From: Candidatus Flemingiibacterium sp.
GTDB lineage: Bacteria; Bacillota; Clostridia; Oscillospirales; CAG-272
Length of the DNA: 64,000 nucleotides
Assembly (NCBI GenBank): GCA_045634005.1
Contig: JAZQZL010000069.1
Coordinates: 3,075-67,074 of the forward strand
Direction: 5' to 3'
Shown here: one piece after another, positions 1 through 64,000 of the stretch
Numbering within the stretch: position 1 is the first letter of the stretch
How the letters are laid out: each line of letters begins with the position of its first letter
Position numbers and translations under genes: made by a program
The notes under the pieces: generated by a model
The model's database searches: none
What the model saw: the letters and a program-made list of their open reading frames with translations, nothing else
What the model was told of the DNA's origin: nothing

Positions 1-254
1 GCCACAGAGCGAAGAAGCTTTTGCCTTTTCGCGTAGTCCACCGCCGCGCACGGTCTGCCGTATCTGCGGTTAGTTGCGGTCTGCGCCCTCGCCTTTACCT
101 CAAAAAACACGATGTGTCCGTCGTCCTCGGCAATCATATCTATCTCATCGTGCGACACGCGTGTATTGCGCGCCGTCACGGTGTATCCGTTCTTTGTAAG
201 ATACTCTGCGGCAAGCTCCTCGCCGCGCTTTCCGATGTCGCCCCTGTAGCTCAT
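1..254 (-). CDS. yraN: YraN/UPF0102 family endonuclease-like protein (N-terminal part only; the gene runs off the window edge)
   Basis: Absent from the ORF track because there is no stop in the window. The minus-strand ATG at 252-254 overlaps the rnhB stop (ATGA). My translation is [56 protein letters not shown]..., which fits the YraN signature. rnhB-yraN linkage is typical of Firmicutes. Confidence 0.7.
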
Positions 255-865
255 TTCGTGTCGAGATTTTTAAGGAAGCACAAGCGGTATATCGGCGGTA
301 TCTCGCCATTTTCGGCTATGTATGCCTTCAGCGCCTCATAGTGTGCCTTGGTCGGATAGCCCTTGTGCTTTGCTAGGAGTAATGTCGGGTACGCCTTATC
401 AAGCTCGTAAAGCTCGCGGTCACGCGTCACCTTCGCGAGTATCGATGCCGCCGCTATTGACGGCGATTTCGCATCTCCGCCGACGATTGTCACCGTGTCC
501 ATCGTAAACTCGCGTGCAACGTTTCCGTCAACGAGCGTGAGGTCGGGAGATGGAGTAAGCTTCGCTACCGCACGGCGCATCGCAAGCTGCGAGGCATTCA
601 GTATGTTGTATTCATCGATCTCCGCAGGAGTTGCCTCTGCAACTGCCCACGAGATTGCCTTTTCGATTATAAGATCGTAAAGCGCATCACGGCGCTTTTC
701 GGTAAGCTTTTTGGAGTCGTTGAGATACGGAAGCTCAATGTCCTCGGGCAGTATGCAAGCACCTGCAACAACGTTACCGCAAAGCGGTCCGCGACCTGCC
801 TCATCGGTGCCGCAAATGATCTTATATCCCTTGGCGGCATATTCCTTTTCAATAGCAAAATCCAT
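251..865 (-). CDS. rnhB: Ribonuclease HII
   Basis: ORF 251..886. The likely start is ATG 863-865 (MDFAIEKE), preceded by GGAGG. The [18 protein letters not shown] and DSKKL motifs are typical of RNase HII. Confidence 0.9.
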
Positions 866-1086
866 AATAGCCTCCACCATTAACACAAATCAACTTTTCC
901 AAATGCAAACTCCAAAAGTGTGGCAACACAATCGGCCACCGCAAACAGTAGTTGGGATGCCGACACGGGTGTCGGCAGGGCCCCGACTGGCTGGAGCGTG
1001 GATTACGGTTTAGCCAAAGACTCTGTTAGCGAATGCGTTGTTTGAAAGTTTTTGCGGAGCTTTTTTCAAAAAGCGACCGTAACTCC

Positions 1087-1956
1087 TTACATCGGCGGTA
1101 ACTCTAAAGTAATGCGTCCGATCTTCGCGCCGCGGAACTCATCGAGGAGCATATTCGCGGTGCGCTCGTAGTTTATCTCGCCGCCCGAGATGAGAAATCC
1201 GCGCTTCTTACCGATAACCTCGAAAAGCTCCCAATCCTCAAGAAGCTCATACTGCGAGAGATCACCGAGCTTGTAGCGCTCGGAGAGCTTATCGGGCGCA
1301 GTTCTGCGAAGTCTGCCAACGAGCAAGATAGCAATATGCTCGGTATCGAGAATATCGTCCTTGATAGCACCCGTCATAGCGAGGTTTTCGCCGACTATTC
1401 TATCTTCAAACTTCGGCCACAAAACGCCCGGCATATCAAGAAGATCAATGCCGATCGTCGTGGGTATCCACTGTTTTGTGCGCGTAACGCCCGGTCTGTC
1501 CTCAACCTTCGCCTTGCCCGAACCTGCAAGCTTGTTAATAAGCGAGGATTTTCCGACGTTCGGTATGCCAACCATCATCGCGCGAACGTGACGTCCGCTC
1601 ATTCCCTTCGACTCATAGCGCTCAAGCTTTTCTTCAAGCACACGCTTGATCGCAGGCTCGATCGCGTTCATATTCGCGCCGTCGCGGCAGTCGTAGAAGA
1701 TTGCTTCCTTACCCTGCGACTTGTAGTAATCGCGCCACAGCTTGCTTATCTCGGGATCTGCAAGTCCCGATTTTGAAAGCACAGTCAGGCGCGGCTTGTT
1801 CTCGCAAAGACGCTCGAGATCGGGATTCTTCGAGCTTTGCGGTATACGCGCATCGAGTATTTCTATAACTATGTCAACAAGCGGCAGACATTCCGTGATA
1901 AGCCGCTTGGTTTTGGCCATATGGCCGGGAAACCACTGTATTACTTCAGATGGCAT
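1087..1956 (-). CDS. rbgA: Ribosome biogenesis GTPase A (YlqF/RbgA family, circularly permuted GTPase)
   Basis: N-terminal WFPGHMAK motif and P-loop GIPNVGKSSLINKL located after the G4 region. Conserved rbgA-rnhB neighbourhood. Confidence 0.9.
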   Translation of the reverse strand: MPSEVIQWFPGHMAKTKRLITECLPLVDIVIEILDARIPQSSKNPDLERLCENKPRLTVLSKSGLADPEISKLWRDYYKSQGKEAIFYDCRDGANMNAIEPAIKRVLEEKLERYESKGMSGRHVRAMMVGIPNVGKSSLINKLAGSGKAKVEDRPGVTRTKQWIPTTIGIDLLDMPGVLWPKFEDRIVGENLAMTGAIKDDILDTEHIAILLVGRLRRTAPDKLSERYKLGDLSQYELLEDWELFEVIGKKRGFLISGGEINYERTANMLLDEFRGAKIGRITLELPPM

Positions 1957-1966
1957 AGCCGCCTCC

Positions 1967-2575
1967 TTATTTTATCGCTCCGAACTTATCAAGCGGAGTC
2001 ACGCGAAACAGAACACGTCCGAATATAAATCTAGTATCAACAAAGCCTATATCCGAGTCGCGGCTGTCGTTTGAATGGTTTCGGTTGTCGCCCATAACGA
2101 AAACGTGTCCCTCGGGAACTGTTATCGGGAACTGCACGTCATACTCGCGCATACGGTATCCCTGCAGGTAGTTAACGTACGGCTCATCGAGCTCAACGCC
2201 GTCCACAAAGACGCGCCACATATCAAAATCAATGTCAACGACCTGTCCCTCGGTTGCAATAACACGCTTTACAATTCCACCCTCAACACGGCTGTCAGGC
2301 GACTGAAACACAACGATATCGCCCTGCTTTGGCGTGTAAAAAAGATTGCTTACAACAAGAGTTTCACCGTCGTGAAGCGTCTGATTCATCGACGGTCCGT
2401 CGACGTATGCAATACGTACGAGAAAAGTAAAGATGAGCAGTATCGCCGATATGGTAACGACGAATATCTCAACCCAATCGTAAAGCTCACGAACGAGTTT
2501 TTTCGCTCTCTGCGTGCCGTTGTCGGGCATATTTTCTTCGTTTGGTGTAATATTTTCATTCGGAGATGTGTTCAT
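1967..2575 (-). CDS. lepB: Signal peptidase I
   Basis: N-terminal TM helix, catalytic Ser box GPSMNQTL and GDNRNHSNDSR box. Confidence 0.9.
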   Translation of the reverse strand: MNTSPNENITPNEENMPDNGTQRAKKLVRELYDWVEIFVVTISAILLIFTFLVRIAYVDGPSMNQTLHDGETLVVSNLFYTPKQGDIVVFQSPDSRVEGGIVKRVIATEGQVVDIDFDMWRVFVDGVELDEPYVNYLQGYRMREYDVQFPITVPEGHVFVMGDNRNHSNDSRDSDIGFVDTRFIFGRVLFRVTPLDKFGAIK

Positions 2576-2603
2576 TGTTTGTTTCTCCTTTTCAAAATGC
2601 GGA

Positions 2604-3815
2604 TTATTTCTCTATCATATAGGAGAACAGATCCTGTCCGTGCTCGATGTAAAGTCCTGCAGCCTCACAGCTTTCCTCCGTGAAGCATTCGACGCCGTCC
2701 TTCCTTTCCTTCGAGGAATAAATAAAGAACGGAACGGGCTCCATGGAATGTGTGCGAAGCGCAAGCGGCGTGGGATGATCGGGAAGAACCATTATCTTGT
2801 AGTCCTCGCCCGTGGATTCGAGATACTCGTATACGGGGCGGAGAATAAGCTCGTCGATCTTTTCAATAGAGAGCACCTTATTGTCGATCTCCGCTCTGTG
2901 GCCGCACTCGTCGGGCGCTTCAACGTGAACGTAAACGAGCCCCTTTTCATTTTCAAACGCCTCGATAGCCGCATCTGCCTTACCGGTGAAATTGGTGTGC
3001 ACGTTGCCCGTCGCGCCTTCAACGTCGATAGACTGAAGTCCCGCACAGATACCGATTCCCTTGATAAGGTCAACGGCAGAAATAACCGCACCGCTGATGC
3101 CCCACTTTTCGTAGAAGCTCGGAAGCATAGGCTTTTTGCCGGGGCTCCACAGCCAGATGGAGTTCGCAGGACGCAGACCGCGTGCGCGGCGCGCCTCGTT
3201 TATCGGGTGATGGTTTAAAATATCATAGCTCGCGCGCATAAGCTCATAGAAGGGCTTGCCTGCCTCGCCGCTCGGCAGATACTCGCCGATACGCTTGCCG
3301 AGAATATCGTGCGGACGCATAAAATTATACTCGCTCGGAGTATTGTTCCATATCATACAGTGACGGTAGCTGACGCCAGTGTAGAAGTGACGGAACTCGG
3401 TTCCGAATCTCTCCTCCATTGCACGCATAAGCTCGCTTGCTTCTTCGGTGGTGATCTCGTCTGCGGAGTGGTCGAGAATTATCTTATCGTCGTAATTCTC
3501 CTCCTCTTCGCTTATAGTTACCACGTTGCAGCGATATGCGGTATCCTCGGGGCGCATCGTAAGTCCCATAGAAACTGCCTCAAGCGGAGAACGTCCCTTG
3601 CTGTAGATTTTGGGGTCGTACGAAAGCACGGCGATGTTCGCGGTGTCAGACTCGGGAACCATTCCCTCGGGAACGTTCGAAACGGTGCCGCAAAGAGATT
3701 TTTTGGCGAGCTCATCCATCATCGGCTTGTTAGCAGCCTCCATAGGAGTTTTGTCGCCAAGCGCTTCGATCTTATAATCTGCCATACCGTCGCAGAGTAA
3801 AACAAAATATTTCAT
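2604..3815 (-). CDS. apgM: Cofactor-independent phosphoglycerate mutase, ApgM type (alkaline-phosphatase superfamily)
   Basis: The track ORF starts at a TTG. ATG at 3813-3815 gives the family-typical N-terminus MKYFVLLCDGMADY. VHVEAPDECGH metal-site motif present. Confidence 0.8.
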   Translation of the reverse strand: MKYFVLLCDGMADYKIEALGDKTPMEAANKPMMDELAKKSLCGTVSNVPEGMVPESDTANIAVLSYDPKIYSKGRSPLEAVSMGLTMRPEDTAYRCNVVTISEEEENYDDKIILDHSADEITTEEASELMRAMEERFGTEFRHFYTGVSYRHCMIWNNTPSEYNFMRPHDILGKRIGEYLPSGEAGKPFYELMRASYDILNHHPINEARRARGLRPANSIWLWSPGKKPMLPSFYEKWGISGAVISAVDLIKGIGICAGLQSIDVEGATGNVHTNFTGKADAAIEAFENEKGLVYVHVEAPDECGHRAEIDNKVLSIEKIDELILRPVYEYLESTGEDYKIMVLPDHPTPLALRTHSMEPVPFFIYSSKERKDGVECFTEESCEAAGLYIEHGQDLFSYMIEK

Positions 3816-3934
3816 AATAACGTTGTCCTTCAAAAATAAGTCATTTGGAATAGAATCTTAAACATAACTATTCATTATATATTATATCACAAAAAAACGC
3901 AAATCACAATTGCGAATACGGATAAATTTTTAGC

Positions 3935-3973
3935 CAAAAAACGCGCTTGAGATGTTGATTTTCCCAAGCGCGT
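3935..3973 (-). terminator. Rho-independent terminator after tadA
   Basis: 9-bp stem ACGCGCTTG / CAAGCGCGT (3941-3949 / 3965-3973) followed on the minus strand by a T-run (A-run 3936-3940 on plus). Confidence 0.6.
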
Positions 3974-3995
3974 CCGTAATATATTATTTTTCGAG

Positions 3996-4454
3996 TTATT
4001 TTCGCTTCTCCCGAATGCGTGCAAAAAACTCCTGCAAAAGCGCAGACGCTTCCCTTTCGCACACACCGAAAACCATCTCCGGCTTGTGGTTGAGCGGATA
4101 GAAATTAAGGTTCAGCACGCTTCCCATAGCGCCTGCCTTTGCATCCTTTGCGCCGACCACGACTCGCTTTATACGCGAGTTGACTATCGCTCCGGCACAC
4201 ATTGTGCACGGCTCGAGGGTTACGTACAGATCGCATTTATGAAGCCGCCAGCCGCCAAGTCTTTTGCAAGCCGCATCTATAGCGAGCAGCTCTGCGTGAG
4301 CAAGCGCGTTTTTGTCGCATTCGCGACGGTTGTACGCCTCCGCGATTATCTCGCCGTCAAGCACGACGAGGGCACCCACAGGCACCTCTCCGATAGCCGC
4401 CGCCTCACCTGCAAGCTCGAGCGCGCGACGCATAAATCTTTCGTCACTCTGCAT
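3996..4454 (-). CDS. tadA: tRNA adenosine(34) deaminase
   Basis: CMP/dCMP-deaminase zinc motifs HAELLAI and PCTMCAGAI; about 150 aa. Confidence 0.9.
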   Translation of the reverse strand: MQSDERFMRRALELAGEAAAIGEVPVGALVVLDGEIIAEAYNRRECDKNALAHAELLAIDAACKRLGGWRLHKCDLYVTLEPCTMCAGAIVNSRIKRVVVGAKDAKAGAMGSVLNLNFYPLNHKPEMVFGVCEREASALLQEFFARIREKRK

Positions 4455-5709
4455 CTGTGCTTTCCTCCGCCACTGCCTTCGGTGCTACAAGCCACGCATT
4501 CGGAAGCCGTCTGCCGTAGGTGGGGTTAAGTGAGCTGTTTTTGTTTAAAACCTCGTCGTTATATGCAAGCACGCTCGACGAGCCGCCGTCACAGCACGCG
4601 GCATTTACAATTCCGTATTTTAAAAGGACCTCCGTAAGATCGCCCATCGTACAGCCGATGCTCCACGCAGGCTGTCTGCCGTCGATAACGAGGAACGCGA
4701 TAACGCCGTCCTCGCGCTGACCGATAGCGGTACGCGGCTGTATGCCGTAGCCGCCCGAGCCCTGTATCTGTGCCTCGCCGTCCGCAATGAGCACGGGACC
4801 GAACTGTATACCTGCACGGATATTATAATTTTCCCAATCCTTGACGTTTCCGACGACAAGCTTATCGTCCTCAGTCAGAAGTACCGCGCCGTAAAAATCG
4901 ACCGCGTGACCCCAATATTCGCCGTCGGAGTAGGAAAGTCCCATTATATCTCCTCCGTGTCCCGAGTCGTTCGGGTCAGAAAAGCCACTCGCATTGATGC
5001 CTGCGATAGCGCCGTAGTGCGACATCATCGCCTTTATACGAAGGCCCTCCACGTGCTTGTATGGCGTTGTTCCGAGATACACGCGCGAGGGATCGTCAAT
5101 AAGCATAATAAGTCCCTTATACGCCGCGCCCTCGATTTCGGAAATAACTATTCCCTGCTCGATATCGTTGACTAAAACGTTGTAGCCTGCATAATCCGGC
5201 TCACCGACTGTAAGCTTACTCTGCCCGAGAATGTCCTCGATAACCGGCTCGTCAGAGATGTCAGGATCGTCGGTCAGATGCTCCGAACCGCCGACAACCT
5301 CGGAGGTATCGGTCATCTGTGCCATAACATCATCAATTATATTTTTCGGAATAAATGCCGTGGCGAGCCATTGATGGTCCGCCGTGGTCATAGCGGTTTC
5401 AATATATATCGTGCGCCAATATTTTATAAACGGTATGCCCGAAAACACGAACGTCAAATAAGCTGTCGCTATAAGAATGAGCGCTATAAGCGGTATAAGC
5501 ACGCGCTTTTTGCGAATAATACGCCAAAAGCCACCGCTCTTTTGAGGCGAGCGCTTGCTCTGTGTCACAGTATTCTCCTCCTGCCGTTTTTCAAGTTTAC
5601 TACATACCATTATAGAATATGCTACCGAATTGCGTGTTAATAATGTGTAAAATTTTATCATATTTTCGTGCCTTTTTGAAAACGCCGCTCTTTGTGCCAC
5701 ACTGCGCAA
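4444..5709 (-). CDS. Phosphodiester glycosidase (NAGPA/DUF2233-like) family membrane-anchored protein; start uncertain
   Basis: One TM helix (VLIPLIALILIATAYLTFVF). C-terminal GPRTAIGQREDGVIAFLVIDGRQ and CDGGSSS segments are typical of the family. Overlaps the tadA start by 11 nt. Confidence 0.65.
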   Translation of the reverse strand: MRSVAQRAAFSKRHENMIKFYTLLTRNSVAYSIMVCSKLEKRQEENTVTQSKRSPQKSGGFWRIIRKKRVLIPLIALILIATAYLTFVFSGIPFIKYWRTIYIETAMTTADHQWLATAFIPKNIIDDVMAQMTDTSEVVGGSEHLTDDPDISDEPVIEDILGQSKLTVGEPDYAGYNVLVNDIEQGIVISEIEGAAYKGLIMLIDDPSRVYLGTTPYKHVEGLRIKAMMSHYGAIAGINASGFSDPNDSGHGGDIMGLSYSDGEYWGHAVDFYGAVLLTEDDKLVVGNVKDWENYNIRAGIQFGPVLIADGEAQIQGSGGYGIQPRTAIGQREDGVIAFLVIDGRQPAWSIGCTMGDLTEVLLKYGIVNAACCDGGSSSVLAYNDEVLNKNSSLNPTYGRRLPNAWLVAPKAVAEESTDAE

Positions 5710-5802
5710 ATATTGTTACTCATACAAAAGCCGCGTGTGCGCAAATTAGTTTCGCGGCGTTTTTCGCCTGATTCGATTACGTGCAGCTTGGAGAAAATTA
5801 CA

Positions 5803-6840
5803 ATGATAACAACAAATAAAAACCGCCTGTCGCGTAGACTCACGTCGACGGTCTGTGCCGCCCTTTTATTTATACTATCAAGCACAGGAACACCGCTTCA
5901 CGCCACAAGCGCTAATATAAAGCTCATCCCCGGCGGTGTACCGTTCGGTGTCAAGCTTTACGCAGAGGGTGTTTCGGTCGTGGGCATCGCCGACGTAAAA
6001 TGCGCCGCAGAGAGCGTAAGCCCTGCGCGTGACGCAGGCATCCTTGAAAAGGATATAATTTTAGCTCTCAACGGCAAAAGCGTTAGTGCAGCAACAGAGG
6101 TATCCGACATCGTATCGGCGAGCGAGGGTGCTTCGATAGAGGTAACGGTGCAGCGGGGGAGCGAGCAGTTTACAACGTCGCTTACACCCGTACGCTCAAA
6201 TGAGGACGGGAAATACAAGGCAGGACTTTTAATTCGCGACGGCGCGGCAGGAATCGGCACGGTAACGTACGTCGATCCTGACGACGGAAGCTTCGCAGGC
6301 CTCGGGCACGGAATATGTGAAGGGGGCACTGCCGAGCTTGCGCCCTTGAAGCGCGGCGCAGTCGTCAACGTCACGGTAAGCGGCATCACAAAAGGTCAGA
6401 TAGGCGCACCGGGTGAACTCAAGGGATATTTCAGTTCTGGTAAGATCGGAACGCTTTTCAGTAACACCGAATGCGGTGTCTACGGCATTTTCGCGAAATA
6501 TCCCGACGGACTTTCCTTGGAGGCGGTCGAAGTAGCCCCCGCGGGCGAAATATGCGTTGGTGATGCCGAGCTTTGGTGTACCACCGACAGCGGCGGCATC
6601 GGCAAGTACGCAGTTAAGATAAGCGAGGTCGACCACTCGGGCAGAAGCGTCAAGAATTTCGTAGTGACGGTCACCGATCCGGCGCTTCTTGAAAGGACGG
6701 GCGGTATCGTTCAGGGAATGTCTGGCTCGCCGATCTTACAAAACGGCAAGCTCGTCGGCGCCCTGACGCACGTGCTCGTCAACGACCCGACACGCGGATA
6801 CGGGATTTTTATTGAGAATATGCTCGCGGCAGCAAAGTAA
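5803..6840 (+). CDS. spoIVB: SpoIVB peptidase (stage IV sporulation signalling serine protease, PDZ + S55)
   Basis: Start refined to ATG 5803 (MITTNKNRL, RBS GGAGAA). IPGGVPFGVKLYAEGVSVVG, PDZ region and catalytic GMSGSPI motif. Confidence 0.85.
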   Translation: MITTNKNRLSRRLTSTVCAALLFILSSTGTPLHATSANIKLIPGGVPFGVKLYAEGVSVVGIADVKCAAESVSPARDAGILEKDIILALNGKSVSAATEVSDIVSASEGASIEVTVQRGSEQFTTSLTPVRSNEDGKYKAGLLIRDGAAGIGTVTYVDPDDGSFAGLGHGICEGGTAELAPLKRGAVVNVTVSGITKGQIGAPGELKGYFSSGKIGTLFSNTECGVYGIFAKYPDGLSLEAVEVAPAGEICVGDAELWCTTDSGGIGKYAVKISEVDHSGRSVKNFVVTVTDPALLERTGGIVQGMSGSPILQNGKLVGALTHVLVNDPTRGYGIFIENMLAAAK

Positions 6841-6855
6841 AAAGATCAAAATAGA

Positions 6856-6881
6856 AAAGTGGCAGAATAATCTGCCACTTT
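6856..6881. terminator. Bidirectional hairpin between convergent spoIVB and an AraC-family gene
   Basis: AAAGTGGCAGA-ATAA-TCTGCCACTTT, an 11-bp perfect stem flanked by A/T runs. Confidence 0.7.
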
Positions 6882-7675
6882 CATATTTTACAGCATTGTT
6901 TTTTGTATTCTTTCAAGGAAATACCGGTATGATACTTAAAAAATTTGCGCATTAATTCCGGAGAGCCAAAATCCAATTTCTGCGCAATCTCTTTTGTTGA
7001 AAACGTTGAATTTCCGATCAAGCGCCTGATTTCGGTAATTCGTATTTCCGCTATAATATCGTTTAGGCATTTACCGCTGTATTTTTTCACCGTGCGATTC
7101 AAGTGTGCTACACTGCAATTCATAGCATTTGCCGTAATTTGAGCATTTATATTGGATACGGCATTTTGTTCTATCCATTTCCGACACCTCTGATACAGGC
7201 CGAGATCCGCAGGATGAGAATCACACAAATTATTCAGCGTATTCAGCACATTGAGAAGCAGCCCCTCATTAACCCCTGAAATCAAACCCGATAAAAAACA
7301 GTTATCGTAAATTTTTTTGATATATTGGGCTATTTCAAAAGTGGGCTTGATAATTCGGATGCTTTCATCGAATAGCAGGATCTCATCCGAATAATCATAA
7401 GTTATCTCAATTAAATTTGCGCAGTCGGAGGAAGAAAGCGTAAAATTGCCAAACCTTGAAATATGCAAAACGCTTCCGGCGGATACTTTTTTGTTATTCA
7501 GAAAAACATTGCCTGCCTCAACAAAAAATAGGACGTGCGTTTGTGCAAGATTACATTGGTAAAGAAATTTGTTATTTAAATGATGGTATTCCACTTTAGA
7601 GATGTTGAGGAAGGTTTGTTTGATCGTTCTTTCGCCGTTCAGATATTTTTTGTCGCCATTATCAATATAAATCAT
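6881..7675 (-). CDS. AraC family transcriptional regulator (low-GC cassette)
   Basis: C-terminal double HTH (NCSVAHLNRTVKKYSGK..., STKEIAQKLDFGSPELMRKFFKYHTG). The track ORF extends to 7765, but ATG 7673-7675 (MIYIDNGDKKY) leaves a sensible divergent promoter region. Confidence 0.75.
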   Translation of the reverse strand: MIYIDNGDKKYLNGERTIKQTFLNISKVEYHHLNNKFLYQCNLAQTHVLFFVEAGNVFLNNKKVSAGSVLHISRFGNFTLSSSDCANLIEITYDYSDEILLFDESIRIIKPTFEIAQYIKKIYDNCFLSGLISGVNEGLLLNVLNTLNNLCDSHPADLGLYQRCRKWIEQNAVSNINAQITANAMNCSVAHLNRTVKKYSGKCLNDIIAEIRITEIRRLIGNSTFSTKEIAQKLDFGSPELMRKFFKYHTGISLKEYKKQCCKI

Positions 7676-7783
7676 ATCGCATTTTTCCTGTTTATGTTGT
7701 TTTTTTCTATTGATAAAATAATTGCCAGATGTTATTATTATACTGTAGTACAGTATAATTTTCAAGAGAGAAGGAGAAAATTT

Positions 7784-9337
7784 ATGGTATTAAAGATAAC
7801 AAAAAAGTATTTGATTTTTCCTGTAAACACTCTTTGCTCAAAAAAGACGGTGTCCTTTAAATCAAACGGCGAAACAGTGTATAAACTAAATATAAAGCTT
7901 GACAATTTTAGTCCGAATTTTTATTCTTACATAGACCTTTCAAGATTTATCGGACAAACACTAGATATCCTTGTATCACCCGAAATGAAGCTGGAATTTC
8001 GTGAGTCCGATGAAATAGACATTGATAATCTGTATCATGAGCCTATGCGTCCGCAAGTTCATTTCACAACAAAGAACGGTTGGATAAATGACCCGAACGG
8101 TCTTATCAATATTGATGGAACGTACCACCTGTTTTATCAGTACAATCCAACGGAGCCAAATTGGGATAACATGCATTGGGGTCATGCGCAAAGTAAAGAT
8201 CTGATTCATTGGGAGGAAAAAGATACATCACTTTTCCCTGACGAGCGCGGAACTATGTTCTCGGGATGCGCCATTCTGGACAAAAACAACCTTATCGTAA
8301 AAAACGATGACGGCAGGAAAGCAGCACTGTTATTTTATACAACAACCAATCCTTTCTGCCAGCATATGTCATATTCCAATGACGGATTCAAAACGATTGA
8401 ACGCTATAGAACAGAGCCCGTAGTCCCACATATTGCGGGACGGAACCGCGATCCCAAAGTAGTATTTTGCGATGAGCTTGACTGCTATGTTATGGTTCTT
8501 TATCTGGAAAAAGGAGAGTACTGTATTTTCAAATCGGATAATTTAGTCGATTGGAGCGAGCTGCAACGCGTACAGTTTACCGGCGAAAGAGAATGCCCGG
8601 ATATCTTCCCGATCGAAAGCGACAACGGCGAGCGCAAATGGGTTTTGATGGGTGCCGGCGATAAATATTTGGTTGGCAATTTTGAAAACGGAAAATTCGT
8701 TCCCGAGCAATCCGTGTTATCACTGCATTACGGAAATATCGGTTACGCGGGACAGTCTTTCAGTAATTTGCCGAACGGACGAATCGTAAGAGTGGTTTGG
8801 GATCGCTGGCATTTGCCCACATTTAATTTTTGCGGTCAAATGGGCATTCCAATGGAGCTGTCACTCAGTAAATATAATGGGATATACTATCTCCAAGCAT
8901 ATCCCGTTGACGAAATCAAATGTATTTATAATGACACAAAAGCATACGGCAATATTGCGATTTCTCCGAACTCAGCGTTCGTTGAAGAACTCAAAACCAC
9001 CGCACAGTTGTTGAAGATCAAGAGCGGAAATTTAAAGAGCGGTAAAATGACCGTCAGTGTATTTGGCAAAGAAATCAGCTTTGACTTTTCAAACAATACA
9101 ATGACTATAGGTGATTGTAAAGCACCTATCTCCCTGACACACGGCAAATTTGATATCACCGCTATTGTAGATCGAGCAAGCTTGGAGATATTTGCTGATG
9201 GCGGTAAAATATTCGTACCTTGTCTGGATGAAGATTCAGTAAGCGATTTTAACATTCCTTACCTTACTATTCAAGCGGATAGAGAAATAACATTAGAAAG
9301 TGTATCGGTCACTTCTCTTGATTCGATATGGGATTAA
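7784..9337 (+). CDS. Glycoside hydrolase family 32 (sucrose-6-phosphate hydrolase / beta-fructofuranosidase-like), cytoplasmic
   Basis: Start refined to ATG 7784 (MVLKITKKY, RBS AAGGAG). GH32 motifs WINDPNGL, FYQYNP, RDPKV and ECPD. No signal peptide. Confidence 0.9.
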   Translation: MVLKITKKYLIFPVNTLCSKKTVSFKSNGETVYKLNIKLDNFSPNFYSYIDLSRFIGQTLDILVSPEMKLEFRESDEIDIDNLYHEPMRPQVHFTTKNGWINDPNGLINIDGTYHLFYQYNPTEPNWDNMHWGHAQSKDLIHWEEKDTSLFPDERGTMFSGCAILDKNNLIVKNDDGRKAALLFYTTTNPFCQHMSYSNDGFKTIERYRTEPVVPHIAGRNRDPKVVFCDELDCYVMVLYLEKGEYCIFKSDNLVDWSELQRVQFTGERECPDIFPIESDNGERKWVLMGAGDKYLVGNFENGKFVPEQSVLSLHYGNIGYAGQSFSNLPNGRIVRVVWDRWHLPTFNFCGQMGIPMELSLSKYNGIYYLQAYPVDEIKCIYNDTKAYGNIAISPNSAFVEELKTTAQLLKIKSGNLKSGKMTVSVFGKEISFDFSNNTMTIGDCKAPISLTHGKFDITAIVDRASLEIFADGGKIFVPCLDEDSVSDFNIPYLTIQADREITLESVSVTSLDSIWD

Positions 9338-9366
9338 TACAGTAACCAAATCTAAATAAAATAAAG

Positions 9367-9402
9367 AAAAATGCTCACCACAACGTATAGGTGAGCATTT
9401 TT
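9367..9402. terminator. Bidirectional terminator between GH32 and kdgK
   Basis: AAAAATGCTCACC-N10-GGTGAGCATTTTT, a 13-bp stem including A/T tails. Confidence 0.8.
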
Positions 9403-9407
9403 ATTAT

Positions 9408-10430
9408 TTATCTCTGTACTCTGCCCGAGCCGTCCCCGCCCATAAGAGAGAGAATGTCGGCTGGCTTCGAGAGGTTGACGTCAAGCTCTATCGTCTGCTT
9501 AAGGCAGGATGCCGCCGCAGCGTATTCGATAGTCTTCTGTTCGTCAAAGCCGTTTATAATGCCGTAGATAAGACCTGCACCGAACGAGTCGCCGCCGCCT
9601 ACGCGGTCTACTATGTGGATGCGATATTCCTTCGAGAAATATGCCTTCCCGTCCTTGTAAAGAAGTGCGGACCAGTCGTTGTCGGATGCACTGATACTCT
9701 TGCGAAGCGTGATCGCAACGGCTCCGATGCCGTACTTTTTCGAGATTTTATCCGCAACCTCAATGTATCCCTCACGGCTGAGCTTACCCGAGATGATGTC
9801 CGTGTCAGATGCGTGTATGTCGAGCACGTCGGATGCATCCTCCTCGTTTGCGATAAGCACGTCAACGTATTGGAGCAGCTTTTCCATCGTCACTTTAGCC
9901 TCTGCACGCGACCAGAGATTCTTGCGGTAGTTTAGGTCACAGCTGACCGTAAGACCGAGCTTCTTTGCCATCTTACACGCCTCAAGGCATATCTCGGGGA
10001 GCGCTCCGCCAAGCGCCGGAGTAATGCCGGTGAAGTGGAAGTGCGCTGCATCCTTCATTATTTCATCCCAATTGTAGTCGTCGGGATTTGACTCGCAGAA
10101 CGCGGAATTCTTACGGTCGTAAACTATCTTCGACGGTCTTTGCGAAGCGCCCTTTTCGAGATAGAAAAGTCCGATTCGATCGCCGCCGTATGCGATATGA
10201 TCGGTTCCGACCGAGTACTTTTTAAGCGTTGCGAGCGCACACTCGGAGATAAGATTTTCCGGAAGCTTCGTTACAAACTGCGTCGGCACGCCCATATACG
10301 AAAGCGAGGTGCAAACGTTTGCCTCAGCGCCGGTATAGAACACCTCAAATCTGTTTGCCTGAATAAACTTTAAATACCCTTCGGGATTAAGGCGCATAAT
10401 ATAGTCGCCAAAGCCAATTACCTTTTTCAT
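9408..10430 (-). CDS. kdgK: 2-dehydro-3-deoxygluconokinase (PfkB family sugar kinase)
   Basis: PfkB fold motifs (GAEANV N-terminal, DRVGGGDSFGAGLIYG C-terminal), KdgK-like length, same operon as eda. Confidence 0.75.
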   Translation of the reverse strand: MKKVIGFGDYIMRLNPEGYLKFIQANRFEVFYTGAEANVCTSLSYMGVPTQFVTKLPENLISECALATLKKYSVGTDHIAYGGDRIGLFYLEKGASQRPSKIVYDRKNSAFCESNPDDYNWDEIMKDAAHFHFTGITPALGGALPEICLEACKMAKKLGLTVSCDLNYRKNLWSRAEAKVTMEKLLQYVDVLIANEEDASDVLDIHASDTDIISGKLSREGYIEVADKISKKYGIGAVAITLRKSISASDNDWSALLYKDGKAYFSKEYRIHIVDRVGGGDSFGAGLIYGIINGFDEQKTIEYAAAASCLKQTIELDVNLSKPADILSLMGGDGSGRVQR

Positions 10431-10444
10431 ATTAACCTCCGAAA

Positions 10445-11584
10445 TTACTGTTCTTCGCCCTCGAAGTAGTCCGCAAGATCGCCAAGGCGTGCGTAGTAGA
10501 GCGCGTCCTTGCCGCGAATACCGCTTTCACCGTGCGGCTTGTCGGGATAAAGCTCACTGTTTGACCAGATCATAAAGAGCTCGCCCTTGTAGTTGATGAC
10601 GTCGTAGTAAACGATACCGTACTTGTCAACGACGGTGAATATCTCCTCGTACTTCGAAACGTCCTCGCCCTCACCGAGCATAAGTCGTATGTTGTTTCTG
10701 TCGCGGCCCATTAAATTGGGCTTAAGTCCGAATGCGGAGTATGCCATAAGCACGCGGCCGTTGTACTCAAGCATCTGCGGACGGGTTTCAACAAGAGGAA
10801 CTCTCGTTGGCGTTTCACAGAACGTCTTACCAAGATCGTGCGACACGTAATAGTTGCAGTCCTGTGCAGCGCGAAGAAGCGCATACATCTCGCCCTTCAC
10901 TATCGCTATCTGGCACTCGTAGGAGGCGATTTTCGGGATAATGCCCTGGAACTCGTATGTAACGCCGTCGGTGCACCTCCAGATGATAGGCTGCGAGCAG
11001 CCCGAGGTGATGCAGCCGTAGTACGCGCCCTCATAGAAGCAGGGTTTTGCGACGTTGATAATGTTTTCGCGACAGTCGAAATCGAGATTGAAGCCGCTCA
11101 TACCGTTCTTCGTCAGATATTCTGCAACAGCTTCCTTCGTAAGATTAACGGGCTTGGAATCTGCATCGAATTTGCACTTTATCGGATTTATCCTCGACAT
11201 CTCATTCGTATCGGGATCGAAATCGAGATAGTAATACTCGCTCGCGTTTGCAAGGAAGTATATTCTCACCTTGCCGTCAAGGAAAACCGAGCTTGCATCA
11301 ACGGGATTTATATAGGTAACGCCGTCGATTACGTCGCCGCTGTCCATAAGAACGATATTCTCCGCCTTGTGCGGCTGCATTATCGGCATCTTCATGATCA
11401 TCATCGTGCTGAACTGCTCGCCATAGCTTCGTCTGCCCGCATGATACGGCGTATAAAGCATACCGCGCTCGCCGTCAAAGCAGCTTATCGGTGCGCTCGA
11501 CGAGGTGAGATTTGCGGTGTCGCTCACGCACACTCTGTGGTCGATTATAATATGCCGCCATTCCTCGTTTGTTCTCTTTGCCAT
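10445..11584 (-). CDS. Uncharacterised Asp-box (BNR) beta-propeller / sialidase-fold protein, paralogue A
   Basis: One Asp-box SHDLGKTF (SxDxGxT[WF]). Collinear similarity to the 13313-14413 product. No signal peptide. Sits between eda and kdgK with intergenic gaps of only 1 nt (to eda) and 14 nt (to kdgK). Confidence 0.5.
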   Translation of the reverse strand: MAKRTNEEWRHIIIDHRVCVSDTANLTSSSAPISCFDGERGMLYTPYHAGRRSYGEQFSTMMIMKMPIMQPHKAENIVLMDSGDVIDGVTYINPVDASSVFLDGKVRIYFLANASEYYYLDFDPDTNEMSRINPIKCKFDADSKPVNLTKEAVAEYLTKNGMSGFNLDFDCRENIINVAKPCFYEGAYYGCITSGCSQPIIWRCTDGVTYEFQGIIPKIASYECQIAIVKGEMYALLRAAQDCNYYVSHDLGKTFCETPTRVPLVETRPQMLEYNGRVLMAYSAFGLKPNLMGRDRNNIRLMLGEGEDVSKYEEIFTVVDKYGIVYYDVINYKGELFMIWSNSELYPDKPHGESGIRGKDALYYARLGDLADYFEGEEQ

Positions 11585-11585
11585 C

Positions 11586-12236
11586 TTATTTACCTGCCTT
11601 CTCGCATATCGAAATGCATTTTAATATGTTTTCTCTTACGGTTTTACTGTCACCGGACGTGAGTGCCGACTTCGGAGCCATAAAGCTTCCGCCGCACGCA
11701 AGCACGTTCTTCTGCGAAATATATTTTTCAAAATTATCCATAGTGATGCCGCCCGTCGGGATGAATACGTTGTCCGCAAGCGCGCCTGCGTAGAGCTTCA
11801 AAACGTCCGTGCCGCCCATTGCCTCTGCCGGGAAGAATTTGACCGTAGTTATACCAAGCTCCCCCGCCATAAACGCCTCAGTCGGAGTTGCAACACCCGG
11901 CAAAAAGAGCATTCCGCGCTCTTTCGCCTTCTTGATGAGCGCCGCGTCAAGCCAAGGCGAAACACAGAAATCCGCTCCGTTTTTGATCGCAGTATCAAGG
12001 CGCTCTTCATTTGTAACCGTGCCTGCGCCGACGATGATATCGGGATAATTCTCCTTCACCGCTTTGATTGCCTTCGGTGCGAAATCATTGCGAAGGGTGA
12101 TCTCAATGCACTTAAGCGGAGTTCCCGAGATAGCATCCATAAGGGTTTCAAGCTCGGTTTCATCGGCGATCGCCACCACGGGAATAACGCCGATATTCTT
12201 GAGTGCGCCGCCAAATTTTTCGTAAAACAGATCCAT
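11586..12236 (-). CDS. eda: KDPG / 4-hydroxy-2-oxoglutarate aldolase
   Basis: About 215-aa class I aldolase with typical IPVVAI, CIEITLRN, GAGTV and FFPAEA segments. Confidence 0.85.
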   Translation of the reverse strand: MDLFYEKFGGALKNIGVIPVVAIADETELETLMDAISGTPLKCIEITLRNDFAPKAIKAVKENYPDIIVGAGTVTNEERLDTAIKNGADFCVSPWLDAALIKKAKERGMLFLPGVATPTEAFMAGELGITTVKFFPAEAMGGTDVLKLYAGALADNVFIPTGGITMDNFEKYISQKNVLACGGSFMAPKSALTSGDSKTVRENILKCISICEKAGK

Positions 12237-12359
12237 AGCAAATCTCCTTGAATATTTATATCTCTAACTTAATCATACACGTCAATTTTTAAAATGTAAA
12301 TAGCAAAAATCGCTTGATTTTTAACTTAAATTGCTGTATAATAGCATTGAGGTGATATC

Positions 12360-13178
12360 GTGCTTCAGATCAACGAATACTTTTACCGCCTTGTCGGCAA
12401 GGACGACTTCGTGCAAAAGAACCATTCGCACAACGAGATTGAATTTATACAGGTCATAAGCGGCGACGGCACCGTTTTGAAAAACGACAAAACGTATCTT
12501 CTGCAAAGCCAGCATATTTACGTCATAGACGCGCGAAATGCGCACATCGTCTATCCACAGCCGGACGACTGCAGCGGCTACGTAAGGAACAAAATCGTAA
12601 TAAATGCAGATTCGTTCGAGCGCTTTTTTAGGGATCTCGGAATGGAAGCGGTGATAGAAACGCTTTTCGAGTCCTCACCTATCTCGACCGCACAAATACC
12701 AGAGATAGACGGTATATTCAAGAGAGTATCGGAGCTTTGCAGCAGCAAAAAGCCCGAGAACATCGGATTTGCTCACGGATACTTAACAGAGCTGATACAT
12801 CTTATTTATTCAAATGCAAGTACGGGTGTACGCGACGAAAAGAAGAACACCGTTCAGAAAATGCTCGACGTTATAAATCAAACCGAAGGCATTACGTCAC
12901 TTTCCGAAATAAGCGAAGCATTGCATATGGACAAGCACTATCTCTGCCGCACGTTCAAGCAGAAAACCGGCACCAACCTTTCGTCGTACCTTTCCGACAA
13001 GGTATTTGAAAAATGCTGTAAGCTGCTACAAAGCACGTCCTACTCGCTGGAGCAGGTATCAGCGCTGTGCGGTTTTTCCTCGTCGGCATCGCTCACGCGC
13101 TTTTTCAAAAGCAAGTGCGGCATAGCACCGTCCGCATACCGCAAGGAGCGCTCGTCGACGGTAAGGCTTTATTTTTAA
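12360..13178 (+). CDS. AraC family transcriptional regulator (cupin N-domain + HTH), GTG start
   Basis: The AraC C-terminal HTH pair is recognisable (EISEALHMDKHYLCRTFKQKTG, VSALCGFSSSASLTRFFKSKCG). Divergent from the eda operon. Confidence 0.85.
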   Translation: MLQINEYFYRLVGKDDFVQKNHSHNEIEFIQVISGDGTVLKNDKTYLLQSQHIYVIDARNAHIVYPQPDDCSGYVRNKIVINADSFERFFRDLGMEAVIETLFESSPISTAQIPEIDGIFKRVSELCSSKKPENIGFAHGYLTELIHLIYSNASTGVRDEKKNTVQKMLDVINQTEGITSLSEISEALHMDKHYLCRTFKQKTGTNLSSYLSDKVFEKCCKLLQSTSYSLEQVSALCGFSSSASLTRFFKSKCGIAPSAYRKERSSTVRLYF

Positions 13179-13247
13179 ATCGCGCACAGTAAAAAAGCCG
13201 CCGAAAGTTCCTGCTTGTCGTAATTTTTGCGGTTGCTCTCATACGCC

Positions 13248-13277
13248 TTGACAAAGCCGCGCTGCGCGTGATATAAT
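13248..13277 (+). promoter_or_regulatory. Sigma-A type promoter for paralogue B
   Basis: TTGACA (13248-13253), 18-bp spacer, TATAAT (13272-13277). Confidence 0.6.
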
Positions 13278-13312
13278 TGTATCAACAAAATAAAAAAAGG
13301 AGAATCCTTTAT

Positions 13313-14413
13313 ATGAACTACGGAATGGAAATGACCCAGATAAACGACGCTCTCACGCAAACTGCGGCTTGCGGAAGCGCGGCTGTCTACGATCAGCCAA
13401 ACGGACTTGTGTTCGTTTCGTATTTGACCGGCGTTAAGAAGCGCTACGGCGAATCCTGCGGCAAGCTTTGCCTGTCGGTATTCTCACCCTCGCAGCCTCA
13501 CAACGTACGTCACCGCGTGCTTGACACAGGTGTTGGCGCATCAAGAGGCCTTCTCTGCACCGCGATCTACCTCGTAGGCGACTCGAGAGTCCGCCTTATC
13601 TTCTCGACCACGCGTGGCGAGCTTGCAACCTACTACCGCGACTACGACTTCATCTCCGATACCGTTTCCGAGAGAAAAGAGGTATTCCTTCGCACCGAGA
13701 ACGGCGACGTTCGTCTTAACAAGCACACCTACGCCGAGTACCTCGCAGCGCACGGTCTGCCGCTCAAGGTTGCTTCGGATCCCATCATAAACAAGGTTAC
13801 AAGATACAACGGCAAGCTTTACACCGCCGTTTCCAACGACTACGAGGGCTATCCTACCCTTTGCACGATCGAGGACAACATTCTCGTTCCGTTCGCACAC
13901 TGCCCCGAGCTTATGACGTACGAGTTCCGCTACTATATGAGCGACGACGGAATCTTCGGTATGTACCGTTTCCCGCCGGATGACCACGGCACCGGTCACG
14001 CGGCATACACCGTATCGAAGGACGGCGGTAAGACCTGGAACACCACCATCTTCGAGGACGGCGTTCAGTCCCGCCCCGACATCACCGAGTACTACGGCAA
14101 GCCGCTTATCGTATATAACTACAAGAGCGACAAGTCGCGCGAGAACTTCCCGAAGATGCACAACTTCAGAAACTCGATAAAGATGGTATACGACGGAAAG
14201 GTCATCTTCGACTTCTTCTCGAAGTACGGCATCGTAGAGCACGAGCTCGTTAACGTCTACAACGACCTCTATATGGTATTCTCCAACTGTCCGCAGGCAC
14301 TCTCCACCGCAAACGGCGGCGCGTGGGTTGAAAACGGTCATCCCGTTGAGCAGGGCAAGGAGGCTATCCAGTGGGTTAAGCTCGGATATATGCTCGGTGA
14401 AGAAAACAACTGA
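13313..14413 (+). CDS. Uncharacterised Asp-box (BNR) beta-propeller / sialidase-fold protein, paralogue B
   Basis: Start refined to ATG 13313 (MNYGMEM, RBS AAAGGAG). Perfect Asp-box SKDGGKTW. Collinear with paralogue A (YGE, QPH, AEYL, TYEF, RP...EY.G, KYGIV, SN blocks). Confidence 0.5.
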   Translation: MNYGMEMTQINDALTQTAACGSAAVYDQPNGLVFVSYLTGVKKRYGESCGKLCLSVFSPSQPHNVRHRVLDTGVGASRGLLCTAIYLVGDSRVRLIFSTTRGELATYYRDYDFISDTVSERKEVFLRTENGDVRLNKHTYAEYLAAHGLPLKVASDPIINKVTRYNGKLYTAVSNDYEGYPTLCTIEDNILVPFAHCPELMTYEFRYYMSDDGIFGMYRFPPDDHGTGHAAYTVSKDGGKTWNTTIFEDGVQSRPDITEYYGKPLIVYNYKSDKSRENFPKMHNFRNSIKMVYDGKVIFDFFSKYGIVEHELVNVYNDLYMVFSNCPQALSTANGGAWVENGHPVEQGKEAIQWVKLGYMLGEENN

Positions 14414-14420
14414 ATAAAAA

Positions 14421-14455
14421 AGCGCTCATCGGTTTTCCGATGAGCGTCTTTTTGC
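14421..14455. terminator. Bidirectional terminator (paralogue B / malic enzyme)
   Basis: CGCTCATCGG-TTTT-CCGATGAGCG followed by TCTTTTT. Confidence 0.8.
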
Positions 14456-14460
14456 TTATT

Positions 14461-15633
14461 TTATTTTCTTGCAACGCCGGTTTTGCGCGCGGCATCTGCC
14501 ACCGCTTCGGCGACCGCCTTGCCAACGCGAAGGTCAAACGCACGGGGGATTACGTAATCGGGTGAGAGCTCCTCGTCCGACACAAGCGAAGCTATAGCAA
14601 GCGACGCGGCAAGCTGCATCTCGTCGTTGATCTGACTTGCGCAAACGTCAAGCGCACCTCTGAATATGCCCGGAAAGGCAAGTACGTTGTTTATCTGATT
14701 TTTGAAGTCCGAGCGTCCCGTTCCGACGATATAGGCGCCTGCCTCAAGCGCTTCGTCCGGGAATATCTCGGGAGTGGGATTTGCCATCGGGAAAACGATA
14801 GATTTGTCCGCCATAGACGCCACCATATCCTTCGATACAACACCCGGAGCGGATACTCCAACGAATACGTCAGCGCCGCGCATAGCGTCAGCGAGCGTAC
14901 CCGTGATCTTATTTTTATTCGTGATACGGCTCATCTTTTCGTGAGCGGGCGAAAGCCCCTCCATACCCTCGGCGATAATACCGAAGCGGTCGCAGAGAAT
15001 TACGTCGCCAACACCGAGTCGCAACAGATGATTTGCGATAGCCGTGCCCGCGCTGCCCGCGCCGTTGATAACACAGCGCATATCGGCAAGCGCCTTGCCT
15101 GCACATTTTGCGGCGTTGATAAGCGCCGAGCCTACGACGATAGCCGTACCGTGCTGGTCGTCGTGGAAAACGGGAACGTCGCATATCGCCTTTAATTTTT
15201 CCTCTATCTCAAAGCAACGCGGTGCGGAGATATCCTCGAGATTTATACCGCCAAAGCTGCCCGAAATGAGGTACACCGTGCGAACGATCTCGTCAACGTC
15301 CTTGGAGCGAACGCATATCGGGAACGCATCAACGTCAGCGAAGGTCTTGAAAAGCGCGCATTTGCCCTCCATTACGGGCATTCCTGCCTCGGGGCCTATA
15401 TCGCCAAGTCCGAGCACCGCCGTACCGTCGGTTATAACCGCTACGATATTGTGGCGGCGCGTAAGCTCGTACGACTTACTTACGTCCTTCTGTATCTCAA
15501 GGCAAGGCTCTGCAACTCCGGGAGTGTACGCCACCGACAGCTCCTCGGCGTTTGTGATCGGCACTCTTGATACTACCTCAATTTTTCCCTTCCACTCGCG
15601 GTGAGCGGCAACTGCTAACGCTTTCTTATCCAT
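14461..15633 (-). CDS. NAD(P)-dependent malic enzyme (malate dehydrogenase, oxaloacetate-decarboxylating)
   Basis: Start refined to ATG 15631-15633 (MDKKALAV, RBS GGAGGA). YTPGVA, FHDDQHGTA and GAGSAG motifs of short bacterial malic enzymes. Confidence 0.9.
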   Translation of the reverse strand: MDKKALAVAAHREWKGKIEVVSRVPITNAEELSVAYTPGVAEPCLEIQKDVSKSYELTRRHNIVAVITDGTAVLGLGDIGPEAGMPVMEGKCALFKTFADVDAFPICVRSKDVDEIVRTVYLISGSFGGINLEDISAPRCFEIEEKLKAICDVPVFHDDQHGTAIVVGSALINAAKCAGKALADMRCVINGAGSAGTAIANHLLRLGVGDVILCDRFGIIAEGMEGLSPAHEKMSRITNKNKITGTLADAMRGADVFVGVSAPGVVSKDMVASMADKSIVFPMANPTPEIFPDEALEAGAYIVGTGRSDFKNQINNVLAFPGIFRGALDVCASQINDEMQLAASLAIASLVSDEELSPDYVIPRAFDLRVGKAVAEAVADAARKTGVARK

Positions 15634-15704
15634 TGTTTTCCTCCAAGCGTGAATTTTCAATATTAAGTATAGCACACCAAAGAAAAAAAGTAAATAGAAA
15701 TAAT

Positions 15705-15737
15705 AAAAAAGAACAGAGAGTTTGAAGCTCTCTGTTC
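15705..15737 (-). terminator. Terminator after the amidohydrolase gene
   Basis: GAACAGAGAG-N7-CTCTCTGTTC with a T-run on the minus strand. Confidence 0.75.
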
Positions 15738-15759
15738 TTTGCTGTAAAATAACCGCAGC

Positions 15760-16656
15760 TTACTTGATATCAAGTAGCTTCTCCGCATTTTCGCGAGCGA
15801 TTTTCTTAAAGGTAGTTTCGCTGATCTTACCCTGCTCCTTCCAGGAGATGAGCAGCGGACCGAGCGGATCCTGGAAGCCCTTACCGATAATGTCGGTGCC
15901 GTAGTAGAGTCTGTCCTCAAACTCGGAGAGGAATCTCGGGCCGTAGTTCTCGTCGCGCGCGATCGCGTTGAACGCGGTCGGGTCGGAAAGGTCGCCGTGG
16001 AGATTCGGGTACAGGCGCAGAAGCTTCGGCACTACGCCCTCCTCGTCGATAGGGCCGTCCGGCATCTTGCAGACCTGCTTGTAGTTGACCATATAGAACG
16101 CTCTCGAAGCAACTCGCTCAAGTCTGCCTATCTCGCTCCAGAATACAGGACCGTGTCCGAAGATCTGAAGATTCGGATAAGCGAGAAGCGTCCACTCAAG
16201 GAACGGAAGTCCTGCTTCGTCGTAAAGACCGAAGTCGCCGCCAATCTGTGCGGAGCCGTCGTAAACGAGCGGCAGACCGACCTTTTCGGTGCACTTGAAG
16301 AGATTCTGCACGAGCGGATCCATCATAGAAAGATTCGGCATTACCTCGCCGACGCCCTTACAGCCTGCATCCTTGTACGCCTGAAGCACATTGTCAAGCT
16401 TTGCATCGGGCGAGTTGGAAATGCAGCGAGGGTCAACGTTACAGTACGGGATAAAACGGTCGGGATGGTTTTCTGCAATCTCGATGATGTCGTCAACCGA
16501 CTGCGGCAGATAGATCTCCGCGTTTACCATCGGCAGAAGAACGCCCATATCGATCTTGCATCTGTCATAAACCTCAATAAGCTCGTCAGGTGTAGGAAGC
16601 TTAATAAAAGCCTTGGGCTTAATGCGCGCAACGTGCGCGTGAATATCTATAAACAT
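15760..16656 (-). CDS. Amidohydrolase-2 (PF04909-like) family metal-dependent hydrolase (lactonase/decarboxylase type)
   Basis: N-terminal MFIDIHAHV metal motif, about 300 aa, TIM-barrel hydrolase pattern. Confidence 0.7.
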   Translation of the reverse strand: MFIDIHAHVARIKPKAFIKLPTPDELIEVYDRCKIDMGVLLPMVNAEIYLPQSVDDIIEIAENHPDRFIPYCNVDPRCISNSPDAKLDNVLQAYKDAGCKGVGEVMPNLSMMDPLVQNLFKCTEKVGLPLVYDGSAQIGGDFGLYDEAGLPFLEWTLLAYPNLQIFGHGPVFWSEIGRLERVASRAFYMVNYKQVCKMPDGPIDEEGVVPKLLRLYPNLHGDLSDPTAFNAIARDENYGPRFLSEFEDRLYYGTDIIGKGFQDPLGPLLISWKEQGKISETTFKKIARENAEKLLDIK

Positions 16657-16677
16657 ATTTTACACCTCTGTGGTTTA

Positions 16678-16733
16678 TAAAAACAAAACGCATCACCGCT
16701 CGGACGGTGTTACCCGTCCGAGTGGCCGATGCG
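16678..16733 (-). terminator. Strong hairpin plus T-run between the ASRT-like gene and the amidohydrolase gene (terminator or attenuator)
   Basis: Minus strand reads CGCATCGGCCACTCGGACGG-GTAACA-CCGTCCGAGCGGTGATGCG followed by TTTTGTTTTT. Only about 30 nt remain before the next start codon. Confidence 0.65.
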
Positions 16734-16741
16734 TACGTTAA

Positions 16742-17122
16742 TTATTCGGCGTAGCCGAGGGTGGTGTAGTAAGCAAGGTTGGTCTGACGGTTGTCAAGTC
16801 TGCCGTACTGTACTACGATGTTACCCGTAGATGCGAGCTTCATAGCATACTGCTCCTCGAGCGGTATGTCAACGCCGCACATATCGTTAAGGTTGTTCAT
16901 TCTGAAGCAGCGTACACGCTTTGCGCCAACATTCCACTTAATGGTGTTGCATACGTCCTTATCGGGGAAGTAAAGCGTTACGTCGATGGTTACGTCAAAA
17001 TCGTTATCGTTAACTACGATAACAGACTCGTGACCCTTAAGCTCACCTTCGCCGGGAGGCGGAAGCTCGCAGTCGGGAATGAGCCAGTTCATCTTTCCAA
17101 TTCCATTAGAAGTCAAGCTCAA
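16742..17122 (-). CDS. Sensory-rhodopsin-transducer (ASRT, PF07100-like) family protein, copy 1
   Basis: 126 aa. Collinear with Anabaena ASRT as I recall it (GHESV..N....D..I.V.LYF.DK..., R.R..N.LND, VVQ..RLD.RQ). Overlaps the upstream M24 gene by 17 nt. Confidence 0.7.
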   Translation of the reverse strand: MSLTSNGIGKMNWLIPDCELPPPGEGELKGHESVIVVNDNDFDVTIDVTLYFPDKDVCNTIKWNVGAKRVRCFRMNNLNDMCGVDIPLEEQYAMKLASTGNIVVQYGRLDNRQTNLAYYTTLGYAE

Positions 17123-18278
17123 TCAGTCCCTTCTTAAGATAATCGGTGTAGCTGTCTACGCCATTCTTGGTGATTGCGCAGCCCTTTTCCCAACGGCAGC
17201 CGAAGGTGTCGCCGGAGATGAAGGTGTCGATCTGGAAGGTCATGTTTTCCTTAAGCGGATACTCGGAGCTGGTCTCCATCCAAGGAGCCTCAACCTCGAT
17301 CATACCGGTACCGTGGCAGGGACCGTATACGAATCTTTCCTTCATACCGTTGTCAACGAAGAGCTTGTAGAAGCCCTTAGCAACGTCACTTGCCATTACG
17401 CCAGCCTTGAGCTGAGCCTCGGTCCACTCGTGAGCCTTAAGGCAGAACTCAACGATCTCGCGGCGCTCGCCCTCGAGCTTGCCCATAACAACGGGAAGAC
17501 CGATGGAGGGAGAATAACCGTCGATCTTTGCAGAGAGGTTAAGCTGAACGATATCGCCCTTACCGATTACGCGGTAGCCGGAACGGGAGATAGCGTGACG
17601 GGTGGAAGCCTCGGAGAATACGTACATAGGAAGACCCTCGTACTCTGCGCCCTCCTCGTAGATAACCTGCTGAGCAACACCAACCATTGCAAGCTCGGTA
17701 ACACCGGGCTTAAGGCGGCGGATAACCTCATCGGTAGCCTTCTCGATAATGCGGAAGCCTTCCTTCATGCAGGCAATCTCGTTTGCGGACTTGATGGAGC
17801 GAAGAGCAACCATGATGTCAGCGCAGGTGGAGATTTCAGCCTCAGGATAGCTTTCCTTAAGACCGTCGAGAATCGGGAGAGTGCACTCAACGTAGCTTCC
17901 GAGACCGATCTTGATCTTGTCGCCGGTTACGCCGAGGTTCTTGAATACATCGCGGAAGGTAGAAGCCTGAAGCTCAGGATAAGAGGGGTCTGCAGACTCT
18001 CTGAACTCGCGAAGAACGAAAATCTTGTCGAGCTTGTTTCTGTCAGCACCGAAAACAGCGGACTCGGGACCAACGAGAAGTGCAGCATCGCCGTTTGCGG
18101 AAATTGCTACGCCTGCTCTTTCGAAAAGGGGCCAGAAGCCGGAGAAGTAACGAGCGTTAGCGTAGTCGGACTCGGTGCTCACTACGAGCATTACGTCAAG
18201 ACCGCGGTCAGCTACCATCTTGGCAGCCTTCGCTACTCTCTCTCTGTATTCGTTGTCTGGGATACAAATTCTTGCCAT
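17106..18278 (-). CDS. M24 family metallohydrolase (creatinase/Xaa-Pro dipeptidase-like), copy 1
   Basis: Creatinase_N-like N-domain plus pita-bread domain (GDIVQLNLSAKIDGYSPSIG, GPCHGTG, EAPW). Paralogue of the 34030-35217 product. Confidence 0.8.
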   Translation of the reverse strand: MARICIPDNEYRERVAKAAKMVADRGLDVMLVVSTESDYANARYFSGFWPLFERAGVAISANGDAALLVGPESAVFGADRNKLDKIFVLREFRESADPSYPELQASTFRDVFKNLGVTGDKIKIGLGSYVECTLPILDGLKESYPEAEISTCADIMVALRSIKSANEIACMKEGFRIIEKATDEVIRRLKPGVTELAMVGVAQQVIYEEGAEYEGLPMYVFSEASTRHAISRSGYRVIGKGDIVQLNLSAKIDGYSPSIGLPVVMGKLEGERREIVEFCLKAHEWTEAQLKAGVMASDVAKGFYKLFVDNGMKERFVYGPCHGTGMIEVEAPWMETSSEYPLKENMTFQIDTFISGDTFGCRWEKGCAITKNGVDSYTDYLKKGLIELDF

Positions 18279-18314
18279 GGTAAAATACCTCCATAAATTT
18301 TATTTTTCGTACAT

Positions 18315-18343
18315 ATTGTACCATAAAACATATTATTTGTCTT
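18315..18343 (-). promoter_or_regulatory. Promoter of the M24/ASRT operon
   Basis: Minus strand: AAGACA, 17 bp, TGgTACAAT (extended -10). The -35 element abuts the tandem repeats. Confidence 0.5.
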
Positions 18344-18380
18344 TGCACTATCGTCAATTGTTTTTGCACAATCGTAAATT
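18339..18380 (-). repeat. Tandem 21-bp direct repeat (candidate activator site)
   Basis: GTCTTTGCACTATCGTCAATT / GTTTTTGCACAATCGTAAATT (18/21 identical). A third inverted TTTTGCACTAAT lies at 18401-18412. Confidence 0.6.
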
Positions 18381-18412
18381 CTTTTGCTAATGTGGACGAA
18401 ATTAGTGCAAAA

Positions 18413-19861
18413 TCAGTTCGCGCCTGACATTTTAAGCTTCGCAAGACCGCCCTCTGCTGTTTCCTTATACTGATGCGAGATGTCAAGTCCCGTCTGCTTC
18501 ATAACCGCGATGACCTTGTCAAGCGATATCTTTCTCGAATCGGACAAAAAGCTTGCAAGGCTGACTGCGTTGATAGCTCTCATCGCCGCGACCGCGTTAC
18601 GCTCGATGCAGGGTATCTGAACGAGTCCGCAAATGGGGTCACAGGTAAGTCCGAGGTGATGCTCTATGGCTATCTCCGCCGCATATTCGATCTTATCGAG
18701 CGAGAGCCCAAAAAGCTCTGCAAGAGCTGCCGCTGCCATAGCGCACGCGCTGCCGATCTCTGCCTGACAGCCGCATTCGCTGCCGGAGATGGACGCGTTG
18801 GTTTTTATAAGATTTCCGACGAGTCCGCCTGCCGCAAGCGCGTGAACGATCTCCGTGTCAGAGTATCCGCGCTTTTGCTGCTGATAGTAAAGTGCCGCCG
18901 GCACAACGCCGGACGCTCCACACGTCGGCGCGGTAACAATACGCTCTGCGCACGCATTCTGCTCGGCAACGGCAAACGCAAACGCACAAACCATTCGGTT
19001 TTCTCTCGTTTCCGCAGACTCATCAATATGCTGTGAGCTGTAAAGCTGCTTTGCACGCTTTTGCACCTCAAGTCCACCGGGGAGTATTCCCGTATCTGCA
19101 AGACCGTCGGCGATACTGCGCTTCATCTCGTGCCAGACGTACGTCAGATACTCGATTATCTCTCTTCCCTCAACCGCCTCTACGTACTGCCAAAGACGGA
19201 GATTTTCCCTCGTGCAGCAATCGGCGATGCTCTCAAAGGAAGCAACTCTGTAAATATCGTCGCCCTCGCCGAACTCCACGCCGTCAACAACGACCTTGCC
19301 GCCGCCGACGCTTAAGACGTGACTCCGGCCGTACTCCTTGCCGTTTTTGTATGCAAACAGCTCCATTGTGTTGGGGTGAATGAGAGGAATATCGCTCTTG
19401 TCAAACACTATCTCGCACGGTACGGGTGCAAGCGTTTTTTTGATAACCCTGTCCGTTCCGTGACCGACACCGGTCTTTGCAAGCGAGCCGTAAAGCACCG
19501 CCTTGAATGCATCTGCCTCGGGATACTTCTCGCGGAACATCTCGCAGGCGCGCTCCGGACCGATCGTGTGCGAGCTGGACGGACCGCATCCGACACGGTA
19601 TATACCTGTGAGAGATTTCATACCCGTAGCGGGAACCGCCTTTTTCGGCTCATTTTTATCGTCCGAGAGGAAATAGTCAACGGACACGCCGAAGATTTTT
19701 GAAAGTTTCAGAATGTTCTCGGTCGACGGCAAAGCAAGTCCCGTTTCCCACTTGGATACGGCACGGTTGCTCACGCCGAGCATTGAGCCGAGCTTTTGCT
19801 GTGTAATGCCGTTTTCGCGGCGTAAAGCCGCAAATTTTGCGGCGAAATTTTTCTCTGTCAT
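18413..19861 (-). CDS. XRE-family HTH domain fused to iron-sulfur L-serine dehydratase (single chain, beta+alpha)
   Basis: Residues 1-65 form a classic HTH_3 (LRRENGITQQKLGSMLGVSNRAVSKWETG). The rest carries GCGPSSSHTIGP and the Cys ligand motifs CGASGV, SECGCQAEIGSA and CDPICGLVQIPCIERNA of SdaA. Confidence 0.8.
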   Translation of the reverse strand: MTEKNFAAKFAALRRENGITQQKLGSMLGVSNRAVSKWETGLALPSTENILKLSKIFGVSVDYFLSDDKNEPKKAVPATGMKSLTGIYRVGCGPSSSHTIGPERACEMFREKYPEADAFKAVLYGSLAKTGVGHGTDRVIKKTLAPVPCEIVFDKSDIPLIHPNTMELFAYKNGKEYGRSHVLSVGGGKVVVDGVEFGEGDDIYRVASFESIADCCTRENLRLWQYVEAVEGREIIEYLTYVWHEMKRSIADGLADTGILPGGLEVQKRAKQLYSSQHIDESAETRENRMVCAFAFAVAEQNACAERIVTAPTCGASGVVPAALYYQQQKRGYSDTEIVHALAAGGLVGNLIKTNASISGSECGCQAEIGSACAMAAAALAELFGLSLDKIEYAAEIAIEHHLGLTCDPICGLVQIPCIERNAVAAMRAINAVSLASFLSDSRKISLDKVIAVMKQTGLDISHQYKETAEGGLAKLKMSGAN

Positions 19862-19893
19862 AGAGGGCCTCCGATTAGTGTTGTTCTACTGTA

Positions 19894-19922
19894 ATTCTAC
19901 TATATTTTTACCCACGTGTCAA
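19894..19922 (-). promoter_or_regulatory. Promoter of the HTH-serine dehydratase gene, with an overlapping direct repeat
   Basis: Minus strand: TTGACA, 17 bp, TAGAAT. AGTAGAA occurs twice 11 bp apart (plus TTCTACT at 19884-19890 and 19895-19901), spanning the -10 element and the start site. Confidence 0.5.
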
Positions 19923-19956
19923 TAGAAAAAACAAAAATAATCAACCGAAAGTTGAC

Positions 19957-19987
19957 AAAAAAAGAACGCCGTGCAATCACGGCGTTC
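19957..19987 (-). terminator. Terminator after the fucosidase gene
   Basis: GAACGCCGTG-N4-CACGGCGTTC followed by T7 on the minus strand. Confidence 0.8.
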
Positions 19988-20001
19988 CGTATGAGAATAT
20001 C

Positions 20002-21339
20002 TTACTTAAGGAAAAGCTCGATAACGGGGATTTCCACGTTAGGCTTGATGGTAGGAAGAATAAGACGAAGCTCGTTGTTGCCCTTCTTGATAACCTCGTG
20101 ACCGGCGTTAGTGTGGTCGATCACCTGACGCTTGAACTGGATCTCGCTTCCGTCGTGTAAGAACTGCGCGTACTCGACCTTATCGCCAAGATCGTCAAGA
20201 ATAAGCTGGCCGAACGGATATGCGAAAAGATGAACGTAAAGGCGCTTGCCGTCATCGCTCTGTGTGTAGCGAACGTCGTCGGGCTTGCCCGCGAGAAGCT
20301 CCGGCTCCGCCATCGTACAGCCGTAGATCGAGCGGCTGTTGTACTTCATCCAATCGGCGTAAACCTTGAGAGCTGCTTCTGCGCGGTAGTCAAACGTACC
20401 GCGAGCGGTGGGGCCTACGTTCATAATGAGGTTGCCGCCGCACGCGACTGTATTGATAAGCGTGCGCAGAAGCATCTCGGGCGACTTCCACGTATGCTGA
20501 TCGCGTGCGTAGCCCCAATGTCCGGAGAAGGTGTGGCAAACCTCCCACGTTATGTACTCGCCGGTTTCCTTGTGAGTAGCCCAGCTCTTTGGCTGCCACT
20601 GCTCGGGAGTAAAAAGGTCCTGCTCGATTCCGCAGCGGTCGTTGATAAGAATATGCGGCTGATACTTGCGAACAAGCTCGATAAGCTTTTCGGACTCCCA
20701 CTCCTCCTTACCCTTACCCGCCATACGCATCCAAGGTTGATCGTCGTGCTTCTTATACTGCGGATAGCTGAAATCAAACCACAGAATATCTATCTTGCCG
20801 TAGTTCGTCATAAGCTCGGTGACCTGATTTCTCATATACTCGGCGTATACGGTCATATCGCGATCCTTGTCGATCTCGGGAGCATTCGGGTGATTGCGCA
20901 GCGGATGCGTGTTGTCGAGCGGGAACTCGGGATGCTGCCAGTCGAGAAGCGAATAGTAGAAGCCGATATGTATGCCTTCTGCACGGAATGCGTCAACGTA
21001 CTCGCGTACGAGGTCTCGGCCTGCAGGAGTATTGGTAGCCTTAAAATCGGTGTACTTCGAATCGAAGAGGCAGAATCCGTCGTGATGCTTGGTGGTAAGA
21101 ACAACGTATTTCATACCTGCAGCCTTTGCCTGACGCGCCCATTCTCTTGCGTCGTAAAGGTCGGGGTTAAAGTGCTCAAAATATACCATATACTGCTCGG
21201 GCGACATCGTTTCAAGACCTCTTACCCATTCACCGCGTGCGGGAAGTGCGTAAAGTCCCCAGTGAATGAACATACCGAATCGGTCGTGACGGAACCATTC
21301 GGAGTCGCCGGGAGTTTTGCGAACAACGTAGCTGGACAT
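20002..21339 (-). CDS. Alpha-L-fucosidase, glycoside hydrolase family 29
   Basis: RFGMFIHWGLYA, TKHHDGF and related GH29 blocks. No signal peptide. Confidence 0.9.
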   Translation of the reverse strand: MSSYVVRKTPGDSEWFRHDRFGMFIHWGLYALPARGEWVRGLETMSPEQYMVYFEHFNPDLYDAREWARQAKAAGMKYVVLTTKHHDGFCLFDSKYTDFKATNTPAGRDLVREYVDAFRAEGIHIGFYYSLLDWQHPEFPLDNTHPLRNHPNAPEIDKDRDMTVYAEYMRNQVTELMTNYGKIDILWFDFSYPQYKKHDDQPWMRMAGKGKEEWESEKLIELVRKYQPHILINDRCGIEQDLFTPEQWQPKSWATHKETGEYITWEVCHTFSGHWGYARDQHTWKSPEMLLRTLINTVACGGNLIMNVGPTARGTFDYRAEAALKVYADWMKYNSRSIYGCTMAEPELLAGKPDDVRYTQSDDGKRLYVHLFAYPFGQLILDDLGDKVEYAQFLHDGSEIQFKRQVIDHTNAGHEVIKKGNNELRLILPTIKPNVEIPVIELFLK

Positions 21340-21637
21340 TTTTCGTCCTCCTGTTTATAAGAGTTGTTTAAACGGGTATCCCCGCCAATTTTATTATAAG
21401 TTATACCGCGGATATATGCAAGTAAAAAAACAGTTAAAAATATGAATTTTTCCGCAAATTGTATTTTTGTCCCCAAAGATTTTTTCATATTTACATATTT
21501 TTTCGAGGTAGAGTATTGCAATTTACAAAATTATGGTGTATCATATCATTGTCAGAAATGATTTCCGCGTGAAAATCCATATTCCAAATATGGATTTTAC
21601 AGTATACAGACATAAACAAAAAAACGGAGTGTCAGTG

Positions 21638-22441
21638 ATGATAATCAGAAAAAACTATGCCGCCATTGATATGATAAACGACGTCCATCTTCAAATGGTT
21701 GCCCTGGGTCACGCATCTACGGCGTCCGAGTGGGAGGGCAGCATCAAGTCGCCAATGTATGCAAGGCTTTATTACATCATCGGCGGTGATCCGTACGTTA
21801 TCATAAACGGAGAGCGAACCGAGCTTCACCACGGTCACTGCTACCTGTTCCCGACGGGATTTTCCTTCCGCCACGCATGTGATACAACTATGGAGCAGCT
21901 TTATTTCCACATAAACTTAAACGATTACAACGGCACGGACCTGCTTCGTGCGTGTAAGGGTATGATGGAGTATGAGCTGCCAAGCGGAGCCATCGAGCGG
22001 ACACTCGGGTATTTCTACAGCGAAAAGCTCGAGGACGCCCTTAAGCTACGTCAGGAGGTATACGATTCCCTCCTTGCGATGTTTGACAAATACGAGGTAA
22101 CACCGGCAAGCTCAAGCTACTCGCGTTGCGTTATGCTTGCGCTGAAATACATAAAATCGCATCTTTCACTTCAGCTTAGTGTTGAGGAGCTTGCGGCGGT
22201 TTCGTTTGTGTCCGACAGCACTCTGGCGAAAAAGTTCCACCAGGAGGTCGGTATTACCATAGGAAGCTACATCGACAGTATGATAATGTTCGAGGCCGAG
22301 CAGCTTCTGTTGAAGACCGATATGACCGTGCTTCAGATAAGCGAGCGCTTTGGCTTCTGCGACCAGTTTTATTTCTCTCGCAAATTCAAGCAAAAGTACG
22401 GAGAAACACCGCAGAAATACAGAAAGCTTAAATTGATTTAA
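21638..22441 (+). CDS. AraC family transcriptional regulator
   Basis: Start refined to ATG 21638 (MIIRKNY, RBS GGAG). Cupin-like N-domain and C-terminal HTH pair (VEELAAVSFVSDSTLAKKFHQEVG, ISERFGFCDQFYFSRKFKQKYG). Confidence 0.85.
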   Translation: MIIRKNYAAIDMINDVHLQMVALGHASTASEWEGSIKSPMYARLYYIIGGDPYVIINGERTELHHGHCYLFPTGFSFRHACDTTMEQLYFHINLNDYNGTDLLRACKGMMEYELPSGAIERTLGYFYSEKLEDALKLRQEVYDSLLAMFDKYEVTPASSSYSRCVMLALKYIKSHLSLQLSVEELAAVSFVSDSTLAKKFHQEVGITIGSYIDSMIMFEAEQLLLKTDMTVLQISERFGFCDQFYFSRKFKQKYGETPQKYRKLKLI

Positions 22442-22459
22442 GGCTCATATTCCCTTGTT

Positions 22460-22494
22460 TTGGGAATACAGTACAAAAACTTGGGAATTGTACA
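22460..22494 (+). repeat. 21-bp-phased direct repeat TTGGGAAT..GTACA x2 upstream of the first DUF4838-like gene
   Basis: TTGGGAATACAGTACA (22460-22475) and TTGGGAATTGTACA (22481-22494). Confidence 0.5.
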
Positions 22495-22496
22495 CC

Positions 22497-22525
22497 TTTT
22501 TCGTGTTTATACACTGTGATATAAT
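22497..22525 (+). promoter_or_regulatory. Extended -10 promoter with a poor -35 (activator-dependent look)
   Basis: TGaTATAAT at 22517-22525. The -35 position reads TTTTTC. Confidence 0.5.
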
Positions 22526-22576
22526 TATTGTGGCAATCGCCCGGTACAAACATATTTTTACATAGGAGAACACGCC

Positions 22577-24529
22577 ATGAAGATCATCACCGCTCATCGC
22601 GAAGAAACCGCAGTATACGCGGCAGAAGAGCTCAAAAAATATCTTGATATGATGGATCCTGCGCTTGGCACAGAGATCGTTTATACAGATGCACCAAATA
22701 AAGACGGCGGTATCGTTCTCGCGCTTATGAGCGAGTACGGACTCGAAACGCCCGAAATAACGGACCCCGTAACCGACGATATTCTCTACATCGACGTTAA
22801 GGACGGCAAGGGACTTATCGCAGGCTCAAACATTCGAAGCATACTCCTCTCGGTGTACCGCTACTTAACAGAAGCCGGTTGCCGCTTTATCCGTCCCGGT
22901 GCGAACGGCGAATATATCCCCACTCGCGATATGAGCAGCTTCTCGTGTAAGTACCGTCACGCGGCGGCGTACCCGTTCCGCGGCGAGTGCATAGAGGGCG
23001 CTGTAAGCTTCGAGCACGTTCGCGACACCATCATCTGGTCGCCGAAGGTCGGTATGAATATGTTCATGATGGAGCAGGTTGTTCCTTACAACTATATCAG
23101 CCGCTGGTACAAGCATCTGTCGAACACCGTGCTCGAGGACGAGAAAGTTTCCTTTGAGCAGGTAGGCGAGTTTGTAAAAGAGCTTGACGCGCTCGTCAAG
23201 AAGTGCGGTCTTCAGCATCACGCGCTCGGTCACGGCTATCTTCTTGAGCCGTACGGCGTTCACTACATCGACCGCTCGGTTGAATACCACCTCTCCGACG
23301 AGGCTATCGCAGATACCGCACTCGTCAAGGGGCAGCGCGGACTTTTCAGCCGTTCTCCTAACTTCACACAGCTTTGCTATTCCAAGAAGGAAATCAGAAA
23401 GAAGGCTATCGACTGGCTGGTTTCTTACGTTGAACAAAAGCCGTTCATCGACTTCTTGCACGTTTGGCTCGCGGACTCGATCAACAATCAGTGCGAGTGC
23501 GAATCCTGTCAGCCTCACCGCGTGTCCGACCTCTACGTTAAGATGCTCAACGAGCTCGACGAGGCGCTCACGGCAAAGGGACTTGACACCAAGATCGTGT
23601 TCATTCTCTATGTTGACACCAACTGGCCGCCTCTTTATGAAAAGATCAACAACCCCGACCGTTTCATAATGCTTACCGCAATCGGCGGTCGCGACTACGC
23701 GAAGCCGTATGACTCTACTCCCTATGAGGGCGAGATTCCCGAATACATAAAGAACGACTTTAAGCTCTCTACCTCCTTCCCGATGATCTTAAAGCTCATC
23801 GACGAGTGGAAGCCTGCGTTCGACGGCAGAAAGTTCGTTTACGAATACCATATGTACTCGCATCACTACGACGATCCCGGCTACGTACGCCTTTCAGAGC
23901 TCTTTATGCAGGATTGCAAAAATATCGGCCAGTTCGGCTTCGACGGCATCATCAGCGACCAGACACAGCGCTCGTTCTTCCCGAACGGACTTGCTATGTC
24001 CTCGTACGCTGCAGGCATGTACGACACCAAGACCGACTTCGACGCATTCAGCGAGGATTACTTCAAAGCCGCGTACGGCGCGGATTACAAGCTCGCAAAG
24101 GATTATCTCTACGAGATCTCCCGTCTTATGAGTCCCGACGTGCTTCAGATAAAGATGAGCATCGTCGACGTTGACGACGATCTCGGAAGCAAGGTTCGTA
24201 CTCCCGGACGTCCTTGGATCGGAAGTCCGAAGATGCAGGGATATTTCCGCGATGCGATGAAGCTTGCCGAGGACTTTGAGGCAGTTGCAAAGGCGCATAT
24301 GAACGGTGACAACGCAACCCACAATCACTCGTGGATGCTTCTCTACCACCACACGACCTACGTTCGTCACTATGCCGACACGCTTCTCGCGCGCTCGCTT
24401 GAGGATATGGACGGAGCACAGGAAAAGTACCGCGAGCTTATCGACACAATGTCGAGAATCGAGCTCGAGATCGCGCCCGAGTTTGACCTCCACCTCTTTG
24501 ATAATTCCATCAAGAGAAAGATTCAGTAA
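22577..24529 (+). CDS. Glycoside-hydrolase-like protein, DUF4838-like (family assignment tentative), tandem paralogue 1
   Basis: 650 aa. GH20b/GH67-N-like start (ETAVYAAEELKKYLDMM) and NNQCECESC (CxCxxC) motif. Highly similar to the next gene. No signal peptide. Confidence 0.45.
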   Translation: MKIITAHREETAVYAAEELKKYLDMMDPALGTEIVYTDAPNKDGGIVLALMSEYGLETPEITDPVTDDILYIDVKDGKGLIAGSNIRSILLSVYRYLTEAGCRFIRPGANGEYIPTRDMSSFSCKYRHAAAYPFRGECIEGAVSFEHVRDTIIWSPKVGMNMFMMEQVVPYNYISRWYKHLSNTVLEDEKVSFEQVGEFVKELDALVKKCGLQHHALGHGYLLEPYGVHYIDRSVEYHLSDEAIADTALVKGQRGLFSRSPNFTQLCYSKKEIRKKAIDWLVSYVEQKPFIDFLHVWLADSINNQCECESCQPHRVSDLYVKMLNELDEALTAKGLDTKIVFILYVDTNWPPLYEKINNPDRFIMLTAIGGRDYAKPYDSTPYEGEIPEYIKNDFKLSTSFPMILKLIDEWKPAFDGRKFVYEYHMYSHHYDDPGYVRLSELFMQDCKNIGQFGFDGIISDQTQRSFFPNGLAMSSYAAGMYDTKTDFDAFSEDYFKAAYGADYKLAKDYLYEISRLMSPDVLQIKMSIVDVDDDLGSKVRTPGRPWIGSPKMQGYFRDAMKLAEDFEAVAKAHMNGDNATHNHSWMLLYHHTTYVRHYADTLLARSLEDMDGAQEKYRELIDTMSRIELEIAPEFDLHLFDNSIKRKIQ

Positions 24530-24534
24530 TCTGC

Positions 24535-24573
24535 AAAAATCACAATACTGCTAAAAAAAATCACAATACTGCT
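24535..24573 (+). repeat. Perfect 18-bp direct repeat, 21-bp phasing
   Basis: AAAAATCACAATACTGCT at 24535-24552 and 24556-24573, abutting the -35 of the next promoter. Confidence 0.7.
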
Positions 24574-24602
24574 TGACATATACGCGCCACCGGTGTTAAA
24601 CT
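24573..24602 (+). promoter_or_regulatory. Promoter of paralogue 2
   Basis: TTGACA (24573-24578), 18 bp, TAAACT (24597-24602). Confidence 0.45.
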
Positions 24603-24622
24603 AATGGCGCGTATATATTTTT
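24578..24622 (+). terminator. Hairpin plus T-run after paralogue 1, overlapping the paralogue 2 promoter
   Basis: ATATACGCGCCA (24578-24589) / TGGCGCGTATAT (24605-24616), 15-nt loop, then ATTTTT. Confidence 0.55.
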
Positions 24623-24656
24623 GCGCCAAACACCGTCCACTAAAGGAGATGCTACG

Positions 24657-26618
24657 ATGAAGATACTCACAAATCACCGCGAGGAAACCGTAGTTTACGC
24701 GGCTGAAGAACTCAAAAAATATCTCGATATGATGTGCCCGGGATTTTGCACGGGCATCGAATACGCCGAAAAGGCAAAACGCACCGACGGCGCGATAGTT
24801 CTCGCGCTTATGGGCGAGCTCGGTCTTGACACACACGAGATGAAGGACCCGATGACCGACGATATTCTCTACATCGACGTCGAAAACGGCTCCGGTGTCA
24901 TCGCCGGCGGCAACATCCGAAGCATACTCCTTTCCGTATACCGTTATCTCAACAAGGCAGGCTGCCGCTTCATCCGTCCCGGCAAGGACGGTGAGATAAT
25001 TTCCTCGCGCGATATGGCCGCATTCTCCTTAAAATACCGCCACGTGCCGTCCTACCCGTTCCGCGGCGAGTGCATCGAGGGTGCCGTAACAGTCGAGCAG
25101 GTCATAGACTCGGTTATCTGGTCGCCGAAGGTCGGTATGAATATGTTTATGATCCAGCAGGTCGTTCCGTATAACCTTATGAGCCGTTGGTACAAGCATC
25201 TGTCGAACACGCGCCTTGAGGACGAAAATGTTCCCTTTGAGGAATACTGCAAGTTCACCGAGGATATTGAGAAGGCGATAAAGAAGGTCGGACTTCAGTA
25301 TCACGGTCCCGGACACGGATACCTCTTTGAGCCTTGGGGTATTCACTACCTCGACCGCACTATCGAGTATAATTTCTCCGATGAGGCTATCGCCGCGAGT
25401 GCGCTCGTTAACGGCAAACGCGGACTTTTCAGCCGCTCACCTAACTTCACCCAGCTTTGCTACTCAAGTCCCGACGTCAGAAAGAAGGTCGTCGACTGGC
25501 TTGTTGCGTTTGTTGAGAAAAAGCCGTTCCTCGATTTTCTCCACATCTGGCTTGCCGATTCGATCAACAATCAGTGCGAATGTGAAAACTGTGTAAAGCA
25601 CCGTGTGTCCGACCTTTACGTTACACTCCTTAACGAGCTTGACGCGGCGCTCGCAGCCAAGGGACTTGACACCAAGATCGTGTTCATTCTCTACACCGAA
25701 ACCAACTGGCCGCCGCTTTATGCGAAGCTTAATAATCCCAATCGCTTCATTATGCTCACAGCAATCGGCGGCAGAAACTTCAAGGACACCTACGATCCCC
25801 GAGAATACGACGGTCCCACACCGCCGTACGAGCGCAACAACTACACGATAACCACCGACTTCCCGCTTATCCGCCGATTTATCGACGAGTGGAAGCCCGC
25901 GTTCGACGGACCGAAGTTCTCGTATGAGTATCATCTCTATGCCGCACATTACAACGACCCAAGCTACGTCAACTTCGCAAAGGTGTTCCCGCGCGACGCC
26001 AAGACTATCGAGAAGTACGGCTTCAGTGGAATTATGAACTGTATGACACAGCGCTGTGCGTTCCCGACGGCACTTCCCATCGCCGTGTACTCCGAAACGA
26101 TGCTCGACAACTCCATCGAGTTCGAATCGTTCGAGGACGACTACTATAAAAGCGCATTCGGCACCGATTATACCGTCGCCAAGGATTACCTCTACTCGCT
26201 GTCGGAGCTTATGAATCTTGAAAACTTAAGCGTGCGCCTTGAGATTGCCGTCAACAACGATGAGGAAGGCTCGTCCGAAACCATTCGCCATAAGCCCTGG
26301 GCGGAGGATGAGAAAACGCGCGACGACTTCCGCGCCGCGATAAAGCTTGCCGCAACATTTGAATCGGTGGCAAAATCCTACGCCGAGAGCGAAAAGCACC
26401 CTACAGTTGCACGCTCGTGGGAGCTTCTCTACTACCACACCTTCTACGTCCGCCATCTTGCAGAGGTATATCTGACTCACGGGCAGGGCGATATAGAAGC
26501 AACCCGCAAAAGATATGCAGAAATGATAGACGCACTCTCCGAAATGGAGCCGAAGATCGCCGACGCGTTCGACCTGCACATATTCGACAGCTCCACAAAG
26601 AGAAAGCTCGAGATATAA
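24657..26618 (+). CDS. Glycoside-hydrolase-like protein, DUF4838-like (tentative), tandem paralogue 2
   Basis: Start refined to ATG 24657 (MKILTNHREETVVYAAEELKKYLDMM, RBS AAAGGAG). Collinear with paralogue 1, including NNQCECENC. Confidence 0.45.
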   Translation: MKILTNHREETVVYAAEELKKYLDMMCPGFCTGIEYAEKAKRTDGAIVLALMGELGLDTHEMKDPMTDDILYIDVENGSGVIAGGNIRSILLSVYRYLNKAGCRFIRPGKDGEIISSRDMAAFSLKYRHVPSYPFRGECIEGAVTVEQVIDSVIWSPKVGMNMFMIQQVVPYNLMSRWYKHLSNTRLEDENVPFEEYCKFTEDIEKAIKKVGLQYHGPGHGYLFEPWGIHYLDRTIEYNFSDEAIAASALVNGKRGLFSRSPNFTQLCYSSPDVRKKVVDWLVAFVEKKPFLDFLHIWLADSINNQCECENCVKHRVSDLYVTLLNELDAALAAKGLDTKIVFILYTETNWPPLYAKLNNPNRFIMLTAIGGRNFKDTYDPREYDGPTPPYERNNYTITTDFPLIRRFIDEWKPAFDGPKFSYEYHLYAAHYNDPSYVNFAKVFPRDAKTIEKYGFSGIMNCMTQRCAFPTALPIAVYSETMLDNSIEFESFEDDYYKSAFGTDYTVAKDYLYSLSELMNLENLSVRLEIAVNNDEEGSSETIRHKPWAEDEKTRDDFRAAIKLAATFESVAKSYAESEKHPTVARSWELLYYHTFYVRHLAEVYLTHGQGDIEATRKRYAEMIDALSEMEPKIADAFDLHIFDSSTKRKLEI

Positions 26619-26662
26619 ATCGCCTTATACACTAAAATTTTACATAAATATTTTAAAACCCC

Positions 26663-26691
26663 TTGATTTACACGCACTTTTAGAGTATAAT
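26663..26691 (+). promoter_or_regulatory. fba promoter
   Basis: TTGATT, 17 bp, TATAAT. Confidence 0.6.
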
Positions 26692-26731
26692 AATATCGTA
26701 TGAATTAAAAATCTTTTAGGAGAGTATAAAA

Positions 26732-27691
26732 ATGGCACTTGTAACAACTAAAGAAATGTTCAAGAAGGCATACGAGGGCGGCTACGCTATCGGTGCTTTC
26801 AACATCAACAACATGGAGATCGTTCAGGCGATCACCGAGGCTGCAGGCGAGGCTAAGTCCCCCGTTATCCTTCAGGTTTCCGCTGGCGCAAGAAAGTACG
26901 CTAAGCAGGAATACCTCCTCGCTCTTGCTAACGCAGCTATCAAGGATGCAGGCGTTGACCTCGCACTCCACCTTGACCACGGCGCAGACTTCGAGATCTG
27001 CAAGGCTTGCATCGACGGCGGCTTTACCTCCGTTATGATCGACGGCTCTCACCATTCCTTCGAGGACAACATCGAGGTTACCAAGAAGGTTGTTGAATAC
27101 GCACACGAACGTGGCGTAGTAGTTGAGGGTGAGCTCGGCGTTTTAGCCGGCGTTGAGGACGACGTAGTTGCTGAAAAGTCCTCCTACACCCGTCCTGATG
27201 AGGTTGAGGAGTTCGTTTCCCGCACCGGCGTTGACTCCCTCGCAATCTCTATCGGTACCTCCCATGGCGCATACAAGTTCACTCCCGCTCAGTGCACCAG
27301 AAATGAGCAGGGCATCCTCGTTCCGCCTCCGCTCCGCTTTGATATTCTCGAAGAGATCGCAGAGCGCATTCCCGGCTTCCCGATCGTTCTCCACGGTGCT
27401 TCTTCCGTTCCGCAGGAGTACGTTCAGGAGATCAACTCCATCGGCGGCAAGCTTCCGGATGCTGTAGGTATTCCCGAAGAGCAGCTCCGCCGCGCTGCTT
27501 CCCTCGCAGTTTGCAAGATCAACATCGACTCCGATATCCGTCTTGCTATGACCGCAGGTATCAGACGCGTTCTTACCGAGCAGCCCGACGTATTCGATCC
27601 CAGAACCTACCTCACCGTAGCTCGTGCAGAAGTTAAGAAGATGGTTGCTCACAAGATCAACAACGTTCTCGGTTCTGCAAACACCCTCTAA
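26732..27691 (+). CDS. fba: Class II fructose-1,6-bisphosphate aldolase
   Basis: YAIGAFNINNME, LHLDHG and related blocks; 319 aa. Confidence 0.9.
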   Translation: MALVTTKEMFKKAYEGGYAIGAFNINNMEIVQAITEAAGEAKSPVILQVSAGARKYAKQEYLLALANAAIKDAGVDLALHLDHGADFEICKACIDGGFTSVMIDGSHHSFEDNIEVTKKVVEYAHERGVVVEGELGVLAGVEDDVVAEKSSYTRPDEVEEFVSRTGVDSLAISIGTSHGAYKFTPAQCTRNEQGILVPPPLRFDILEEIAERIPGFPIVLHGASSVPQEYVQEINSIGGKLPDAVGIPEEQLRRAASLAVCKINIDSDIRLAMTAGIRRVLTEQPDVFDPRTYLTVARAEVKKMVAHKINNVLGSANTL

Positions 27692-27705
27692 TTTACAAAC
27701 AAGAC

Positions 27706-27743
27706 ATCGGTGCCGCGGCAAACGTCACGGCACCGATATTTTT
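27706..27743 (+). terminator. Terminator after fba
   Basis: ATCGGTGCCG-N12-CGGCACCGAT followed by ATTTTT. Confidence 0.75.
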
Positions 27744-27762
27744 AAGTATAAGGAGTCCGTCA

Positions 27763-28479
27763 ATGAAGTGGACAGAAAATTACCGCATAAACTCGCACGA
27801 CTGCGATGCCTCGGGTAAGGTGCGCCCTTCCCTCGTGCTTCGTTATATGCAGGAAACAGCTAACCTTCAACTCCATAATCTCGGTCCGACGGCAAAGGAA
27901 CTCGTCGCCGACGATAAGGCGTTTATCTTAAGCCGCATAAACGTCAGCATATACGCGCCGCTTTACGCGTATGAGGACATAACCGTATCCTCGTGGGCGT
28001 GCGAAAGCCGCGGAGTTACGTTCAACCGCTGCTATCAGATGCGTCGCGGCGACGATATAGTTGCGGAAGCGGCATCCGTTTGGGGGCTTATCGGCATCTC
28101 CGACCGAAAGATACACCGCGTCGAGGATATCACTCTCGGTTTTGACGTTGACGAACCGCTCGAGCTTGATGCGCCAAGGCGCGTGCACATTCCGCGCGAG
28201 CTTACACTCTCGCTCGTCGGTGAGCGTCCCATCGTTTACAGCGACCTTGATGCAAATCAGCATATGAACAACACAAACTACCCTGACATGCTCTGCGATT
28301 TCATTCCAGATATGGCAGAAAAGCGCATGCTTGGCTTCAGCATAAGCTTCGCCAACGAGGCAAGGCTCGGCGAAACGCTTAAGGTATATATGCGCGAGAG
28401 CGAGGGCACGTACTATTTCCGTACCGTTCGCTCCGACGGCGCGATAAACGTCGAGGCGATGATAATGATGGAGGATTGA
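27763..28479 (+). CDS. Acyl-ACP thioesterase (FatA/B-like hotdog pair)
   Basis: MKWTENYRINSHDCDASGKVRPS start and DLDANQHMNNTNY motif, both typical of PF01643. Confidence 0.8.
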   Translation: MKWTENYRINSHDCDASGKVRPSLVLRYMQETANLQLHNLGPTAKELVADDKAFILSRINVSIYAPLYAYEDITVSSWACESRGVTFNRCYQMRRGDDIVAEAASVWGLIGISDRKIHRVEDITLGFDVDEPLELDAPRRVHIPRELTLSLVGERPIVYSDLDANQHMNNTNYPDMLCDFIPDMAEKRMLGFSISFANEARLGETLKVYMRESEGTYYFRTVRSDGAINVEAMIMMED

Positions 28480-28480
28480 T

Positions 28481-29551
28481 ATGCGCGGTATTATCCTCGC
28501 CCACACAGAAAAATACCCGAAAATGCAGCCGACGGATGCGGTAAAGCTTATCTATCAGGCAACGTTCGGCGGCGGTCATTTAATAAAAAATGAGCAAGCC
28601 GTACTCGAATATCTGCGCCGTGAGTATGCGCAGATAAGCCACAGCGGCGACGCGTTTGTCTGCGAGCCGCTTGGCGAAGTGTCACGCGTTTATCTCGGCG
28701 GAGAGCTTACGGACTTGGAGCTTTCGCTTATCGCGAAGATGTTCTGTGAGTCAGCAAAGCGATATGCCCCGGGATTTGACGCGGCTGAAGAAAGCGTAAA
28801 GGATAAGCTTTTTTCGCGACTTGACACGCTCGCAGAGCTTTGCCGTGAAGGACATTTCTCATTTACACCGGACGAGCTTTCGGCATATCTCGCCGAATAT
28901 GCGGAAGCAGGCTATCCTCCCGTGAGTCACAGCGATGCATACCGCAAGGCATATGCGCCGGCGTACCGCGTTATCGACACAAAATACGTTCCGCTTTTGC
29001 CGCTGATACGGAAGATCGCATCGCTCACCGAAAAATCGGACAAGAGAATCATCATAGCAATAGACGGTCGCTGTGCATCGGGTAAGACCACCGCGGCGGC
29101 ACTTATCGCACCGCTCTTTAACGCAGAGATAATCCATATGGACTACTTTTTCCTGCCACCAGAGCTTCGGGATAATGCGCGACTTTGCGAGGTCGGCGGG
29201 AATATACATTACGAACGGTTTGCAGACGAGGTCGTCCCGCACCTTCGCTCCGAGCACGCCTTTTCGCACCGCGTGTTTGACTGCTCCCGCTTTGCTTATG
29301 CGGATACACCGCACACTGTACAACCTTCGCAAGTTCTCATCATCGAAGGCGTTTACTCTCTCCATCCAAGCTTTGGCAAGTATTACGATATCGCCGCATT
29401 TTACGGCATATCACCCGAAAAGCAGCTTGAGCGTCTTAAGCAGCGCGCAAACGGCGCATTCCTTGAGCGCTTTAAAAACGAATGGATACCGATGGAGGAG
29501 CGTTATTTTGACACCCTCGGCATACGCGATAAATGTGACATAACAATATAA
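28481..29551 (+). CDS. Uridine-kinase-family P-loop kinase with an uncharacterised ~170-aa N-terminal domain
   Basis: C-terminal half has IIIAIDGRCASGKTT (Walker A) and VLIIEGVY, which is Udk/PRK-like. I do not recognise the N-terminal domain. Its start codon lies 1 nt after the thioesterase stop (TGAtATG). Confidence 0.55.
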   Translation: MRGIILAHTEKYPKMQPTDAVKLIYQATFGGGHLIKNEQAVLEYLRREYAQISHSGDAFVCEPLGEVSRVYLGGELTDLELSLIAKMFCESAKRYAPGFDAAEESVKDKLFSRLDTLAELCREGHFSFTPDELSAYLAEYAEAGYPPVSHSDAYRKAYAPAYRVIDTKYVPLLPLIRKIASLTEKSDKRIIIAIDGRCASGKTTAAALIAPLFNAEIIHMDYFFLPPELRDNARLCEVGGNIHYERFADEVVPHLRSEHAFSHRVFDCSRFAYADTPHTVQPSQVLIIEGVYSLHPSFGKYYDIAAFYGISPEKQLERLKQRANGAFLERFKNEWIPMEERYFDTLGIRDKCDITI

Positions 29552-29586
29552 AAAGGCTGTCTGTATGCGCAGACAGCCTTTTTTTG
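29551..29586. terminator. Bidirectional terminator (kinase gene / pfkA)
   Basis: AAAAGGCTGTCTG-N6-CAGACAGCCTTTTTTT. Confidence 0.8.
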
Positions 29587-29594
29587 TTTTATTT

Positions 29595-30662
29595 TTAGTT
29601 CTTACCAAGAGTCATAGCGACGTCCATGAGGTCCTCGATAACTGCCTTCTTCTGAGCACAGCGAACCTTCATAGCCTCAACCTGCTCTGCACTGAACTTC
29701 TCAAGGTCGCTGTCCTTCAGCTTGTTCTTGTACATACGGTCAACAACGAGTGCCCACGCGATATCGGTAGCGATAAGCTTTCCGTCGCGCTCGCAAACTA
29801 CGAGGTCGGACTTGCCCTCAAGGATAAGGTCAACCGCGAAGTCACCCATACGCATAGCGGTAAGTCTGTCGCGAAGTGTGGGAGCTCCGCCGCGTACCAT
29901 ATGTGCAAGGCGAATGAATCTGGAGTCGATGTTAGCCTCTTCGTTCATACGCTTGGTGAGGTTCTCACCAAATCCCTTGGGCATGCCCTCGGAGTGCATA
30001 ACGAGGAAGCTTCTCTGACCCTTCTCACGAAGCTCGATAAGCTTTGCAATGCAAGCGTCCTCATCGAAGGGAAGCTCCTTGACTGCAACTGCGTTAGCGC
30101 CGCAAGCGATACCGCACTCGATAGCGATATAGCCGGCGTCACGTCCCATAACCTCGATAACCTCGCCGCGTGCGTGCGACTCGCAGGTATCTCTGAGGCA
30201 GTCAGCCGCGTGAAGAACGGTGTTCATTGCGGTATCAAAGCCGATGGAATAGTCGGTAGAGGTAATGTCGTTGTCGATGGTGCAAGGAATACCGATGGTG
30301 GGAATACCACGCATAGAAAGGTCGGTAGCACCGCGGAAGGTACCGTCGCCACCGCAGCAGATGATGCCGTCGATGCCGAGCTTCTTACAGGTTTCGATAG
30401 CCTTTGCCATACCTGCCTCGGTAGCGAACTCGTCGCATCTGTCGGAATAAAGAATTGTTCCGCCAAGACCGGAGATGTTAGCAACGTCAAGCGAGGTGAG
30501 CTCACGTACTTCACCGTCTATAAGTCCGCGGTAGCCTTTGCAGATACCTACGACCTCAACGCCGCGAGCAAGAGCCGAGCGTACGACTGCGCGTACAGCC
30601 GCGTTCATACCGGGAGCGTCGCCACCCGAGGTGAGTACACCGATTTTTCTGAATTTTGCCAT
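29595..30662 (-). CDS. pfkA: ATP-dependent 6-phosphofructokinase
   Basis: IGVLTSGGDAPGMNAA, GGDGT and TIDNDI motifs. Confidence 0.9.
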   Translation of the reverse strand: MAKFRKIGVLTSGGDAPGMNAAVRAVVRSALARGVEVVGICKGYRGLIDGEVRELTSLDVANISGLGGTILYSDRCDEFATEAGMAKAIETCKKLGIDGIICCGGDGTFRGATDLSMRGIPTIGIPCTIDNDITSTDYSIGFDTAMNTVLHAADCLRDTCESHARGEVIEVMGRDAGYIAIECGIACGANAVAVKELPFDEDACIAKLIELREKGQRSFLVMHSEGMPKGFGENLTKRMNEEANIDSRFIRLAHMVRGGAPTLRDRLTAMRMGDFAVDLILEGKSDLVVCERDGKLIATDIAWALVVDRMYKNKLKDSDLEKFSAEQVEAMKVRCAQKKAVIEDLMDVAMTLGKN

Positions 30663-30858
30663 AATATTTATCTTCCTTTTTAATGATTTTCACTTATAGG
30701 GATTTCCTGAAGTTAAAAATTTAACCAAATTATATTGTAATATATTTTTCCCAAAAAATCAAGTACCTAAACGACATTTTTTCTATTTTTTCGTAGTTGT
30801 ATCTCCACGCCCCAAAAAACTGTTATATGTCACACAAATATGATAATATGTCACAGCG

Positions 30859-32412
30859 TTAGCGTGCCCTTACCGCTCCGAGCGCCCACCTCACGTCGCT
30901 TTTTGTTAATATTCCCATTGAAAGTAGAAGTGCCGCGTATACTGTCGCCGCGAGCAGCATCGAGCCTATAGTCGAAGCCCACGTCGGCGAAGCGGCACCG
31001 ACGTCGAAAAGCCTTAATACCGCCGCCGCACCAACGGCTGAAAGCATCGGTCCGAAAAGCGAGCCCCAGAGCTTCGCACGAAATCCGCTCACGCGAGTCA
31101 GCCGCCATATACTGAGCGAGGCGTTTGCCACCTCTGCCATGTATATCGTAACGATATATCCCCAGATTCCTATCCTCGGGCATAAGAGATACACGAAAAG
31201 CGTACACATCGCCGCATCGAGAATATTGACCTTCATACAGTATATCTGCTCACCAAGCCCCTTCAGTATCGCATCAACGGCGTGGTCAAGGTACATCACA
31301 GGAATGAGCGGCGCCATAACGCGGATAAATTCGCCTGCCGCCGCACTGTCGTAAATAAGCACGCCAAGCTCATATGCAAACATCGACATTATCGCCGAGC
31401 AGCCCATCGAAAATATAAGCGTAAAAGTGAGTGCGCGCGATATCATATAACGTATGTGCACAGAATTTTGCTTCGCGTCAGCCTCGGCAAATTCGGGAAT
31501 CAAAAGCCCGGTGAAGGAATAAAGAAGCGCCGTCGGGAACATTATGACGGGCATTACCATACCGCAAAGCACGCCGTACGTCGCAAGTGCAGTTTCGGCA
31601 CTTGCAGGATTTTTGCGAAGTCCTCGAGGGATAAGCATATGCTCAAGCGTAGAAAGCCCCGAGCGCACGTACGCCGCCGCGGCAACGGGTACGGTTATGC
31701 CAAAAAGCTCGCGAGTCAGCCGCCGCCCGACCTCACGCGGCACACCTCCCTTCGCCTTTTCGCGCCGGTCAAAAATATAAAGTAAAAGCGCCACTAAAAA
31801 CGATGCCGTCTCGGCGAGCGCGCCCCCGCCGACAAGCGCCATACACGCATATTCTATCCCGTCGGGCACGATATAAAGCATCAAAGTCACGGTAACTCCG
31901 ACCTTGAAAAGCTGCTCAAAAATTTGCGTTGCGGCACTTTTGGCTACCTTTCGTACGGCGGTGAAATATCCGTGAAGCACGTTCGAGGCGGCGATAAAGG
32001 GTAAGCTCAAGGCAAGCAGGCGAAGCGAGCGCGTACAGCGCCCGTCAGCGAGCCAATTCTCTGCGACGTAGTCCGCGCCGAGATACAGCAGCAAGCACGC
32101 TCCGATACCGCATACGCACGCATACGCAAGGCAACGCTTTAGCGCCGCGCACACCTCTCTGCTATCCCCGCGGCCAAGCGCCTCGGCGCACATTCTCGTT
32201 GCGGCAAGGTTAATGCCTGCAGCGGCTAGTGTCACCGAAAGCCCGTAGACGCTCATAATAAGCGTAAAAAGTCCCATACCGTCCGCGCCGAGACGACGCG
32301 AAACGAACGCATTAAACGCCACGCCAAGCACACGCAGCGATAGTGAGGTCACCGTCATAATAAGTCCGTTCAAAATAAACCGACGCAGCACACGCATCTC
32401 TGATACCTCCAA
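30859..32412 (-). CDS. spoVB: MOP-superfamily flippase, SpoVB / MurJ-like (stage V sporulation protein B-like)
   Basis: About 14 predicted TM segments and an N-terminus typical of SpoVB. The gene symbol is a family-level guess. Confidence 0.65.
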   Translation of the reverse strand: MEVSEMRVLRRFILNGLIMTVTSLSLRVLGVAFNAFVSRRLGADGMGLFTLIMSVYGLSVTLAAAGINLAATRMCAEALGRGDSREVCAALKRCLAYACVCGIGACLLLYLGADYVAENWLADGRCTRSLRLLALSLPFIAASNVLHGYFTAVRKVAKSAATQIFEQLFKVGVTVTLMLYIVPDGIEYACMALVGGGALAETASFLVALLLYIFDRREKAKGGVPREVGRRLTRELFGITVPVAAAAYVRSGLSTLEHMLIPRGLRKNPASAETALATYGVLCGMVMPVIMFPTALLYSFTGLLIPEFAEADAKQNSVHIRYMISRALTFTLIFSMGCSAIMSMFAYELGVLIYDSAAAGEFIRVMAPLIPVMYLDHAVDAILKGLGEQIYCMKVNILDAAMCTLFVYLLCPRIGIWGYIVTIYMAEVANASLSIWRLTRVSGFRAKLWGSLFGPMLSAVGAAAVLRLFDVGAASPTWASTIGSMLLAATVYAALLLSMGILTKSDVRWALGAVRAR

Positions 32413-32521
32413 GGCATATACTTTGATAGCCGAATATATCCTATATATACGCCTCTGCGCAATTCAAAATCACATTTTCAATTTATTTACAAATATTTTT
32501 TGAAATTTTTTTAGAAATATC

Positions 32522-32550
32522 TTGCAAACAAGCGAATTATGTAGTATAAT
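32522..32550 (+). promoter_or_regulatory. gdhA promoter
   Basis: TTGCAA, 17 bp, TATAAT. Confidence 0.6.
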
Positions 32551-32612
32551 GGTTACTGTACATTACCATACTAAAATGTGTGGAATCTATTAACAAAAAG
32601 AGGTATATACCT

Positions 32613-33968
32613 ATGGCACTCAAAAACAGCTATCTTGCAAGTGTTTATGAAAACGTTTGCAAAAGAAACCCCGGTGAGACTGAATTCCATCAGACAGTAG
32701 AAGAAGTACTCGAGTCCCTCGAGCCCGTCGCTGAAAGACGCCCCGACCTTATCGAGGCAGGCGTATTCGAGCGTATGGTTGAGCCAGAGCGTCAGATCCA
32801 GTTCAGAGTAAGCTGGGTAGACGATAACGGCAAGGTTCAGGTTAACCGCGGCTATCGCGTACAGTTCAACTCCGCTATCGGTCCTTACAAGGGCGGTATC
32901 AGATTCGCTCCCAACGTTAACGCTTCCATTATGAAGTTCCTCGGCTTTGAGCAGACCTTCAAGAACTCCCTCACCAGCCTTCCTATGGGCGGTGCAAAGG
33001 GTGGCGCTGACTTCGATCCCACCGGAAAGTCCGACGGAGAGATCATGCGCTTCTGCCAGAGCTTCATGACCGAGCTTTCCAAGCACATCGGCGCTGATAC
33101 TGACGTTCCCGCAGGTGACATCGGTGTAGGTGCACGCGAGATCGGTTATATGTACGGTCAGTACAAGAGACTTCGCAACGAGTTCACCGGCGTTCTCACC
33201 GGCAAGGGCTTCTCCTACGGCGGCTCTCTTATCCGTCCCGAGGCTACCGGCTACGGTGCAGTTTACTACGTTGAGAATATGCTCGCTTCCTTCGGCGAAA
33301 AGATCGAGGGCAAGACCTTCGCAGTATCCGGCTTCGGTAACGTCGCTTGGGGTACCGTACAGAAGCTCACCGAGCTTGGCGGTAAGGTTGTTACCATCTC
33401 CGGTCCCGACGGTTACATATACGATAAGGACGGCGTAAGCACTCCCGAGAAGATCGCATATATGCTCGAAATGCGCAACTCCTGCCGCAACAAGGTTCAG
33501 GACTACGCAGACAAATTCGGCGTTCCCTTCTTTGCAGGCCAGAAGCCTTGGGGCGAAAAGGTTGACGTTATTATGCCTTGCGCAACCCAGAACGAGGTTA
33601 ACCTCGACGAGGCAAAGAAGATCGTTGCAAACGGCGTTAAGTACTACGTTGAGGTTTCCAATATGCCTACCACTAACGAGGCTGTTGCATACCTCAAGGC
33701 AAACAAGGTTGTCGTTGCTCCCTCGAAGGCAGTTAACGCAGGCGGCGTATCCGTTTCCGGTCTCGAAATGAGCCAGAACTCTATGCGCTACAGCTGGACG
33801 GCAGAAGAGGTTGATGCAAAGCTCAAGCAGATTATGAAGAACATCTACGATTCTTCCGTTAAGGCAGCTAAGGAATACGGTATGGAAGGCGACCTCGTTG
33901 CAGGCGCTAACATCGCCGGCTTCCTCAAGGTTGCTGAGGCTATGAAGGCTCAGGGTATTGCATACTAA
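32613..33968 (+). CDS. gdhA: NADP-specific glutamate dehydrogenase
   Basis: Start refined to ATG 32613 (MALKNSYL). QFNSAIGPYKGGIRF, GGAKGG and GFGNVAWG motifs. Confidence 0.9.
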   Translation: MALKNSYLASVYENVCKRNPGETEFHQTVEEVLESLEPVAERRPDLIEAGVFERMVEPERQIQFRVSWVDDNGKVQVNRGYRVQFNSAIGPYKGGIRFAPNVNASIMKFLGFEQTFKNSLTSLPMGGAKGGADFDPTGKSDGEIMRFCQSFMTELSKHIGADTDVPAGDIGVGAREIGYMYGQYKRLRNEFTGVLTGKGFSYGGSLIRPEATGYGAVYYVENMLASFGEKIEGKTFAVSGFGNVAWGTVQKLTELGGKVVTISGPDGYIYDKDGVSTPEKIAYMLEMRNSCRNKVQDYADKFGVPFFAGQKPWGEKVDVIMPCATQNEVNLDEAKKIVANGVKYYVEVSNMPTTNEAVAYLKANKVVVAPSKAVNAGGVSVSGLEMSQNSMRYSWTAEEVDAKLKQIMKNIYDSSVKAAKEYGMEGDLVAGANIAGFLKVAEAMKAQGIAY

Positions 33969-33986
33969 TTGAGAAAAACAGCAAAA

Positions 33987-34020
33987 GGACAGAGGATTTA
34001 CTCCTCTGTCCTTCTTTTAT
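33987..34020. terminator. Bidirectional terminator (gdhA / M24 copy 2)
   Basis: GGACAGAGGA-N5-TCCTCTGTCC followed by TTCTTTTATTT. Confidence 0.8.
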
Positions 34021-34029
34021 TTAAGCTTA

Positions 34030-35217
34030 TCAGCAATCGATCTCAAAGAGCTTTCTCGGGTAGTTGGTGAGATTTTCTGCGTAACCGTTCTTTACGCAGA
34101 CAACGTCCTCCATACGAAGACCTGTCTTGGTCTTTGCAGAGCCGAGGAAGATGTCAACGCAGAAGGTCATATTTTCCTCAAGCAAATAATCCGAGGTCGT
34201 TTCGATCCACGGAGCCTCGCCCTCCATAGTGCCGTTACCGTGGCAAGGGCCGTAAAGGAGCCAATCGCCATATCCCATTTTCGTTACGTTTTCGATATGG
34301 AACTTCGCAACGTCGCACGCAGGGGTGCCTGCCTTAAGCATATCGATAACGTCCGCCTGTGCCTTGTAGCCGACCTCGATGAGCTCGCGCTGCTCGTCAG
34401 TCGCCTTGCCGAAAACTGCGGGGCGTCCGATGCTCGAAGCGTAGCCGTCAACTCTCGCGCCGATCTGAAGGAAGGTCATATCGCCCTTCTTTATCTGCTT
34501 GTTTCTCGGACGGCTGATAGCCTGGTTTGAGCCTTCACCGGTGAGCACCCACAGAGGGTACGATTCTCTTTCCGCGCCAAGCTCGTGCATCTTGCCAAGC
34601 GCAAGACCGACCACCTGCTGCTCGGTCATACCGACGCGGATATTCTCGAGCACGTAGTCGAAGGTCTTTGCGGTGATCTCTGCCGCCGCTCTCATACAGG
34701 CAAGCTCGTTCTCGGTCTTTCTCATACGGATGGTGTTTACGATAGCGTCAGCCTTTTCGATCTTCACGTCGCCGTAAACGGAAAGCGACTCGCGAAGTGC
34801 CTCGTAAACGCCGATTGTCATAAGCGGAAGTCCCGCAACACCGAAGCGCTTAACCGACGACTTGCCGAGAAGTCTTTCGAAAACGGTGTTGAATGTGTCG
34901 AGCTTCTTGCCGGGATACTCCGGCTCGGACGACTCTCTGAATGCCTTCAGAAGGCAAATTTCGTCGATCATCGAGCGGTCAGATGCATAGGTGTAGCTCT
35001 CGGGACCGATGAGGAGAAGCGGATCGCCCTCTCTCGGGATAAGCACGCCCGCGGTTTCGAACGAGGGCCAATATGCCGAGAAATAGCGCACGAACTGCGG
35101 CTCGGCCTCGTTGCCGTATGCGAGAATAAGGTCGTAGCCCTCCGCCTTCATAGCAGCCTGAACCTTTTTGACACGCTCCTTGTATTCTTCTCTCGGAATA
35201 GATGGGATGTTAAGCAT
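34030..35217 (-). CDS. M24 family metallohydrolase (creatinase/Xaa-Pro dipeptidase-like), copy 2
   Basis: Start refined to ATG 35215-35217 (MLNIPSIP). Shares RYFS..WP.FE.AGV, GPES, FRES..P.YP, YGPCHG.G and EAPW.ET.S.Y.L.ENMTF with copy 1. Confidence 0.8.
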   Translation of the reverse strand: MLNIPSIPREEYKERVKKVQAAMKAEGYDLILAYGNEAEPQFVRYFSAYWPSFETAGVLIPREGDPLLLIGPESYTYASDRSMIDEICLLKAFRESSEPEYPGKKLDTFNTVFERLLGKSSVKRFGVAGLPLMTIGVYEALRESLSVYGDVKIEKADAIVNTIRMRKTENELACMRAAAEITAKTFDYVLENIRVGMTEQQVVGLALGKMHELGAERESYPLWVLTGEGSNQAISRPRNKQIKKGDMTFLQIGARVDGYASSIGRPAVFGKATDEQRELIEVGYKAQADVIDMLKAGTPACDVAKFHIENVTKMGYGDWLLYGPCHGNGTMEGEAPWIETTSDYLLEENMTFCVDIFLGSAKTKTGLRMEDVVCVKNGYAENLTNYPRKLFEIDC

Positions 35218-35222
35218 AATAT

Positions 35223-36260
35223 TTATTCCTTTCCACACAGCCAATCGGCCGGATTTTTTACTAACATTGTTTTAATATCGTTTTCGCTGATACCCTCGTC
35301 CTCCATCATCGGAACGATGTTGGAGAGCACGTGGTCGTAACCCCAACCGCCGTATGCGTGAAGGAGATTTTTTAGGCATACGTCGCAGGACAAAAGGATC
35401 TGTCCCACGTAGCCGTCGTCGATCATCTTCTTGAGAAGCGCAACTCTGTCCGTGTCGTGAACGAACAGTCCGTAGCCCGAATTGCGGACCTCTCGGCGAA
35501 TGTAGTACTCCTTGCCGAAGTTGTCAAGCTCAACGTAAACGCCTTTTTTAAGAAGCTCGTATATGTACTCGCTGCGGTTTTCAACGTCAATGTGGCTGAT
35601 GCAGATCCTATCGGGTGCAACTCCTTCACCGAGAAGGATATCCGCCGCCTCTATTCCGTTGACTGTCCACGGGTTTATGTGTACGTTGATCGCAACGCCC
35701 GTCGCCTTCTGCGCTATCGCCGCCGCTCGAAGCACCTTGCGCTCCTTATCGTCGAAAATCTCGCTTATGCCGATTTCGCCGATATATCCGGCGCATACGC
35801 CGTCTATACCCTCGTCAAGCTCGCATATCATAAGCTCGGCTACCTCGGCGTCCGTCATCTCGGCAAGCTCTTTCGGATGCGTTTCTCCGACGTAGAAGCC
35901 CGTGCCCATTATAATGTTGAGCCCGGTCTTTTCGGATATACGTGCAAGCGCCGCGGGATCTCTGCCGATACCCGGAAGCGATGCGTCAACCACCGTGTTG
36001 CCGCCTGCATTTTTGAAAAACTCAAGCTCGCGTACGGCAAGCTCCTCGCTGTCGAGAAGCAGATTATCCTTCAGCGCATAACAGTCGCGGCTCAAAATAC
36101 CGAGATTCCACATCTCAACGGGCTGTGTCGCCGGATCGTCTATGCCCTTTATGGGCAACGCCTGATAAAATGCCGTAAGGTCAAGTAATACGTGCTCGTG
36201 TGTCGTCGTGGTTTTAAGCTCGTCACGCGACAGCACCTTGCATACGCTCTTTACGCTCAT
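35223..36260 (-). CDS. Phosphotriesterase-family (PTE/PHP, amidohydrolase superfamily) protein, lactonase-like
   Basis: Start refined to ATG 36258-36260 (MSVKSVCK). TTTHEHVLLDL (HxH metal motif) and the later HID / VELD blocks are typical of PTE homology proteins. Confidence 0.75.
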   Translation of the reverse strand: MSVKSVCKVLSRDELKTTTTHEHVLLDLTAFYQALPIKGIDDPATQPVEMWNLGILSRDCYALKDNLLLDSEELAVRELEFFKNAGGNTVVDASLPGIGRDPAALARISEKTGLNIIMGTGFYVGETHPKELAEMTDAEVAELMICELDEGIDGVCAGYIGEIGISEIFDDKERKVLRAAAIAQKATGVAINVHINPWTVNGIEAADILLGEGVAPDRICISHIDVENRSEYIYELLKKGVYVELDNFGKEYYIRREVRNSGYGLFVHDTDRVALLKKMIDDGYVGQILLSCDVCLKNLLHAYGGWGYDHVLSNIVPMMEDEGISENDIKTMLVKNPADWLCGKE

Positions 36261-36270
36261 ATCTGCCTCC

Positions 36271-36651
36271 TTATTCACTCTGAGCCATAAGCGCCATATA
36301 AGCCATATTCGACTGCTGTACGTCAAGTCTGCCGTACTGTACTATAACGCCGATATCGCTTTTTATTTCCATTGAATACTGAACTCCGACGCCAATCTCA
36401 AGTCCGCCGAGCACTTCCTTTTCGTCCGTCTTGAAGCATCTGATGCGCTTTGCCGGAACTGTGTACGGAATGTTCTCGACGGGCTCACGGTCCTCAAAGT
36501 AAATACTGATAAGAACGTGCGCGTCCTCGCTGTTGGTGTTGAGTATCATTACGCTTTCGTGTCCGATATACTCGGCATCGGGATCGGGCTTTGGCGACGG
36601 ACGGTATCCGTCAACTATGTACCACTGTTTCTTTCCGCTCAATACAGGCAC
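36271..36651 (-). CDS. Sensory-rhodopsin-transducer (ASRT, PF07100-like) family protein, copy 2
   Basis: 126 aa. IGHESVMILNTNSEDAHVLISIYFEDREP, KRIRCFK and VIVQYGRLDVQQSNMAY are collinear with copy 1 and ASRT. Confidence 0.7.
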   Translation of the reverse strand: MPVLSGKKQWYIVDGYRPSPKPDPDAEYIGHESVMILNTNSEDAHVLISIYFEDREPVENIPYTVPAKRIRCFKTDEKEVLGGLEIGVGVQYSMEIKSDIGVIVQYGRLDVQQSNMAYMALMAQSE

Positions 36652-36746
36652 CTTCCTTTCTATATTTTCATTTTACCTGTTTTTAGTATAGGATTCTATG
36701 GGATTTCACGGACTGAAATTAGTAAAACAAGACATCGGCAAACCGA

Positions 36747-36775
36747 TTGACATAAGGGATAATAAATGGTATACT
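36747..36775 (+). promoter_or_regulatory. Promoter of the divergent AraC regulator
   Basis: TTGACA, 17 bp, TATACT (TGg upstream). Confidence 0.6.
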
Positions 36776-36797
36776 AAACACAGAGAGGAGGGATACT

Positions 36798-37703
36798 GTG
36801 AATAAGGACGTACCGCTCATAAAAAAAGAAGACCTTTTCAGCGAAAACGGTAGCGTGCATATACACCTTTCAAACGAATACAAGGACTACGTCGGAATCT
36901 TGCACAAGCACAAATTCATCGAGATCGTATATATAGTTTCGGGCAAAGCGCGCCACGTTATAAACGAGAATGAATATTTCGTAAAAAAGGGCGACGTTTC
37001 CGTCATAAACCCGTCCGAAGCGCACGCGTTTTACGCGGACACGGAATGTGACGAGGAGTTTGTCGCATATGACCTTATGTTCACTCCCGACTTTATCGAC
37101 CGCGCCTGCCTCGAAGGCGACGGCTTCTCCGAACTTTCCGACTCATTTATGTTCTATTCCCTCTTTCCCGACGAAAAGGAGTTCAAGAAGCGATTCAATC
37201 TCGTCCCGAGCTGCGGCTTCGTGCTTGAAACGGTTTTCGAGCGGATATATCACGAATACAAGGGTAAGAAAAACGGATACATAAACCTTATCCGTGTTTA
37301 CAGTGCAGAAATTATTATAAAGCTGCTACGCCGTATCGGGGACCTTAAAAAGAGCCATATTTCGGAGTCGCAGCGCCAGATCGTAGCAAAGGTGATCGAA
37401 TACGTTGAAAACAATTACAGCATAAAAATAAACACAGAGGAAATAGCCTCTAAAATGTTTTTCAACAAGGACTACATATCAAAGCTGTTTAAAAGCGAAA
37501 CGGGACAGTCGATCTCCGAATTTGTCCGTGAGATACGCTTGAAGGAAGCCTGCCGACAGATCGCGTCAACTGACAGAAACATCACCGAGATCGCGTACGA
37601 CTGCGGCTTCGGCGATATTAAAACCTTCTATTCGCTATTCAAAAAATACGTCGGCTGTACGCCAAAGGTGTACCGCGACGGTATATCGGAAGAGAAAAAC
37701 TAA
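36798..37703 (+). CDS. AraC family transcriptional regulator (GTG start), divergent from the ASRT/PTE/M24 operon
   Basis: Cupin N-domain (HKHKFIEIVYIVSGKA) and C-terminal HTH pair (TEEIASKMFFNKDYISKLFKSETG, ITEIAYDCGFGDIKTFYSLFKKYVG). Confidence 0.85.
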   Translation: MNKDVPLIKKEDLFSENGSVHIHLSNEYKDYVGILHKHKFIEIVYIVSGKARHVINENEYFVKKGDVSVINPSEAHAFYADTECDEEFVAYDLMFTPDFIDRACLEGDGFSELSDSFMFYSLFPDEKEFKKRFNLVPSCGFVLETVFERIYHEYKGKKNGYINLIRVYSAEIIIKLLRRIGDLKKSHISESQRQIVAKVIEYVENNYSIKINTEEIASKMFFNKDYISKLFKSETGQSISEFVREIRLKEACRQIASTDRNITEIAYDCGFGDIKTFYSLFKKYVGCTPKVYRDGISEEKN

Positions 37704-37926
37704 AAAGCAAATACTTTTTATCATCACCATTTTACCACCGCCGTTTGAAATTACCATTCATATAACTCTTATTAGCGCAGATAATAATATCAGAGCCGGG
37801 CGAAACGCTCTTGGCTCAATTAACAGACGTGTTTTGCCCGGCACATTTGTGGCGGTTTTACGAATTATCGTGAAAGCAGCAAGGCAGGTCGATAATATAG
37901 ATATTTCTTAATAAGGAGAAACAACT

Positions 37927-38127
37927 ATGTCTAGCAATAAGATCGTAGTTCCCGAGGCTAAGGCAGCCCTCGAGCAGTTCAAGATGGAAGCAGCAAGCGA
38001 GGTTGGCGTAAACTTAAAGCAGGGCTACAACGGCGAGCTCACCTCCCGTCAGGCAGGTTCCATCGGCGGTCAGATGGTTAAGAAGATGATCGAAAAGTAC
38101 GAGAACGACCTCAAGGCAGGCAAATAA
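37927..38127 (+). CDS. Small acid-soluble spore protein, alpha/beta type
   Basis: 66 aa. KMEAASEVGV and LTSRQAGSIGGQMVKKMI are diagnostic SASP blocks. Confidence 0.9.
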   Translation: MSSNKIVVPEAKAALEQFKMEAASEVGVNLKQGYNGELTSRQAGSIGGQMVKKMIEKYENDLKAGK

Positions 38128-38145
38128 GTCACTTTGACTTACAGT

Positions 38146-38178
38146 GCGGTCCCACTGCGGTGGGACCGCTTCTTTTTT
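38146..38178 (+). terminator. Terminator after the SASP gene
   Basis: GCGGTCCCAC-TGCG-GTGGGACCGC followed by TTCTTTTTT. Confidence 0.85.
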
Positions 38179-38201
38179 ACCGGTCTTTTGCCGAAAATCT
38201 A

Positions 38202-38230
38202 TTGACAAACGTGTTCGATTCTGTTATCAT
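38202..38230 (+). promoter_or_regulatory. Promoter of the GH51 gene
   Basis: TTGACA, 17 bp, TATCAT preceded by TGt. Confidence 0.6.
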
Positions 38231-38235
38231 CAATG

Positions 38236-38268
38236 TAACCGATATATTATACATATAGATATCGGTTA
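38236..38268 (+). promoter_or_regulatory. 10-bp-arm palindrome just downstream of the GH51 promoter (operator or leader hairpin)
   Basis: TAACCGATAT-N13-ATATCGGTTA. The left arm overlaps a partial cre-like TGTAACCGATAT. Confidence 0.45.
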
Positions 38269-38299
38269 TAAATACACACCTGATACGGAGCTAGCTATT

Positions 38300-39775
38300 A
38301 TGAAAGCAAAGATTTTAGTAAACAAAAACTTTATCATCGACAAGGTCGACGACCGCATATACGGCTCTATGATCGAGCACATCGGACGCGACGTGTACGG
38401 CGGACTTTACGAGCCGACTCACGAAACCGCGGACGATATGGGATTCCGTAAGGACGTTATTGACATTGTCAAGGAAATGGATCTCGCTCTCATACGTTAT
38501 CCCGGCGGCAACTTCGTTTCACAGTACAATTGGGAGGACGGCACGGGTGACAAGTCAAAGCGTCCGAAAAAGATGGAGATAGCATTCCAGACTATCGAAA
38601 CCAACGAGGTTGGTATCGACGAATTTCAGGAGTGGGCGAAGCGTTGCGGCTCCACCGTTATGCATGCGGTAAACCTCGGCTCGCGCGGTGCCGACGAGGC
38701 TCGCAACCTTGTTGAATACTGCAACTCCGACACAGATACATACTACGCAAATATGCGCCGTGCAAACGGCTTTGAAAAGCCGTTCGGCTTCAAGGTGTGG
38801 TGCCTTGGCAACGAAATGGGCGGAAAATCGCAGATATTCCGCAAAACCGCCGATGAGTACGGCAGACTTGCGCGCACCTCTGCGAGAGCGATGAAGGCGG
38901 TCGACCCGAGCATTGAGCTCGTTGTTTGCGGCAGCTCCTGCATCGGTATGGAGCATTTCGGCAATTGGGAAACCACGCTGCTTGACTACACGTATCAGTT
39001 CGTAGACTACATTTCTCTTCACCAGTATTTCCAGAACAACTCGAACAACACCGCTAAATTCCTCGGCAAGTCGCTTGAGCTTGACAGATTTATAAAATCC
39101 GTTGTCGGACTTTGCGATCTTGAGCGTCAAAAGCTTCAGCGCAAAAACATTATCAACATCGCATTTGACGAGTGGAACGTTATGAACGTGCCTATGGAGA
39201 TTCCGGAGGACGGAATGTGGGTAACCGGATCGCCGAGAATCGAGCAGACGTACAATTTCGAGGATGCGCTCGTTGTCGGATGTATGATGATGACCTTCCA
39301 AAATAACTGCGACAGAGTAAAGATCACCTGCTTCAACACGCTTATCAACTGCATCGCTCCTATAATGACCGAAACCGGCGGAGCTGCGTGGGTACAGACG
39401 ATTTTCTATCCGTTCCTCCTTGCATCCAAGCACGGTCGCGGCGTTGCGGCAAAGCCGATAGTAACGTGCGACAAGTACACCGAAGAGGATATCGCGGATA
39501 TTCCGTATCTCGAAACGGCGGTCATCTTTAACGACGACAAGCGAGAGATCAACGTATTCGCAGTAAACCGCTCGCTTACCGAGGAGATGGAGCTTGAAAC
39601 GGTATTCGAGGATTTCGGAGAGTATAAGCTCGTTGAGCACATTGAGCTCTACAACGACGACCTTAAGGCTACCAACACCAAGGATCACGCAAGCGTTCTT
39701 CCCGAGAACGTTGCGATCGGCGAAAAGATCATACTTAAAAAGCACTCTTGGAATATGCTCAAATATAAATATTGA
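38300..39775 (+). CDS. abfA: Alpha-L-arabinofuranosidase, glycoside hydrolase family 51
   Basis: Start refined to ATG 38300 (MKAKILVNKN). GSMIEHIGRDVYGGLYEP, RYPGGNFVSQYNWEDG and WCLGNEMGG (acid/base Glu) present. Confidence 0.85.
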   Translation: MKAKILVNKNFIIDKVDDRIYGSMIEHIGRDVYGGLYEPTHETADDMGFRKDVIDIVKEMDLALIRYPGGNFVSQYNWEDGTGDKSKRPKKMEIAFQTIETNEVGIDEFQEWAKRCGSTVMHAVNLGSRGADEARNLVEYCNSDTDTYYANMRRANGFEKPFGFKVWCLGNEMGGKSQIFRKTADEYGRLARTSARAMKAVDPSIELVVCGSSCIGMEHFGNWETTLLDYTYQFVDYISLHQYFQNNSNNTAKFLGKSLELDRFIKSVVGLCDLERQKLQRKNIINIAFDEWNVMNVPMEIPEDGMWVTGSPRIEQTYNFEDALVVGCMMMTFQNNCDRVKITCFNTLINCIAPIMTETGGAAWVQTIFYPFLLASKHGRGVAAKPIVTCDKYTEEDIADIPYLETAVIFNDDKREINVFAVNRSLTEEMELETVFEDFGEYKLVEHIELYNDDLKATNTKDHASVLPENVAIGEKIILKKHSWNMLKYKY

Positions 39776-39811
39776 TCCCCAAGCGACTGCCGTACGGCAT
39801 TCTCTTTTTAC

Positions 39812-39840
39812 TTGACAAACGCGCGGTTATAATGTATAAT
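39812..39840 (+). promoter_or_regulatory. Consensus promoter of the barnase-barstar pair
   Basis: TTGACA, 17 bp, TATAAT. Confidence 0.65.
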
Positions 39841-39872
39841 TAAAGTATAAAAAGCGAAAGGATGAACACCTT

Positions 39873-40460
39873 ATGGACTTTTACAAAATATCACGCACGC
39901 TTCGCCGTCCGCTTGCAGTTATACTCGCGCTGTTTATGCTCGCCGCGCTCGTTTCCTGCAGCATAGAGGACATTTCCGACGGTCTTGAGCTTGCGGGCGA
40001 TATAATCGACATCGTCGGCGAGGTTGAATCCCCCACGTCCGACGCGCCCGACATAACAGACAACGTCACACCCGACACCGAAGCTAACACGGACGAGAAC
40101 GTCACACCAACGCTCGACGAGAACGGATACTATTATTCAAAAGACGACGTCGCACTATACATACACACATATGGCAAGCTTCCACAAAATTTCATCACCA
40201 AGAGTGAAGCCGAGGATCTCGGTTGGGAAGGTGGCTCTGTGGAACGCTATCTTGACGGCGCGGCGATCGGCGGCGACAAATTCGGCAACCGCGAGGGACT
40301 GCTTCCGAGGGCTGACGGTCGAGTTTACTACGAGTGTGACATCGACACGAACGGGCAAAGCTCGCGCGGCGCAAAGCGCATAGTATTCTCGAACGACGGG
40401 CTTATCTATTACACCGACGACCACTATGAAAGCTTCACGCTTTTGTACGGCGAACAGTGA
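39873..40460 (+). CDS. Barnase-family (N1/T1 microbial) extracellular ribonuclease with a lipoprotein signal peptide and a long acidic linker
   Basis: Lipobox LVSCS. The C-terminal 110 aa are collinear with barnase (YIHTYGKLPQNFITKSEAEDLGW, GGDKFGNREGLLP, YYECDI, RIVFSNDGLIYYTDDHYESF). Confidence 0.85.
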   Translation: MDFYKISRTLRRPLAVILALFMLAALVSCSIEDISDGLELAGDIIDIVGEVESPTSDAPDITDNVTPDTEANTDENVTPTLDENGYYYSKDDVALYIHTYGKLPQNFITKSEAEDLGWEGGSVERYLDGAAIGGDKFGNREGLLPRADGRVYYECDIDTNGQSSRGAKRIVFSNDGLIYYTDDHYESFTLLYGEQ

Positions 40461-40470
40461 GGTGCAGAAT

Positions 40471-40719
40471 ATGAAAATCATACCTCTTGACGCATCGAAC
40501 TTCACAGACAAAAAAAGCTCGCACGAATATCTTGCAAACGCACTGCGCTTCCCTGCTTACTACGGGTGCAACCTCGACGCACTCGCAGATATGCTTTCCG
40601 AATTGCCGCGCGACGTTGGCGTTATATTTCACGCGACAGCGGATTACGGCGCCTATTCCGAGAGCATCATTGAAACGTTTATCGAGGTTCTCGGCGATGC
40701 TCGCACTATGATAATATAA
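40471..40719 (+). CDS. Barstar-family ribonuclease inhibitor
   Basis: Start refined to ATG 40471 (MKIIPLD, RBS GAGGTG). FPAYYGCNLDALADML matches barstar LPEYYGENLDALWDCL. Confidence 0.8.
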   Translation: MKIIPLDASNFTDKKSSHEYLANALRFPAYYGCNLDALADMLSELPRDVGVIFHATADYGAYSESIIETFIEVLGDARTMII

Positions 40720-40800
40720 ATTGACGAATTACGGATAGCGCAGAGGTGAAAATCCCGTTAACACACCAGGCGCAATTGTACCCACACAGCGGAGGACCTA

Positions 40801-42009
40801 ATGAAATTCAACTATATCGCAAACGGCAGACTATATACATATGCAGACGGCAAAAGCAGCGAAATAACTTCGCGCGTGCTCGACTCGTATCTGAAAAAGG
40901 TACGCGATGCCGCAGGACGTAACGAATGGAAATATACCGGCGAAGGTGCGGCATTTCGCGGAGCGTATCAAGCCGGTATGGATGCAGAAAGCCGCGTATC
41001 ATCGGTTTCGTCACACATTTTCTGTGCCGATACATATAACGGCGAGCTCGTCTATTCGCTTATGATCGACCGCTCGTCGGGCATTTACACTAGGCGCGAG
41101 GACAGTGATACAGACGGTATTGTGGTAAGCAGCGGCGACACTGCTTACCGCGATTTCGATATTGGCGGAAAACGGATGGTGCTGACCAGCGCGTTTGCCG
41201 GTGAAAGCCACATCGGCGTGTTGGATATTGGAAGCACGTCCTGCCGCATTTACACCGAAGGTCACACATGGGACAGTCAGCCCGTATGGTCGGCGACCGA
41301 GGCGAACAAAATATATTTCTGCTGTGCAGGCTTGCCGCTCGATGACGGTGAAAAAGAAAAGCTCGAACCCACGATGAGCTATGCGCAGATAATGACACAT
41401 ATGTTCACAGCCGCAAGCACATCTGCCTTGCGCGGTCCCACGTCGATATGTCTGATTGATATTGAGCGAGGCGATATGGATGAGCTTTTGTGTGATGACC
41501 GGTATGACTACACATCCCCACAAAGCACACGCGACGGTTCACTTTACTATATTCGCAAGCCCTACAAGCAAGAAAACGGTGGACAAAGCGGATTGGGCTG
41601 CCTCCTTGATGCATTGGCACTGCCGTTCCGACTTATGGGCGCGCTATTTGGCTTCCTCAATGTATTTTCTGCGAAATATTCAGGAAAAACTCTGACAAAA
41701 TCAGTCGGTACGAAGCAACGCGATGAAGAAAAAATATTCATCGACGGCAACCTCATAAATGCCGAAAGGGAGCTTCGCGCCAACAAATCACACGGCGACA
41801 CAAATCCCGGTATCATTCCCCGCTCGTGGGAGCTTCATCGACTCGCACCCGACGGTAGCGACACTCTTATAAAACGCGGAGTAATATCATTCCATGTGTG
41901 CGAGGGCGGCGACATACTCGTATCAAACGGCTCGGCGATTCTCCGCATTGGTACCGACGGCAAGGAAGAAAAGTTTGTCGATGCACAAAAGGTAACGTTT
42001 ATAAGATAA
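40801..42009 (+). CDS. Hypothetical protein (402 aa), possible beta-propeller with an internal hydrophobic segment
   Basis: Clean ORF with normal codon usage. No family recognised. Confidence 0.4.
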   Translation: MKFNYIANGRLYTYADGKSSEITSRVLDSYLKKVRDAAGRNEWKYTGEGAAFRGAYQAGMDAESRVSSVSSHIFCADTYNGELVYSLMIDRSSGIYTRREDSDTDGIVVSSGDTAYRDFDIGGKRMVLTSAFAGESHIGVLDIGSTSCRIYTEGHTWDSQPVWSATEANKIYFCCAGLPLDDGEKEKLEPTMSYAQIMTHMFTAASTSALRGPTSICLIDIERGDMDELLCDDRYDYTSPQSTRDGSLYYIRKPYKQENGGQSGLGCLLDALALPFRLMGALFGFLNVFSAKYSGKTLTKSVGTKQRDEEKIFIDGNLINAERELRANKSHGDTNPGIIPRSWELHRLAPDGSDTLIKRGVISFHVCEGGDILVSNGSAILRIGTDGKEEKFVDAQKVTFIR

Positions 42010-42012
42010 AAC

Positions 42013-42036
42013 AACGGACGGCTTTTGCCGTCCGTT
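42013..42036. terminator. Bidirectional terminator (hypothetical gene / ptsI)
   Basis: AACGGACGGC-TTTT-GCCGTCCGTT. Confidence 0.75.
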
Positions 42037-42038
42037 CG

Positions 42039-43673
42039 TTATTTCGAGAGGTCTATCGAGCGTATCACCTCGCGAAGGTGGAGCACGTACGACGGGGACA
42101 CCGACAGCTCGTCAATGCCCATTCGTAGAAAACGCTCCGTCAATGTCGTGTCCGCGGCAAGCTCGCCGCAGATGCCGATCCAATTGCCGCACGCGTGCGC
42201 GCACCTCGCCGCGTACTCGATAAGACGAAGCACCGCCTCGTGGTGCGTGTCGCAAAACTGCTCGAGCAAGGGGTTCTGCCTGTCACACGCAAGCGTGTAC
42301 TGCGTCAGATCGTTCGTGCCGACGCTGAAGAAATCCACCATCGGCGCAAGTCGGTCGGCGATTACCGCCGAGGCAGGCGTTTCTATCATAATGCCAAGCT
42401 CAACGCGCGGCGACACGGTAAGCCCCTCTCTCGCAAGCTCCTCGCGCACGTCACGGCAGATCTCAAGTATCTGCGCAAGCTCGGACTCGCTCGTTATCAT
42501 CGGAAACATAATGCCAAGCTCGCCGTACACGGACGCGCGATAGAGCGCGCGAAGCTGTGCCCTGAAAATTTCGGGGCGCGTCAGACAAAGCCGTATTGCG
42601 CGCAGTCCGAGCGCGGGATTCTCCTCTTTTTGAAGATTCAGATAGCTCACCTGCTTATCAGCGCCGATATCAAGCGTACGGATTATAACCTTTTTGCCGG
42701 CCATAGATTCAAGCACGCGCTTATATACGGCAAACTGCTCGTCCTCGCTCGGCTCATGCGTGTTTTCAAGATACAAAAACTCGCTTCGGAAAAGTCCGAT
42801 GCCGCCTGCATCGTTAAGCAGCACCGCGCCGATATTGCCGGCGCCGCCAATGTTTGCGTATACGTTTACGTGCGTGCCGTCAAGCGTTACGTTATCCTTG
42901 CCTCGGAGCGATTCAAGCAGCGCTCGCGCCGATATATCGGCCTCCTGCTTTTTTGACGCCTCCGTAAGAGCCACCTCGTCGGGCGACAGCACCACCTCAC
43001 CCGTAGAACCGTTTACTATTGCCGTGTCCCCGTCGCGCACCGCTGCCAAAAACGCGTCGCCTACGCCTATAACGGCGGGAATGTTCATTCCTCGCGCAAG
43101 TATCGCCGTATGCGAATTGGATGAGCCGTGCGCGGTTACAAACGCAAGCACGCGGCTCTTGTCAAGCGCGACTGTTTCGCTCGGCGCGAGATCGTCCGCG
43201 CAGATAATCACCTTCTCATCGGCTACGGGCGCGGTGCCGACTTCACCCGATAAAATTCTGATAAGTCTGTCGGATATGTCGCGCACATCAGCCGCGCGCG
43301 CCTGCATATACGCGTCCTCCATAGCTGAAAACATAGCCGCAAAATTGTCTGCGCAGAGAGCAACGGCGTACTCTGCGTTTATCTTCTGGCGCTCGATCAT
43401 ACCTGTGACTGATTCGGTAAAATCCTCGTCGGCGAGCATCATTTTGTGAATTTCAAATATCTGTGCGCCTGCCTCGCCGACCTCGACAAGCGCCTTTTCA
43501 TAAAGCTCTTCCAGCTCTCGCACCGCCTCCGCCACAGCCGCCTCAAAGCGCTCGCACTCCGATTTAATATCGTCAACGTGCTCCCTTACCACCTTCGCTG
43601 CCTTGCGACGAAGCACCGATATTTTACCTATTGCAATAGCGCCGTACACGCCCTTGCCGCAAAACGTCCGCAT
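42039..43673 (-). CDS. ptsI: Phosphoenolpyruvate-protein phosphotransferase (PTS enzyme I)
   Basis: GSSNSHTAILARG (active-site His region) and SVGTNDLTQY; 544 aa. Confidence 0.9.
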   Translation of the reverse strand: MRTFCGKGVYGAIAIGKISVLRRKAAKVVREHVDDIKSECERFEAAVAEAVRELEELYEKALVEVGEAGAQIFEIHKMMLADEDFTESVTGMIERQKINAEYAVALCADNFAAMFSAMEDAYMQARAADVRDISDRLIRILSGEVGTAPVADEKVIICADDLAPSETVALDKSRVLAFVTAHGSSNSHTAILARGMNIPAVIGVGDAFLAAVRDGDTAIVNGSTGEVVLSPDEVALTEASKKQEADISARALLESLRGKDNVTLDGTHVNVYANIGGAGNIGAVLLNDAGGIGLFRSEFLYLENTHEPSEDEQFAVYKRVLESMAGKKVIIRTLDIGADKQVSYLNLQKEENPALGLRAIRLCLTRPEIFRAQLRALYRASVYGELGIMFPMITSESELAQILEICRDVREELAREGLTVSPRVELGIMIETPASAVIADRLAPMVDFFSVGTNDLTQYTLACDRQNPLLEQFCDTHHEAVLRLIEYAARCAHACGNWIGICGELAADTTLTERFLRMGIDELSVSPSYVLHLREVIRSIDLSK

Positions 43674-43684
43674 TTTCCCTCCGA

Positions 43685-43942
43685 TTAAAGATTAGTCTTG
43701 AAAAACTCCTCGAGCGCCTCGAGTGCCGCATCCGCACTCGCGCCCTCTACGCTTACCGTTACCGTATCACCGCATTTGACGCCAAGTCCCATCACGGAAA
43801 AAAGCTTGCACGCATCAGCGCTCCTTCCACCCTTTTCGATCGTCACCCTGCACCCCGTCGCCTTGGCGGCATTTACGAGCATTCCGGCAGGCCGCGCGTG
43901 TATTCCCACCTCGTCGCGAATGGTATAACTGAATTTTCTCAT
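43685..43942 (-). CDS. ptsH: Phosphocarrier protein HPr (His15 present, Ser46 replaced by Lys)
   Basis: GIHARPA at positions 13-19. Position-by-position alignment with B. subtilis HPr puts K at residue 46. Confidence 0.85.
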   Translation of the reverse strand: MRKFSYTIRDEVGIHARPAGMLVNAAKATGCRVTIEKGGRSADACKLFSVMGLGVKCGDTVTVSVEGASADAALEALEEFFKTNL

Positions 43943-46074
43943 TGCCCCTCCTTTGCCGTAAGGCGCAAAAGATCCGCACCAACGCGCGTGTCACCGTCGA
44001 TGACGGTTTCGATTTTCGCGTATTCGTCGCTGTTGCATACAACCACGGGCGAGGTCAGCTTATACCCTTCGTTTTTGATCGCCTTCATGTCGAACGACAG
44101 AAGAAGATCTCCGCGCCTTACGCTCTGGCCGTCACTTACGTGCGAGGTGAAATATTTTCCGCCGAGCTTAACCGTATCAATGCCGACGTGCAGAAGTATC
44201 TCTGCGCCGCATTCACACTTTATATTGACCGCGTGGCGCGTATCGAACACACTCACAACAGATCCGTCACACGGCGAGTACAGCTTGCCCTCGCTCGGCT
44301 CGATAGCCGCGCCGTCGCCGAGCATACGCTTTGAAAACACCTCGTCGGTAACGCTGTCAAGCGGCACGACCTTGCCGGTCATAGGAGCAACGAGAGTTAT
44401 TCCCGAAACATCACAGCGTACTGCACCCGTCCCAACACTTTCGCCCGTATGAGCCGAGATTATCTCCTCCGTTCGCGATACGCCCGGAGAGTCGAGGAAA
44501 TCCTCTAAATTTGACTTGATGACCGACACCTGCGGCCCGTATATCACCTGAATGCCCTCGCCCTTGCGTATCACGCCCGACGCGCCGCTTCGCTTCAAAT
44601 GTGCCTCGCTTACGTGTGCGGGATTTTTAACGGTTACGCGAAGTCGTGTCGCACAGCAGTCGAGATCGGCGATATTCTCCTTGCCGCCAAGCCCGTGTAA
44701 TATGAGCGCCGAGGTAATATCCTCCGACGTGCCGGACACGCGCGATACCTTACGAGCCTCGACGTCCTTTCGTGTATAAAGCTTCGTTTCCTCGTTGTCC
44801 GCTTCGCGTCCGGGTGTTTTGAGGTCGAGCTTTCTTATCATTATGCCAAAGAGGAAATAGTAAACGACCGCATAAAGAAGTCCAATTATAACTACCCACA
44901 GCCAATTTGTCTTCGCGTTGCCCTGTAGGATACCGAATAGCGTAAGGTCAATAAGTCCGCCAGAGAAGGTCATACCCACGCCGACGTTAAAGATATGCAT
45001 AAGCATATACGAAAGGCCGGCGAGGATACAGTGGATAACGTAGAGTATCGGCGACACAAAGAGGAAAGTAAACTCGATAGGCTCGGTGATACCCGTAAGC
45101 ATCGCGGTAAGCGCCGCAGAAAGCAAAAGTCCGCCTACTATCTTACGCTTTTCAGGTCTGGCGGTACGGTACATCGCAAGTGCCGCCGCAGGTAAGCCGA
45201 ATATCATAAACGGGAACTTACCCGACATAAATCTCGTCGCAGATACCGAGAAAGCCTCGGTGGACTTCGACGCAAGCTCGGCAAAGAAGATATTCTGTGC
45301 GCCTTGGATGAGATTGCCGTCGATAACCATAGAGCCGCCGACCTCTGTCTGCCAGAACGGCATATAGAAAACGTGGTGCAGACCGAACGGAATAAGTGCA
45401 CGCTCGATAATACCGTATATCCACGTGCCTGCGTATCCCGACGCCAAAACGAGATTACCGAGGCTCGCTATCCACCCCTGTACTATCGGCCATACGAAAT
45501 ACATAATAACGCCGACCAGGAGAAAAACAAGGCTTGATATTATTGGAACGAATCGCGTACCGCCAAAGAAGGACAGCACCTGCGGCAGCTGTATCTTATA
45601 GAAGCGGTTGTGAAGCGCCGCAACGCCAAGACCGACTATAATACCGCCGAAAACACCCATCTGAAGAGTTGGGATACCGAGCGCTGTTGTGGTGGAGTTT
45701 TCCGCCATCGCCTCAACTCCACCGTTTGCCATAATAAGCGCGGAGATCGCGGTGTGCATTATAAGGTACGCAACCGCACCCGACAGTGCCGCGACCTCTT
45801 TTTCCTTCTTCGCCATACCTATAGCGACGCCTATGGCAAACAAAAGCGCGAGGTTGTCAAACACCGCACTGCCCGTTTTAGCCATTATATCGAGGATGGT
45901 ATACAGAATCCCCCCCTCATAGATAATACCCCCGAGCTTATAGGTTTCAATTGTTGTTGCGTTAGTGAATGAGCTGCCGATACCGAGTAGCAAGCCTGCT
46001 ATCGGCAAAAGCGCTATCGGAAGCATAAACGAGCGACCGACACGCTGCAAAACGCCAAAAATTTTTGATTTCAT
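43939..46074 (-). CDS. ptsG: PTS glucose/N-acetylglucosamine-family transporter, fused EIICBA
   Basis: EIIC N-terminus MKSKIFGVLQRVGRSFMLPIALLPIAGLLLGIG, EIIB LDCCATRLRV and EIIA-Glc HVGIDTVKLGG. The ptsG-ptsH-ptsI order matches B. subtilis. Substrate is not determinable from sequence. Confidence 0.8.
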   Translation of the reverse strand: MKSKIFGVLQRVGRSFMLPIALLPIAGLLLGIGSSFTNATTIETYKLGGIIYEGGILYTILDIMAKTGSAVFDNLALLFAIGVAIGMAKKEKEVAALSGAVAYLIMHTAISALIMANGGVEAMAENSTTTALGIPTLQMGVFGGIIVGLGVAALHNRFYKIQLPQVLSFFGGTRFVPIISSLVFLLVGVIMYFVWPIVQGWIASLGNLVLASGYAGTWIYGIIERALIPFGLHHVFYMPFWQTEVGGSMVIDGNLIQGAQNIFFAELASKSTEAFSVSATRFMSGKFPFMIFGLPAAALAMYRTARPEKRKIVGGLLLSAALTAMLTGITEPIEFTFLFVSPILYVIHCILAGLSYMLMHIFNVGVGMTFSGGLIDLTLFGILQGNAKTNWLWVVIIGLLYAVVYYFLFGIMIRKLDLKTPGREADNEETKLYTRKDVEARKVSRVSGTSEDITSALILHGLGGKENIADLDCCATRLRVTVKNPAHVSEAHLKRSGASGVIRKGEGIQVIYGPQVSVIKSNLEDFLDSPGVSRTEEIISAHTGESVGTGAVRCDVSGITLVAPMTGKVVPLDSVTDEVFSKRMLGDGAAIEPSEGKLYSPCDGSVVSVFDTRHAVNIKCECGAEILLHVGIDTVKLGGKYFTSHVSDGQSVRRGDLLLSFDMKAIKNEGYKLTSPVVVCNSDEYAKIETVIDGDTRVGADLLRLTAKEGQ

Positions 46075-46141
46075 AATTGCCCTCTCATAAAAATTACTTC
46101 GCTTTTATTATGGACGGTTCTGACTAAAATATTACATAATA

Positions 46142-46171
46142 TAAAAAAATAATGAGCCGCGAATGCGGCTC
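46142..46171 (-). terminator. Terminator after the SLOG gene
   Basis: GAGCCGC-GAAT-GCGGCTC with a T-run on the minus strand. Confidence 0.65.
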
Positions 46172-46182
46172 CACTAAATCTG

Positions 46183-46515
46183 TTATTTAATCTCAACGAC
46201 CGTAACGGGCTTGTTTTTCTTTTTTGCATACTCAAGCGTGTATTTCGTTCCCCTCGATACACCGTCCCATATAATAAGCACAGCATCTGCAAGCTCCACC
46301 ATTTCCTCGTCACGCTTTAAGGGCGCACATCTTTTGTATCTGCTATAATTCGGCGTTATGATTATCTTCTCAAGACCGTGTTCATCGGCATACTGCTCCG
46401 CGAGCGTGTCTACCCCCTTCGCGCCGCCGCTTATAATAACCGTCACCTCGGGCGGTATATGCCCTTCGAGGTCAAAGGCGGTGATGCTGCGTGATCCTGC
46501 TATTAATAGTTTCAT
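46183..46515 (-). CDS. SLOG-fold protein, DUF2493/YspA-like
   Basis: 110 aa. LIAGSRS...ISGGAKGVDTLAEQYA...IIWDGVSRGTKY is the DUF2493 pattern. Low-GC gene. Confidence 0.6.
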   Translation of the reverse strand: MKLLIAGSRSITAFDLEGHIPPEVTVIISGGAKGVDTLAEQYADEHGLEKIIITPNYSRYKRCAPLKRDEEMVELADAVLIIWDGVSRGTKYTLEYAKKKNKPVTVVEIK

Positions 46516-46549
46516 AGTTTATCGCGCTCCTTACATATATAGTAATATA

Positions 46550-46600
46550 ATTATACAATCTAATAACATAATTGTCAAGTGAATATATATTTATTAAAAT
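46550..46600. promoter_or_regulatory. Back-to-back promoters with overlapping -35 boxes
   Basis: Minus strand: TTGACA (46573-46578), 17 bp, TATAAT (46550-46555). Plus strand: TTGTCA (46572-46577), 17 bp, TAAAAT (46595-46600). Confidence 0.55.
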
Positions 46601-46623
46601 ATATATCGAAGGGATGTGATATT

Positions 46624-46827
46624 ATGATTAGAATGACCGTAAAGGAGTTTCTTGATAGTCACAACATCACAAGATATGAGTTATCAAAGCGAACGGGCGT
46701 ACATTTTCAAATAATAGACGGTTACTACAAAAACAAAATAGTCCGCTATGACAGCTACATCTTAAATAAAATATGCGAGGCACTTGATTGCGATATCTGT
46801 GATATCATTGAGTACACGAAAGACTAA
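46624..46827 (+). CDS. XRE/Cro-type helix-turn-helix protein (67 aa)
   Basis: Start refined to ATG 46624 (MIRMTVKEF). The ITRYELSKRTGV...YDSYILNKICEALDCDICDIIEY pattern is typical of HTH_26-like small regulators. Confidence 0.7.
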   Translation: MIRMTVKEFLDSHNITRYELSKRTGVHFQIIDGYYKNKIVRYDSYILNKICEALDCDICDIIEYTKD

Positions 46828-46830
46828 AAC

Positions 46831-46857
46831 GCCGCGAATGCAATATGCATTCGCGGC
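46831..46857. terminator. Bidirectional terminator (HTH gene / GTPase gene)
   Basis: GCCGCGAATGCA-ATA-TGCATTCGCGGC, a 12-bp perfect stem. Confidence 0.8.
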
Positions 46858-46865
46858 TTTGCCTT

Positions 46866-48077
46866 TTATTTCTTTTTAAACAGCTCCATGACCATCTTAA
46901 CGATATCCTTGCTGTCGGTCTTATCGCTCACCTTCGCGGCAATATCCTTTACCTTGCCGATAAGATCAGAGGAAAGTCCCGACTCTGCAACCTTCGTCAC
47001 CCAATTGATGTCCTCGACAGTCTTTGCGCCAAGGTATATCTGCTCGAACGCATAAATGCTAACCTCGCCGATAGCAGCGACTATCGTTCCCGCAATTACT
47101 GCATTGAGAACGCCTGCCGCTATATTTATACCGGGTATAGCCTTAAGCGCGCTTATAAGTGCCCTTGCGGCAACGCTGACCGTTCCGACCTCGACTATTG
47201 AGTTAAGAAAACGCTTTGACTGCTCGTTGTTTTCGATTCCGTATAACCTCGCAAGCGTGTTTATCTCGGCAATTTCGATCGGCGAGAGAATAAGCGCATC
47301 TGCAAAGGGTATCGGCACAGCACCGACTACCACCGCCGCACTCGTCGCAACGCCGACGACACTATGCGCAAACGCACGGCGTCTTGCAAGATTAAAATTA
47401 TGTATGTCGACAACCGCCGCCTTGATACCCTCAGGCATAAGGTCGTTTGTCGCACTGATAAGCTCGGTTATTCCCTCGGGCGGCGCGTATGCGGTGTCGT
47501 TGAGCGCGTACGTTGCGGCGACTACAGGATATACGCCGCGAAGATTCTTGGAATAGCGCTTTTGTTTTGCAAAGGCGTTGTTGACCATCTCTATGTTACG
47601 CTCGCGCTCGGGAACCGAATAGGATTTCGTGATAGCGACCATAACGGGCACGTTCTCCCACATAGCCGTCGCACTCGACAGATTTTTGATGGTTTCCTCA
47701 AAAAGCTTGCTCGAGGTACCGTCAACACAGAACCATATAACGTTTATCTGACCGTTACCGTTCTTAGCACTCGCCTTCGACCACGCCTTGACCGCATTTA
47801 TCGCCTTCTGCCGCTTTAAAAATGACGGTTCAAAGCCGAGCGTGTCGATAATGCGGAAGGGTATTTTATCGCTTTCGTATATTTCGAGCTTTTGGGTAGT
47901 GCCTTCAATACCCCAACCTGTTTTTGCCGCGTCCTTGCCGAGCACGGCGTTGATAAGAGTCGATTTACCGACGCCCGAATTTCCTATGACGAGTACGTTG
48001 CCCTTGTCGGGCGAGGAGGGGATAAGTGCGGACGTATCCGCATCGGTTGACTTGATGGGAAGATTGTTTTCCTGCAT
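46866..48077 (-). CDS. P-loop GTPase (MMR_HSR1/YeeP-like) fused to a DUF697 (YcjF-like) membrane-associated domain
   Basis: G1 GNSGVGKST, G3 DTLG. C-terminal VVGAVPIPFADALILSPIEIAEINTLARLYG is the DUF697 signature. Confidence 0.6.
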   Translation of the reverse strand: MQENNLPIKSTDADTSALIPSSPDKGNVLVIGNSGVGKSTLINAVLGKDAAKTGWGIEGTTQKLEIYESDKIPFRIIDTLGFEPSFLKRQKAINAVKAWSKASAKNGNGQINVIWFCVDGTSSKLFEETIKNLSSATAMWENVPVMVAITKSYSVPERERNIEMVNNAFAKQKRYSKNLRGVYPVVAATYALNDTAYAPPEGITELISATNDLMPEGIKAAVVDIHNFNLARRRAFAHSVVGVATSAAVVVGAVPIPFADALILSPIEIAEINTLARLYGIENNEQSKRFLNSIVEVGTVSVAARALISALKAIPGINIAAGVLNAVIAGTIVAAIGEVSIYAFEQIYLGAKTVEDINWVTKVAESGLSSDLIGKVKDIAAKVSDKTDSKDIVKMVMELFKKK

Positions 48078-48150
48078 TAGTTATGTCCTCCGTTTTAAAA
48101 TTTAAAGCTAATTCCTACTTTGAATACGCCTTGTAATTTTCGCGATACGG

Positions 48151-50727
48151 TTAATTGCCGTTCTCGATAAACTCACGTATCTGCCGCTCGGTTTCCAAAA
48201 GCTCTGCGCGAAAGCCGCTGGCGGACACGCGTATCGCTCCGTTCCCGAGAATTATAAGCTGCTCCTCGTAATCGGCGGTAGCCACGCGTACACGATGATT
48301 TTTGGCAAGCTCGTGCGACACGCGCTCGATATAGGTATCGGCGGTTTCCGCTTCCTTTGTGTAGACTACGGTGATGTTGTTTACTCGCTCGATATCCTCG
48401 CCGTGGCGCTTTATCCTGTACGCGTCGAAAACGAGTATCACCTCGCAGTCGCGCACACCGCGGTAATTGCACATTCGGTCTATGAGCGTATTTCGCGCGA
48501 TATCAAGTCCCTTTTCGGATAGTGCGCGAAGGTCGTCCCACGCGTGTATTATATTGTAGCCGTCGACAAGGAGATATTCGCCGCCGCTGTATGCGCTTTT
48601 CTTTGGCGGCGCGGATTTTTTCTTAACAGCCGGCACAGCCATTTTCGGCTCGCGGTCATTGTAGCGTTTTCTTTTGATAGGTCCGTACGTACGCTCGAAG
48701 ATGCGGATAAGCTCCTCGCTGTCCGCGACCGTGCGCATATAGCGTTGCACACGCGTTTCGGGCTCCTCGTCACCTCCGTCAAGCTCCACGCCCGACTCGA
48801 GATGCTTATGCTCGTACACCTCGTCCCATTTGACGACGAATCCCGCGCCGTGCTCGCAGAACACCGAATCAGCGGTATTTTCAAGGTCGCGGTCGGCATC
48901 GTAGCCGCACTCAGCTATGACCGCATGGGTATCTGCGCATTCCTCATAACCGCGAAGCGAGGTCATAATCTTGCCCTCGCCCTTGGTGTAGGAGATAAGC
49001 TCGCGGTGATAGCCGCGCATTTTCGAAACGGGCGCACTTCCCGTAAGGCAAGTGTAGGCGGGCGTCACCTCCGGTTCTCCGAGCCTGCCGCCCATTTGCA
49101 TAATATCCGTCATCGCGCGTCCGACGCACTCCGACGGGAGCTCGATGCGAAAATCGTACCACGGCTCGAGCAGTATGCACTCTGCCGTACGCAGTCCGTG
49201 ACGTACAGCACGCCACGTCGCCTCTCGAAAGTCGCCGCCCTCGGTATGCTTCAGATGAGCACGACCCGCTATAAGCGTTATTTTCATATCGGTTATCGGT
49301 GAGCCCGTGAGCGTACCGATGTGCGTTTTTTCATAAAGATGCGAGAGAACGAGTCGCTTGTAATGTCCCTCAAGCTCGCACTCGGGATCGACGGCGAATT
49401 TAAGACCTTCTCCGCGAGGTAGCGGTTCAAGAAGCAGCTGTACCTCCGCATAGTGGCGAAGCGGCTCATAGTGACCGATGCCGACGTTTGCAGCGCGCAC
49501 AGTTTCCTTGTAAGAAATACTACCGTCGCTGAAGGTGACGGTCATTGCATAGCGCTCGGCGATGATGCGAGTAAGCACCTCAAGCTGTACCTCGCCCATA
49601 ATGCCGAAATATATCTCGCCGCTGCGCTCATTATATATGATGCGAAGCGAGGGCTCCTCCTCTTCAAGCTGACGGAATTTTATGAGCGCCGTATGCGCGT
49701 CCACTCCGCTTGGCAGGTCGACTCGGTAAGAAAGCACCGGCTCAAGCTGTGCCGCGCCCGAATCCTTTTCTGTTCCGAGTCCCATACCGGGATAAGCCGA
49801 CGAAAGACCCGTGACGGCGCATACAACGCCCGCCTCGGCTTCGTTTACGGTCTTATATTTTTCGCCTGAATATATACGTATCGCATTTATCTTTTCGCTC
49901 CACTCGGTGCCGTCTGGAAGCACGCCGGAAAGCGTGTCCTTTACACAAAGTGTACCGCCCGTTATTTTAACGTGTGCGATCTTGTCAGTTTTGTCCTGCG
50001 TTATCTTGTAAACGCGTGCACCAAACTCATTGGTGTATTCGGGTATCTTAACGTATTTCGCAAGCCCGTCGAGGAGAAGATCAACTCCATCTCCCTTCAG
50101 CGCCGAGCCAAAAAAGCAAGGAAACAGCCGTCTTTGCGCCACCGCCGAGCGGATATCCCCATCGTCAAACGCCTCGCCCGCAAGATAGCTTTCCATAAGC
50201 CTCTCGTCGCACATAGCAAGCTCGTCCGCAAAGCTTTCAAGTGTCATCGCACAGAAGTCTACGCATCCGTCGCAAAGCTTATATTTAAGCTCGGACATAA
50301 GCTCCTTGTGTGAAAGCGCGGTGACGTCCATCTTATTTATGAATATGACCGTCGGTATGCCGTAAGATTCGAGCAATCGCCAAAGCGTGAGCGTATGGCT
50401 CTGTACGCCCTCCGTTCCGCTCACGACGAGCACAGCCGCATCGATAACGCGGAGCACGCGCTCCGTTTCGGGTGAGAAATCCACGTGCCCCGGTGTATCA
50501 AGAAGGTTGAACTCGACCTCACCGCGCGTGAACGTCGCACCGCTTGAGAAGATCGTAATTCCGCGGTCGCGCTCGATCGCGTTCGTGTCGAGATGCGAGC
50601 TTCCCTTGTTTACGCTTCCGAGTGTGTGGAGTACGCCCGTTTTGTAGAGTATCGACTCCGAAAGCGTGGTCTTGCCCGAGTCGACGTGCGCGATTATTCC
50701 GACGGTAAGGCGCTTTAATGCTCCCAT
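48151..50727 (-). CDS. Tet(M)/EF-G-like translational GTPase fused to a C-terminal Rae1/YacP-type NYN endoribonuclease domain
   Basis: Residues 1 to ~640 carry AHVDSGKTTL, DTPGH, NKMD and GSVNKGSSHLDTNAIERDRGITI (Tet(M)-like). Residues 715-858 (nt 48154-48585) carry LLVDGYNIIHAW, ILVFDA, YTKEAETAD and VATADYEEQ (Rae1-like). The ORF is uninterrupted. Confidence 0.8.
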   Translation of the reverse strand: MGALKRLTVGIIAHVDSGKTTLSESILYKTGVLHTLGSVNKGSSHLDTNAIERDRGITIFSSGATFTRGEVEFNLLDTPGHVDFSPETERVLRVIDAAVLVVSGTEGVQSHTLTLWRLLESYGIPTVIFINKMDVTALSHKELMSELKYKLCDGCVDFCAMTLESFADELAMCDERLMESYLAGEAFDDGDIRSAVAQRRLFPCFFGSALKGDGVDLLLDGLAKYVKIPEYTNEFGARVYKITQDKTDKIAHVKITGGTLCVKDTLSGVLPDGTEWSEKINAIRIYSGEKYKTVNEAEAGVVCAVTGLSSAYPGMGLGTEKDSGAAQLEPVLSYRVDLPSGVDAHTALIKFRQLEEEEPSLRIIYNERSGEIYFGIMGEVQLEVLTRIIAERYAMTVTFSDGSISYKETVRAANVGIGHYEPLRHYAEVQLLLEPLPRGEGLKFAVDPECELEGHYKRLVLSHLYEKTHIGTLTGSPITDMKITLIAGRAHLKHTEGGDFREATWRAVRHGLRTAECILLEPWYDFRIELPSECVGRAMTDIMQMGGRLGEPEVTPAYTCLTGSAPVSKMRGYHRELISYTKGEGKIMTSLRGYEECADTHAVIAECGYDADRDLENTADSVFCEHGAGFVVKWDEVYEHKHLESGVELDGGDEEPETRVQRYMRTVADSEELIRIFERTYGPIKRKRYNDREPKMAVPAVKKKSAPPKKSAYSGGEYLLVDGYNIIHAWDDLRALSEKGLDIARNTLIDRMCNYRGVRDCEVILVFDAYRIKRHGEDIERVNNITVVYTKEAETADTYIERVSHELAKNHRVRVATADYEEQLIILGNGAIRVSASGFRAELLETERQIREFIENGN

Positions 50728-51758
50728 TTTCCGCTTGTGTCCTTTTCGCCGTTGTAAACGCTCATAAAGTCCGCGTAATTTTTCTTTAAAAGATTCGGTA
50801 TGTCAAGCTCGTACGGGCACTTTTTAGCGCACGCTCTGCACTCGGTGCAGTTTTCGATCTTTTTGACCTCGCTCGCCCACTTTTCATTGACCCAATCGCT
50901 CGCAGGAGCACGGCGTATCATAAGCGAGATACGCGCACACTGCCATATGGTTATACCCTGCGGACACGGCATACAGTAGCCGCAGCCACGGCAAAAGTCA
51001 TATCCCATCTCTGCCTTTTCAGCTTCGATGCGAGCCCTCATTTCATCGTCGAAGGTAGGCTCGTCGGTCATAAGCGACAGCCACTGATCGAGCTCATAGT
51101 CATGCTGCACGCCCCATATCGGCACAACGTTGTCAAACTGCGAGATATACGCATAAGCAAGACGGTAGTCAGTTATAAGACCGCCTGCGAGCGCCTTCAT
51201 CGCGATAAATCCGACGTTATGCTCGCGGCAGAGGCTCACAAGCTCTACCTCACGCGCCCCCGACAGATACGACAGCGGGAACTGCATCGTTTCGTAAAGA
51301 CCCGATCGCACGCAGTCCTCGGCAACGCCGATCTTGTGGCAGGTGATTCCGATGTGGCGTATCATTCCCTGACGCTTCAAGTCCTCCATACACTCGTACA
51401 TACCCGTGCCGTCACCGGGCGCGTAGCACTTATCCGAGCAGTGGAACTGATATATGTCAACGTAATCGGTCTGCAGATTTTTAAGCGAGGTTTCTATCTG
51501 CCGCTTTACCTCGTCGGGAGTTTTAGCGCCGGTTTTCGTTGCAATAGCAACCTTGTCGCGCACGTCGTGAAGCGCGATGCCACACTTTATCTCGCTGTCC
51601 GAATAAGCGCGTGCCGTATCGAAAAAGGTCATACCTCCCTCGTATGCGCGGCGGACGATGTTCACCGCAGTATCGGTGTCATCACGCTGTATCGGAAGCG
51701 CACCAAATGCGTTTTGAGGGGTTTTAATGCCGGTAGATCCAAGAGTTATCGTTTTCAT
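50715..51758 (-). CDS. Aldo/keto reductase with a C-terminal 4Fe-4S ferredoxin-type domain
   Basis: AKR N-terminal pattern (GSTGIKTPQNAFGALPI, FDTARAYS). C-terminal CRGCGYCMPCP and CTECRACAKKCP clusters. The stop overlaps the start of the next gene by 13 nt. Confidence 0.8.
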   Translation of the reverse strand: MKTITLGSTGIKTPQNAFGALPIQRDDTDTAVNIVRRAYEGGMTFFDTARAYSDSEIKCGIALHDVRDKVAIATKTGAKTPDEVKRQIETSLKNLQTDYVDIYQFHCSDKCYAPGDGTGMYECMEDLKRQGMIRHIGITCHKIGVAEDCVRSGLYETMQFPLSYLSGAREVELVSLCREHNVGFIAMKALAGGLITDYRLAYAYISQFDNVVPIWGVQHDYELDQWLSLMTDEPTFDDEMRARIEAEKAEMGYDFCRGCGYCMPCPQGITIWQCARISLMIRRAPASDWVNEKWASEVKKIENCTECRACAKKCPYELDIPNLLKKNYADFMSVYNGEKDTSGKWEH

Positions 51759-51863
51759 ATAAATCTCCTTGGTTATGATTATATAATAATTATATCATAT
51801 ATAAAGAAACGTGTCAATAAAAAACGCTCTGCCGTACTGCAGAGCGTTATATTATATCTCGTC

Positions 51864-52682
51864 CTATTCGAATCGCGCCTTGCGCTTTATCCGAAGTCCC
51901 TCCACAATACCGGCACTCTTGTTTTTGCCCGTATGCTTAGCATAAAAAAAGCCAAATACGGAAAATACGAGCGCGCCGATAAAGTTTACGAACATATCCT
52001 TCATCGTGTCGTAAAGACCGATATCAAGGTATCCGTCGATGCCGAGCGTTTGGCCGTTAACTGCGGTTTTAGTAATGCCGTCAATAATCACCGCGGTGTT
52101 TGATGGCTCGGTGTTTAATGTCACGGAGGAAATTGCGCCAAGAACGGTATCCTTCTGCATATCCGTCTGCAAAAAAATGTCCGAGGCGAACTCGAAAAAC
52201 TCCCATAAAACGCCGATCGTCATAGAAAAGCAAAATGCCGTCAGCGCAACGAAAAACGGCGACAGGTCAAATCGGAAGCGTTCGCTTCGATTAAGAACGT
52301 CAATAAGTGAGAGCCCGACCGCGGCGGCTAAAAATCCCGTTGTCGTGTGAAGAAGTGTATCCCAGATAGGATATTTTATATAATATCCTCCAATTTCGCC
52401 GAGTATCTCCGCCGCGAAGATAAAGATAAGCACTATCTTTTCAAGCAGCGACGGAAGTTCAACCTGAAACGTTTTGGATACAAACGGCGGCAACAAAAAC
52501 AGCGTAAGCGTCAAGGCACACATAAACGTGTGCTGATAGTTTCCAAGCATCACCGCGCGCACACCGATAGCAACAACTATCGTACGAAGAATAATAAACA
52601 GTATAAAGGTAGATTTGCTTCGTTTAAACTCGTTTGTCAATTGTCTGAAAAAGCCTATTTTTTTCGTTCTTTCTTTTTTCAT
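51864..52682 (-). CDS. Polytopic membrane protein (possibly YjdF/DUF2238-like; tentative)
   Basis: Start refined to ATG 52680-52682 (MKKERTKK). About 6-7 hydrophobic helices and a WDTLLHTTTGF motif. Confidence 0.4.
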   Translation of the reverse strand: MKKERTKKIGFFRQLTNEFKRSKSTFILFIILRTIVVAIGVRAVMLGNYQHTFMCALTLTLFLLPPFVSKTFQVELPSLLEKIVLIFIFAAEILGEIGGYYIKYPIWDTLLHTTTGFLAAAVGLSLIDVLNRSERFRFDLSPFFVALTAFCFSMTIGVLWEFFEFASDIFLQTDMQKDTVLGAISSVTLNTEPSNTAVIIDGITKTAVNGQTLGIDGYLDIGLYDTMKDMFVNFIGALVFSVFGFFYAKHTGKNKSAGIVEGLRIKRKARFE

Positions 52683-52733
52683 AACACAATGACACGTCAC
52701 CACGGACACTAACGTGCCCGTGGTGAGATAATT

Positions 52734-54134
52734 TTATTCGTTAACAGTCGTGTTAGCTGTGCTGTCAGCCTTCTCGGTGCCAAGGTACTCGGGCAGCTTC
52801 ATACCCGCCATATCGAACATCTCGTTCATCGGAGGGATCGCCTTCATCATACCGGACACAAAGTTAGCGGTAGCAGTCTTACCGTCAGCGCCCGTGCTTC
52901 CGCCGTCCCAAACGGTGACCTTGTCGATCTTGAGGTTCTTGATAGCCTCAACCTGAATCTTGGTGATCTCCTCAAGCTTGTCAGCAACCATAAGACGGAT
53001 AGCGTCGTTCGACTCGCCGCCGGCGCTCTTAACGATCTCTGCAAAGCCCTCTGCCTGCTTGATGAGCATATCTCGCATACCGTTTGCCTCTGCCTGCATC
53101 TTCATCAGCGTAGCGTCAGCTTCACCCTTTGCCTGACGTCTGATTCTTTCAGCCTCTGCCTCTGCCTTGAGTTCGATCTGCTTCTTTTCGATTTCAGCCT
53201 TAACGAGGATATCAGCCTCGAGCGTTGCCTGCTCAAGTGATGCACGCGCAAGCTCGGCAGCCTTCTGTGCGGCGTACGCCTCCTCGAGAGCCTTTGCCTC
53301 CTGGATCTTCTCGGCTGCGGTAGCGCGCTTCAGCGCCTCTGCCTCACGCTCGCGGCGTGCTGCATCGGACTCTGCAACCTGAACCTTCGCCTCATTTTCA
53401 CCCTTGATAGCCTCGGAGTTTGCGATAGACACGTTGATACGCTGGTCGCGCTCTGCGTTAGCCGAACCGATAGCACCCTCGCGGTCTGCCTGTGCAACGG
53501 AGATCTTTGCGTCATTGATAGCCTTCGCAGCCGCTTCCTTACCGAGAGCCATAATGTATCCGCTCTCGTCGGTAATATCGGTTACGTTTACGTTAATGAG
53601 GCGCAGACCAATCTTCTTAAGCTCGGTCTCCACGTTTCTCGAAACCGCCTCAAGGAACTTATCGCGGTCATTGTTGATCTCCTCTATCTCCATCGTTGCA
53701 ACAACAAGTCGGAGCTGACCGAAGATGATATCCTTTGCAAGCTCTTGAATATCGTCGAGCTTTAAGCCGAGCATACGCTCCGCCGCATTCTGCATAACGC
53801 CTGCCTCGGTGGAAATACCAACGGTAAAGCGCGAGGGAACGTCAACGCGGATATTCTGCTTCGAGAGTGCATTGCGAAGATCTACGTTTATAGACATAGG
53901 CGTTAAGTCAAGGAACTCGACAGCCTGAATAACGGGCCATATAAATGCCGCGCCACCGTGAATACACTTTGCGGAGCGCGAGGTGCCGTCGGCGTTATTG
54001 CCGACCTTACCGTAAATTACCATAACCTTGTCGGACGGGCACTTTCTGTAGCGCGATGCGATAACCACAAGCGTTGTCACAACCAAAAGCGCGATCACGC
54101 AAACGAGAATAAGCAGATTAGAAGTGTTTGGCAT
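52734..54134 (-). CDS. Flotillin (SPFH/band-7 family, FloT/YuaG-like)
   Basis: N-terminal TM, SPFH domain, and long Ala/Glu-rich coiled-coil repeats (EAERIRRQAKGEADA...). Confidence 0.85.
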   Translation of the reverse strand: MPNTSNLLILVCVIALLVVTTLVVIASRYRKCPSDKVMVIYGKVGNNADGTSRSAKCIHGGAAFIWPVIQAVEFLDLTPMSINVDLRNALSKQNIRVDVPSRFTVGISTEAGVMQNAAERMLGLKLDDIQELAKDIIFGQLRLVVATMEIEEINNDRDKFLEAVSRNVETELKKIGLRLINVNVTDITDESGYIMALGKEAAAKAINDAKISVAQADREGAIGSANAERDQRINVSIANSEAIKGENEAKVQVAESDAARREREAEALKRATAAEKIQEAKALEEAYAAQKAAELARASLEQATLEADILVKAEIEKKQIELKAEAEAERIRRQAKGEADATLMKMQAEANGMRDMLIKQAEGFAEIVKSAGGESNDAIRLMVADKLEEITKIQVEAIKNLKIDKVTVWDGGSTGADGKTATANFVSGMMKAIPPMNEMFDMAGMKLPEYLGTEKADSTANTTVNE

Positions 54135-54153
54135 AATATTTTCTCCTTTATAA

Positions 54154-54753
54154 TTATTTTACAATTCTTTCAATTACAACGAGTCCCGATTCGTCTATGG
54201 AAACGACTCTTACAGTTTCTCCGGTCTTAAAAGCGTCCTCGCCGCCCGAAATGGCATCGACTTCGATGAGTCTGTCCTGCACGGTGAGTGTGATCTTTCC
54301 TCTGCCCTCTCCCTTCGGCGGTACAGGTATGTACACCTCACCCGTTTTGCCGATTGCGTAGCCAAGCTGAATATTACCGCTCGACTGTAGCTTCAACACA
54401 GCCTTCATAAGATACGCAATACCGAAAAGTGCTGCCACACCGCATACCACCGCAAGCAGTATCGCGGCTGCAGGATTAAGACCTAAATCGACGAATACGA
54501 CACCGGCCCAGCCGCCAACCGAAAACATCGCAACGATGCCGCGAACGGTAAAAAGCGTCAGTCCGTCGTCACCTGATGCAGCCTCGGATATCTCAACGCC
54601 GTCAACGTCCGTATCCACGTCAACATCGCCGTCGCCGTCGCCGATGCCAAAGAACAGAAGCACCGTCTGAACAATAAGCACAAGTGTCGCCGGAATAGCA
54701 AGAAGAGCAAATCCCTGCTGAAGTGCAGTTAACGAATCCCACCAAGCAAACAT
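54154..54753 (-). CDS. NfeD-like membrane protein (YuaF-like partner of flotillin)
   Basis: N-terminal TM helices, an acidic loop, and a C-terminal OB-like segment GKTGEVYIPVPPKGEGRGKITLTV. Sits immediately upstream of flotillin. Confidence 0.7.
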   Translation of the reverse strand: MFAWWDSLTALQQGFALLAIPATLVLIVQTVLLFFGIGDGDGDVDVDTDVDGVEISEAASGDDGLTLFTVRGIVAMFSVGGWAGVVFVDLGLNPAAAILLAVVCGVAALFGIAYLMKAVLKLQSSGNIQLGYAIGKTGEVYIPVPPKGEGRGKITLTVQDRLIEVDAISGGEDAFKTGETVRVVSIDESGLVVIERIVK

Positions 54754-54795
54754 TATTATCTACGCTCCTTTACAAAAACATATCTGTCAAACTTT

Positions 54796-55377
54796 TCAAC
54801 GTTTAAAAACTTCGTCGTACATTAGGCTTGCGTGCTGACGCACGAGCGTTGCGTAATACGTCATTATGATGATGCCACAAGCCCGTTCGAGGCGTTTTCT
54901 CGCACCCGCACCGTGCTCCTCGTAGGATGCAAGCTCGTTTGAAATCAGGTCATAAATATTACCGTCTACCGTTGCCTCATCGCGAACAAGACAGTCAATA
55001 AGCCGACAAAGGCAATCATAAAGCCCTGACTCGGGAATAATATCGTCGCGCGTATCGTTTACGTCACCGTTTACATAGGCGAGAATTGCCGCGATCCGGT
55101 CAAGCTGCATTGAATCGCGCATCATATTTATAATGAGTATGCGCGCAAGCTGATTTTTATCGTAACGCTTATTTTGTGCGCTCGATACCCAGCCGCGCTT
55201 GGTCCAATTTTGGAGAGTTGAGCCGTCGATTCCGCATATCTCCCGTATCTGTGAGAGCATAATGCCGTCGGTGATGTAGAATATCTTATCAAGAAACTCC
55301 ATTCCCGTGACGTCGCCCATCTTCTTTCTTTCCATAATGGTGCCGGGAATGAGAGTGCTCCTTATCTCAAGCTTCAT
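54796..55377 (-). CDS. DUF1836 family (MerR-like HTH) protein
   Basis: MLSQIREICGIDGSTLQNWTKRGWVSSAQNKRYDKNQLARILIINMMR resembles the DUF1836 core. RBS AGGAGGG. Confidence 0.6.
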   Translation of the reverse strand: MKLEIRSTLIPGTIMERKKMGDVTGMEFLDKIFYITDGIMLSQIREICGIDGSTLQNWTKRGWVSSAQNKRYDKNQLARILIINMMRDSMQLDRIAAILAYVNGDVNDTRDDIIPESGLYDCLCRLIDCLVRDEATVDGNIYDLISNELASYEEHGAGARKRLERACGIIIMTYYATLVRQHASLMYDEVFKR

Positions 55378-55415
55378 CGGTTATCCCTCCTTTCGGAGAA
55401 GCTTTCTGTAATTAG

Positions 55416-55444
55416 ATTATATCACACGGTCACGTGATTGTCAA
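55416..55444 (-). promoter_or_regulatory. Perfect consensus sigma-A promoter of the DUF1836-nfeD-flotillin operon
   Basis: Minus strand: TTGACA, 17 bp, TATAAT. The spacer contains the TCACGTGA palindrome. Confidence 0.7.
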
Positions 55445-55473
55445 GTGGAATTTTATGAATTTTTTATGTATGT

Positions 55474-55503
55474 AAAACAGCCTTCCCCGAAAAGGAAGGC
55501 TGT
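55474..55503 (-). terminator. Terminator after the lipoprotein gene
   Basis: ACAGCCTTCC-N7-GGAAGGCTGT with a T-run on the minus strand. Confidence 0.7.
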
Positions 55504-55509
55504 CGGTAT

Positions 55510-56076
55510 TTATTTAAGGTCTGTATATACGGTGTGGTGAGCGATATAGTCGCCCATCTGCGAGCTGAAAATACCGTGCTGCAATTCCTCCCACGTCACG
55601 GTGTTATCGTTGACCAGCACGTATCGCACGTAGCTGTCGTAGCTCGCGTATGGAGTTTCGGCGTCGCCCTCAAAGCGAAGCATATACTTGTATTTTTGGA
55701 TAATCTCCTCGCCGTCCTCAAACCACCGTAGCATATAGTATTCGCCGTCATATTCGAGATCCTGCACGAAAAGCTTCGGGTATTCATCTTTTACGGATTC
55801 ATAATACTCCTCGTCGTCGTAATTTTCAAGTGTGTAGTAGTATGCAAGCCGTACGCTCGCCTTCCCGTCCGGCACGGATGCGGCAAACTGATCCCATCGC
55901 GCCTGTCCGTATGCTATGTCGCCGTTATCAAAAACTACGCAGCCGTCCTCTATCGCGTCCTCGCGCGTATACGCGGCGGGAAGCTTTTTAAGCGCGGTGT
56001 ACTCCGTTTTAATATTAGTCGCGCACGAGCCAAGCGCTAGCGCAAGCAATATGACAAGAAAAAAGCGTTTTTTCAT
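55510..56076 (-). CDS. Putative lipoprotein, unknown function
   Basis: Start refined to ATG 56074-56076 (MKKRFFLVILLALALGSC, lipobox LGSC). Confidence 0.55.
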   Translation of the reverse strand: MKKRFFLVILLALALGSCATNIKTEYTALKKLPAAYTREDAIEDGCVVFDNGDIAYGQARWDQFAASVPDGKASVRLAYYYTLENYDDEEYYESVKDEYPKLFVQDLEYDGEYYMLRWFEDGEEIIQKYKYMLRFEGDAETPYASYDSYVRYVLVNDNTVTWEELQHGIFSSQMGDYIAHHTVYTDLK

Positions 56077-56090
56077 TGCGACCCACAAAA

Positions 56091-56615
56091 TCATTTCTTA
56101 AAAAAATTTCCGAGTCCGAGCGTTTTTCGCAGCTTCACAAGATACAGCGTAATGAGATGGGTAGTTGCTATGTCGTAAATAAGGAACGTAAAATTACACA
56201 GCGCGAATACGGGAACGGTAAACGCGAGTCCCGTGTCGGTAAGTCCCAAAACAAAGCTGCCGATAAGTATCATAAGCATCAGCATCACGTTAAACGTGCT
56301 GAATTTAAGCACCCACGCGACGATAGGATGAAGCCGCTCGTACATCGCCTTGAATATCGGATAGACACCGCCGAACACGAGATACACAAGCGCACCGAAC
56401 TTGTCAGGGAGCAGAAGCATCGAAAGCGCGCCCGTAACAAGCCAGATAAGGTATGGATAAGCGCCGCCGACCTCTATAACCGCTATCATTATAAGTATCG
56501 ACGCAAGCGCCACCGCCGAAAGATCAAGCACCGTAATTATCGAGCCAAGTAAGAGCATCACCACTCCGAGCGCAGAAAATATCGCCGCAAGCGCAAGCTT
56601 TTTTGATTTTTTCAT
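56091..56615 (-). CDS. Small polytopic membrane protein (5 TM), unknown function
   Basis: Hydrophobic profile only. Co-directional with the J-domain gene. Confidence 0.45.
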   Translation of the reverse strand: MKKSKKLALAAIFSALGVVMLLLGSIITVLDLSAVALASILIMIAVIEVGGAYPYLIWLVTGALSMLLLPDKFGALVYLVFGGVYPIFKAMYERLHPIVAWVLKFSTFNVMLMLMILIGSFVLGLTDTGLAFTVPVFALCNFTFLIYDIATTHLITLYLVKLRKTLGLGNFFKK

Positions 56616-56630
56616 TCGATCACCTTAGCT

Positions 56631-57233
56631 CTAACAGCACGGAATAAGGTCACCGCCGCAGCACTCGCAAAGGCAGTCCGCACAGATAAGTCCGGTGCAT
56701 ATATCACACGCGGAGGAGCCGCCGTTTTGCGTGGTGCGGTATCCGCCGCCGTAATTTCCCGAGGCTTGCTTGATGCGGTTTAGTACAGTACGGTATTCGC
56801 TGTTGGTAGGATCAAGATAGCACGCGGTTTCAAGATGCTTCTGCGCGTCGTAATACCAGCCGCGCTTTATGAGCACACAGCCTTTGAGAAAGTTCCACTC
56901 CGCGTTACGGTTCGCCTGTGCAACTGCATCGAGTATCAGCTCCGCATCAGCATAGCGGTTATCGTTGATAAGCTCACGCACCTTTGCATACTCGCCCCAC
57001 GATGAGCCCGACTGTCCTGCACCGGATGTGTGCGACGCGCCGGAGGCACGCTCCTTCTGGATCTGATCGTATGCCTCGTTGACCTCCTTCATCTTTTCCT
57101 CGACAAGGTCAGCAAGTGGGTTGCCCACGTAGTTATCGGGATGATACTTACGCGCAAGCTCACGGTATGCTTTTTTTATATCCTCGTCGCTCGCATCACG
57201 CGAAACGCCGAGCACCTTATACGGATCTGTCAT
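56631..57233 (-). CDS. J-domain protein with a TPR-like middle region and a Cys-rich C-terminal tail
   Basis: DPYKVLGV...[14 protein letters not shown] (HPD motif). Tail reads [25 protein letters not shown]. Confidence 0.8.
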
Positions 57234-58141
57234 ATATTACTGTCTCCAATCCCATCGTTTACCGCCTTATATTTTGAAAGCACCCTATCGGTGCACAGAG
57301 GCAGTCCGAGATAAATTATGTTCTTTATTATTTCGCCGTATTCGGGCGTTTTCGAAAAATCAATAAGCTCCACCGCCGAGGAAACTCCCACAAGCTCCAT
57401 CGTCAGCGCTGTACGGATATTTTCCGCCTCTCGCAAAACGCCGTCTGTACCGTCACCGTACATCTGACGAAACGGGTTATACGAGTCTGATTTTATATCG
57501 TCCGCGAGATCGTCGAGCGCATCTATGATATAGACGTAACGCCCGATGTGCCGTCCTATCTCGGCGGCTATACGGGCCTCGGGACTGTTCTGTTCAAATC
57601 CGAATGAAGCGGCGTACGCCATAAGCTCGCCAAACGGCTCCGCCGCTCGGTCAAACGATGCACAGCGCTCTTTCTCGAGTACCGCAAGCGCACCAAGCTT
57701 ATCCTCGATAAACGCCTCCGCGCTTTTATCGAAGCGCGCACGCTTTCGCATACGCCTTGCCTCAGGCATCAAAAATCTGACACCCAGACGCTTCAATCCC
57801 TTTCCGTCGGCAATATCGTCACGAAGCTTGTGATACGTCAGCACCACGGACAGTCGCGCCGTATAGTCAAGCTGACTTGACTCAACAATGACAGCACGCT
57901 TTTTCGTCGGGTGAGCAGCACACCTGTGCCTCTCGCACTTACCGCTCTCGCCCGTGAGCGCCATACGAACAAGTGCCAAAAACACAAAATCGTAGGAAAG
58001 CGAAAGCCTCGATGTGCAGGTAACGCTTTTTCCAAGCGACTCGCAAAGGCCGCAGTACACAGCACGGTAAAGCTCATACTCCTTGACGCGCAGCTCGGGT
58101 ATAGTAGGCTTAATATATCCAAACACGCGCATCACCTCCAA
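57230..58141 (-). CDS. DUF5685 family protein
   Basis: [32 protein letters not shown] is the characteristic N-terminus. 4-nt overlap with the J-domain gene. Confidence 0.6.
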
Positions 58142-58224
58142 AGTAGCTTTATTTAATTTTACTCCCTAACATTATATAACGCCTTACGACAGATTGAACA
58201 TTTTGTAAATCTTTTTGATTTTAC

Positions 58225-58253
58225 ACAAAAAAGGGACGCTTTTGCGTCCCTTT
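58225..58253 (-). terminator. Terminator after the SGNH hydrolase gene
   Basis: GGGACGC-TTTT-GCGTCCC with T7 on the minus strand. Confidence 0.75.
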
Positions 58254-58256
58254 GGG

Positions 58257-59246
58257 TTATATCTGCATAGCCTCGCGTATTGCCGCGGTTAACACAGCCG
58301 TACCGCGTGCCTGTCCCACAAGGTTCGGGTGGGATACGGCGCCCCTTTCTTCTGCGGTAATGGGAGTTATCGGTACATAGTAAAGACGCTTGTCATTTTC
58401 CGAAAGATCGCCGATAAGCTTCAAGAGCAGCTCATCGTAGCGCTGACCCATAAGACCGTACATCCAGAATATATGAGCCGCAGGATATGCCGCGCGAACA
58501 CGCGCTATAAAATCGCGCGCGCCAGCCTCGAAGGCCTCCTCGCTTGCACCGCCGCCGTTATCGTTTGTACCGCCGTTTATAACGACGATGTCGGGTACCC
58601 ACGACTTAAAATCGTGCGGTTGCTTGCCGTTTCGGGTTTCGTAGGCGTAAAACTCAGAAAAGAGCGTTCCGTGTTCACCGGCACAGTTGCAGACGATGCC
58701 CTGTCCCGATATCGCACACACGCGAATATCCGCGCCAAGCGACTTCGCGGTGAGGTACGCGTACGTTTTTGTCGCGTCCTCGTCAGAGGTGCTGTACGGA
58801 GTTGTGGCGCTGTCGGCGAGCACGCCGAAGCCGCAGGTTATCGAGTCGCCGAAGAACTGCATCTTTAATTTCGGCATCTCCGGCGGCGGAAGGATCTCAC
58901 ACACCGCCCCCATAATTTCAAATGCCGACACCTTGACGGGCAATTCGCCGGCACTTGCGCGGCGGACCACGAGCATATGCTCACCCTCTCCAAGACCGTC
59001 GAGAACGATTTTCTCGCGACCGTCGATAATGCCGTATTTGCCCTCTCTGCCGTCAATCTCGACCTTTAAATAAGCCGCCACGTCGAGAGCGTAGTCAGCA
59101 CGAAAATGTACAATAGCACGCTCGCCTATAAAGCGCACCGCAAATCCCGCAAGGCTCCACGAAAGCTCGAGAGCGCCCGTTTCGTCATAGGCACAGCGTC
59201 CAAGCACTGCCTTTTCAAGCGATTTTATATCAGTTAACAGTTGCAT
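58257..59246 (-). CDS. SGNH/GDSL hydrolase with an N-terminal beta-sandwich (carbohydrate esterase CE2-like)
   Basis: Start refined to ATG 59244-59246 (MQLLTD, RBS GGAGAAG). FFGDSITCG (catalytic Ser block), GTNDN block. Confidence 0.7.
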   Translation of the reverse strand: MQLLTDIKSLEKAVLGRCAYDETGALELSWSLAGFAVRFIGERAIVHFRADYALDVAAYLKVEIDGREGKYGIIDGREKIVLDGLGEGEHMLVVRRASAGELPVKVSAFEIMGAVCEILPPPEMPKLKMQFFGDSITCGFGVLADSATTPYSTSDEDATKTYAYLTAKSLGADIRVCAISGQGIVCNCAGEHGTLFSEFYAYETRNGKQPHDFKSWVPDIVVINGGTNDNGGGASEEAFEAGARDFIARVRAAYPAAHIFWMYGLMGQRYDELLLKLIGDLSENDKRLYYVPITPITAEERGAVSHPNLVGQARGTAVLTAAIREAMQI

Positions 59247-59297
59247 TTTCTTCTCCATTTGCAAATATGTGCCGCGTGATACAAGGCACATACGGTT

Positions 59298-60575
59298 TTA
59301 TTTTTCCTCGCCCTGTGCCTCACTCGGCTCAAGACGCGTAATCTTCACTTCCTCAACGAGCTTGTCGTCAACCTTTATTACCTCAACGTGAAGGTCCTCA
59401 AAGTCGAACTCCATTCCAACCTCGGGGAACTGACCGAGCTGCATCGTAACCCAGCCGCTGACCGTCTGCGGAAGCTCCTCTCCGTCGCCGACCGCCTTCT
59501 CGAAATGCTCAAGGAACTCGTCAGTATGCATATCACCCGCGAACGTCACCGTTCCGTCGGTGTGCTCAGTCACAGTCTGCTCCTCAACCTCATCGTGCTC
59601 ATCCCATATCTCGCCCACAAGCTCCTCGAGCACGTCCTCAAGCGTGACGATACCCATAGTGCCGCCATAGTCGTCGAGCACGACTGCCATGTGCGTTTTC
59701 TCCTGCTGGAACTGCGACATAAGGTTGGATATTTTAACGTGACAAGTAATAAAGAAGGGCTTTTTGAGCACGCTTTCAAGCGGCTGTCCCTTGCCTCGGC
59801 AAAGATAAAAGAAATCCTTTTCGTGGAGTATACCGATGACGTTATCGACTGTATCCTCGTACACGGGAATACGCGAAAAGCCCGAGGTGTGGAATATCTC
59901 CGTTATCTCGTCAAAGGGCGTTTCCTTATCGATAGCAACAACGTCAACTCGCGGCGTTATTATCTCCTCGGCATCAACGTCGGTGAATTCGATAGCCGAG
60001 CGTATAAGCTCGCCCTCCTTCTCGCCGATACCGCCGTCCTGCTGTGCTTCATCAACGATAGTGATGAGCTCCTCCTCGGTCATAACGTCGTCGTTATCGA
60101 GGTGGAATATCTTAGACAGAAGCTTTTTCCAAAGCCGGAAAAAGAAGTTGATGGGTGTGAACACGATCATCAAAAGGCGCATCACAGGCGCAACCGTCAT
60201 CGAAAAGCCGTCGGGGGCTTCCTTGGCAACGCTTTTCGGCGATACCTCACCGAAGATAAGCACGAGCACCGTCGTCACAGCGGTGGAAAGTGCCGCACCG
60301 TTTGAGGGGAACCACTTGACAAACATAATCGTTGCGATAGATGCGAGCGCTATATTAACTATATTGTTACCAATAAGTATAGTGGAAAGCAATGAGTCAT
60401 AATCGTCCGCCAGCTTAAGTGTAAGTGCCGCGCGCTTATTGCCGTCGGACGCAAGGTTCTTCATACGCACCCGATTGAAGGTGCTAAAGGCAGTTTCGGT
60501 TGCCGAAAAGAGTCCTGACATGGCGATAAGAATCACCATAAAAATTATTGTTCGTATACTGTCGCCGTCTAACAT
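59298..60575 (-). CDS. CNNM/CorC-HlyC family transporter (DUF21 + CBS pair + CorC_HlyC), often annotated as hemolysin family
   Basis: TM DUF21 N-terminus, FGEVSPK, CBS pair, C-terminal transporter-associated domain. Confidence 0.85.
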   Translation of the reverse strand: MLDGDSIRTIIFMVILIAMSGLFSATETAFSTFNRVRMKNLASDGNKRAALTLKLADDYDSLLSTILIGNNIVNIALASIATIMFVKWFPSNGAALSTAVTTVLVLIFGEVSPKSVAKEAPDGFSMTVAPVMRLLMIVFTPINFFFRLWKKLLSKIFHLDNDDVMTEEELITIVDEAQQDGGIGEKEGELIRSAIEFTDVDAEEIITPRVDVVAIDKETPFDEITEIFHTSGFSRIPVYEDTVDNVIGILHEKDFFYLCRGKGQPLESVLKKPFFITCHVKISNLMSQFQQEKTHMAVVLDDYGGTMGIVTLEDVLEELVGEIWDEHDEVEEQTVTEHTDGTVTFAGDMHTDEFLEHFEKAVGDGEELPQTVSGWVTMQLGQFPEVGMEFDFEDLHVEVIKVDDKLVEEVKITRLEPSEAQGEEK

Positions 60576-60740
60576 ATATTTCTCCTAAAATAAAATTATA
60601 ATTATTGTTTACGTGTAGCCGTTTTTATTATGGCGGAGAGATACGTACAGCTTTGACAATATTGTTTACCGTGCATCGTTGGGGTGGGTTCGGGTTATCG
60701 TTCATTTGCGATAATCACTCCTTTTTCAGATATTACTACC

Positions 60741-60769
60741 ATTATACACGATTTCGCGCGCTTTTGCAA
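60741..60769 (-). promoter_or_regulatory. Promoter about 165 nt upstream of the CNNM gene
   Basis: Minus strand: TTGCAA, 17 bp, TATAAT. Confidence 0.6.
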
Positions 60770-60804
60770 CGGTTTTGGCAAAATTTACGCAATATACACA
60801 CTTG

Positions 60805-60834
60805 CAAAAAAGGGATGCGCCGGTGGCGCATCCC
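60805..60834 (-). terminator. Terminator of the feo operon
   Basis: GGGATGCGCC-GGT-GGCGCATCCC with a T-run on the minus strand. Confidence 0.8.
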
Positions 60835-60840
60835 AAAATC

Positions 60841-61008
60841 TCACTTATTCTCGCTGTCACAGCCGCATCCGCACGAGTGCTTTTTGGCACACTCCTTGGC
60901 GTGCGGGCAACCGATACACGCGGCTCCGTTCTTCTTTTGTCTGTAAAGATAAAATCCGACACCGCCCGCGATAGCGACCAGAACTGCAATAATTACAATA
61001 TCAATCAT
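60841..61008 (-). CDS. FeoB-associated Cys-rich membrane protein (55 aa; below the ORF-track length cut-off)
   Basis: Hand translation: MIDIVIIAVLVAIAGGVGFYLYRQKKNGAACIGCPHAKECAKKHSCGCGCDSENK. One TM helix plus a Cys-rich tail. ATG overlaps the feoB stop (ATGA). Confidence 0.7.
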   Translation of the reverse strand: MIDIVIIAVLVAIAGGVGFYLYRQKKNGAACIGCPHAKECAKKHSCGCGCDSENK

Positions 61009-63014
61009 ATCTTATTTTTGGCTGCCTTTTCAGCCTTCAAGCGTCTGTTTGTGTTAGCGATGAGCGAGAGCACGATACCTGCCATAACAGCGATAGCAGC
61101 AAGACCTGCAATCGCCGCGCCGACGTTGAGCTCCTCCGCATCTGTAATAAGCGTACCGACCGTATAAACCGCATATGCAACGGTATAGCCTACTCCAAGC
61201 TGGAGTCCGATACCCGCCCAAAGCCACTTTGCGCTCTTCATCTCGGCGTTCATAGCACCGATCGCAGCGAAGCAAGGGGGGCTATACAGGTTAAACATCA
61301 GGAACGCGAGTGCCGCTGCCTTGGTAATCGCCATAACGCCTGCGGCCTCTGCGCCTGCGCCTTCAACAAGGGCAAGCTCATCCATATCAATGAGGTTTTC
61401 AAGGCCGACGAAGCAAACGGCAAGCGTGCCGACCACGTTTTCCTTTGCAATAAAGCCGGTAATAGTAGCCGCCGCCATCTGCCAGGAAAGCACACCGATT
61501 ACAGGAATGAGCAAGTACGCGAACGGTCTTGCTACAGATGCGAGAATGGAAGCATCCGCACTTTCTGCCACGGTAAAGGACCACGTAAAGCTCTGCATTA
61601 TCTGCACTGCCATATTGCAAAGCAGGATAATTGTCGCCGCCTTGACTATGTATGCCCAGCCGCGGCTGCACATCGACTTGAATGCGCCCCAAAGCGATGG
61701 GAATTTATATTCGGGAATCTCGATGATGAAATAGGACTTCTTCGCTATGTTTCCCGTAATAAAGTTTATAAGCAACGCGCCGAGGAATATGAGAACGATA
61801 CCCGACAGGTACATAACTGTGCTCACCCAGCCCGCATTATTAAAGAATGCGCCTGCAAAAAGTGAGATAACCGGAATCTTCGCACCGCACGGCATAAACG
61901 GAGCGAGCATAGCAGTCGCTCTGCGCTCACGGTCGTTTTTGATAGTGCGGCTCGCCATAATACCGGGAACAGCACAGCCTACGGTAATTACAAACGGAAT
62001 AACGGATCTTCCCGACAGTCCGACCTTCTTAAATATCGGATCAAGAACAACAGCAACGCGTGCCATATATCCGCAGTCCTCGAGGATCGCGATAAGGAAG
62101 TACATAACCATAACGAGCGGCAAGAAGCCTACGACTGCGACAACACCGCCTATAACGCCGTCAACGAGAATAGCCAAAACAAGATCGCTTGCGCCCGCAT
62201 TTGCAAGAAGGTCGCCAACCCAGCCCTGGAACGCTTCAAGCCAAGCCACAAGAAGTTCGGCAACGGGAGTACCTACCCAAACCTGAGAGATCTGGAATAC
62301 AAGAAACATCACAAGCGCGAATATCGGAATACCGAGCCACCTATTTGTAAGCAGCGTATCGATCTTGTCGCCGAAGTTGCGCGTTCTTGTGAGCGTTTTG
62401 CGCCGTTCGACCTCTTTAACGATACCGTTTACGAACTCAAATCGCTTGCGGTCGGCGAGCTGCACGATTTCTTTATTTGTAAGGGCGAGCTTCTGCTCTG
62501 TATAGGGAGCCTTCTGCTCCTTGCCGATCTGCGCTACAGCCGCGGCTACGAGCGTCTTCAGTCCGTCAGCAGAGTTTGCCGAGGTTTCCACAACGGGGCA
62601 GCAAAGCTTTTCGGAAAGCGCACGTGCGTCGATCCTGTTGCCCTTTTTCTTGTTGATGTCCTTCTTGTTGAGCGCAACCACTACGGGTACGCCAAGCTCA
62701 AGAAGCTGCGTCGTGAAGAAAAGACTTCTCGAAAGATTAGTTGCATCCACGATATTTATAATAACGTCGGGGTTTTCATTTTTGACGTAATCGCTTGTAA
62801 CGCTCTCCTCGGACGTAAACGGTGACATCGAATATGCACCGGGAAGGTCAACAGCTACAAGCTGATTTCCGCCAGAGTATGCCTTCTTTATCGGATGCTC
62901 TTTTTTATCGACGGTTACGCCTGCCCAGTTACCGACCTTCTCATTCTGACCGGTAATGGCGTTATACATTGTTGTTTTGCCGGAATTGGGGTTTCCGGCG
63001 AGTGCGATTCTCAT
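61005..63014 (-). CDS. feoB: Ferrous iron transporter FeoB
   Basis: Start refined to ATG 63012-63014 (MRIALAGNPNSGKTTMYNAITG, RBS AGGAGG). G-domain plus a polytopic permease. Confidence 0.9.
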   Translation of the reverse strand: MRIALAGNPNSGKTTMYNAITGQNEKVGNWAGVTVDKKEHPIKKAYSGGNQLVAVDLPGAYSMSPFTSEESVTSDYVKNENPDVIINIVDATNLSRSLFFTTQLLELGVPVVVALNKKDINKKKGNRIDARALSEKLCCPVVETSANSADGLKTLVAAAVAQIGKEQKAPYTEQKLALTNKEIVQLADRKRFEFVNGIVKEVERRKTLTRTRNFGDKIDTLLTNRWLGIPIFALVMFLVFQISQVWVGTPVAELLVAWLEAFQGWVGDLLANAGASDLVLAILVDGVIGGVVAVVGFLPLVMVMYFLIAILEDCGYMARVAVVLDPIFKKVGLSGRSVIPFVITVGCAVPGIMASRTIKNDRERRATAMLAPFMPCGAKIPVISLFAGAFFNNAGWVSTVMYLSGIVLIFLGALLINFITGNIAKKSYFIIEIPEYKFPSLWGAFKSMCSRGWAYIVKAATIILLCNMAVQIMQSFTWSFTVAESADASILASVARPFAYLLIPVIGVLSWQMAAATITGFIAKENVVGTLAVCFVGLENLIDMDELALVEGAGAEAAGVMAITKAAALAFLMFNLYSPPCFAAIGAMNAEMKSAKWLWAGIGLQLGVGYTVAYAVYTVGTLITDAEELNVGAAIAGLAAIAVMAGIVLSLIANTNRRLKAEKAAKNKI

Positions 63015-63068
63015 TGAGCTTCCTCCTGAAATATATACGTCCCTTTCGGGAATGATCTGCCGGTTTCG

Positions 63069-63090
63069 TCGGTTAGCGTTCGCTAACCGA
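63069..63090. promoter_or_regulatory. Palindrome TCGGTTAGCG-TT-CGCTAACCGA in the feoA-feoB spacer
   Basis: Perfect 10-bp arms. Contains the GTTAGC-N4-GCTAAC core also found twice upstream of feoA. Confidence 0.5.
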
Positions 63091-63129
63091 TGCGCGTAAA
63101 AAACCGCTCGCGTCGGTTTTGCCGCCATT

Positions 63130-63342
63130 TTATATCTCAATAGCCTCTGCGAGGTGGCGGTCTATACTGTATCTGCCGTCCTTTATCGAAACGATACAGC
63201 CGCCCTTCAGATGCGATATGACGGTGATAGCTTCTCCGCTATAACAGCCGAGCGAAAAAAGGAACGCGTCAAGCTCCTCGTCATCGGTTTTTATAGCCTT
63301 GATGACGTACTCTTTACCTTCCTCTGCCTGTTTTAAGTTCAT
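63130..63342 (-). CDS. feoA: FeoA family protein
   Basis: 70-aa SH3-like FeoA pattern (YVIKAI....L...L..LG...G..I.V). Confidence 0.85.
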   Translation of the reverse strand: MNLKQAEEGKEYVIKAIKTDDEELDAFLFSLGCYSGEAITVISHLKGGCIVSIKDGRYSIDRHLAEAIEI

Positions 63343-63374
63343 AATATCACCGCAATTCCTGTATAATCCGTAGC

Positions 63375-63426
63375 GTTAGCATATGCTAACTGCAAGGTAA
63401 AATTTATCGGTTAGCCTCGACTAACC
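63375..63426. promoter_or_regulatory. Two GTTAGC-N4-GCTAAC-type palindromes between the feoA promoter and start codon (candidate metalloregulator operators)
   Basis: GTTAGCATATGCTAAC (63375-63390, perfect) and GGTTAGCCTCGACTAACC (63409-63426), which abuts the predicted start site. Confidence 0.5.
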
Positions 63427-63432
63427 CTTGAT

Positions 63433-63461
63433 AGTATAACACGCCTCACCCAATTTGTCAA
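63433..63461 (-). promoter_or_regulatory. feoA promoter
   Basis: Minus strand: TTGACA, 17 bp, TGtTATACT (extended -10). Confidence 0.65.
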
Positions 63462-63535
63462 TAGCTTTTGCTAAATTTTTTCAATTTTTCGAAAGTAAAG
63501 CAACGTCGGGAAAACGTTGCTTTACTCAATTTATT

Positions 63536-64000
63536 TCAACGCAAACAACGCTTGTATTCCATAGGCGAGCAGCCCATAATTCTTTTGAAGTTGCGGTAAA
63601 ATGTGGAGAAATCGCTGTAGCCCACAAGCGCGTAAATTGCACCGATGCTGTAATCAGCCTTTATATATTTCAGCGAGCCCTTTATCCGACAGGAGTTAAG
63701 GTATTCTTTGAAGCCCGATCCTGTCACAGATGCAAAAAGCTTGCAAAAGCTGCTTTTTGACATCGCGCTGCGCCTGCACATTTCCTCGAGCGTCAGAGCA
63801 TCGGTATAATTTTCATTTATATATTCAAGTGCATACAGTATCATAGAGCGACTGTCGGATGCTTTTGGGCAGCTGTCCGAAACAGCGTAATAATTCCTCG
63901 CCAAAACGGTCAACAGCACGACCGCGTACGAGCGAAGCATCTCACCGTATCCAACACGGCGCTCTGTAAACTCGGCGCACATTTTCTCCATAACCGTTTC
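63536..64000 (-). CDS. AraC family transcriptional regulator (C-terminal part; the reading frame stays open to the window edge)
   Basis: HTH pair LEEMCRRSAMSKSSFCKLFASVTG and ALVGYSDFSTFYRNFKRIMG. No in-frame stop between 63991 and 64000. Confidence 0.7.
   Translation of the reverse strand, partial: ETVMEKMCAEFTERRVGYGEMLRSYAVVLLTVLARNYYAVSDSCPKASDSRSMILYALEYINENYTDALTLEEMCRRSAMSKSSFCKLFASVTGSGFKEYLNSCRIKGSLKYIKADYSIGAIYALVGYSDFSTFYRNFKRIMGCSPMEYKRCLR

Follow-up and report, generated by a model that had tools for sequence, protein, structure and literature searches.

An AraC-linked operon encoding an ASRT-family protein, a PTER-type hydrolase and a ligand-deficient M24-fold protein in Candidatus Flemingiibacterium sp.

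Main finding

Within the window (the whole 64,000-nucleotide stretch of DNA that was analysed), three genes on the minus strand encode an ASRT-family protein, a hydrolase of the phosphotriesterase (PTE) family and a protein of the M24 fold. We refer to this locus as copy 2; a paralogous M24-ASRT pair, copy 1, lies 15.7 kb away (Table 1). The probability that copy 2 is an AraC-activated cytoplasmic catabolic module is put at about 0.5; in such a module two hydrolases would process a carbohydrate-linked small molecule and the ASRT protein would be the ligand-binding partner of the M24-fold protein. The locus, a putative AraC-type catabolic operon of known folds, is not a new kind of system.

Table 1. 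Coordinates of the two copies and of the copy-2 control elements in the window.
Feature	Position	Strand	Length	Match or description
ASRT-family gene, copy 2	36271..36642, or to GTG 36651 as longest ORF	-		Pfam PF07100, E = 4e-34
PTE/PHP-family binuclear-metal hydrolase gene, PTER type	35223..36260	-	345 aa	Pfam PF02126, E = 2e-63
M24-fold (pita-bread) gene with Creatinase_N domain, copy 2	34030..35217	-	395 aa	PF01321 and PF00557
Intrinsic terminator of operon	33983..34015	-		14-bp stem, then T-tract
Divergent control region	36643..36797			AraC promoter (+) and operon promoter
AraC-family regulator gene	36798..37703	+		HTH_18, HTH_AraC, AraC_binding (Pfam)
M24-fold gene, copy 1	17106..18278	-	390 aa	Paralogue of copy-2 M24
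ASRT-family gene, copy 1	16742..17122	-		PF07100, E = 1e-28; start overlaps M24 gene end
Hairpin and U-tract between copy-1 ASRT and Amidohydro_2-like gene	16679..16732	-		-38.9 kcal/mol, z = -5.9
Amidohydro_2-like gene	15760..16656	-	298 aa	PF04909; N-terminal HxH motif

Operon structure and control region

The copy-2 genes follow one another in the order ASRT, PTE, M24, with gaps of 10 nt (ggaggcagat) and 5 nt (atatt). Open reading frames and Pfam families agreed with the first-pass annotation, which had described a tight three-gene operon with a divergent AraC gene. The terminator at 34015-33983 is bidirectional and is also used by the convergent gdh gene. For the ASRT-like protein the family assignment stood, whereas the proposed length of 126 aa, that of the longest ORF from GTG 36651, is probably too great. 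Homologues with at least 80% identity among the matches listed are 123 aa long and begin with MSGKK, so the start is likely TTG 36642, giving 123 aa. A GGAAGG ribosome-binding site is located 8 nt upstream of this codon.

The AraC promoter (TTGACA-17-TATACT, plus strand) is located at 36747-36775. In the operon promoter the -10 element is TAAAAT (36675-36670); instead of a -35 there is a conserved element, TCCCATAGA, which occupies 36703-36695. Blocks with CCATAG and TATAAT were conserved across nine aligned orthologous intergenic regions. Judged from its sequence, the architecture of the operon promoter is of the activator type and is conserved between orthologous loci. The regulator (HTH_18 79.8 bits, AraC_binding 45.2 bits, Pfam) combines a C-terminal double HTH with an N-terminal cupin ligand domain. 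Its position and the shape of the promoter suggest that it probably switches the copy-2 operon on.

PTE-family hydrolase

The PTE gene product, in which TTTHEHVLLD contains the HEH motif, matched PF02126 with 214.8 bits. Its closest solved structure was 9efa (phosphotriesterase-related protein, E = 5e-53), which is presumably the sponge PTER of PMC12873775. PTER and also the bacterial Php/YhfV, Rsp3690 and Pmi1525 are the closest known systems. In alignment with sponge PTER each of the six metal ligands (H, H, E, H, H, D) was conserved, as was the oxyanion Tyr; both proteins have the Glu-bridged binuclear site and a helical insertion that follows strand 1. The catalytic apparatus of the PTE protein appears intact. 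In contrast, at the positions of the sulfonate-binding Arg209 and Arg238 and of His305 in PTER, the protein has Pro, Val and Cys, respectively. In PTER, an N-acetyltaurine amidohydrolase (PMC11374699, PMC12873775), Arg209, Arg238 and Tyr268 bind the substrate and His305 is catalytic (PMC12873775). The NCBIfam equivalog models for Php and phospho-furanose lactonase gave 158 and 84 bits against cut-offs of 486 and 630. The earlier placement in the PTE family with a HEH motif was retained; the qualifier "lactonase-like" has no specific support, as the nearest characterised relative is the amidase PTER.

M24-fold proteins

The two M24-fold proteins matched PF00557 with 129 and 88.5 bits. At the positions of the metal ligands D, D, H, E, E of prolidase 1pv9, copy 2 has Q251, S262, H326, D355 and E370, and copy 1 has N, S, H, D and E. 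The catalytic His of prolidases ("lpHg" motif, upstream of the first Asp) aligned with an invariant Ile-Ser-Arg at 234-236. Since both Asp ligands and the catalytic His have been lost, we conclude that the proteins are not peptidases; the initial description as an M24 enzyme of the ordinary metal-dependent kind has to be given up. The xxHDE pattern was common to the approximately 50 nearest 50%-identity clusters, and canonical DDHEE prolidases entered the matches only below about 130 bits. These patterns assign both proteins to an uncharacterised creatinase-like clade rather than to the ordinary M24 metallo-enzymes. Residues invariant in the clade (R44, Y45, E54, R94, E216, S235, R236, Y259, H326, E332, E334, E339, D355, R368 and E370) point to a conserved active site, not to a pseudo-enzyme. 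We know of no characterised member of this ligand-deficient clade. Creatinase is metal-free, and by analogy with creatinase and ectoine hydrolase the M24 protein may hydrolyse C-N bonds with little metal or none.

The AlphaFold2 model of the copy-2 protein (pLDDT 86) gave TM-scores of 0.74-0.82 with prolidases, 0.80-0.82 with creatinases and within 0.75-0.82 with DoeA. In the fold search with this model, prolidase, creatinase and DoeA were not separable as the nearest structure (TM-scores 0.75-0.82). Profile comparison with solved structures gave 182 bits for prolidases, 103 bits for creatinase 1chm and 77 bits for DoeA.

Comparison of the two copies

The M24 proteins of the two copies were 39% identical (E = 4e-91) and both contained the sequence blocks from which a common subfamily had been proposed; the ASRT proteins were 37% identical (E = 3e-31). 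The M24 paralogues scored 268-276 bits against each other, but the best prolidase of solved structure reached only 99 bits, and the phylogeny placed them as sister clades within one ligand-deficient subfamily. At the DNA level, similarity was limited to one 111-bp stretch at 76% and one 23-mer. With almost no DNA similarity left, the copies are ancient paralogues, and a recent segmental duplication, already doubted in the first-pass annotation, is ruled out.

As noted earlier, gene order differs between the copies (M24-ASRT-Amidohydro_2-like in copy 1) and the partners come from different families; no sequence relation was found between the PTE and the Amidohydro_2-like protein. The Amidohydro_2 match itself was marginal (26.5 bits, cut-off 26.4) and covered the C-terminal third only. 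A sequence search of solved structures gave no match for this protein, and its single-sequence AlphaFold2 model (pLDDT 46) was too low in confidence to use. In relatives whose M24 protein is 92-93% identical to copy 1, the operon reads M24-ASRT-creatininase-Amidohydro_2, with Amidohydro_2 last. The 64-kb window contains no creatininase-family gene, copy 1 having lost it; the strong copy-1 hairpin occupies the position that this gene has in the relatives L088, L173 and L174.

Recurrence in other genomes

In a genome scan with a five-sequence M24 alignment the best 80 loci were all of the copy-2 type, and in a metagenome scan the best 80 were all of the copy-1 type. The counts below refer to 52 well-flanked species loci of the copy-2 type among the best 80 listed and to 39 copy-1-type loci from the best 80 metagenome loci listed. 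Among the former, a PTE gene was adjacent in 48/52, an AraC gene in 44/52 and an ASRT gene in 12/52; PTE-M24 is the constant pair of this type. The ASRT-PTE-M24 triad does occur elsewhere, in 10 of the 52 loci among the best 80 listed and in L091 and L092, both with the identical layout AraC<>ASRT-PTE-M24. The two conditions under which the first-pass proposal would have failed, M24 paralogues no closer to each other than to generic prolidases and a triad confined to this genome, thus do not hold. An orthologous AraC gene (phmmer >200 bits) adjoined the PTE-M24 pair in approximately 30 of the best 80 species loci.

Copy-1-type loci among the best 80 listed contained a creatininase-family gene in 32/39, ASRT in 25/39, the arrangement M24-ASRT-creatininase in 20/39 and Amidohydro_2 in 2/39; Amidohydro_2 was also present in the closest relatives. 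The usual third gene of this type is therefore the creatininase-family gene, and the Amidohydro_2 partner is confined to a few lineages. The amidohydrolase partner ascribed to copy 1 is present as an Amidohydro_2-like gene, but it is not the typical one. Nor is ASRT the constant accessory that it had been taken for, with the 12/52 and 25/39 loci (best 80 listed in each scan) given above. Since most copy-2-type loci do without ASRT, the chemistry cannot depend on it.

In copy 1, and in its relatives too, the ends of the M24 and ASRT genes overlap, and the pairwise identities of the two proteins were correlated (r = 0.92 over 58 non-redundant pairs). The module was found in at least 580 loci of species-representative genomes, with thousands of protein clusters. 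Chance adjacency of the genes is ruled out by the recurrence counts and by the co-inheritance of M24 and ASRT.

Carbohydrate context

Neighbours of the module across loci included GH3, GH78, GHL6, sugar ABC permeases, LacI, DUF4432, lyxose isomerase, and PfkB with KDPG aldolase, and the 64-kb window is rich in glycosidase genes. Among the loci surveyed, no transporter, kinase or dehydrogenase was fixed to the module. The carbohydrate link comes from variable neighbours and not from members of the operon. A further neighbour family of approximately 260 aa (U260) matched neither Pfam nor any solved structure; for one member there was a weak match to GH85 (E = 6e-4).

ASRT proteins

The copy-2 and copy-1 ASRT proteins scored 117.5 and 99.9 bits, respectively, against PF07100 (cut-off 25), over profile positions 2-117 of 119. 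The closest solved structure to the copy-2 protein was Anabaena ASRT (2ii7, E = 4.5e-19); an exact look-up of the ASRT sequence of the window gave no record. With the stand-alone ASRT proteins of Anabaena (2ii7) and Thermotoga (TM1070, 1nc7) the proteins have in common a single domain of about 125 aa well over the PF07100 threshold, the conserved Trp, the His of the HE motif, the turn Asn and a carbohydrate-related neighbourhood. The strand-2 signature of the family is SHEshChhN, of which the His and Cys line the pocket (PMC2739507). The corresponding segments of the two copies, GHESVMILN and GHESVIVVN, keep the His, Glu and Asn. Unlike in the stand-alone proteins, Met or Ile stands in place of the pocket Cys and no rhodopsin gene adjoins either copy, the neighbours of copy 2 being PTE, M24 and AraC genes.

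An earlier study (de Souza, Iyer and Aravind 2009, PMC2739507) predicted that the ASRT proteins encoded in sugar operons act as sensors that bind sugars; outside Anabaena, nothing beyond this generic "sugar sensor" role was predicted. M24-like, PTE and creatininase-family partners are not among the ASRT contexts of that study. Literature searches that combined ASRT with creatininase, aminopeptidase P, creatinase or AraC gene clusters yielded no relevant paper. For TM1070 the literature search yielded only a weak comparison with a lectin fold.

The tight, co-inherited link of one ASRT clade to one M24 clade with lost ligands provides a concrete partner to examine. In a more specific reading, ASRT proteins of this clade would be dedicated partners (subunit, substrate-delivery or gating) of new ligand-lacking pita-bread hydrolases, and the pair would have been duplicated as a unit before it recruited PTE, creatininase-family and Amidohydro_2 hydrolases. 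We regard this as speculative and rather unlikely. If it is true, ASRT proteins would for the first time have a biochemical role outside Anabaena, and a new M24 enzyme activity, other than that of a peptidase, would be defined for gut Clostridia.

Proposed function

The copy-2 operon may belong to a family of hydrolase-only modules that gut and rumen Clostridia carry in their carbohydrate-utilisation loci. One enzyme would be the binuclear-metal hydrolase of PTER/PHP type, a member of the amidohydrolase superfamily, and the other the putative C-N hydrolase with the two-domain creatinase/prolidase fold. The two would act in succession, in either order, on a single small molecule, possibly derived from carbohydrate: one step may be a ring opening or a deacylation, and the other would split the amide, amidine or ureide that results. 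Two putative C-N or C-O hydrolyses in sequence are a plausible scheme. The ASRT protein would be an optional small-molecule-binding beta-sandwich, inherited with the M24-type gene, which may bind the substrate or the product and assist or modulate the M24 enzyme. The change of partner fold (PTE, creatininase family, Amidohydro_2) could mean different substrates instead of one shared logic. The module is abundant and lies inside glycan-utilisation loci; knowing what it degrades would close a gap in the picture of carbohydrate or nitrogen catabolism in the gut.

Alternative explanations

The logic of ectoine degradation (DoeA/EutD and DoeB/EutE) likewise pairs a non-peptidase M24-fold C-N hydrolase, here putative, with a deacylase. 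The M24-type enzyme would open a cyclic amidine or imide to an N-acyl amine, which the PTER-like or creatininase-family enzyme would deacylate. The copy-2 M24 protein aligned with the ectoine hydrolase model TIGR02993 over its full length (residues 8-391, E = 4.5e-19), PTER is an N-acetyl amidohydrolase, and some creatininase-family members are deformylases. However, the two M24 proteins reached 68.8 and 48 bits against a TIGR02993 cut-off of 613, the profile score with DoeA structures was low, and the substrate-binding residues of PTER are not kept in the PTE protein. The fold of the deacylase partner, the host and the habitat also differ, and ectoine is an improbable gut substrate. We consider such a pathway unlikely. 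Its order of steps is the reverse of that in the first-pass annotation.

That ASRT is itself a catalyst and not a sensor, for instance converting sugar anomers or isomers as do the optional mutarotases of sugar operons, we regard as decidedly unlikely. It would fit the optional presence of ASRT in both locus types and its invariant polar residues (GHES, N, QYGRLD, Q, N). DUF4432, which we take to have a mutarotase-like fold, was present in 9/14 ASRT-less and 2/25 ASRT-bearing copy-1-type loci among the best 80 listed, counts that are not independent because several DUF4432-only contigs are near-identical. However, L005, L097, L127 and L129 have both ASRT and DUF4432, DUF4432 gave no solved-structure match, and we know of no catalytic activity in the ASRT family. 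The TM1070 pocket, for its part, holds 1,2-ethanediol touching the conserved His (PMC2739507), in agreement with a catalytic role.

A pathway of the creatinine/creatine type would have a creatininase-like enzyme open a lactam and a metal-free M24 enzyme release urea or an equivalent, with PTE and Amidohydro_2 as fold-swapped ring-openers. Its attraction lies in the PF02633 creatininase-family partner of the 32/39 copy-1-type loci (best 80 listed) and in an M24 protein that, as in creatinase (1chm/7yto), combines Creatinase_N with a pita-bread fold devoid of dinuclear metal ligands (TM-score about 0.8). Against it, the creatininase-family partner gave only 29 bits with true creatininase (1j2t), the M24 profile favoured prolidases over 1chm, and NCBIfam gave no creatinase match for the M24 proteins. 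True creatininase/creatinase orthology, including that of M24 to creatinase (EC 3.5.3.3), is rejected on these scores. In the window the M24 copies pair with a PTE or an Amidohydro_2-like gene, not with a creatininase-family gene, and the surroundings are sugar genes without sarcosine or urea metabolism. The pathway is very unlikely to operate here.

Ordinary peptide catabolism, with M24 as a prolidase or aminopeptidase P (M24B; 2zsg, 1pv9) and the other genes as coincidental neighbours, is highly improbable. Prolidases are the best sequence and structural matches and have the same domain architecture, and homologues are named "aminopeptidase P family protein" in their sources. However, both Asp, one Glu (to Asp) and the catalytic His (to the invariant Ser-Arg) are changed throughout the clade, every NCBIfam peptidase model scored far under its cut-off, and the M24 genes show a conserved linkage to PTE, ASRT and creatininase-family genes, which are not peptidase genes. 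The public name, carried by hundreds of gut and rumen Clostridia genomes, is very probably wrong for this clade. A detoxification pair for organophosphates or other xenobiotics (phosphotriesterase and OPAA-like prolidase) has next to no likelihood: both folds include organophosphate hydrolases and the PTE family match is clear, but the OPH model gave 89 bits (cut-off 500), M24 lacks the metal site needed for OPAA chemistry, and anaerobic commensals of the gut widely carry the module, beside glycosidase genes.

Organization of the copy-2 operon

The copy-2 operon consisted of three head-to-tail ORFs on the minus strand, encoding a small sugar-sensor-like protein (ASRT), a phosphotriesterase-family enzyme (PTE) and an M24-fold protein, each assigned unambiguously by Pfam (see table). 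ASRT and PTE were separated by 10 nt (ggaggcagat), and PTE and M24 by 5 nt (atatt); the ORF coordinates and Pfam matches thus bear out the tight operon with a divergent AraC gene described in the first-pass annotation. The three families it named also stood, but its length of 126 aa for ASRT probably does not. Since close homologues are 123 aa long and start with MSGKK, and since TTG 36642 is preceded at 8 nt by a GGAAGG ribosome-binding site, the product probably has 123 aa. In the intergenic region between the AraC gene and the operon, a near-consensus promoter was present on the AraC side. On the operon side, a −10 element was conserved without a −35 element, which was replaced by a conserved TCCCATAGA element. 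Promoters that depend on an activator are typically built in this way.

Features of the two modules and of other genes in the window
Feature	Positions	Strand	Remarks
ASRT copy 2, longest ORF	36651 (GTG) to 36271	−	PF07100, 117.5 bits
PTE-family gene	36260-35223	−	PF02126, 214.8 bits
M24-fold gene copy 2	35217-34030	−	Creatinase_N and Peptidase_M24 (Pfam)
Terminator	34015-33983		14-bp stem, 3' of M24 copy 2
AraC-family gene	36798-37703		Cupin ligand domain; divergent from operon
M24 copy 1	18278-17106	−	
ASRT copy 1	17122-16742	−	5' start overlaps 3' end of M24 copy 1
Strong hairpin with U-tract	16679-16732	−	Between copy-1 ASRT and Amidohydro_2-like gene; −38.9 kcal/mol, z = −5.9
Amidohydro_2-like gene	16656-15760	−	Marginal Pfam match, 26.5 bits (cut-off 26.4)
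HTH_3/ammonia-lyase fusion, 482 aa	18413-19861	−	TIGR00720, 373 bits (cut-off 345)
Paralogues of 378-379 aa	10445-11584; 13277-14413	−; +	No Pfam match
Tandem paralogues, 650 and 665 aa	22577-24529; 24621-26618	+	One weak DUF4838 match (29 bits), the other without Pfam match
Ribonuclease and inhibitor genes	39873-40719	+	PF00545 and PF01337, overlapping

Relation to copy 1

Copy 1, the paralogous M24-ASRT-Amidohydro_2-like set, is located approximately 15.7 kb from copy 2, and both are on the minus strand. The two M24 proteins shared 39% identity (E = 4e-91), including the sequence blocks quoted in the first-pass annotation, and the two ASRT proteins 37%. Sequence comparison of PTE with the Amidohydro_2-like protein gave zero similarity, in agreement with the view that the amidohydrolase partners come from different families. 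The DNA of the copies had little in common: one 23-mer and a stretch of 111 bp with 76% identity were all that matched. This near-absence of DNA similarity excluded a recent duplication and identifies the copies, as judged from sequence, as old paralogues; the earlier proposal that their recurrence reflects selection was upheld.

The closest relatives of copy 1 (M24 92-93% identical) were arranged as AraC<>M24-ASRT-creatininase-Amidohydro_2. The hairpin in window copy 1 occupies the position of their creatininase-family gene, and GC-rich hairpins were also found in their intercistronic spacers. In window copy 1, both the gene for the creatininase-family protein and the AraC gene beside it have apparently been lost. 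Immediately upstream of the copy-1 M24 gene, on the same strand, an XRE-type HTH_3 DNA-binding domain was fused to a complete L-serine ammonia-lyase; such regulator-enzyme fusions are unusual.

The M24 clade

The ligand positions of both M24 proteins speak against ordinary M24 metallo-enzymes. The metal ligands D, D, H, E, E of Pyrococcus furiosus prolidase corresponded to Q251, S262, H326, D355 and E370 in copy 2 and, in the same alignment, to N, S, H, D and E in copy 1, while the position of the catalytic His of prolidase was an invariant Ile-Ser-Arg. Neither protein is thus predicted to be a metallopeptidase. Among 1.84 billion representative proteins searched, 91 clusters had E ≤ 1e-30. 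The xxHDE pattern was present in all of the roughly 50 nearest full-length clusters, and canonical DDHEE prolidases appeared only below about 130 bits. The proposed specific kinship of the two paralogues (39% identity) was corroborated by a neighbour-joining tree, which placed them in sister clades within one ligand-deficient radiation.

Many polar residues were invariant in both clades, for example R44, Y45, E54, R94, E216, S235, R236, Y259, H326, E332, E334, E339, D355, R368 and E370, a pattern more in line with a conserved active site than with an inactive enzyme. The family profile scored highest against prolidases (182 bits), followed by creatinase (103 bits) and the ectoine hydrolase DoeA (77 bits), and the AlphaFold2 model of copy 2 (pLDDT 86) fitted prolidases, creatinases and DoeA about equally well (TM-scores 0.75-0.82). 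With the ligands replaced, a reading of these genes as prolidases is disfavoured. Structure-sequence comparison found no solved structure of a close relative. The sole low-confidence stretch of the model, residues 327-340 (about 34198-34239), lies beside H326 and is the most conserved block of the clade (GNGTMEGEAPWIET); it may be a mobile active-site loop. Homologues are publicly named 'aminopeptidase P family protein', a label that is probably wrong, since all scores against NCBIfam equivalogs were far under the cut-offs.

The PTE-family enzyme

The best solved-structure match of PTE was 9efa, a phosphotriesterase-related protein (PTER; E = 5e-53), presumably the sponge PTER whose structure PMC12873775 reports. 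PTER acts on N-acetyltaurine as an amidohydrolase (PMC11374699, PMC12873775). Placing the published PTER residues on the alignment with 9efa showed that the six metal ligands are all kept, as are the oxyanion Tyr and the helical insertion typical of PTER, whereas Pro and Val stand in place of the sulfonate-binding Arg209 and Arg238, and Cys in place of His305. This pattern suggests that the enzyme has the PTER/PHP architecture and is competent as a binuclear hydrolase, but on a substrate unlike that of PTER. The earlier label 'lactonase-like' is not established, as the best structural match is an amidohydrolase; no specific feature points to a lactonase in preference to an amidase. An organophosphate reading of PTE together with M24 is disfavoured.

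Distribution in other genomes

Scanning a single genome for each GTDB species gave at least 580 loci with M24 relatives (loci in other genomes and metagenomes are labelled L001-L174). The best 80 were all of copy-2 type (64-90% identity), and 52 of them had enough flanking sequence for neighbour counts. The window itself is part of the genome of an uncultured member of the Clostridia, and its best genomic matches were MAGs from the guts of humans, ruminants and other animals, with the labels Eubacteriales, Oscillospiraceae and Christensenellaceae. PTE adjoined M24 in 48 of the 52 loci, an AraC gene was nearby in 44, and U260, a family of approximately 260 aa without Pfam match, in 27. ASRT was near M24 in 12/52, with PTE in 10 (the full triad, expected from the earlier note to recur) and immediately 5' of M24 without PTE in two. 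The window arrangement, AraC<>ASRT-PTE-M24, recurred exactly in L091 and L092, with five similar cases elsewhere; a relative with an 87% identical M24 had AraC<>3×U260-GH3-PTE-307 aa-M24, without ASRT. Both module types occurred less than 10 kb apart in L034, L071, L086 and L087. Chance adjacency of the module genes is disfavoured.

Copy-1-type loci were counted among the best 80 of a metagenome scan, 39 of which had enough flanking sequence. Near M24, a creatininase-family gene (PF02633) was present in 32, ASRT in 25, both together in 20, DUF4432 in 11, an Amidohydro_2-like gene in two and PTE in none. With a score of just 29 bits, the relationship of the creatininase-family partner to true creatininase is remote. 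ASRT, proposed as the constant accessory, is therefore facultative (12/52 and 25/39 loci), and the stable pairs are PTE-M24 and M24-creatininase. Next to M24 (L093-L172), DUF4432 was found in 9/14 loci without ASRT and 2/25 with it, counts that are non-independent because several contigs are near-identical; the two genes tend to substitute for each other, although a few loci have both.

Pairing of M24 and ASRT

Where present, ASRT nearly always adjoined the M24 gene or had only PTE between, and an overlap of a few bases between the two genes was common in copy-1-type loci. Pairwise identities of M24 and ASRT were correlated over 58 non-redundant pairs (r = 0.92; 0.88 within a type), and divergence between the types was alike for both proteins (M24 39%, ASRT 37%). 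This fits duplication and inheritance of M24 and ASRT as a unit, with shared species history adding to the correlation. M24-linked ASRT proteins had invariant G-K..W, GHES, N, QYGRLD, Q and N. The M24, creatininase and amidohydrolase partners are absent from the 2009 survey of ASRT contexts by de Souza, Iyer and Aravind (PMC2739507), and a literature search found no later publications on the combination. The most interesting aspect is that the ASRT family gains a testable biochemical partner in the M24 clade.

Proposed function

The evidence best supports reading the copy-2 operon as an AraC-activated, hydrolase-only module in the cytoplasm, with a small molecule associated with carbohydrates as its substrate. 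A metal-dependent enzyme of amidohydrolase type would catalyse one step: PTE in copy 2, and in the sister module a protein that is either of the creatininase family or Amidohydro_2-like. The other would fall to M24, a predicted creatinase-like pita-bread hydrolase without a dinuclear site, with ASRT as its putative, optional ligand-binding partner. Mechanistically, the module is most like the creatininase/creatinase and DoeA/DoeB pathways, but tests of orthology to each of them were negative. The ASRT-PTE-M24 module and its recurrence in other genomes are real, and the module, widespread but uncharacterised, represents a variant of a familiar type, the regulated catabolic operon. Recurrence, selection and M24 kinship thus survive from the first-pass annotation; a constant ASRT does not, and a lactonase-like PTE is not established.

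Neighbouring genes

Among the loci examined, no transporter, kinase or dehydrogenase was constant to the module. Its neighbours were variable and carbohydrate-related, including GH3, GH78 rhamnosidase, a GHL6/GH42-like protein, sugar ABC permeases, LacI, a sodium:solute symporter, DUF4432, an IU_nuc_hydro-like protein, lyxose isomerase, PfkB with KDPG aldolase, a heparinase II/III-like lyase and several recurrent proteins without Pfam match. The window itself contained GH29, GH51, two DUF4838-like genes, PfkB, KDPG aldolase and four further AraC genes.

U260 proteins (MKLRDKFWLWGH..., conserved motifs DDF, W.W, NFG and HTN) had no match in Pfam and solved-structure searches, apart from a weak GH85 match of one member (E = 6e-4), and may form a novel family resembling glycosidases. 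They stood beside PTE-M24 in one to three tandem copies (L001-L003, 3931-6339; also L030, L031, L035 and L059), with none in the window. Other neighbours without Pfam match were a 714-aa protein in 12 loci (e.g. L039, 5642-7786), a 444-aa protein immediately upstream of M24 in L088 (6549-7883) and L089, a 307-aa protein between PTE and M24 (L002, 9066-9989), and recurrent 491-aa and 464-aa proteins (L144, 1972-3447; L146, 3458-4852).

In the window, the 378-379-aa paralogues flank the PfkB kinase, KDPG aldolase and an AraC gene and look like members of a sugar-acid utilisation cluster. The 650- and 665-aa paralogues are downstream of an AraC gene and adjoin the GH29 fucosidase. Just past the GH51 arabinofuranosidase gene, a barnase-type secreted ribonuclease gene is followed by that of its barstar inhibitor.

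Follow-up and report, generated by a model that had tools for sequence, protein, structure and literature searches.

Rae1 is a translation-dependent mRNA endonuclease whose action at stalled or collided ribosomes feeds into the tmRNA pathway (PMC12407103; PMC13622287), and a 2025 revision placed its cut site 12 nt upstream of the A-site codon (PMC12407103). A fusion of a Tet-like GTPase to the NYN_YacP domain that Rae1 represents has been catalogued twice. Atkinson 2015 (BMC Genomics 16:78, Additional file 8; PMC4342817) reported the architecture and listed its sequences in ten species, and Matelska et al. 2017 (NAR 45:6995; PMC5499597) reported it as well. Both papers noted the domain combination only, framing it as possible antibiotic resistance or rRNA processing (PMC4342817; PMC5499597); in 2017, function was known for no NYN_YacP member (PMC5499597). 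Atkinson 2015 precedes the 2017 discovery of Rae1 function, and both catalogues precede the 2025-26 model of stalled and collided ribosomes. An earlier note on the DNA studied here, made from its letters, knew of no experimental description of such a protein; our literature search likewise found no experimental study of the fusion protein, although the architecture itself had already been catalogued by bioinformatics.

In this study, we examine a fusion gene of this kind in the window, the whole 64,000-nucleotide stretch of DNA that was analysed. The reading we favour, with somewhat better than even confidence, is that the gene encodes a single-chain, ribosome-targeted endoribonuclease that cuts mRNA. 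A Rae1 domain naturally joined to a GTPase of the factor site narrows the possible answers to how Rae1 locates ribosomes that have stalled or collided, and to where it sits when cutting.

Architecture of the fusion gene and its product

The fusion gene is one unbroken ORF of 858 codons plus a TAA stop, with an ATG start, at window positions 48151-50727. The earlier note had described a single uninterrupted ORF of this length, and this was borne out: internal stops number zero, and the strand is now fixed as minus. The peptides quoted at that time (AHVDSGKTTL, DTPGH, NKMD, GSVNKGSSHLDTNAIERDRGITI, KRKRYNDREPKMAVPAVKKKSAPPKK, LLVDGYNIIHAW, ILVFDA, VVYTKEAETADTYIE and VATADYEEQ) are all found in the translation, and the sequences given for comparison were correct, that of Tet(M) agreeing with 3j9y and that of B. 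subtilis Rae1 with 5mq8. The protein begins with a five-domain EF-G/Tet-type GTPase (residues 1-642), continues through a tether of some 75 residues and closes with a YacP/Rae1 NYN domain (residues 717-858); its features are as follows.

48151..50727, minus strand: whole fusion gene, 858 codons plus TAA, ATG at 50727
50050..50709, minus strand: G domain, residues 7-226 (GTP_EFTU), with G1 AHVDSGKT, switch-I RGITI, G3 DTPGH (catalytic His81) and G4 NKMD
49798..50019, minus strand: domain II, residues 237-310, weak Pfam EF-G_D2 and GTP_EFTU_D2 matches, confident beta-barrel in the AF2 model
49531..49743, minus strand: domain III, residues 329-399 (Pfam EFG_III)
49183..49521, minus strand: domain IV, residues 403-515 (Pfam EFG_IV)
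49444..49482, minus strand: domain IV loop I, GHYEPLRHYAEV, residues 416-428, a clade-specific motif
49225..49266, minus strand: domain IV loop III, GRAHLKHTEGGDFR, residues 488-501, equal in length to Tet(M) loop III
48931..49173, minus strand: domain V, residues 519-599 (Pfam EFG_C)
48802..48930, minus strand: clade-specific C-terminal module, residues 600-642, helix, beta-hairpin, helix (AF2 pLDDT ~74-87)
48673..48801, minus strand: acidic spacer and two low-confidence helices, residues 643-685, ending in the fusion-specific conserved motif ELIRIFERTYGP
48580..48672, minus strand: basic Lys/Arg/Pro linker, disordered, residues 686-716 (AF2 pLDDT <50 for 687-711)
48154..48579, minus strand: NYN_YacP (Rae1-type) endoribonuclease domain, residues 717-858 (Pfam; PDB 5mq8, 1.7e-23)

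Pfam matches to GTP_EFTU (residues 7-226, E 4.6e-51), EFG_III (329-399), EFG_IV (403-515, E 1.8e-13), EFG_C (519-599, E 7.1e-18) and NYN_YacP (PF05991; 719-855, E 1.2e-45, 155.9 bits against a cut-off of 24.6) all fall on one polypeptide, as had been anticipated; the EF-G_D2 match falls just under its cut-off. By sequence the protein belongs to the EF2/EF-G family, having both the GTPase motifs and the five-domain architecture (G, II, III, IV, V), and the body of its AF2 model superposes on ribosome-bound EF-G structures (Foldseek, E 2e-50). The motifs G1, RGITI, G3 DTPGH and G4 vary little or not at all across 90 homologues, and the same holds for G1, G3 (His81) and G4 across 186 fusions. In the proposed reading, residues 1-642 would function as a translational GTPase.

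Residues 643-716 behave as a tether, since they are disordered or of low confidence and variable in length, with a linker that is basic throughout the family. AF2 confidence is low at residues 651-686, and well-folded domains lie on both flanks of the tether. A 34-residue stretch of the linker contains 11 K+R, 2 D+E and 5 P. Across the family the spacer measures 33-156 aa and the linker 26-88 aa (median 34 aa), the latter always basic with a net charge of +0.19 per residue. The motif ELIRIFERTYGP is absent from unfused relatives.

The NYN domain carries the D-GYN motif and four catalytic Asp; Matelska 2017 recognises NYN_YacP by this motif together with at least four such Asp (PMC5499597). Alignment of the fusion with Rae1 pairs the four as D722/D7, D768/D53, D797/D81 and D819/D104, all identical, and G-Y-N, E792, E794, T795, T817, E822 and Q823 of the fusion are identical to Rae1 as well. 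This active-site set is invariant in the 90 homologues except for T795, which is nearly invariant, and at least 183 of the 186 fusions retain the four Asp, GYN and the assisting Glu/Thr/Gln. The domain ends at Rae1 position 143 (Pfam profile position 139/166), without Rae1 residues 144-170 (27 residues); the two C-terminal helices with conserved basic residues (profile ~140-166) are missing from the window's protein. This tail is worth 16 bits in Rae1 under the Pfam model, and the motif upstream of the fusion NYN is no substitute for it. The description of a complete NYN domain with its acidic blocks intact was thus right about the acidic blocks, identical to those of Rae1, and wrong about completeness. 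Some members of the fusion family, such as the C. thermocellum type, retain a Rae1-like tail, and its loss is therefore not general to the family. The absence of the tail from the window's NYN domain would fit a transfer of the targeting role to the GTPase.

The fusion gene lies within a putative three-gene unit.

50715..51758, minus strand: upstream gene, aldo/keto reductase (AKR) with a 4Fe-4S dicluster domain, putatively co-transcribed
46866..48077, minus strand: downstream gene, MMR_HSR1 and DUF697 GTPase of 403 aa, GGAGG Shine-Dalgarno, putatively co-transcribed
51789..51817, minus strand: sigma-70-type consensus promoter by pattern match only, TTGACA, 17 nt, TG-TATAAT, 12/12 matches
51823-51848: terminator-like hairpin preceding the promoter, by pattern match only
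46831..46857, minus strand: bidirectional terminator-like hairpin with a 12-bp stem, closing the putative unit, by pattern match only

The fusion ATG (50727) overlaps the AKR stop by 13 nt, and the promoter at 51789..51817 probably drives the AKR, fusion and DUF697 GTPase genes. In the neighbourhoods compared, neither the AKR gene nor the DUF697 GTPase gene lies beside the relatives' fusion genes, and neither is a conserved partner; smpB/ssrA, rqcH and mutS2 had no neighbourhood link in the compared relatives. The relatives' neighbourhoods are chromosomal, of housekeeping type and variable, with no conserved gene neighbours, and no mobile-element, phage or defence context was seen around the fusion genes.

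The fusion clade and its relation to Tet proteins

The fusion is found widely among gut Clostridia, and the same Pfam set recurs in more than 120 homologues, 846-907 aa long. Within Oscillospiraceae and Lachnospiraceae, identity to homologues falls off gradually, from 91% down to 41%, and many MAG proteins match the window's protein at 56-91% identity. Purifying selection acts on both halves throughout the family. Core identity is 28% to Tet(M) and 40-49% to the unfused clade. Fusions and unfused relatives form one clade with 100% bootstrap, and this clade joins Tet(M) against EF-G, also with 100% bootstrap, in a phylogeny where one sequence represents bona fide Tet. A single ancestral fusion event fits this phylogeny, and the GTPase half, as judged from sequence, belongs not to Tet(M/O/W) but to a distinct chromosomal clade, sister to the Tet ribosomal-protection proteins. 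The earlier label "Tet(M)-type" correctly pointed to a Tet/EF-G-like ribosomal GTPase, but it was imprecise for a protein with 28% identity to Tet(M) and a separate, 100%-supported clade.

The clade is marked by its own motifs. The loop I motif GHYEPLRHYAEV is present in 183/186 fused and 120/120 unfused relatives and absent from Tet(M); in loop III, K493, H494 and T495 are invariant (90 homologues); and the C-terminal module motif DSVFCxHGAGFVVKW...H occurs in 182/186 fused and 120/120 unfused relatives. The unfused HxKHT-loop clade is placed in Bacillaceae, Peptostreptococcaceae and some Actinobacteria.

Proposed mode of action and alternative roles

If the protein is a ribosome-targeted mRNA endoribonuclease, its GTP form would dock at the factor-binding site of a ribosome with a free A site (stalled or collided), and the basic, His/Lys-tipped domain IV would enter the decoding centre. 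The catalytically intact Rae1-type NYN domain would hang on a ~75-residue tether that is rich in Lys/Arg/Pro and disordered in part. Because domain IV would sit in the decoding centre as in Tet(M)/EF-G, the NYN domain could not be in the A site simultaneously; with the A site filled by domain IV, it would most likely cut mRNA outside that site. The cut might fall where mRNA enters the ribosome or at the border with an adjacent ribosome, equivalent to the place at which free Rae1 acts. Cleavage would yield a truncated message resolvable by trans-translation (tmRNA), and GTP hydrolysis would then free the factor from the ribosome. Two points weigh against this mode of action: the compared relatives show no neighbourhood link to smpB/ssrA, rqcH or mutS2, and Tet-type factors bind non-rotated ribosomes whose A site is vacant, whereas collided ribosomes are often rotated, with the A site occupied. 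We infer ribosome binding, RNA substrate, cleavage position, GTP coupling and the tmRNA link of the fusion protein, and by analogy its NYN domain is expected to share the chemistry of Rae1 and its dependence on translating ribosomes. The earlier note had arrived at a GTP-gated, ribosome-delivered nuclease by taking the A site as the place of Rae1 action. With a genuine covalent fusion and intact residues, that nuclease remains the most economical reading; the A-site premise falls, having been withdrawn by its proposers in 2025 (PMC12407103).

A wider reading is less probable than not: the HxKHT-loop Tet-like clade, fused and unfused, would be an unrecognised GTPase class that senses stalled or collided ribosomes and licenses Rae1-type mRNA cleavage, the clostridial fusion being a self-contained, GTP-gated, mRNA-cutting rescue factor. 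Here the fusion is read as a "Rosetta stone", which would tie the unfused HxKHT-loop members to Rae1-type cleavage.

A minor yet appreciable chance goes to an RNA-processing or ribosome-turnover factor, in which the GTPase would dock on a 70S ribosome, a free subunit or an assembly intermediate while the tethered NYN domain would cleave rRNA or tRNA instead of mRNA, leading to rRNA-end maturation or to the inactivation and decay of damaged or surplus ribosomes. The GTPase-associated centre is indeed nearer to rRNA (sarcin-ricin loop, stalk base, 30S shoulder) than to most mRNA, and the basic linker would bind any RNA. However, the sole experimentally defined NYN_YacP activity is translation-dependent mRNA cleavage (PMC12407103; PMC13622287), the active-site and flanking residues of the fusion are nearly identical to those of Rae1, and rRNA-maturation genes are not conserved beside the fusion in the neighbourhoods compared.

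It is improbable that the protein confers ribosomal protection against tetracycline or another antibiotic, domain IV dislodging the drug and an accessory RNase adding a further protective step. The annotation "TetM/TetW/TetO/TetS family..." and Atkinson 2015 (PMC4342817) suggest such a role, and so do the grouping of the clade with Tet(M) against EF-G (100% bootstrap), a loop III of exactly the Tet(M) length, and a top full-length HMM match to NCBIfam tet_protect, collinear over residues 8-594. In addition, Tet(M) tolerates the S508A/P509A/V510A triple substitution (PMC4750697). The tet_protect score is nevertheless half of the curated cut-off (NF012153; 385.4 against 775), and the other Tet models stay far under theirs: Otr(A) 294 against 900, the M/W family 256 against 1100, Tet(Q) 223 against 1425 and Tet(M) 210 against 1420. 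Identity to Tet(M) is only 28%. Tet(M) Y506-Y507-S508-P509-V510 aligns without gaps to A490-H491-L492-K493-H494 of the fusion, placing an invariant Lys where Tet(M) has the drug-clashing P509 and Ala/His where it has the Y506/Y507 pair; the YSPVS motif occurs in 0/306 clade members. In place of the functionally important C-terminal extension of Tet(M) there is an unrelated module: nothing in the fusion can be aligned with Tet(M) 600-639, and a 43-residue helix-hairpin-helix module with an FCxxGxG..W motif stands instead. Near-identical copies across taxa are absent, as is mobile-element context.

Two carriers bear on the same point. Butyrivibrio proteoclasticus B316, which carries the fusion, was reportedly mutagenised by Cookson in 2011 with Tn916, tet(M) being the marker, and it would therefore be natively tetracycline sensitive. 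Priestia megaterium carries an unfused clade member and is routinely selected with tetracycline-resistance plasmids. The fusion is thus probably not a classical resistance determinant, as the earlier note had maintained: it scores 385 against 775 bits, its loop-III tip is replaced, and it is chromosomal and gradually diverging, with no mobile elements. In abundant gut commensals, clade members with or without the NYN domain commonly bear the annotation "TetM/TetW/TetO/TetS family tetracycline resistance", so annotation-based surveys can inflate resistome counts. The clade should not count as resistance genes without testing, because of its sub-cut-off scores, different loop and C-terminus, and vertical chromosomal inheritance.

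We hold it very unlikely that the protein serves as a regulated toxin or as an effector of shutdown under phage attack or stress, modelled on abortive infection or dormancy, in which a trigger would set off mRNA cutting on all ribosomes and arrest translation. RelE-like ribosome-dependent mRNases do arrest translation by cutting mRNA. A BrnT/CopG toxin-antitoxin pair adjoins the A. rectalis fusion gene, and an HTH regulator gene overlaps or adjoins some members (AraC in one case; also Matelska, PMC5499597). Against this, the neighbours vary with no conserved antitoxin-like partner, the broad vertical distribution resembles that of a core function, and two "Bacteriophage sp." records with the fusion are "UNVERIFIED" and have bacterial housekeeping neighbours. 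PADLOC-DB gave no match for the fusion protein and only weak, P-loop-level matches for two neighbours; with no phage or defence context either, the suggestion of a phage-triggered shutdown finds no support.

Finally, the chance that sequencing error joined adjacent Tet-like GTPase and yacP genes into an assembly or annotation artefact is negligible. Frameshift or misassembly is effectively excluded: the architecture recurs in at least 186 full-length homologues, drawn from MAGs and independent isolates and including finished genomes of ten cultured species; the junction region holds in-frame motifs conserved across the family; and the opposite error is seen, error-prone long-read assemblies breaking the gene into three ORFs.

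Comparison with known systems

If the proposed mechanism is true, the fusion would be the first GTPase-delivered mRNA endonuclease of bacterial ribosome rescue, and the family, present in the tractable or cultured A. thermocellus, R. cellulolyticum, A. rectalis and R. albus, offers a cryo-EM handle on the position of Rae1. Were the wider, clade-level sensor reading true, thousands of "tetracycline resistance ribosomal protection protein" entries would be mis-annotated quality-control factors.

The NYN domain is 39% identical to B. subtilis Rae1 (PDB 5MQ8) over 142 residues. Rae1 is a free 170-aa protein that reaches stalled ribosomes unaided, whereas the fusion NYN is covalently tethered to a GTPase and preceded by a basic linker and the fusion-specific ELxRIFERTYGP motif. 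The GTPase half resembles Tet(M)/Tet(O) (PDB 3J9Y, 4V6V) as a five-domain EF-G paralogue without the translocase-type G' expansion, collinear over ~600 residues (9e-66), and by this likeness its docking site is presumed to be theirs. It differs in the loop-III tip (YYSPV to AHxKH) and in loop I, and it is chromosomal and vertically inherited, whereas Tet(M)/Tet(O) are carried on mobile elements.

SmrB of E. coli and Cue2/NONU-1 of eukaryotes are mRNA endonucleases that sense collisions. The proposed logic is alike, in that a nuclease at stalled or collided ribosomes cuts mRNA and thereby enables rescue. However, their nuclease fold is SMR, unrelated to the NYN of the fusion, and they are recruited through ribosome-ribosome interfaces or ubiquitin, not through a fused GTPase; we know of no GTP gate for any of them.

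Closer relatives are the unfused "translation factor GTPase family protein" members of the clade, of ~650 aa, from Neobacillus, Priestia megaterium/aryabhattai, Paenibacillus and Intestinibacter (Bacillaceae, Peptostreptococcaceae). These have the same motifs as the fusion in loop I, in loop III and in the C-terminal module but stop directly after the module, without spacer, linker or NYN, and are annotated only generically. The catalogued clostridial fusions, which in Atkinson 2015 include Ruminococcus albus 7, Eubacterium rectale, E. eligens, Butyrivibrio proteoclasticus, C. cellulolyticum, C. thermocellum and Desulfitobacterium hafniense, match the window's protein in both architecture and clade motifs, and on these sequence grounds it is a further member of the clostridial Tet-like/NYN_YacP fusion family.

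The fusion gene and its family

The fusion is encoded on the minus strand at 48151-50727 by one uninterrupted ORF of 858 codons that begins with ATG and ends with TAA. The earlier note had reported this ORF without its strand, and all of the peptides that it quoted were found in the translation. As that note had expected, GTP_EFTU, EFG_III, EFG_IV, EFG_C and NYN_YacP are all present on one polypeptide.

Features of the fusion protein
Residues 7-226: GTP_EFTU (Pfam, 4.6e-51)
Residues 329-399: EFG_III (Pfam)
Residues 403-515: EFG_IV (Pfam)
Residues 519-599: EFG_C (Pfam)
After the C-terminal module of the GTPase: acidic spacer, the first part of the tether
After the spacer: two low-confidence helices, ending in the fusion-specific motif ELIRIFERTYGP
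Residues 687-711: disordered Lys/Arg/Pro-rich linker (pLDDT below 50)
Residues 717-858: NYN domain
Residues 719-855: NYN_YacP (Pfam, 1.2e-45)

Among solved structures, the fusion matches Tet(O) and Tet(M) best (9e-66); EF-G scores almost as well. When the C-terminal 170 residues were searched alone, the sole match was B. subtilis YacP/Rae1 (5MQ8/5MQ9, 1.7e-23). An AlphaFold2 model computed from 90 homologues has a mean pLDDT of 80; Foldseek superposes the body of this model on EF-G bound to the ribosome (E 2e-50).

The architecture, which was to be sought in other genomes, recurs widely. More than 120 full-length homologues came back from a protein search; they are 846-907 aa long and 56-91% identical, and every one has the identical domain set. 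Over the whole analysis, 186 full-length fusions were gathered. The in-frame motifs at the GTPase/NYN junction are conserved in the family. Taken together, these results show that the fusion is not an artefact. An internal start at Met694, which would yield a free NYN domain, was rejected because this Met is not conserved.

A linker-plus-NYN query returned 394 clusters (50% identity) at E 1e-30 or better, and many cluster representatives of 830-1156 aa span the entire query. Fusion loci came from Oscillospiraceae, Lachnospiraceae, Blautia, Acetatifactor, Pseudobutyrivibrio and Clostridiaceae; these taxa are a sample and not a census, as the generic DTPGH pattern saturated the genome scan and fusions made up only some 16 of its 80 loci. 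The nearest relatives are MAGs labelled Oscillospiraceae or Ruminococcaceae, and cultured carriers include Monoglobus pectinilyticus, Agathobacter rectalis and ten species listed by Atkinson. Identity to the homologues falls smoothly from 91% to about 40%, and this gradient is the pattern of vertical descent rather than of a mobile resistance gene.

Close stand-alone NYN proteins were considered as split forms or as co-occurring free Rae1 and were rejected, since, where the contig is long, they prove to be the 3' pieces of fusion genes broken up by indel errors. In three error-prone assemblies (L089, L090 and L091; ERZ28754894, ERZ28761912 and ERZ21549408) the fusion is split into GTP_EFTU, EFG_IV and NYN ORFs, and the spurious "stand-alone" NYN database proteins that arise from such splits are 150-300 aa long and mutually 64-97% identical. 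Separately, 12 large C. difficile plasmid records in PLSDB (e.g. NZ_CP149721.1 and NZ_CP033217.1; 96-150 kb) carry a stand-alone "NYN domain-containing protein", a plasmid-borne Rae1 homologue that is 44% identical to the fusion NYN. A Bacteroidota-MAG contig labelled Barnesiella intestinihominis (L021, CAVJLG010000039.1, 10001-12520) holds a fusion 49% identical to the window protein. Next to it, on the other strand, is a further trGTPase gene, which is divergent; the contig most likely belongs to Clostridia and was mis-binned.

A Tet-like GTPase outside the Tet(M/O/W) proteins

The GTPase half had been called Tet(M)/Tet(O)-type. Although Tet-like, it does not belong to the Tet(M/O/W) proteins: its NCBIfam tet_protect score of 385 bits is below the cut-off of 775, it falls far under the Otr(A), Tet(Q), Tet(M) and M/W-family cut-offs, and it is 28% identical to Tet(M). 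A scan of species genomes turned up unfused relatives in Neobacillus, Bifidobacterium and Intestinibacter, with lengths of 648-741 aa. These are likewise below the Tet cut-off, and they have loop I, loop III and the C-terminal module in common with the fusion, whose core is 40-49% identical to them as opposed to 28% to Tet(M). The Neobacillus protein, used as a query, revealed abundant chromosomal copies of the unfused form in Bacillaceae; carriers of this form include Neobacillus, Priestia megaterium/aryabhattai, Peribacillus, Paenisporosarcina and Paenibacillus, where it bears generic names only. Of the 186 fused proteins, 164-183 have the clade motifs, as do 113-120 of the 120 unfused ones; the YSPVS motif of Tet(M) is absent from both sets.

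In a neighbour-joining tree (36 taxa, 639 columns, 100 bootstraps), fused and unfused proteins form one clade with 100% support, and this clade is sister to Tet(M), the only bona fide Tet sequence included, against EF-G (100%). The Bacillaceae and Intestinibacter proteins are the sister group of the fusions, and the Bifidobacterium protein is nested within them (57%). This topology fits one fusion in an ancestor, with a secondary loss and probably a horizontal transfer later on. The Bifidobacterium avesanii gene (L016, NZ_WBSN01000021.1, 10001-12223) encodes an unfused 741-aa clade member that lies phylogenetically among clostridial fusions; about 57 aa of low-complexity sequence are inserted between its domains IV and V. 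An NYN remnant was sought downstream of it and none was found; this gene was probably transferred horizontally with loss of the nuclease.

The G1 AHVDSGKT, switch-I RGITI, G3 DTPGH (His81) and G4 NKMD motifs are invariant or nearly so in the family, and the GTPase is therefore predicted to be active. Domain IV carries two clade-specific loops, GHYEPLRHYAEV (416-428) and GRAHLKHTEGGDFR (488-501). When aligned with a Tet(M) sequence checked against 3J9Y, loop III is gap-free and replaces Y506-Y507-S508-P509-V510 with A490-H491-L492-K493-H494. P509 is the Tet(M) residue that overlaps bound tetracycline (PMC7456112); its position is an invariant Lys in the fusion, and His491 aligns with the tip histidine of EF-G domain IV. 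In place of the Tet(M) C-terminal extension, domain V is followed by a 43-residue module (600-642) with the motif DSVFCxHGAGFVVKW, predicted as helix, beta-hairpin and helix (pLDDT about 74-87).

The nuclease, its tether and the gene neighbourhood

Alignment with a B. subtilis Rae1 sequence checked against 5MQ8 confirmed that the acidic blocks of the NYN domain are intact. Four catalytic Asp residues are identical (fusion/Rae1: D722/D7, D768/D53, D797/D81 and D819/D104), as are the GYN motif, E792, E794, T795, T817, E822 and Q823; the conserved Asp and GYN set are the hallmarks that define NYN_YacP (PMC5499597). Contrary to the earlier note, the domain is not complete, since it ends at Rae1 position 143 (Pfam profile position 139 of 166), without the last 27 residues of Rae1. 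In Rae1 this tail is worth 16 bits of its own Pfam score (203.7 versus 187.6). In the sampled family the truncation is typical, the stretch from LLVDGYN to the C-terminus being 138 aa at the median (range 136-176); the truncation is not universal, because the C. thermocellum/C. cellulolyticum type retains a Rae1-like tail. Loss of the tail in the window lineage would be consistent with targeting having been taken over by the GTPase. The pre-linker motif SEELIRIFERTYGP resembles Rae1 SEEVLKTFEKWRRG; circular permutation of the tail was rejected, since appending the motif to the NYN domain added 2.0 bits, compared with 1.8 to 4.1 bits for shuffled and reversed controls and 16 bits for the real Rae1 tail.

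Among family members the spacer is 33 to 156 aa long and the linker 26 to 88 aa (median 34). The linker remains basic (net charge +0.19 per residue), and the variants of 1000-1156 aa owe their differences to low-complexity sequence inserted in the G' region or the spacer. The tether thus behaves as a flexible one and not as a rigid interface. By a polymer-scaling estimate, its 75 residues would span roughly 70 Å typically and about 200 Å at full extension.

In the window, the fusion appears to belong to a three-gene unit.

The apparent three-gene unit and the adjacent gene pair
51817-51789: consensus promoter, upstream of the AKR gene
Upstream of the fusion: AKR/4Fe-4S gene, whose stop overlaps the fusion ATG by 13 nt
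46866-48077, minus strand: MMR_HSR1/DUF697 GTPase, 403 aa, with a GGAGG Shine-Dalgarno, downstream of the fusion
46857-46831: terminator, closing the three-gene unit
46579-46827, plus strand: Cro/C1-type HTH gene, 82 aa, divergent from the SLOG/YspA-like gene
46183-46515, minus strand: SLOG/YspA-like protein, 110 aa (PF10686, PF12694), with weak PADLOC ShosA/PsyrA similarity

A 73-nt gap without a terminator separates the fusion from the MMR_HSR1/DUF697 gene, whose product ("50S ribosome-binding GTPase") is a second GTPase in the apparent transcription unit. Neither neighbour is a conserved operon partner, as both are absent beside 15 other fusion loci. They are also absent in the 77%-identical relative, which retains only residual synteny and has an AraC-type gene overlapping the fusion start, and in the 70%-identical relative, in which the fusion gene is free-standing. 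AKR genes lie near two unfused genes (loci L015 and L016) but near none in Priestia or another Neobacillus, so this linkage was dismissed as coincidence. The window holds no second NYN or trGTPase gene. No Rfam family reached its gathering score in 1-64000, and no tRNA, riboswitch or leader was found; a leader or riboswitch for the fusion was rejected on this basis and because its start codon overlaps the upstream gene.

The SLOG/YspA-like and HTH pair, with a 12/12 consensus promoter at 46578-46550, lies just past the terminator of the unit. At 52734-55377 on the minus strand are an SPFH/Band-7 protein (466 aa) and, after it, a 199-aa ORF without a Pfam match and a DUF1836/MerR-like protein.

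Full fusion genes occur in two INPHARED records of human faeces scaffolds (MT835563.1, L084, and MT835514.1), both titled "UNVERIFIED: Bacteriophage sp.". In the one inspected, the neighbours are bacterial housekeeping genes (NAD(P)HX dehydratase, mandelate-racemase-like and PG-binding proteins) and no phage domains surround the fusion; this scaffold looks misfiled, and a phage association was rejected. The A. rectalis fusion (L085) is on a 251-kb record typed "plasmid unnamed1" (NZ_CP143948.1) beside housekeeping genes (methionyl aminopeptidase, GatB/YqeY, PP2C and Ser/Thr kinase), and the record may be a chromosomal segment or chromid. A BrnT/CopG toxin-antitoxin pair lies immediately upstream of this fusion.

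A proposed mechanism and its relation to known factors

The observations of the earlier note were upheld, and its interpretation only in part. Its model of cleavage in the A site is outdated and sterically unlikely. We favor, at somewhat better than even chances, a ribosome-targeted endoribonuclease that is docked by its GTPase and cuts mRNA outside the A site with a tethered Rae1-type domain. The analysis shows the domain composition, the intact active sites, the tether, the clade identity and the distribution, whereas ribosome binding, substrate, cut position and GTP coupling are inferred in this proposal. Under it, the Tet-like GTPase would enter the factor site of a stalled ribosome and its basic domain-IV tip would fill the decoding center, while the tethered domain would cleave the mRNA outside the A site. 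It may cut on the entry side or at the boundary to a neighboring ribosome, the site of the cut made by free Rae1. GTP hydrolysis would then release the factor, and the truncated mRNA would pass to trans-translation.

A role in rRNA/tRNA processing or ribosome decay is unlikely. Antibiotic protection with an accessory RNase is more doubtful still: Tet(M) does tolerate substitutions at the loop-III tip, but the NCBIfam Tet scores are below threshold, both loop III and the C-terminus are changed relative to Tet(M), and inheritance is vertical and chromosomal. In addition, the fusion carrier Butyrivibrio proteoclasticus B316 was reportedly mutagenized with Tn916, whose marker is tet(M). A toxin or defense effector is very improbable, and a defense system was rejected, as PADLOC gave no match for the fusion. 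An artefact has a negligible probability.

The fusion architecture has already been described twice, both times only computationally (by Atkinson and by Matelska et al.), and a full-text literature search found no experimental study of any family member, in agreement with the earlier note; the Rae1 papers searched do not mention the fusion. The window gene is a further member of a catalogued, functionally uncharacterized family, and would not surprise database curators. To the two prior mentions, this analysis adds that mobile-element, phage and defense contexts are all absent, that the model of A-site cleavage is outdated and sterically improbable, and that the partner GTPase forms a clade of its own with unfused members too. 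The finding also bears on the labelling of proteins from gut Clostridia and Bacillaceae as "tetracycline resistance", a mis-annotation that is probably widespread. It also adds two comparisons with known factors. Relative to Tet(M), the drug-displacing tip and the C-terminal extension are replaced. Relative to Rae1, the nuclease is flexibly tethered and, in the window lineage, has lost the tail. Work on Rae1 has advanced since the two mentions, and a September 2026 preprint shows that it makes tmRNA substrates from collided ribosomes (PMC13622287). The fusion is a timely and directly testable lead on how Rae1-type nucleases are recruited to stalled ribosomes.
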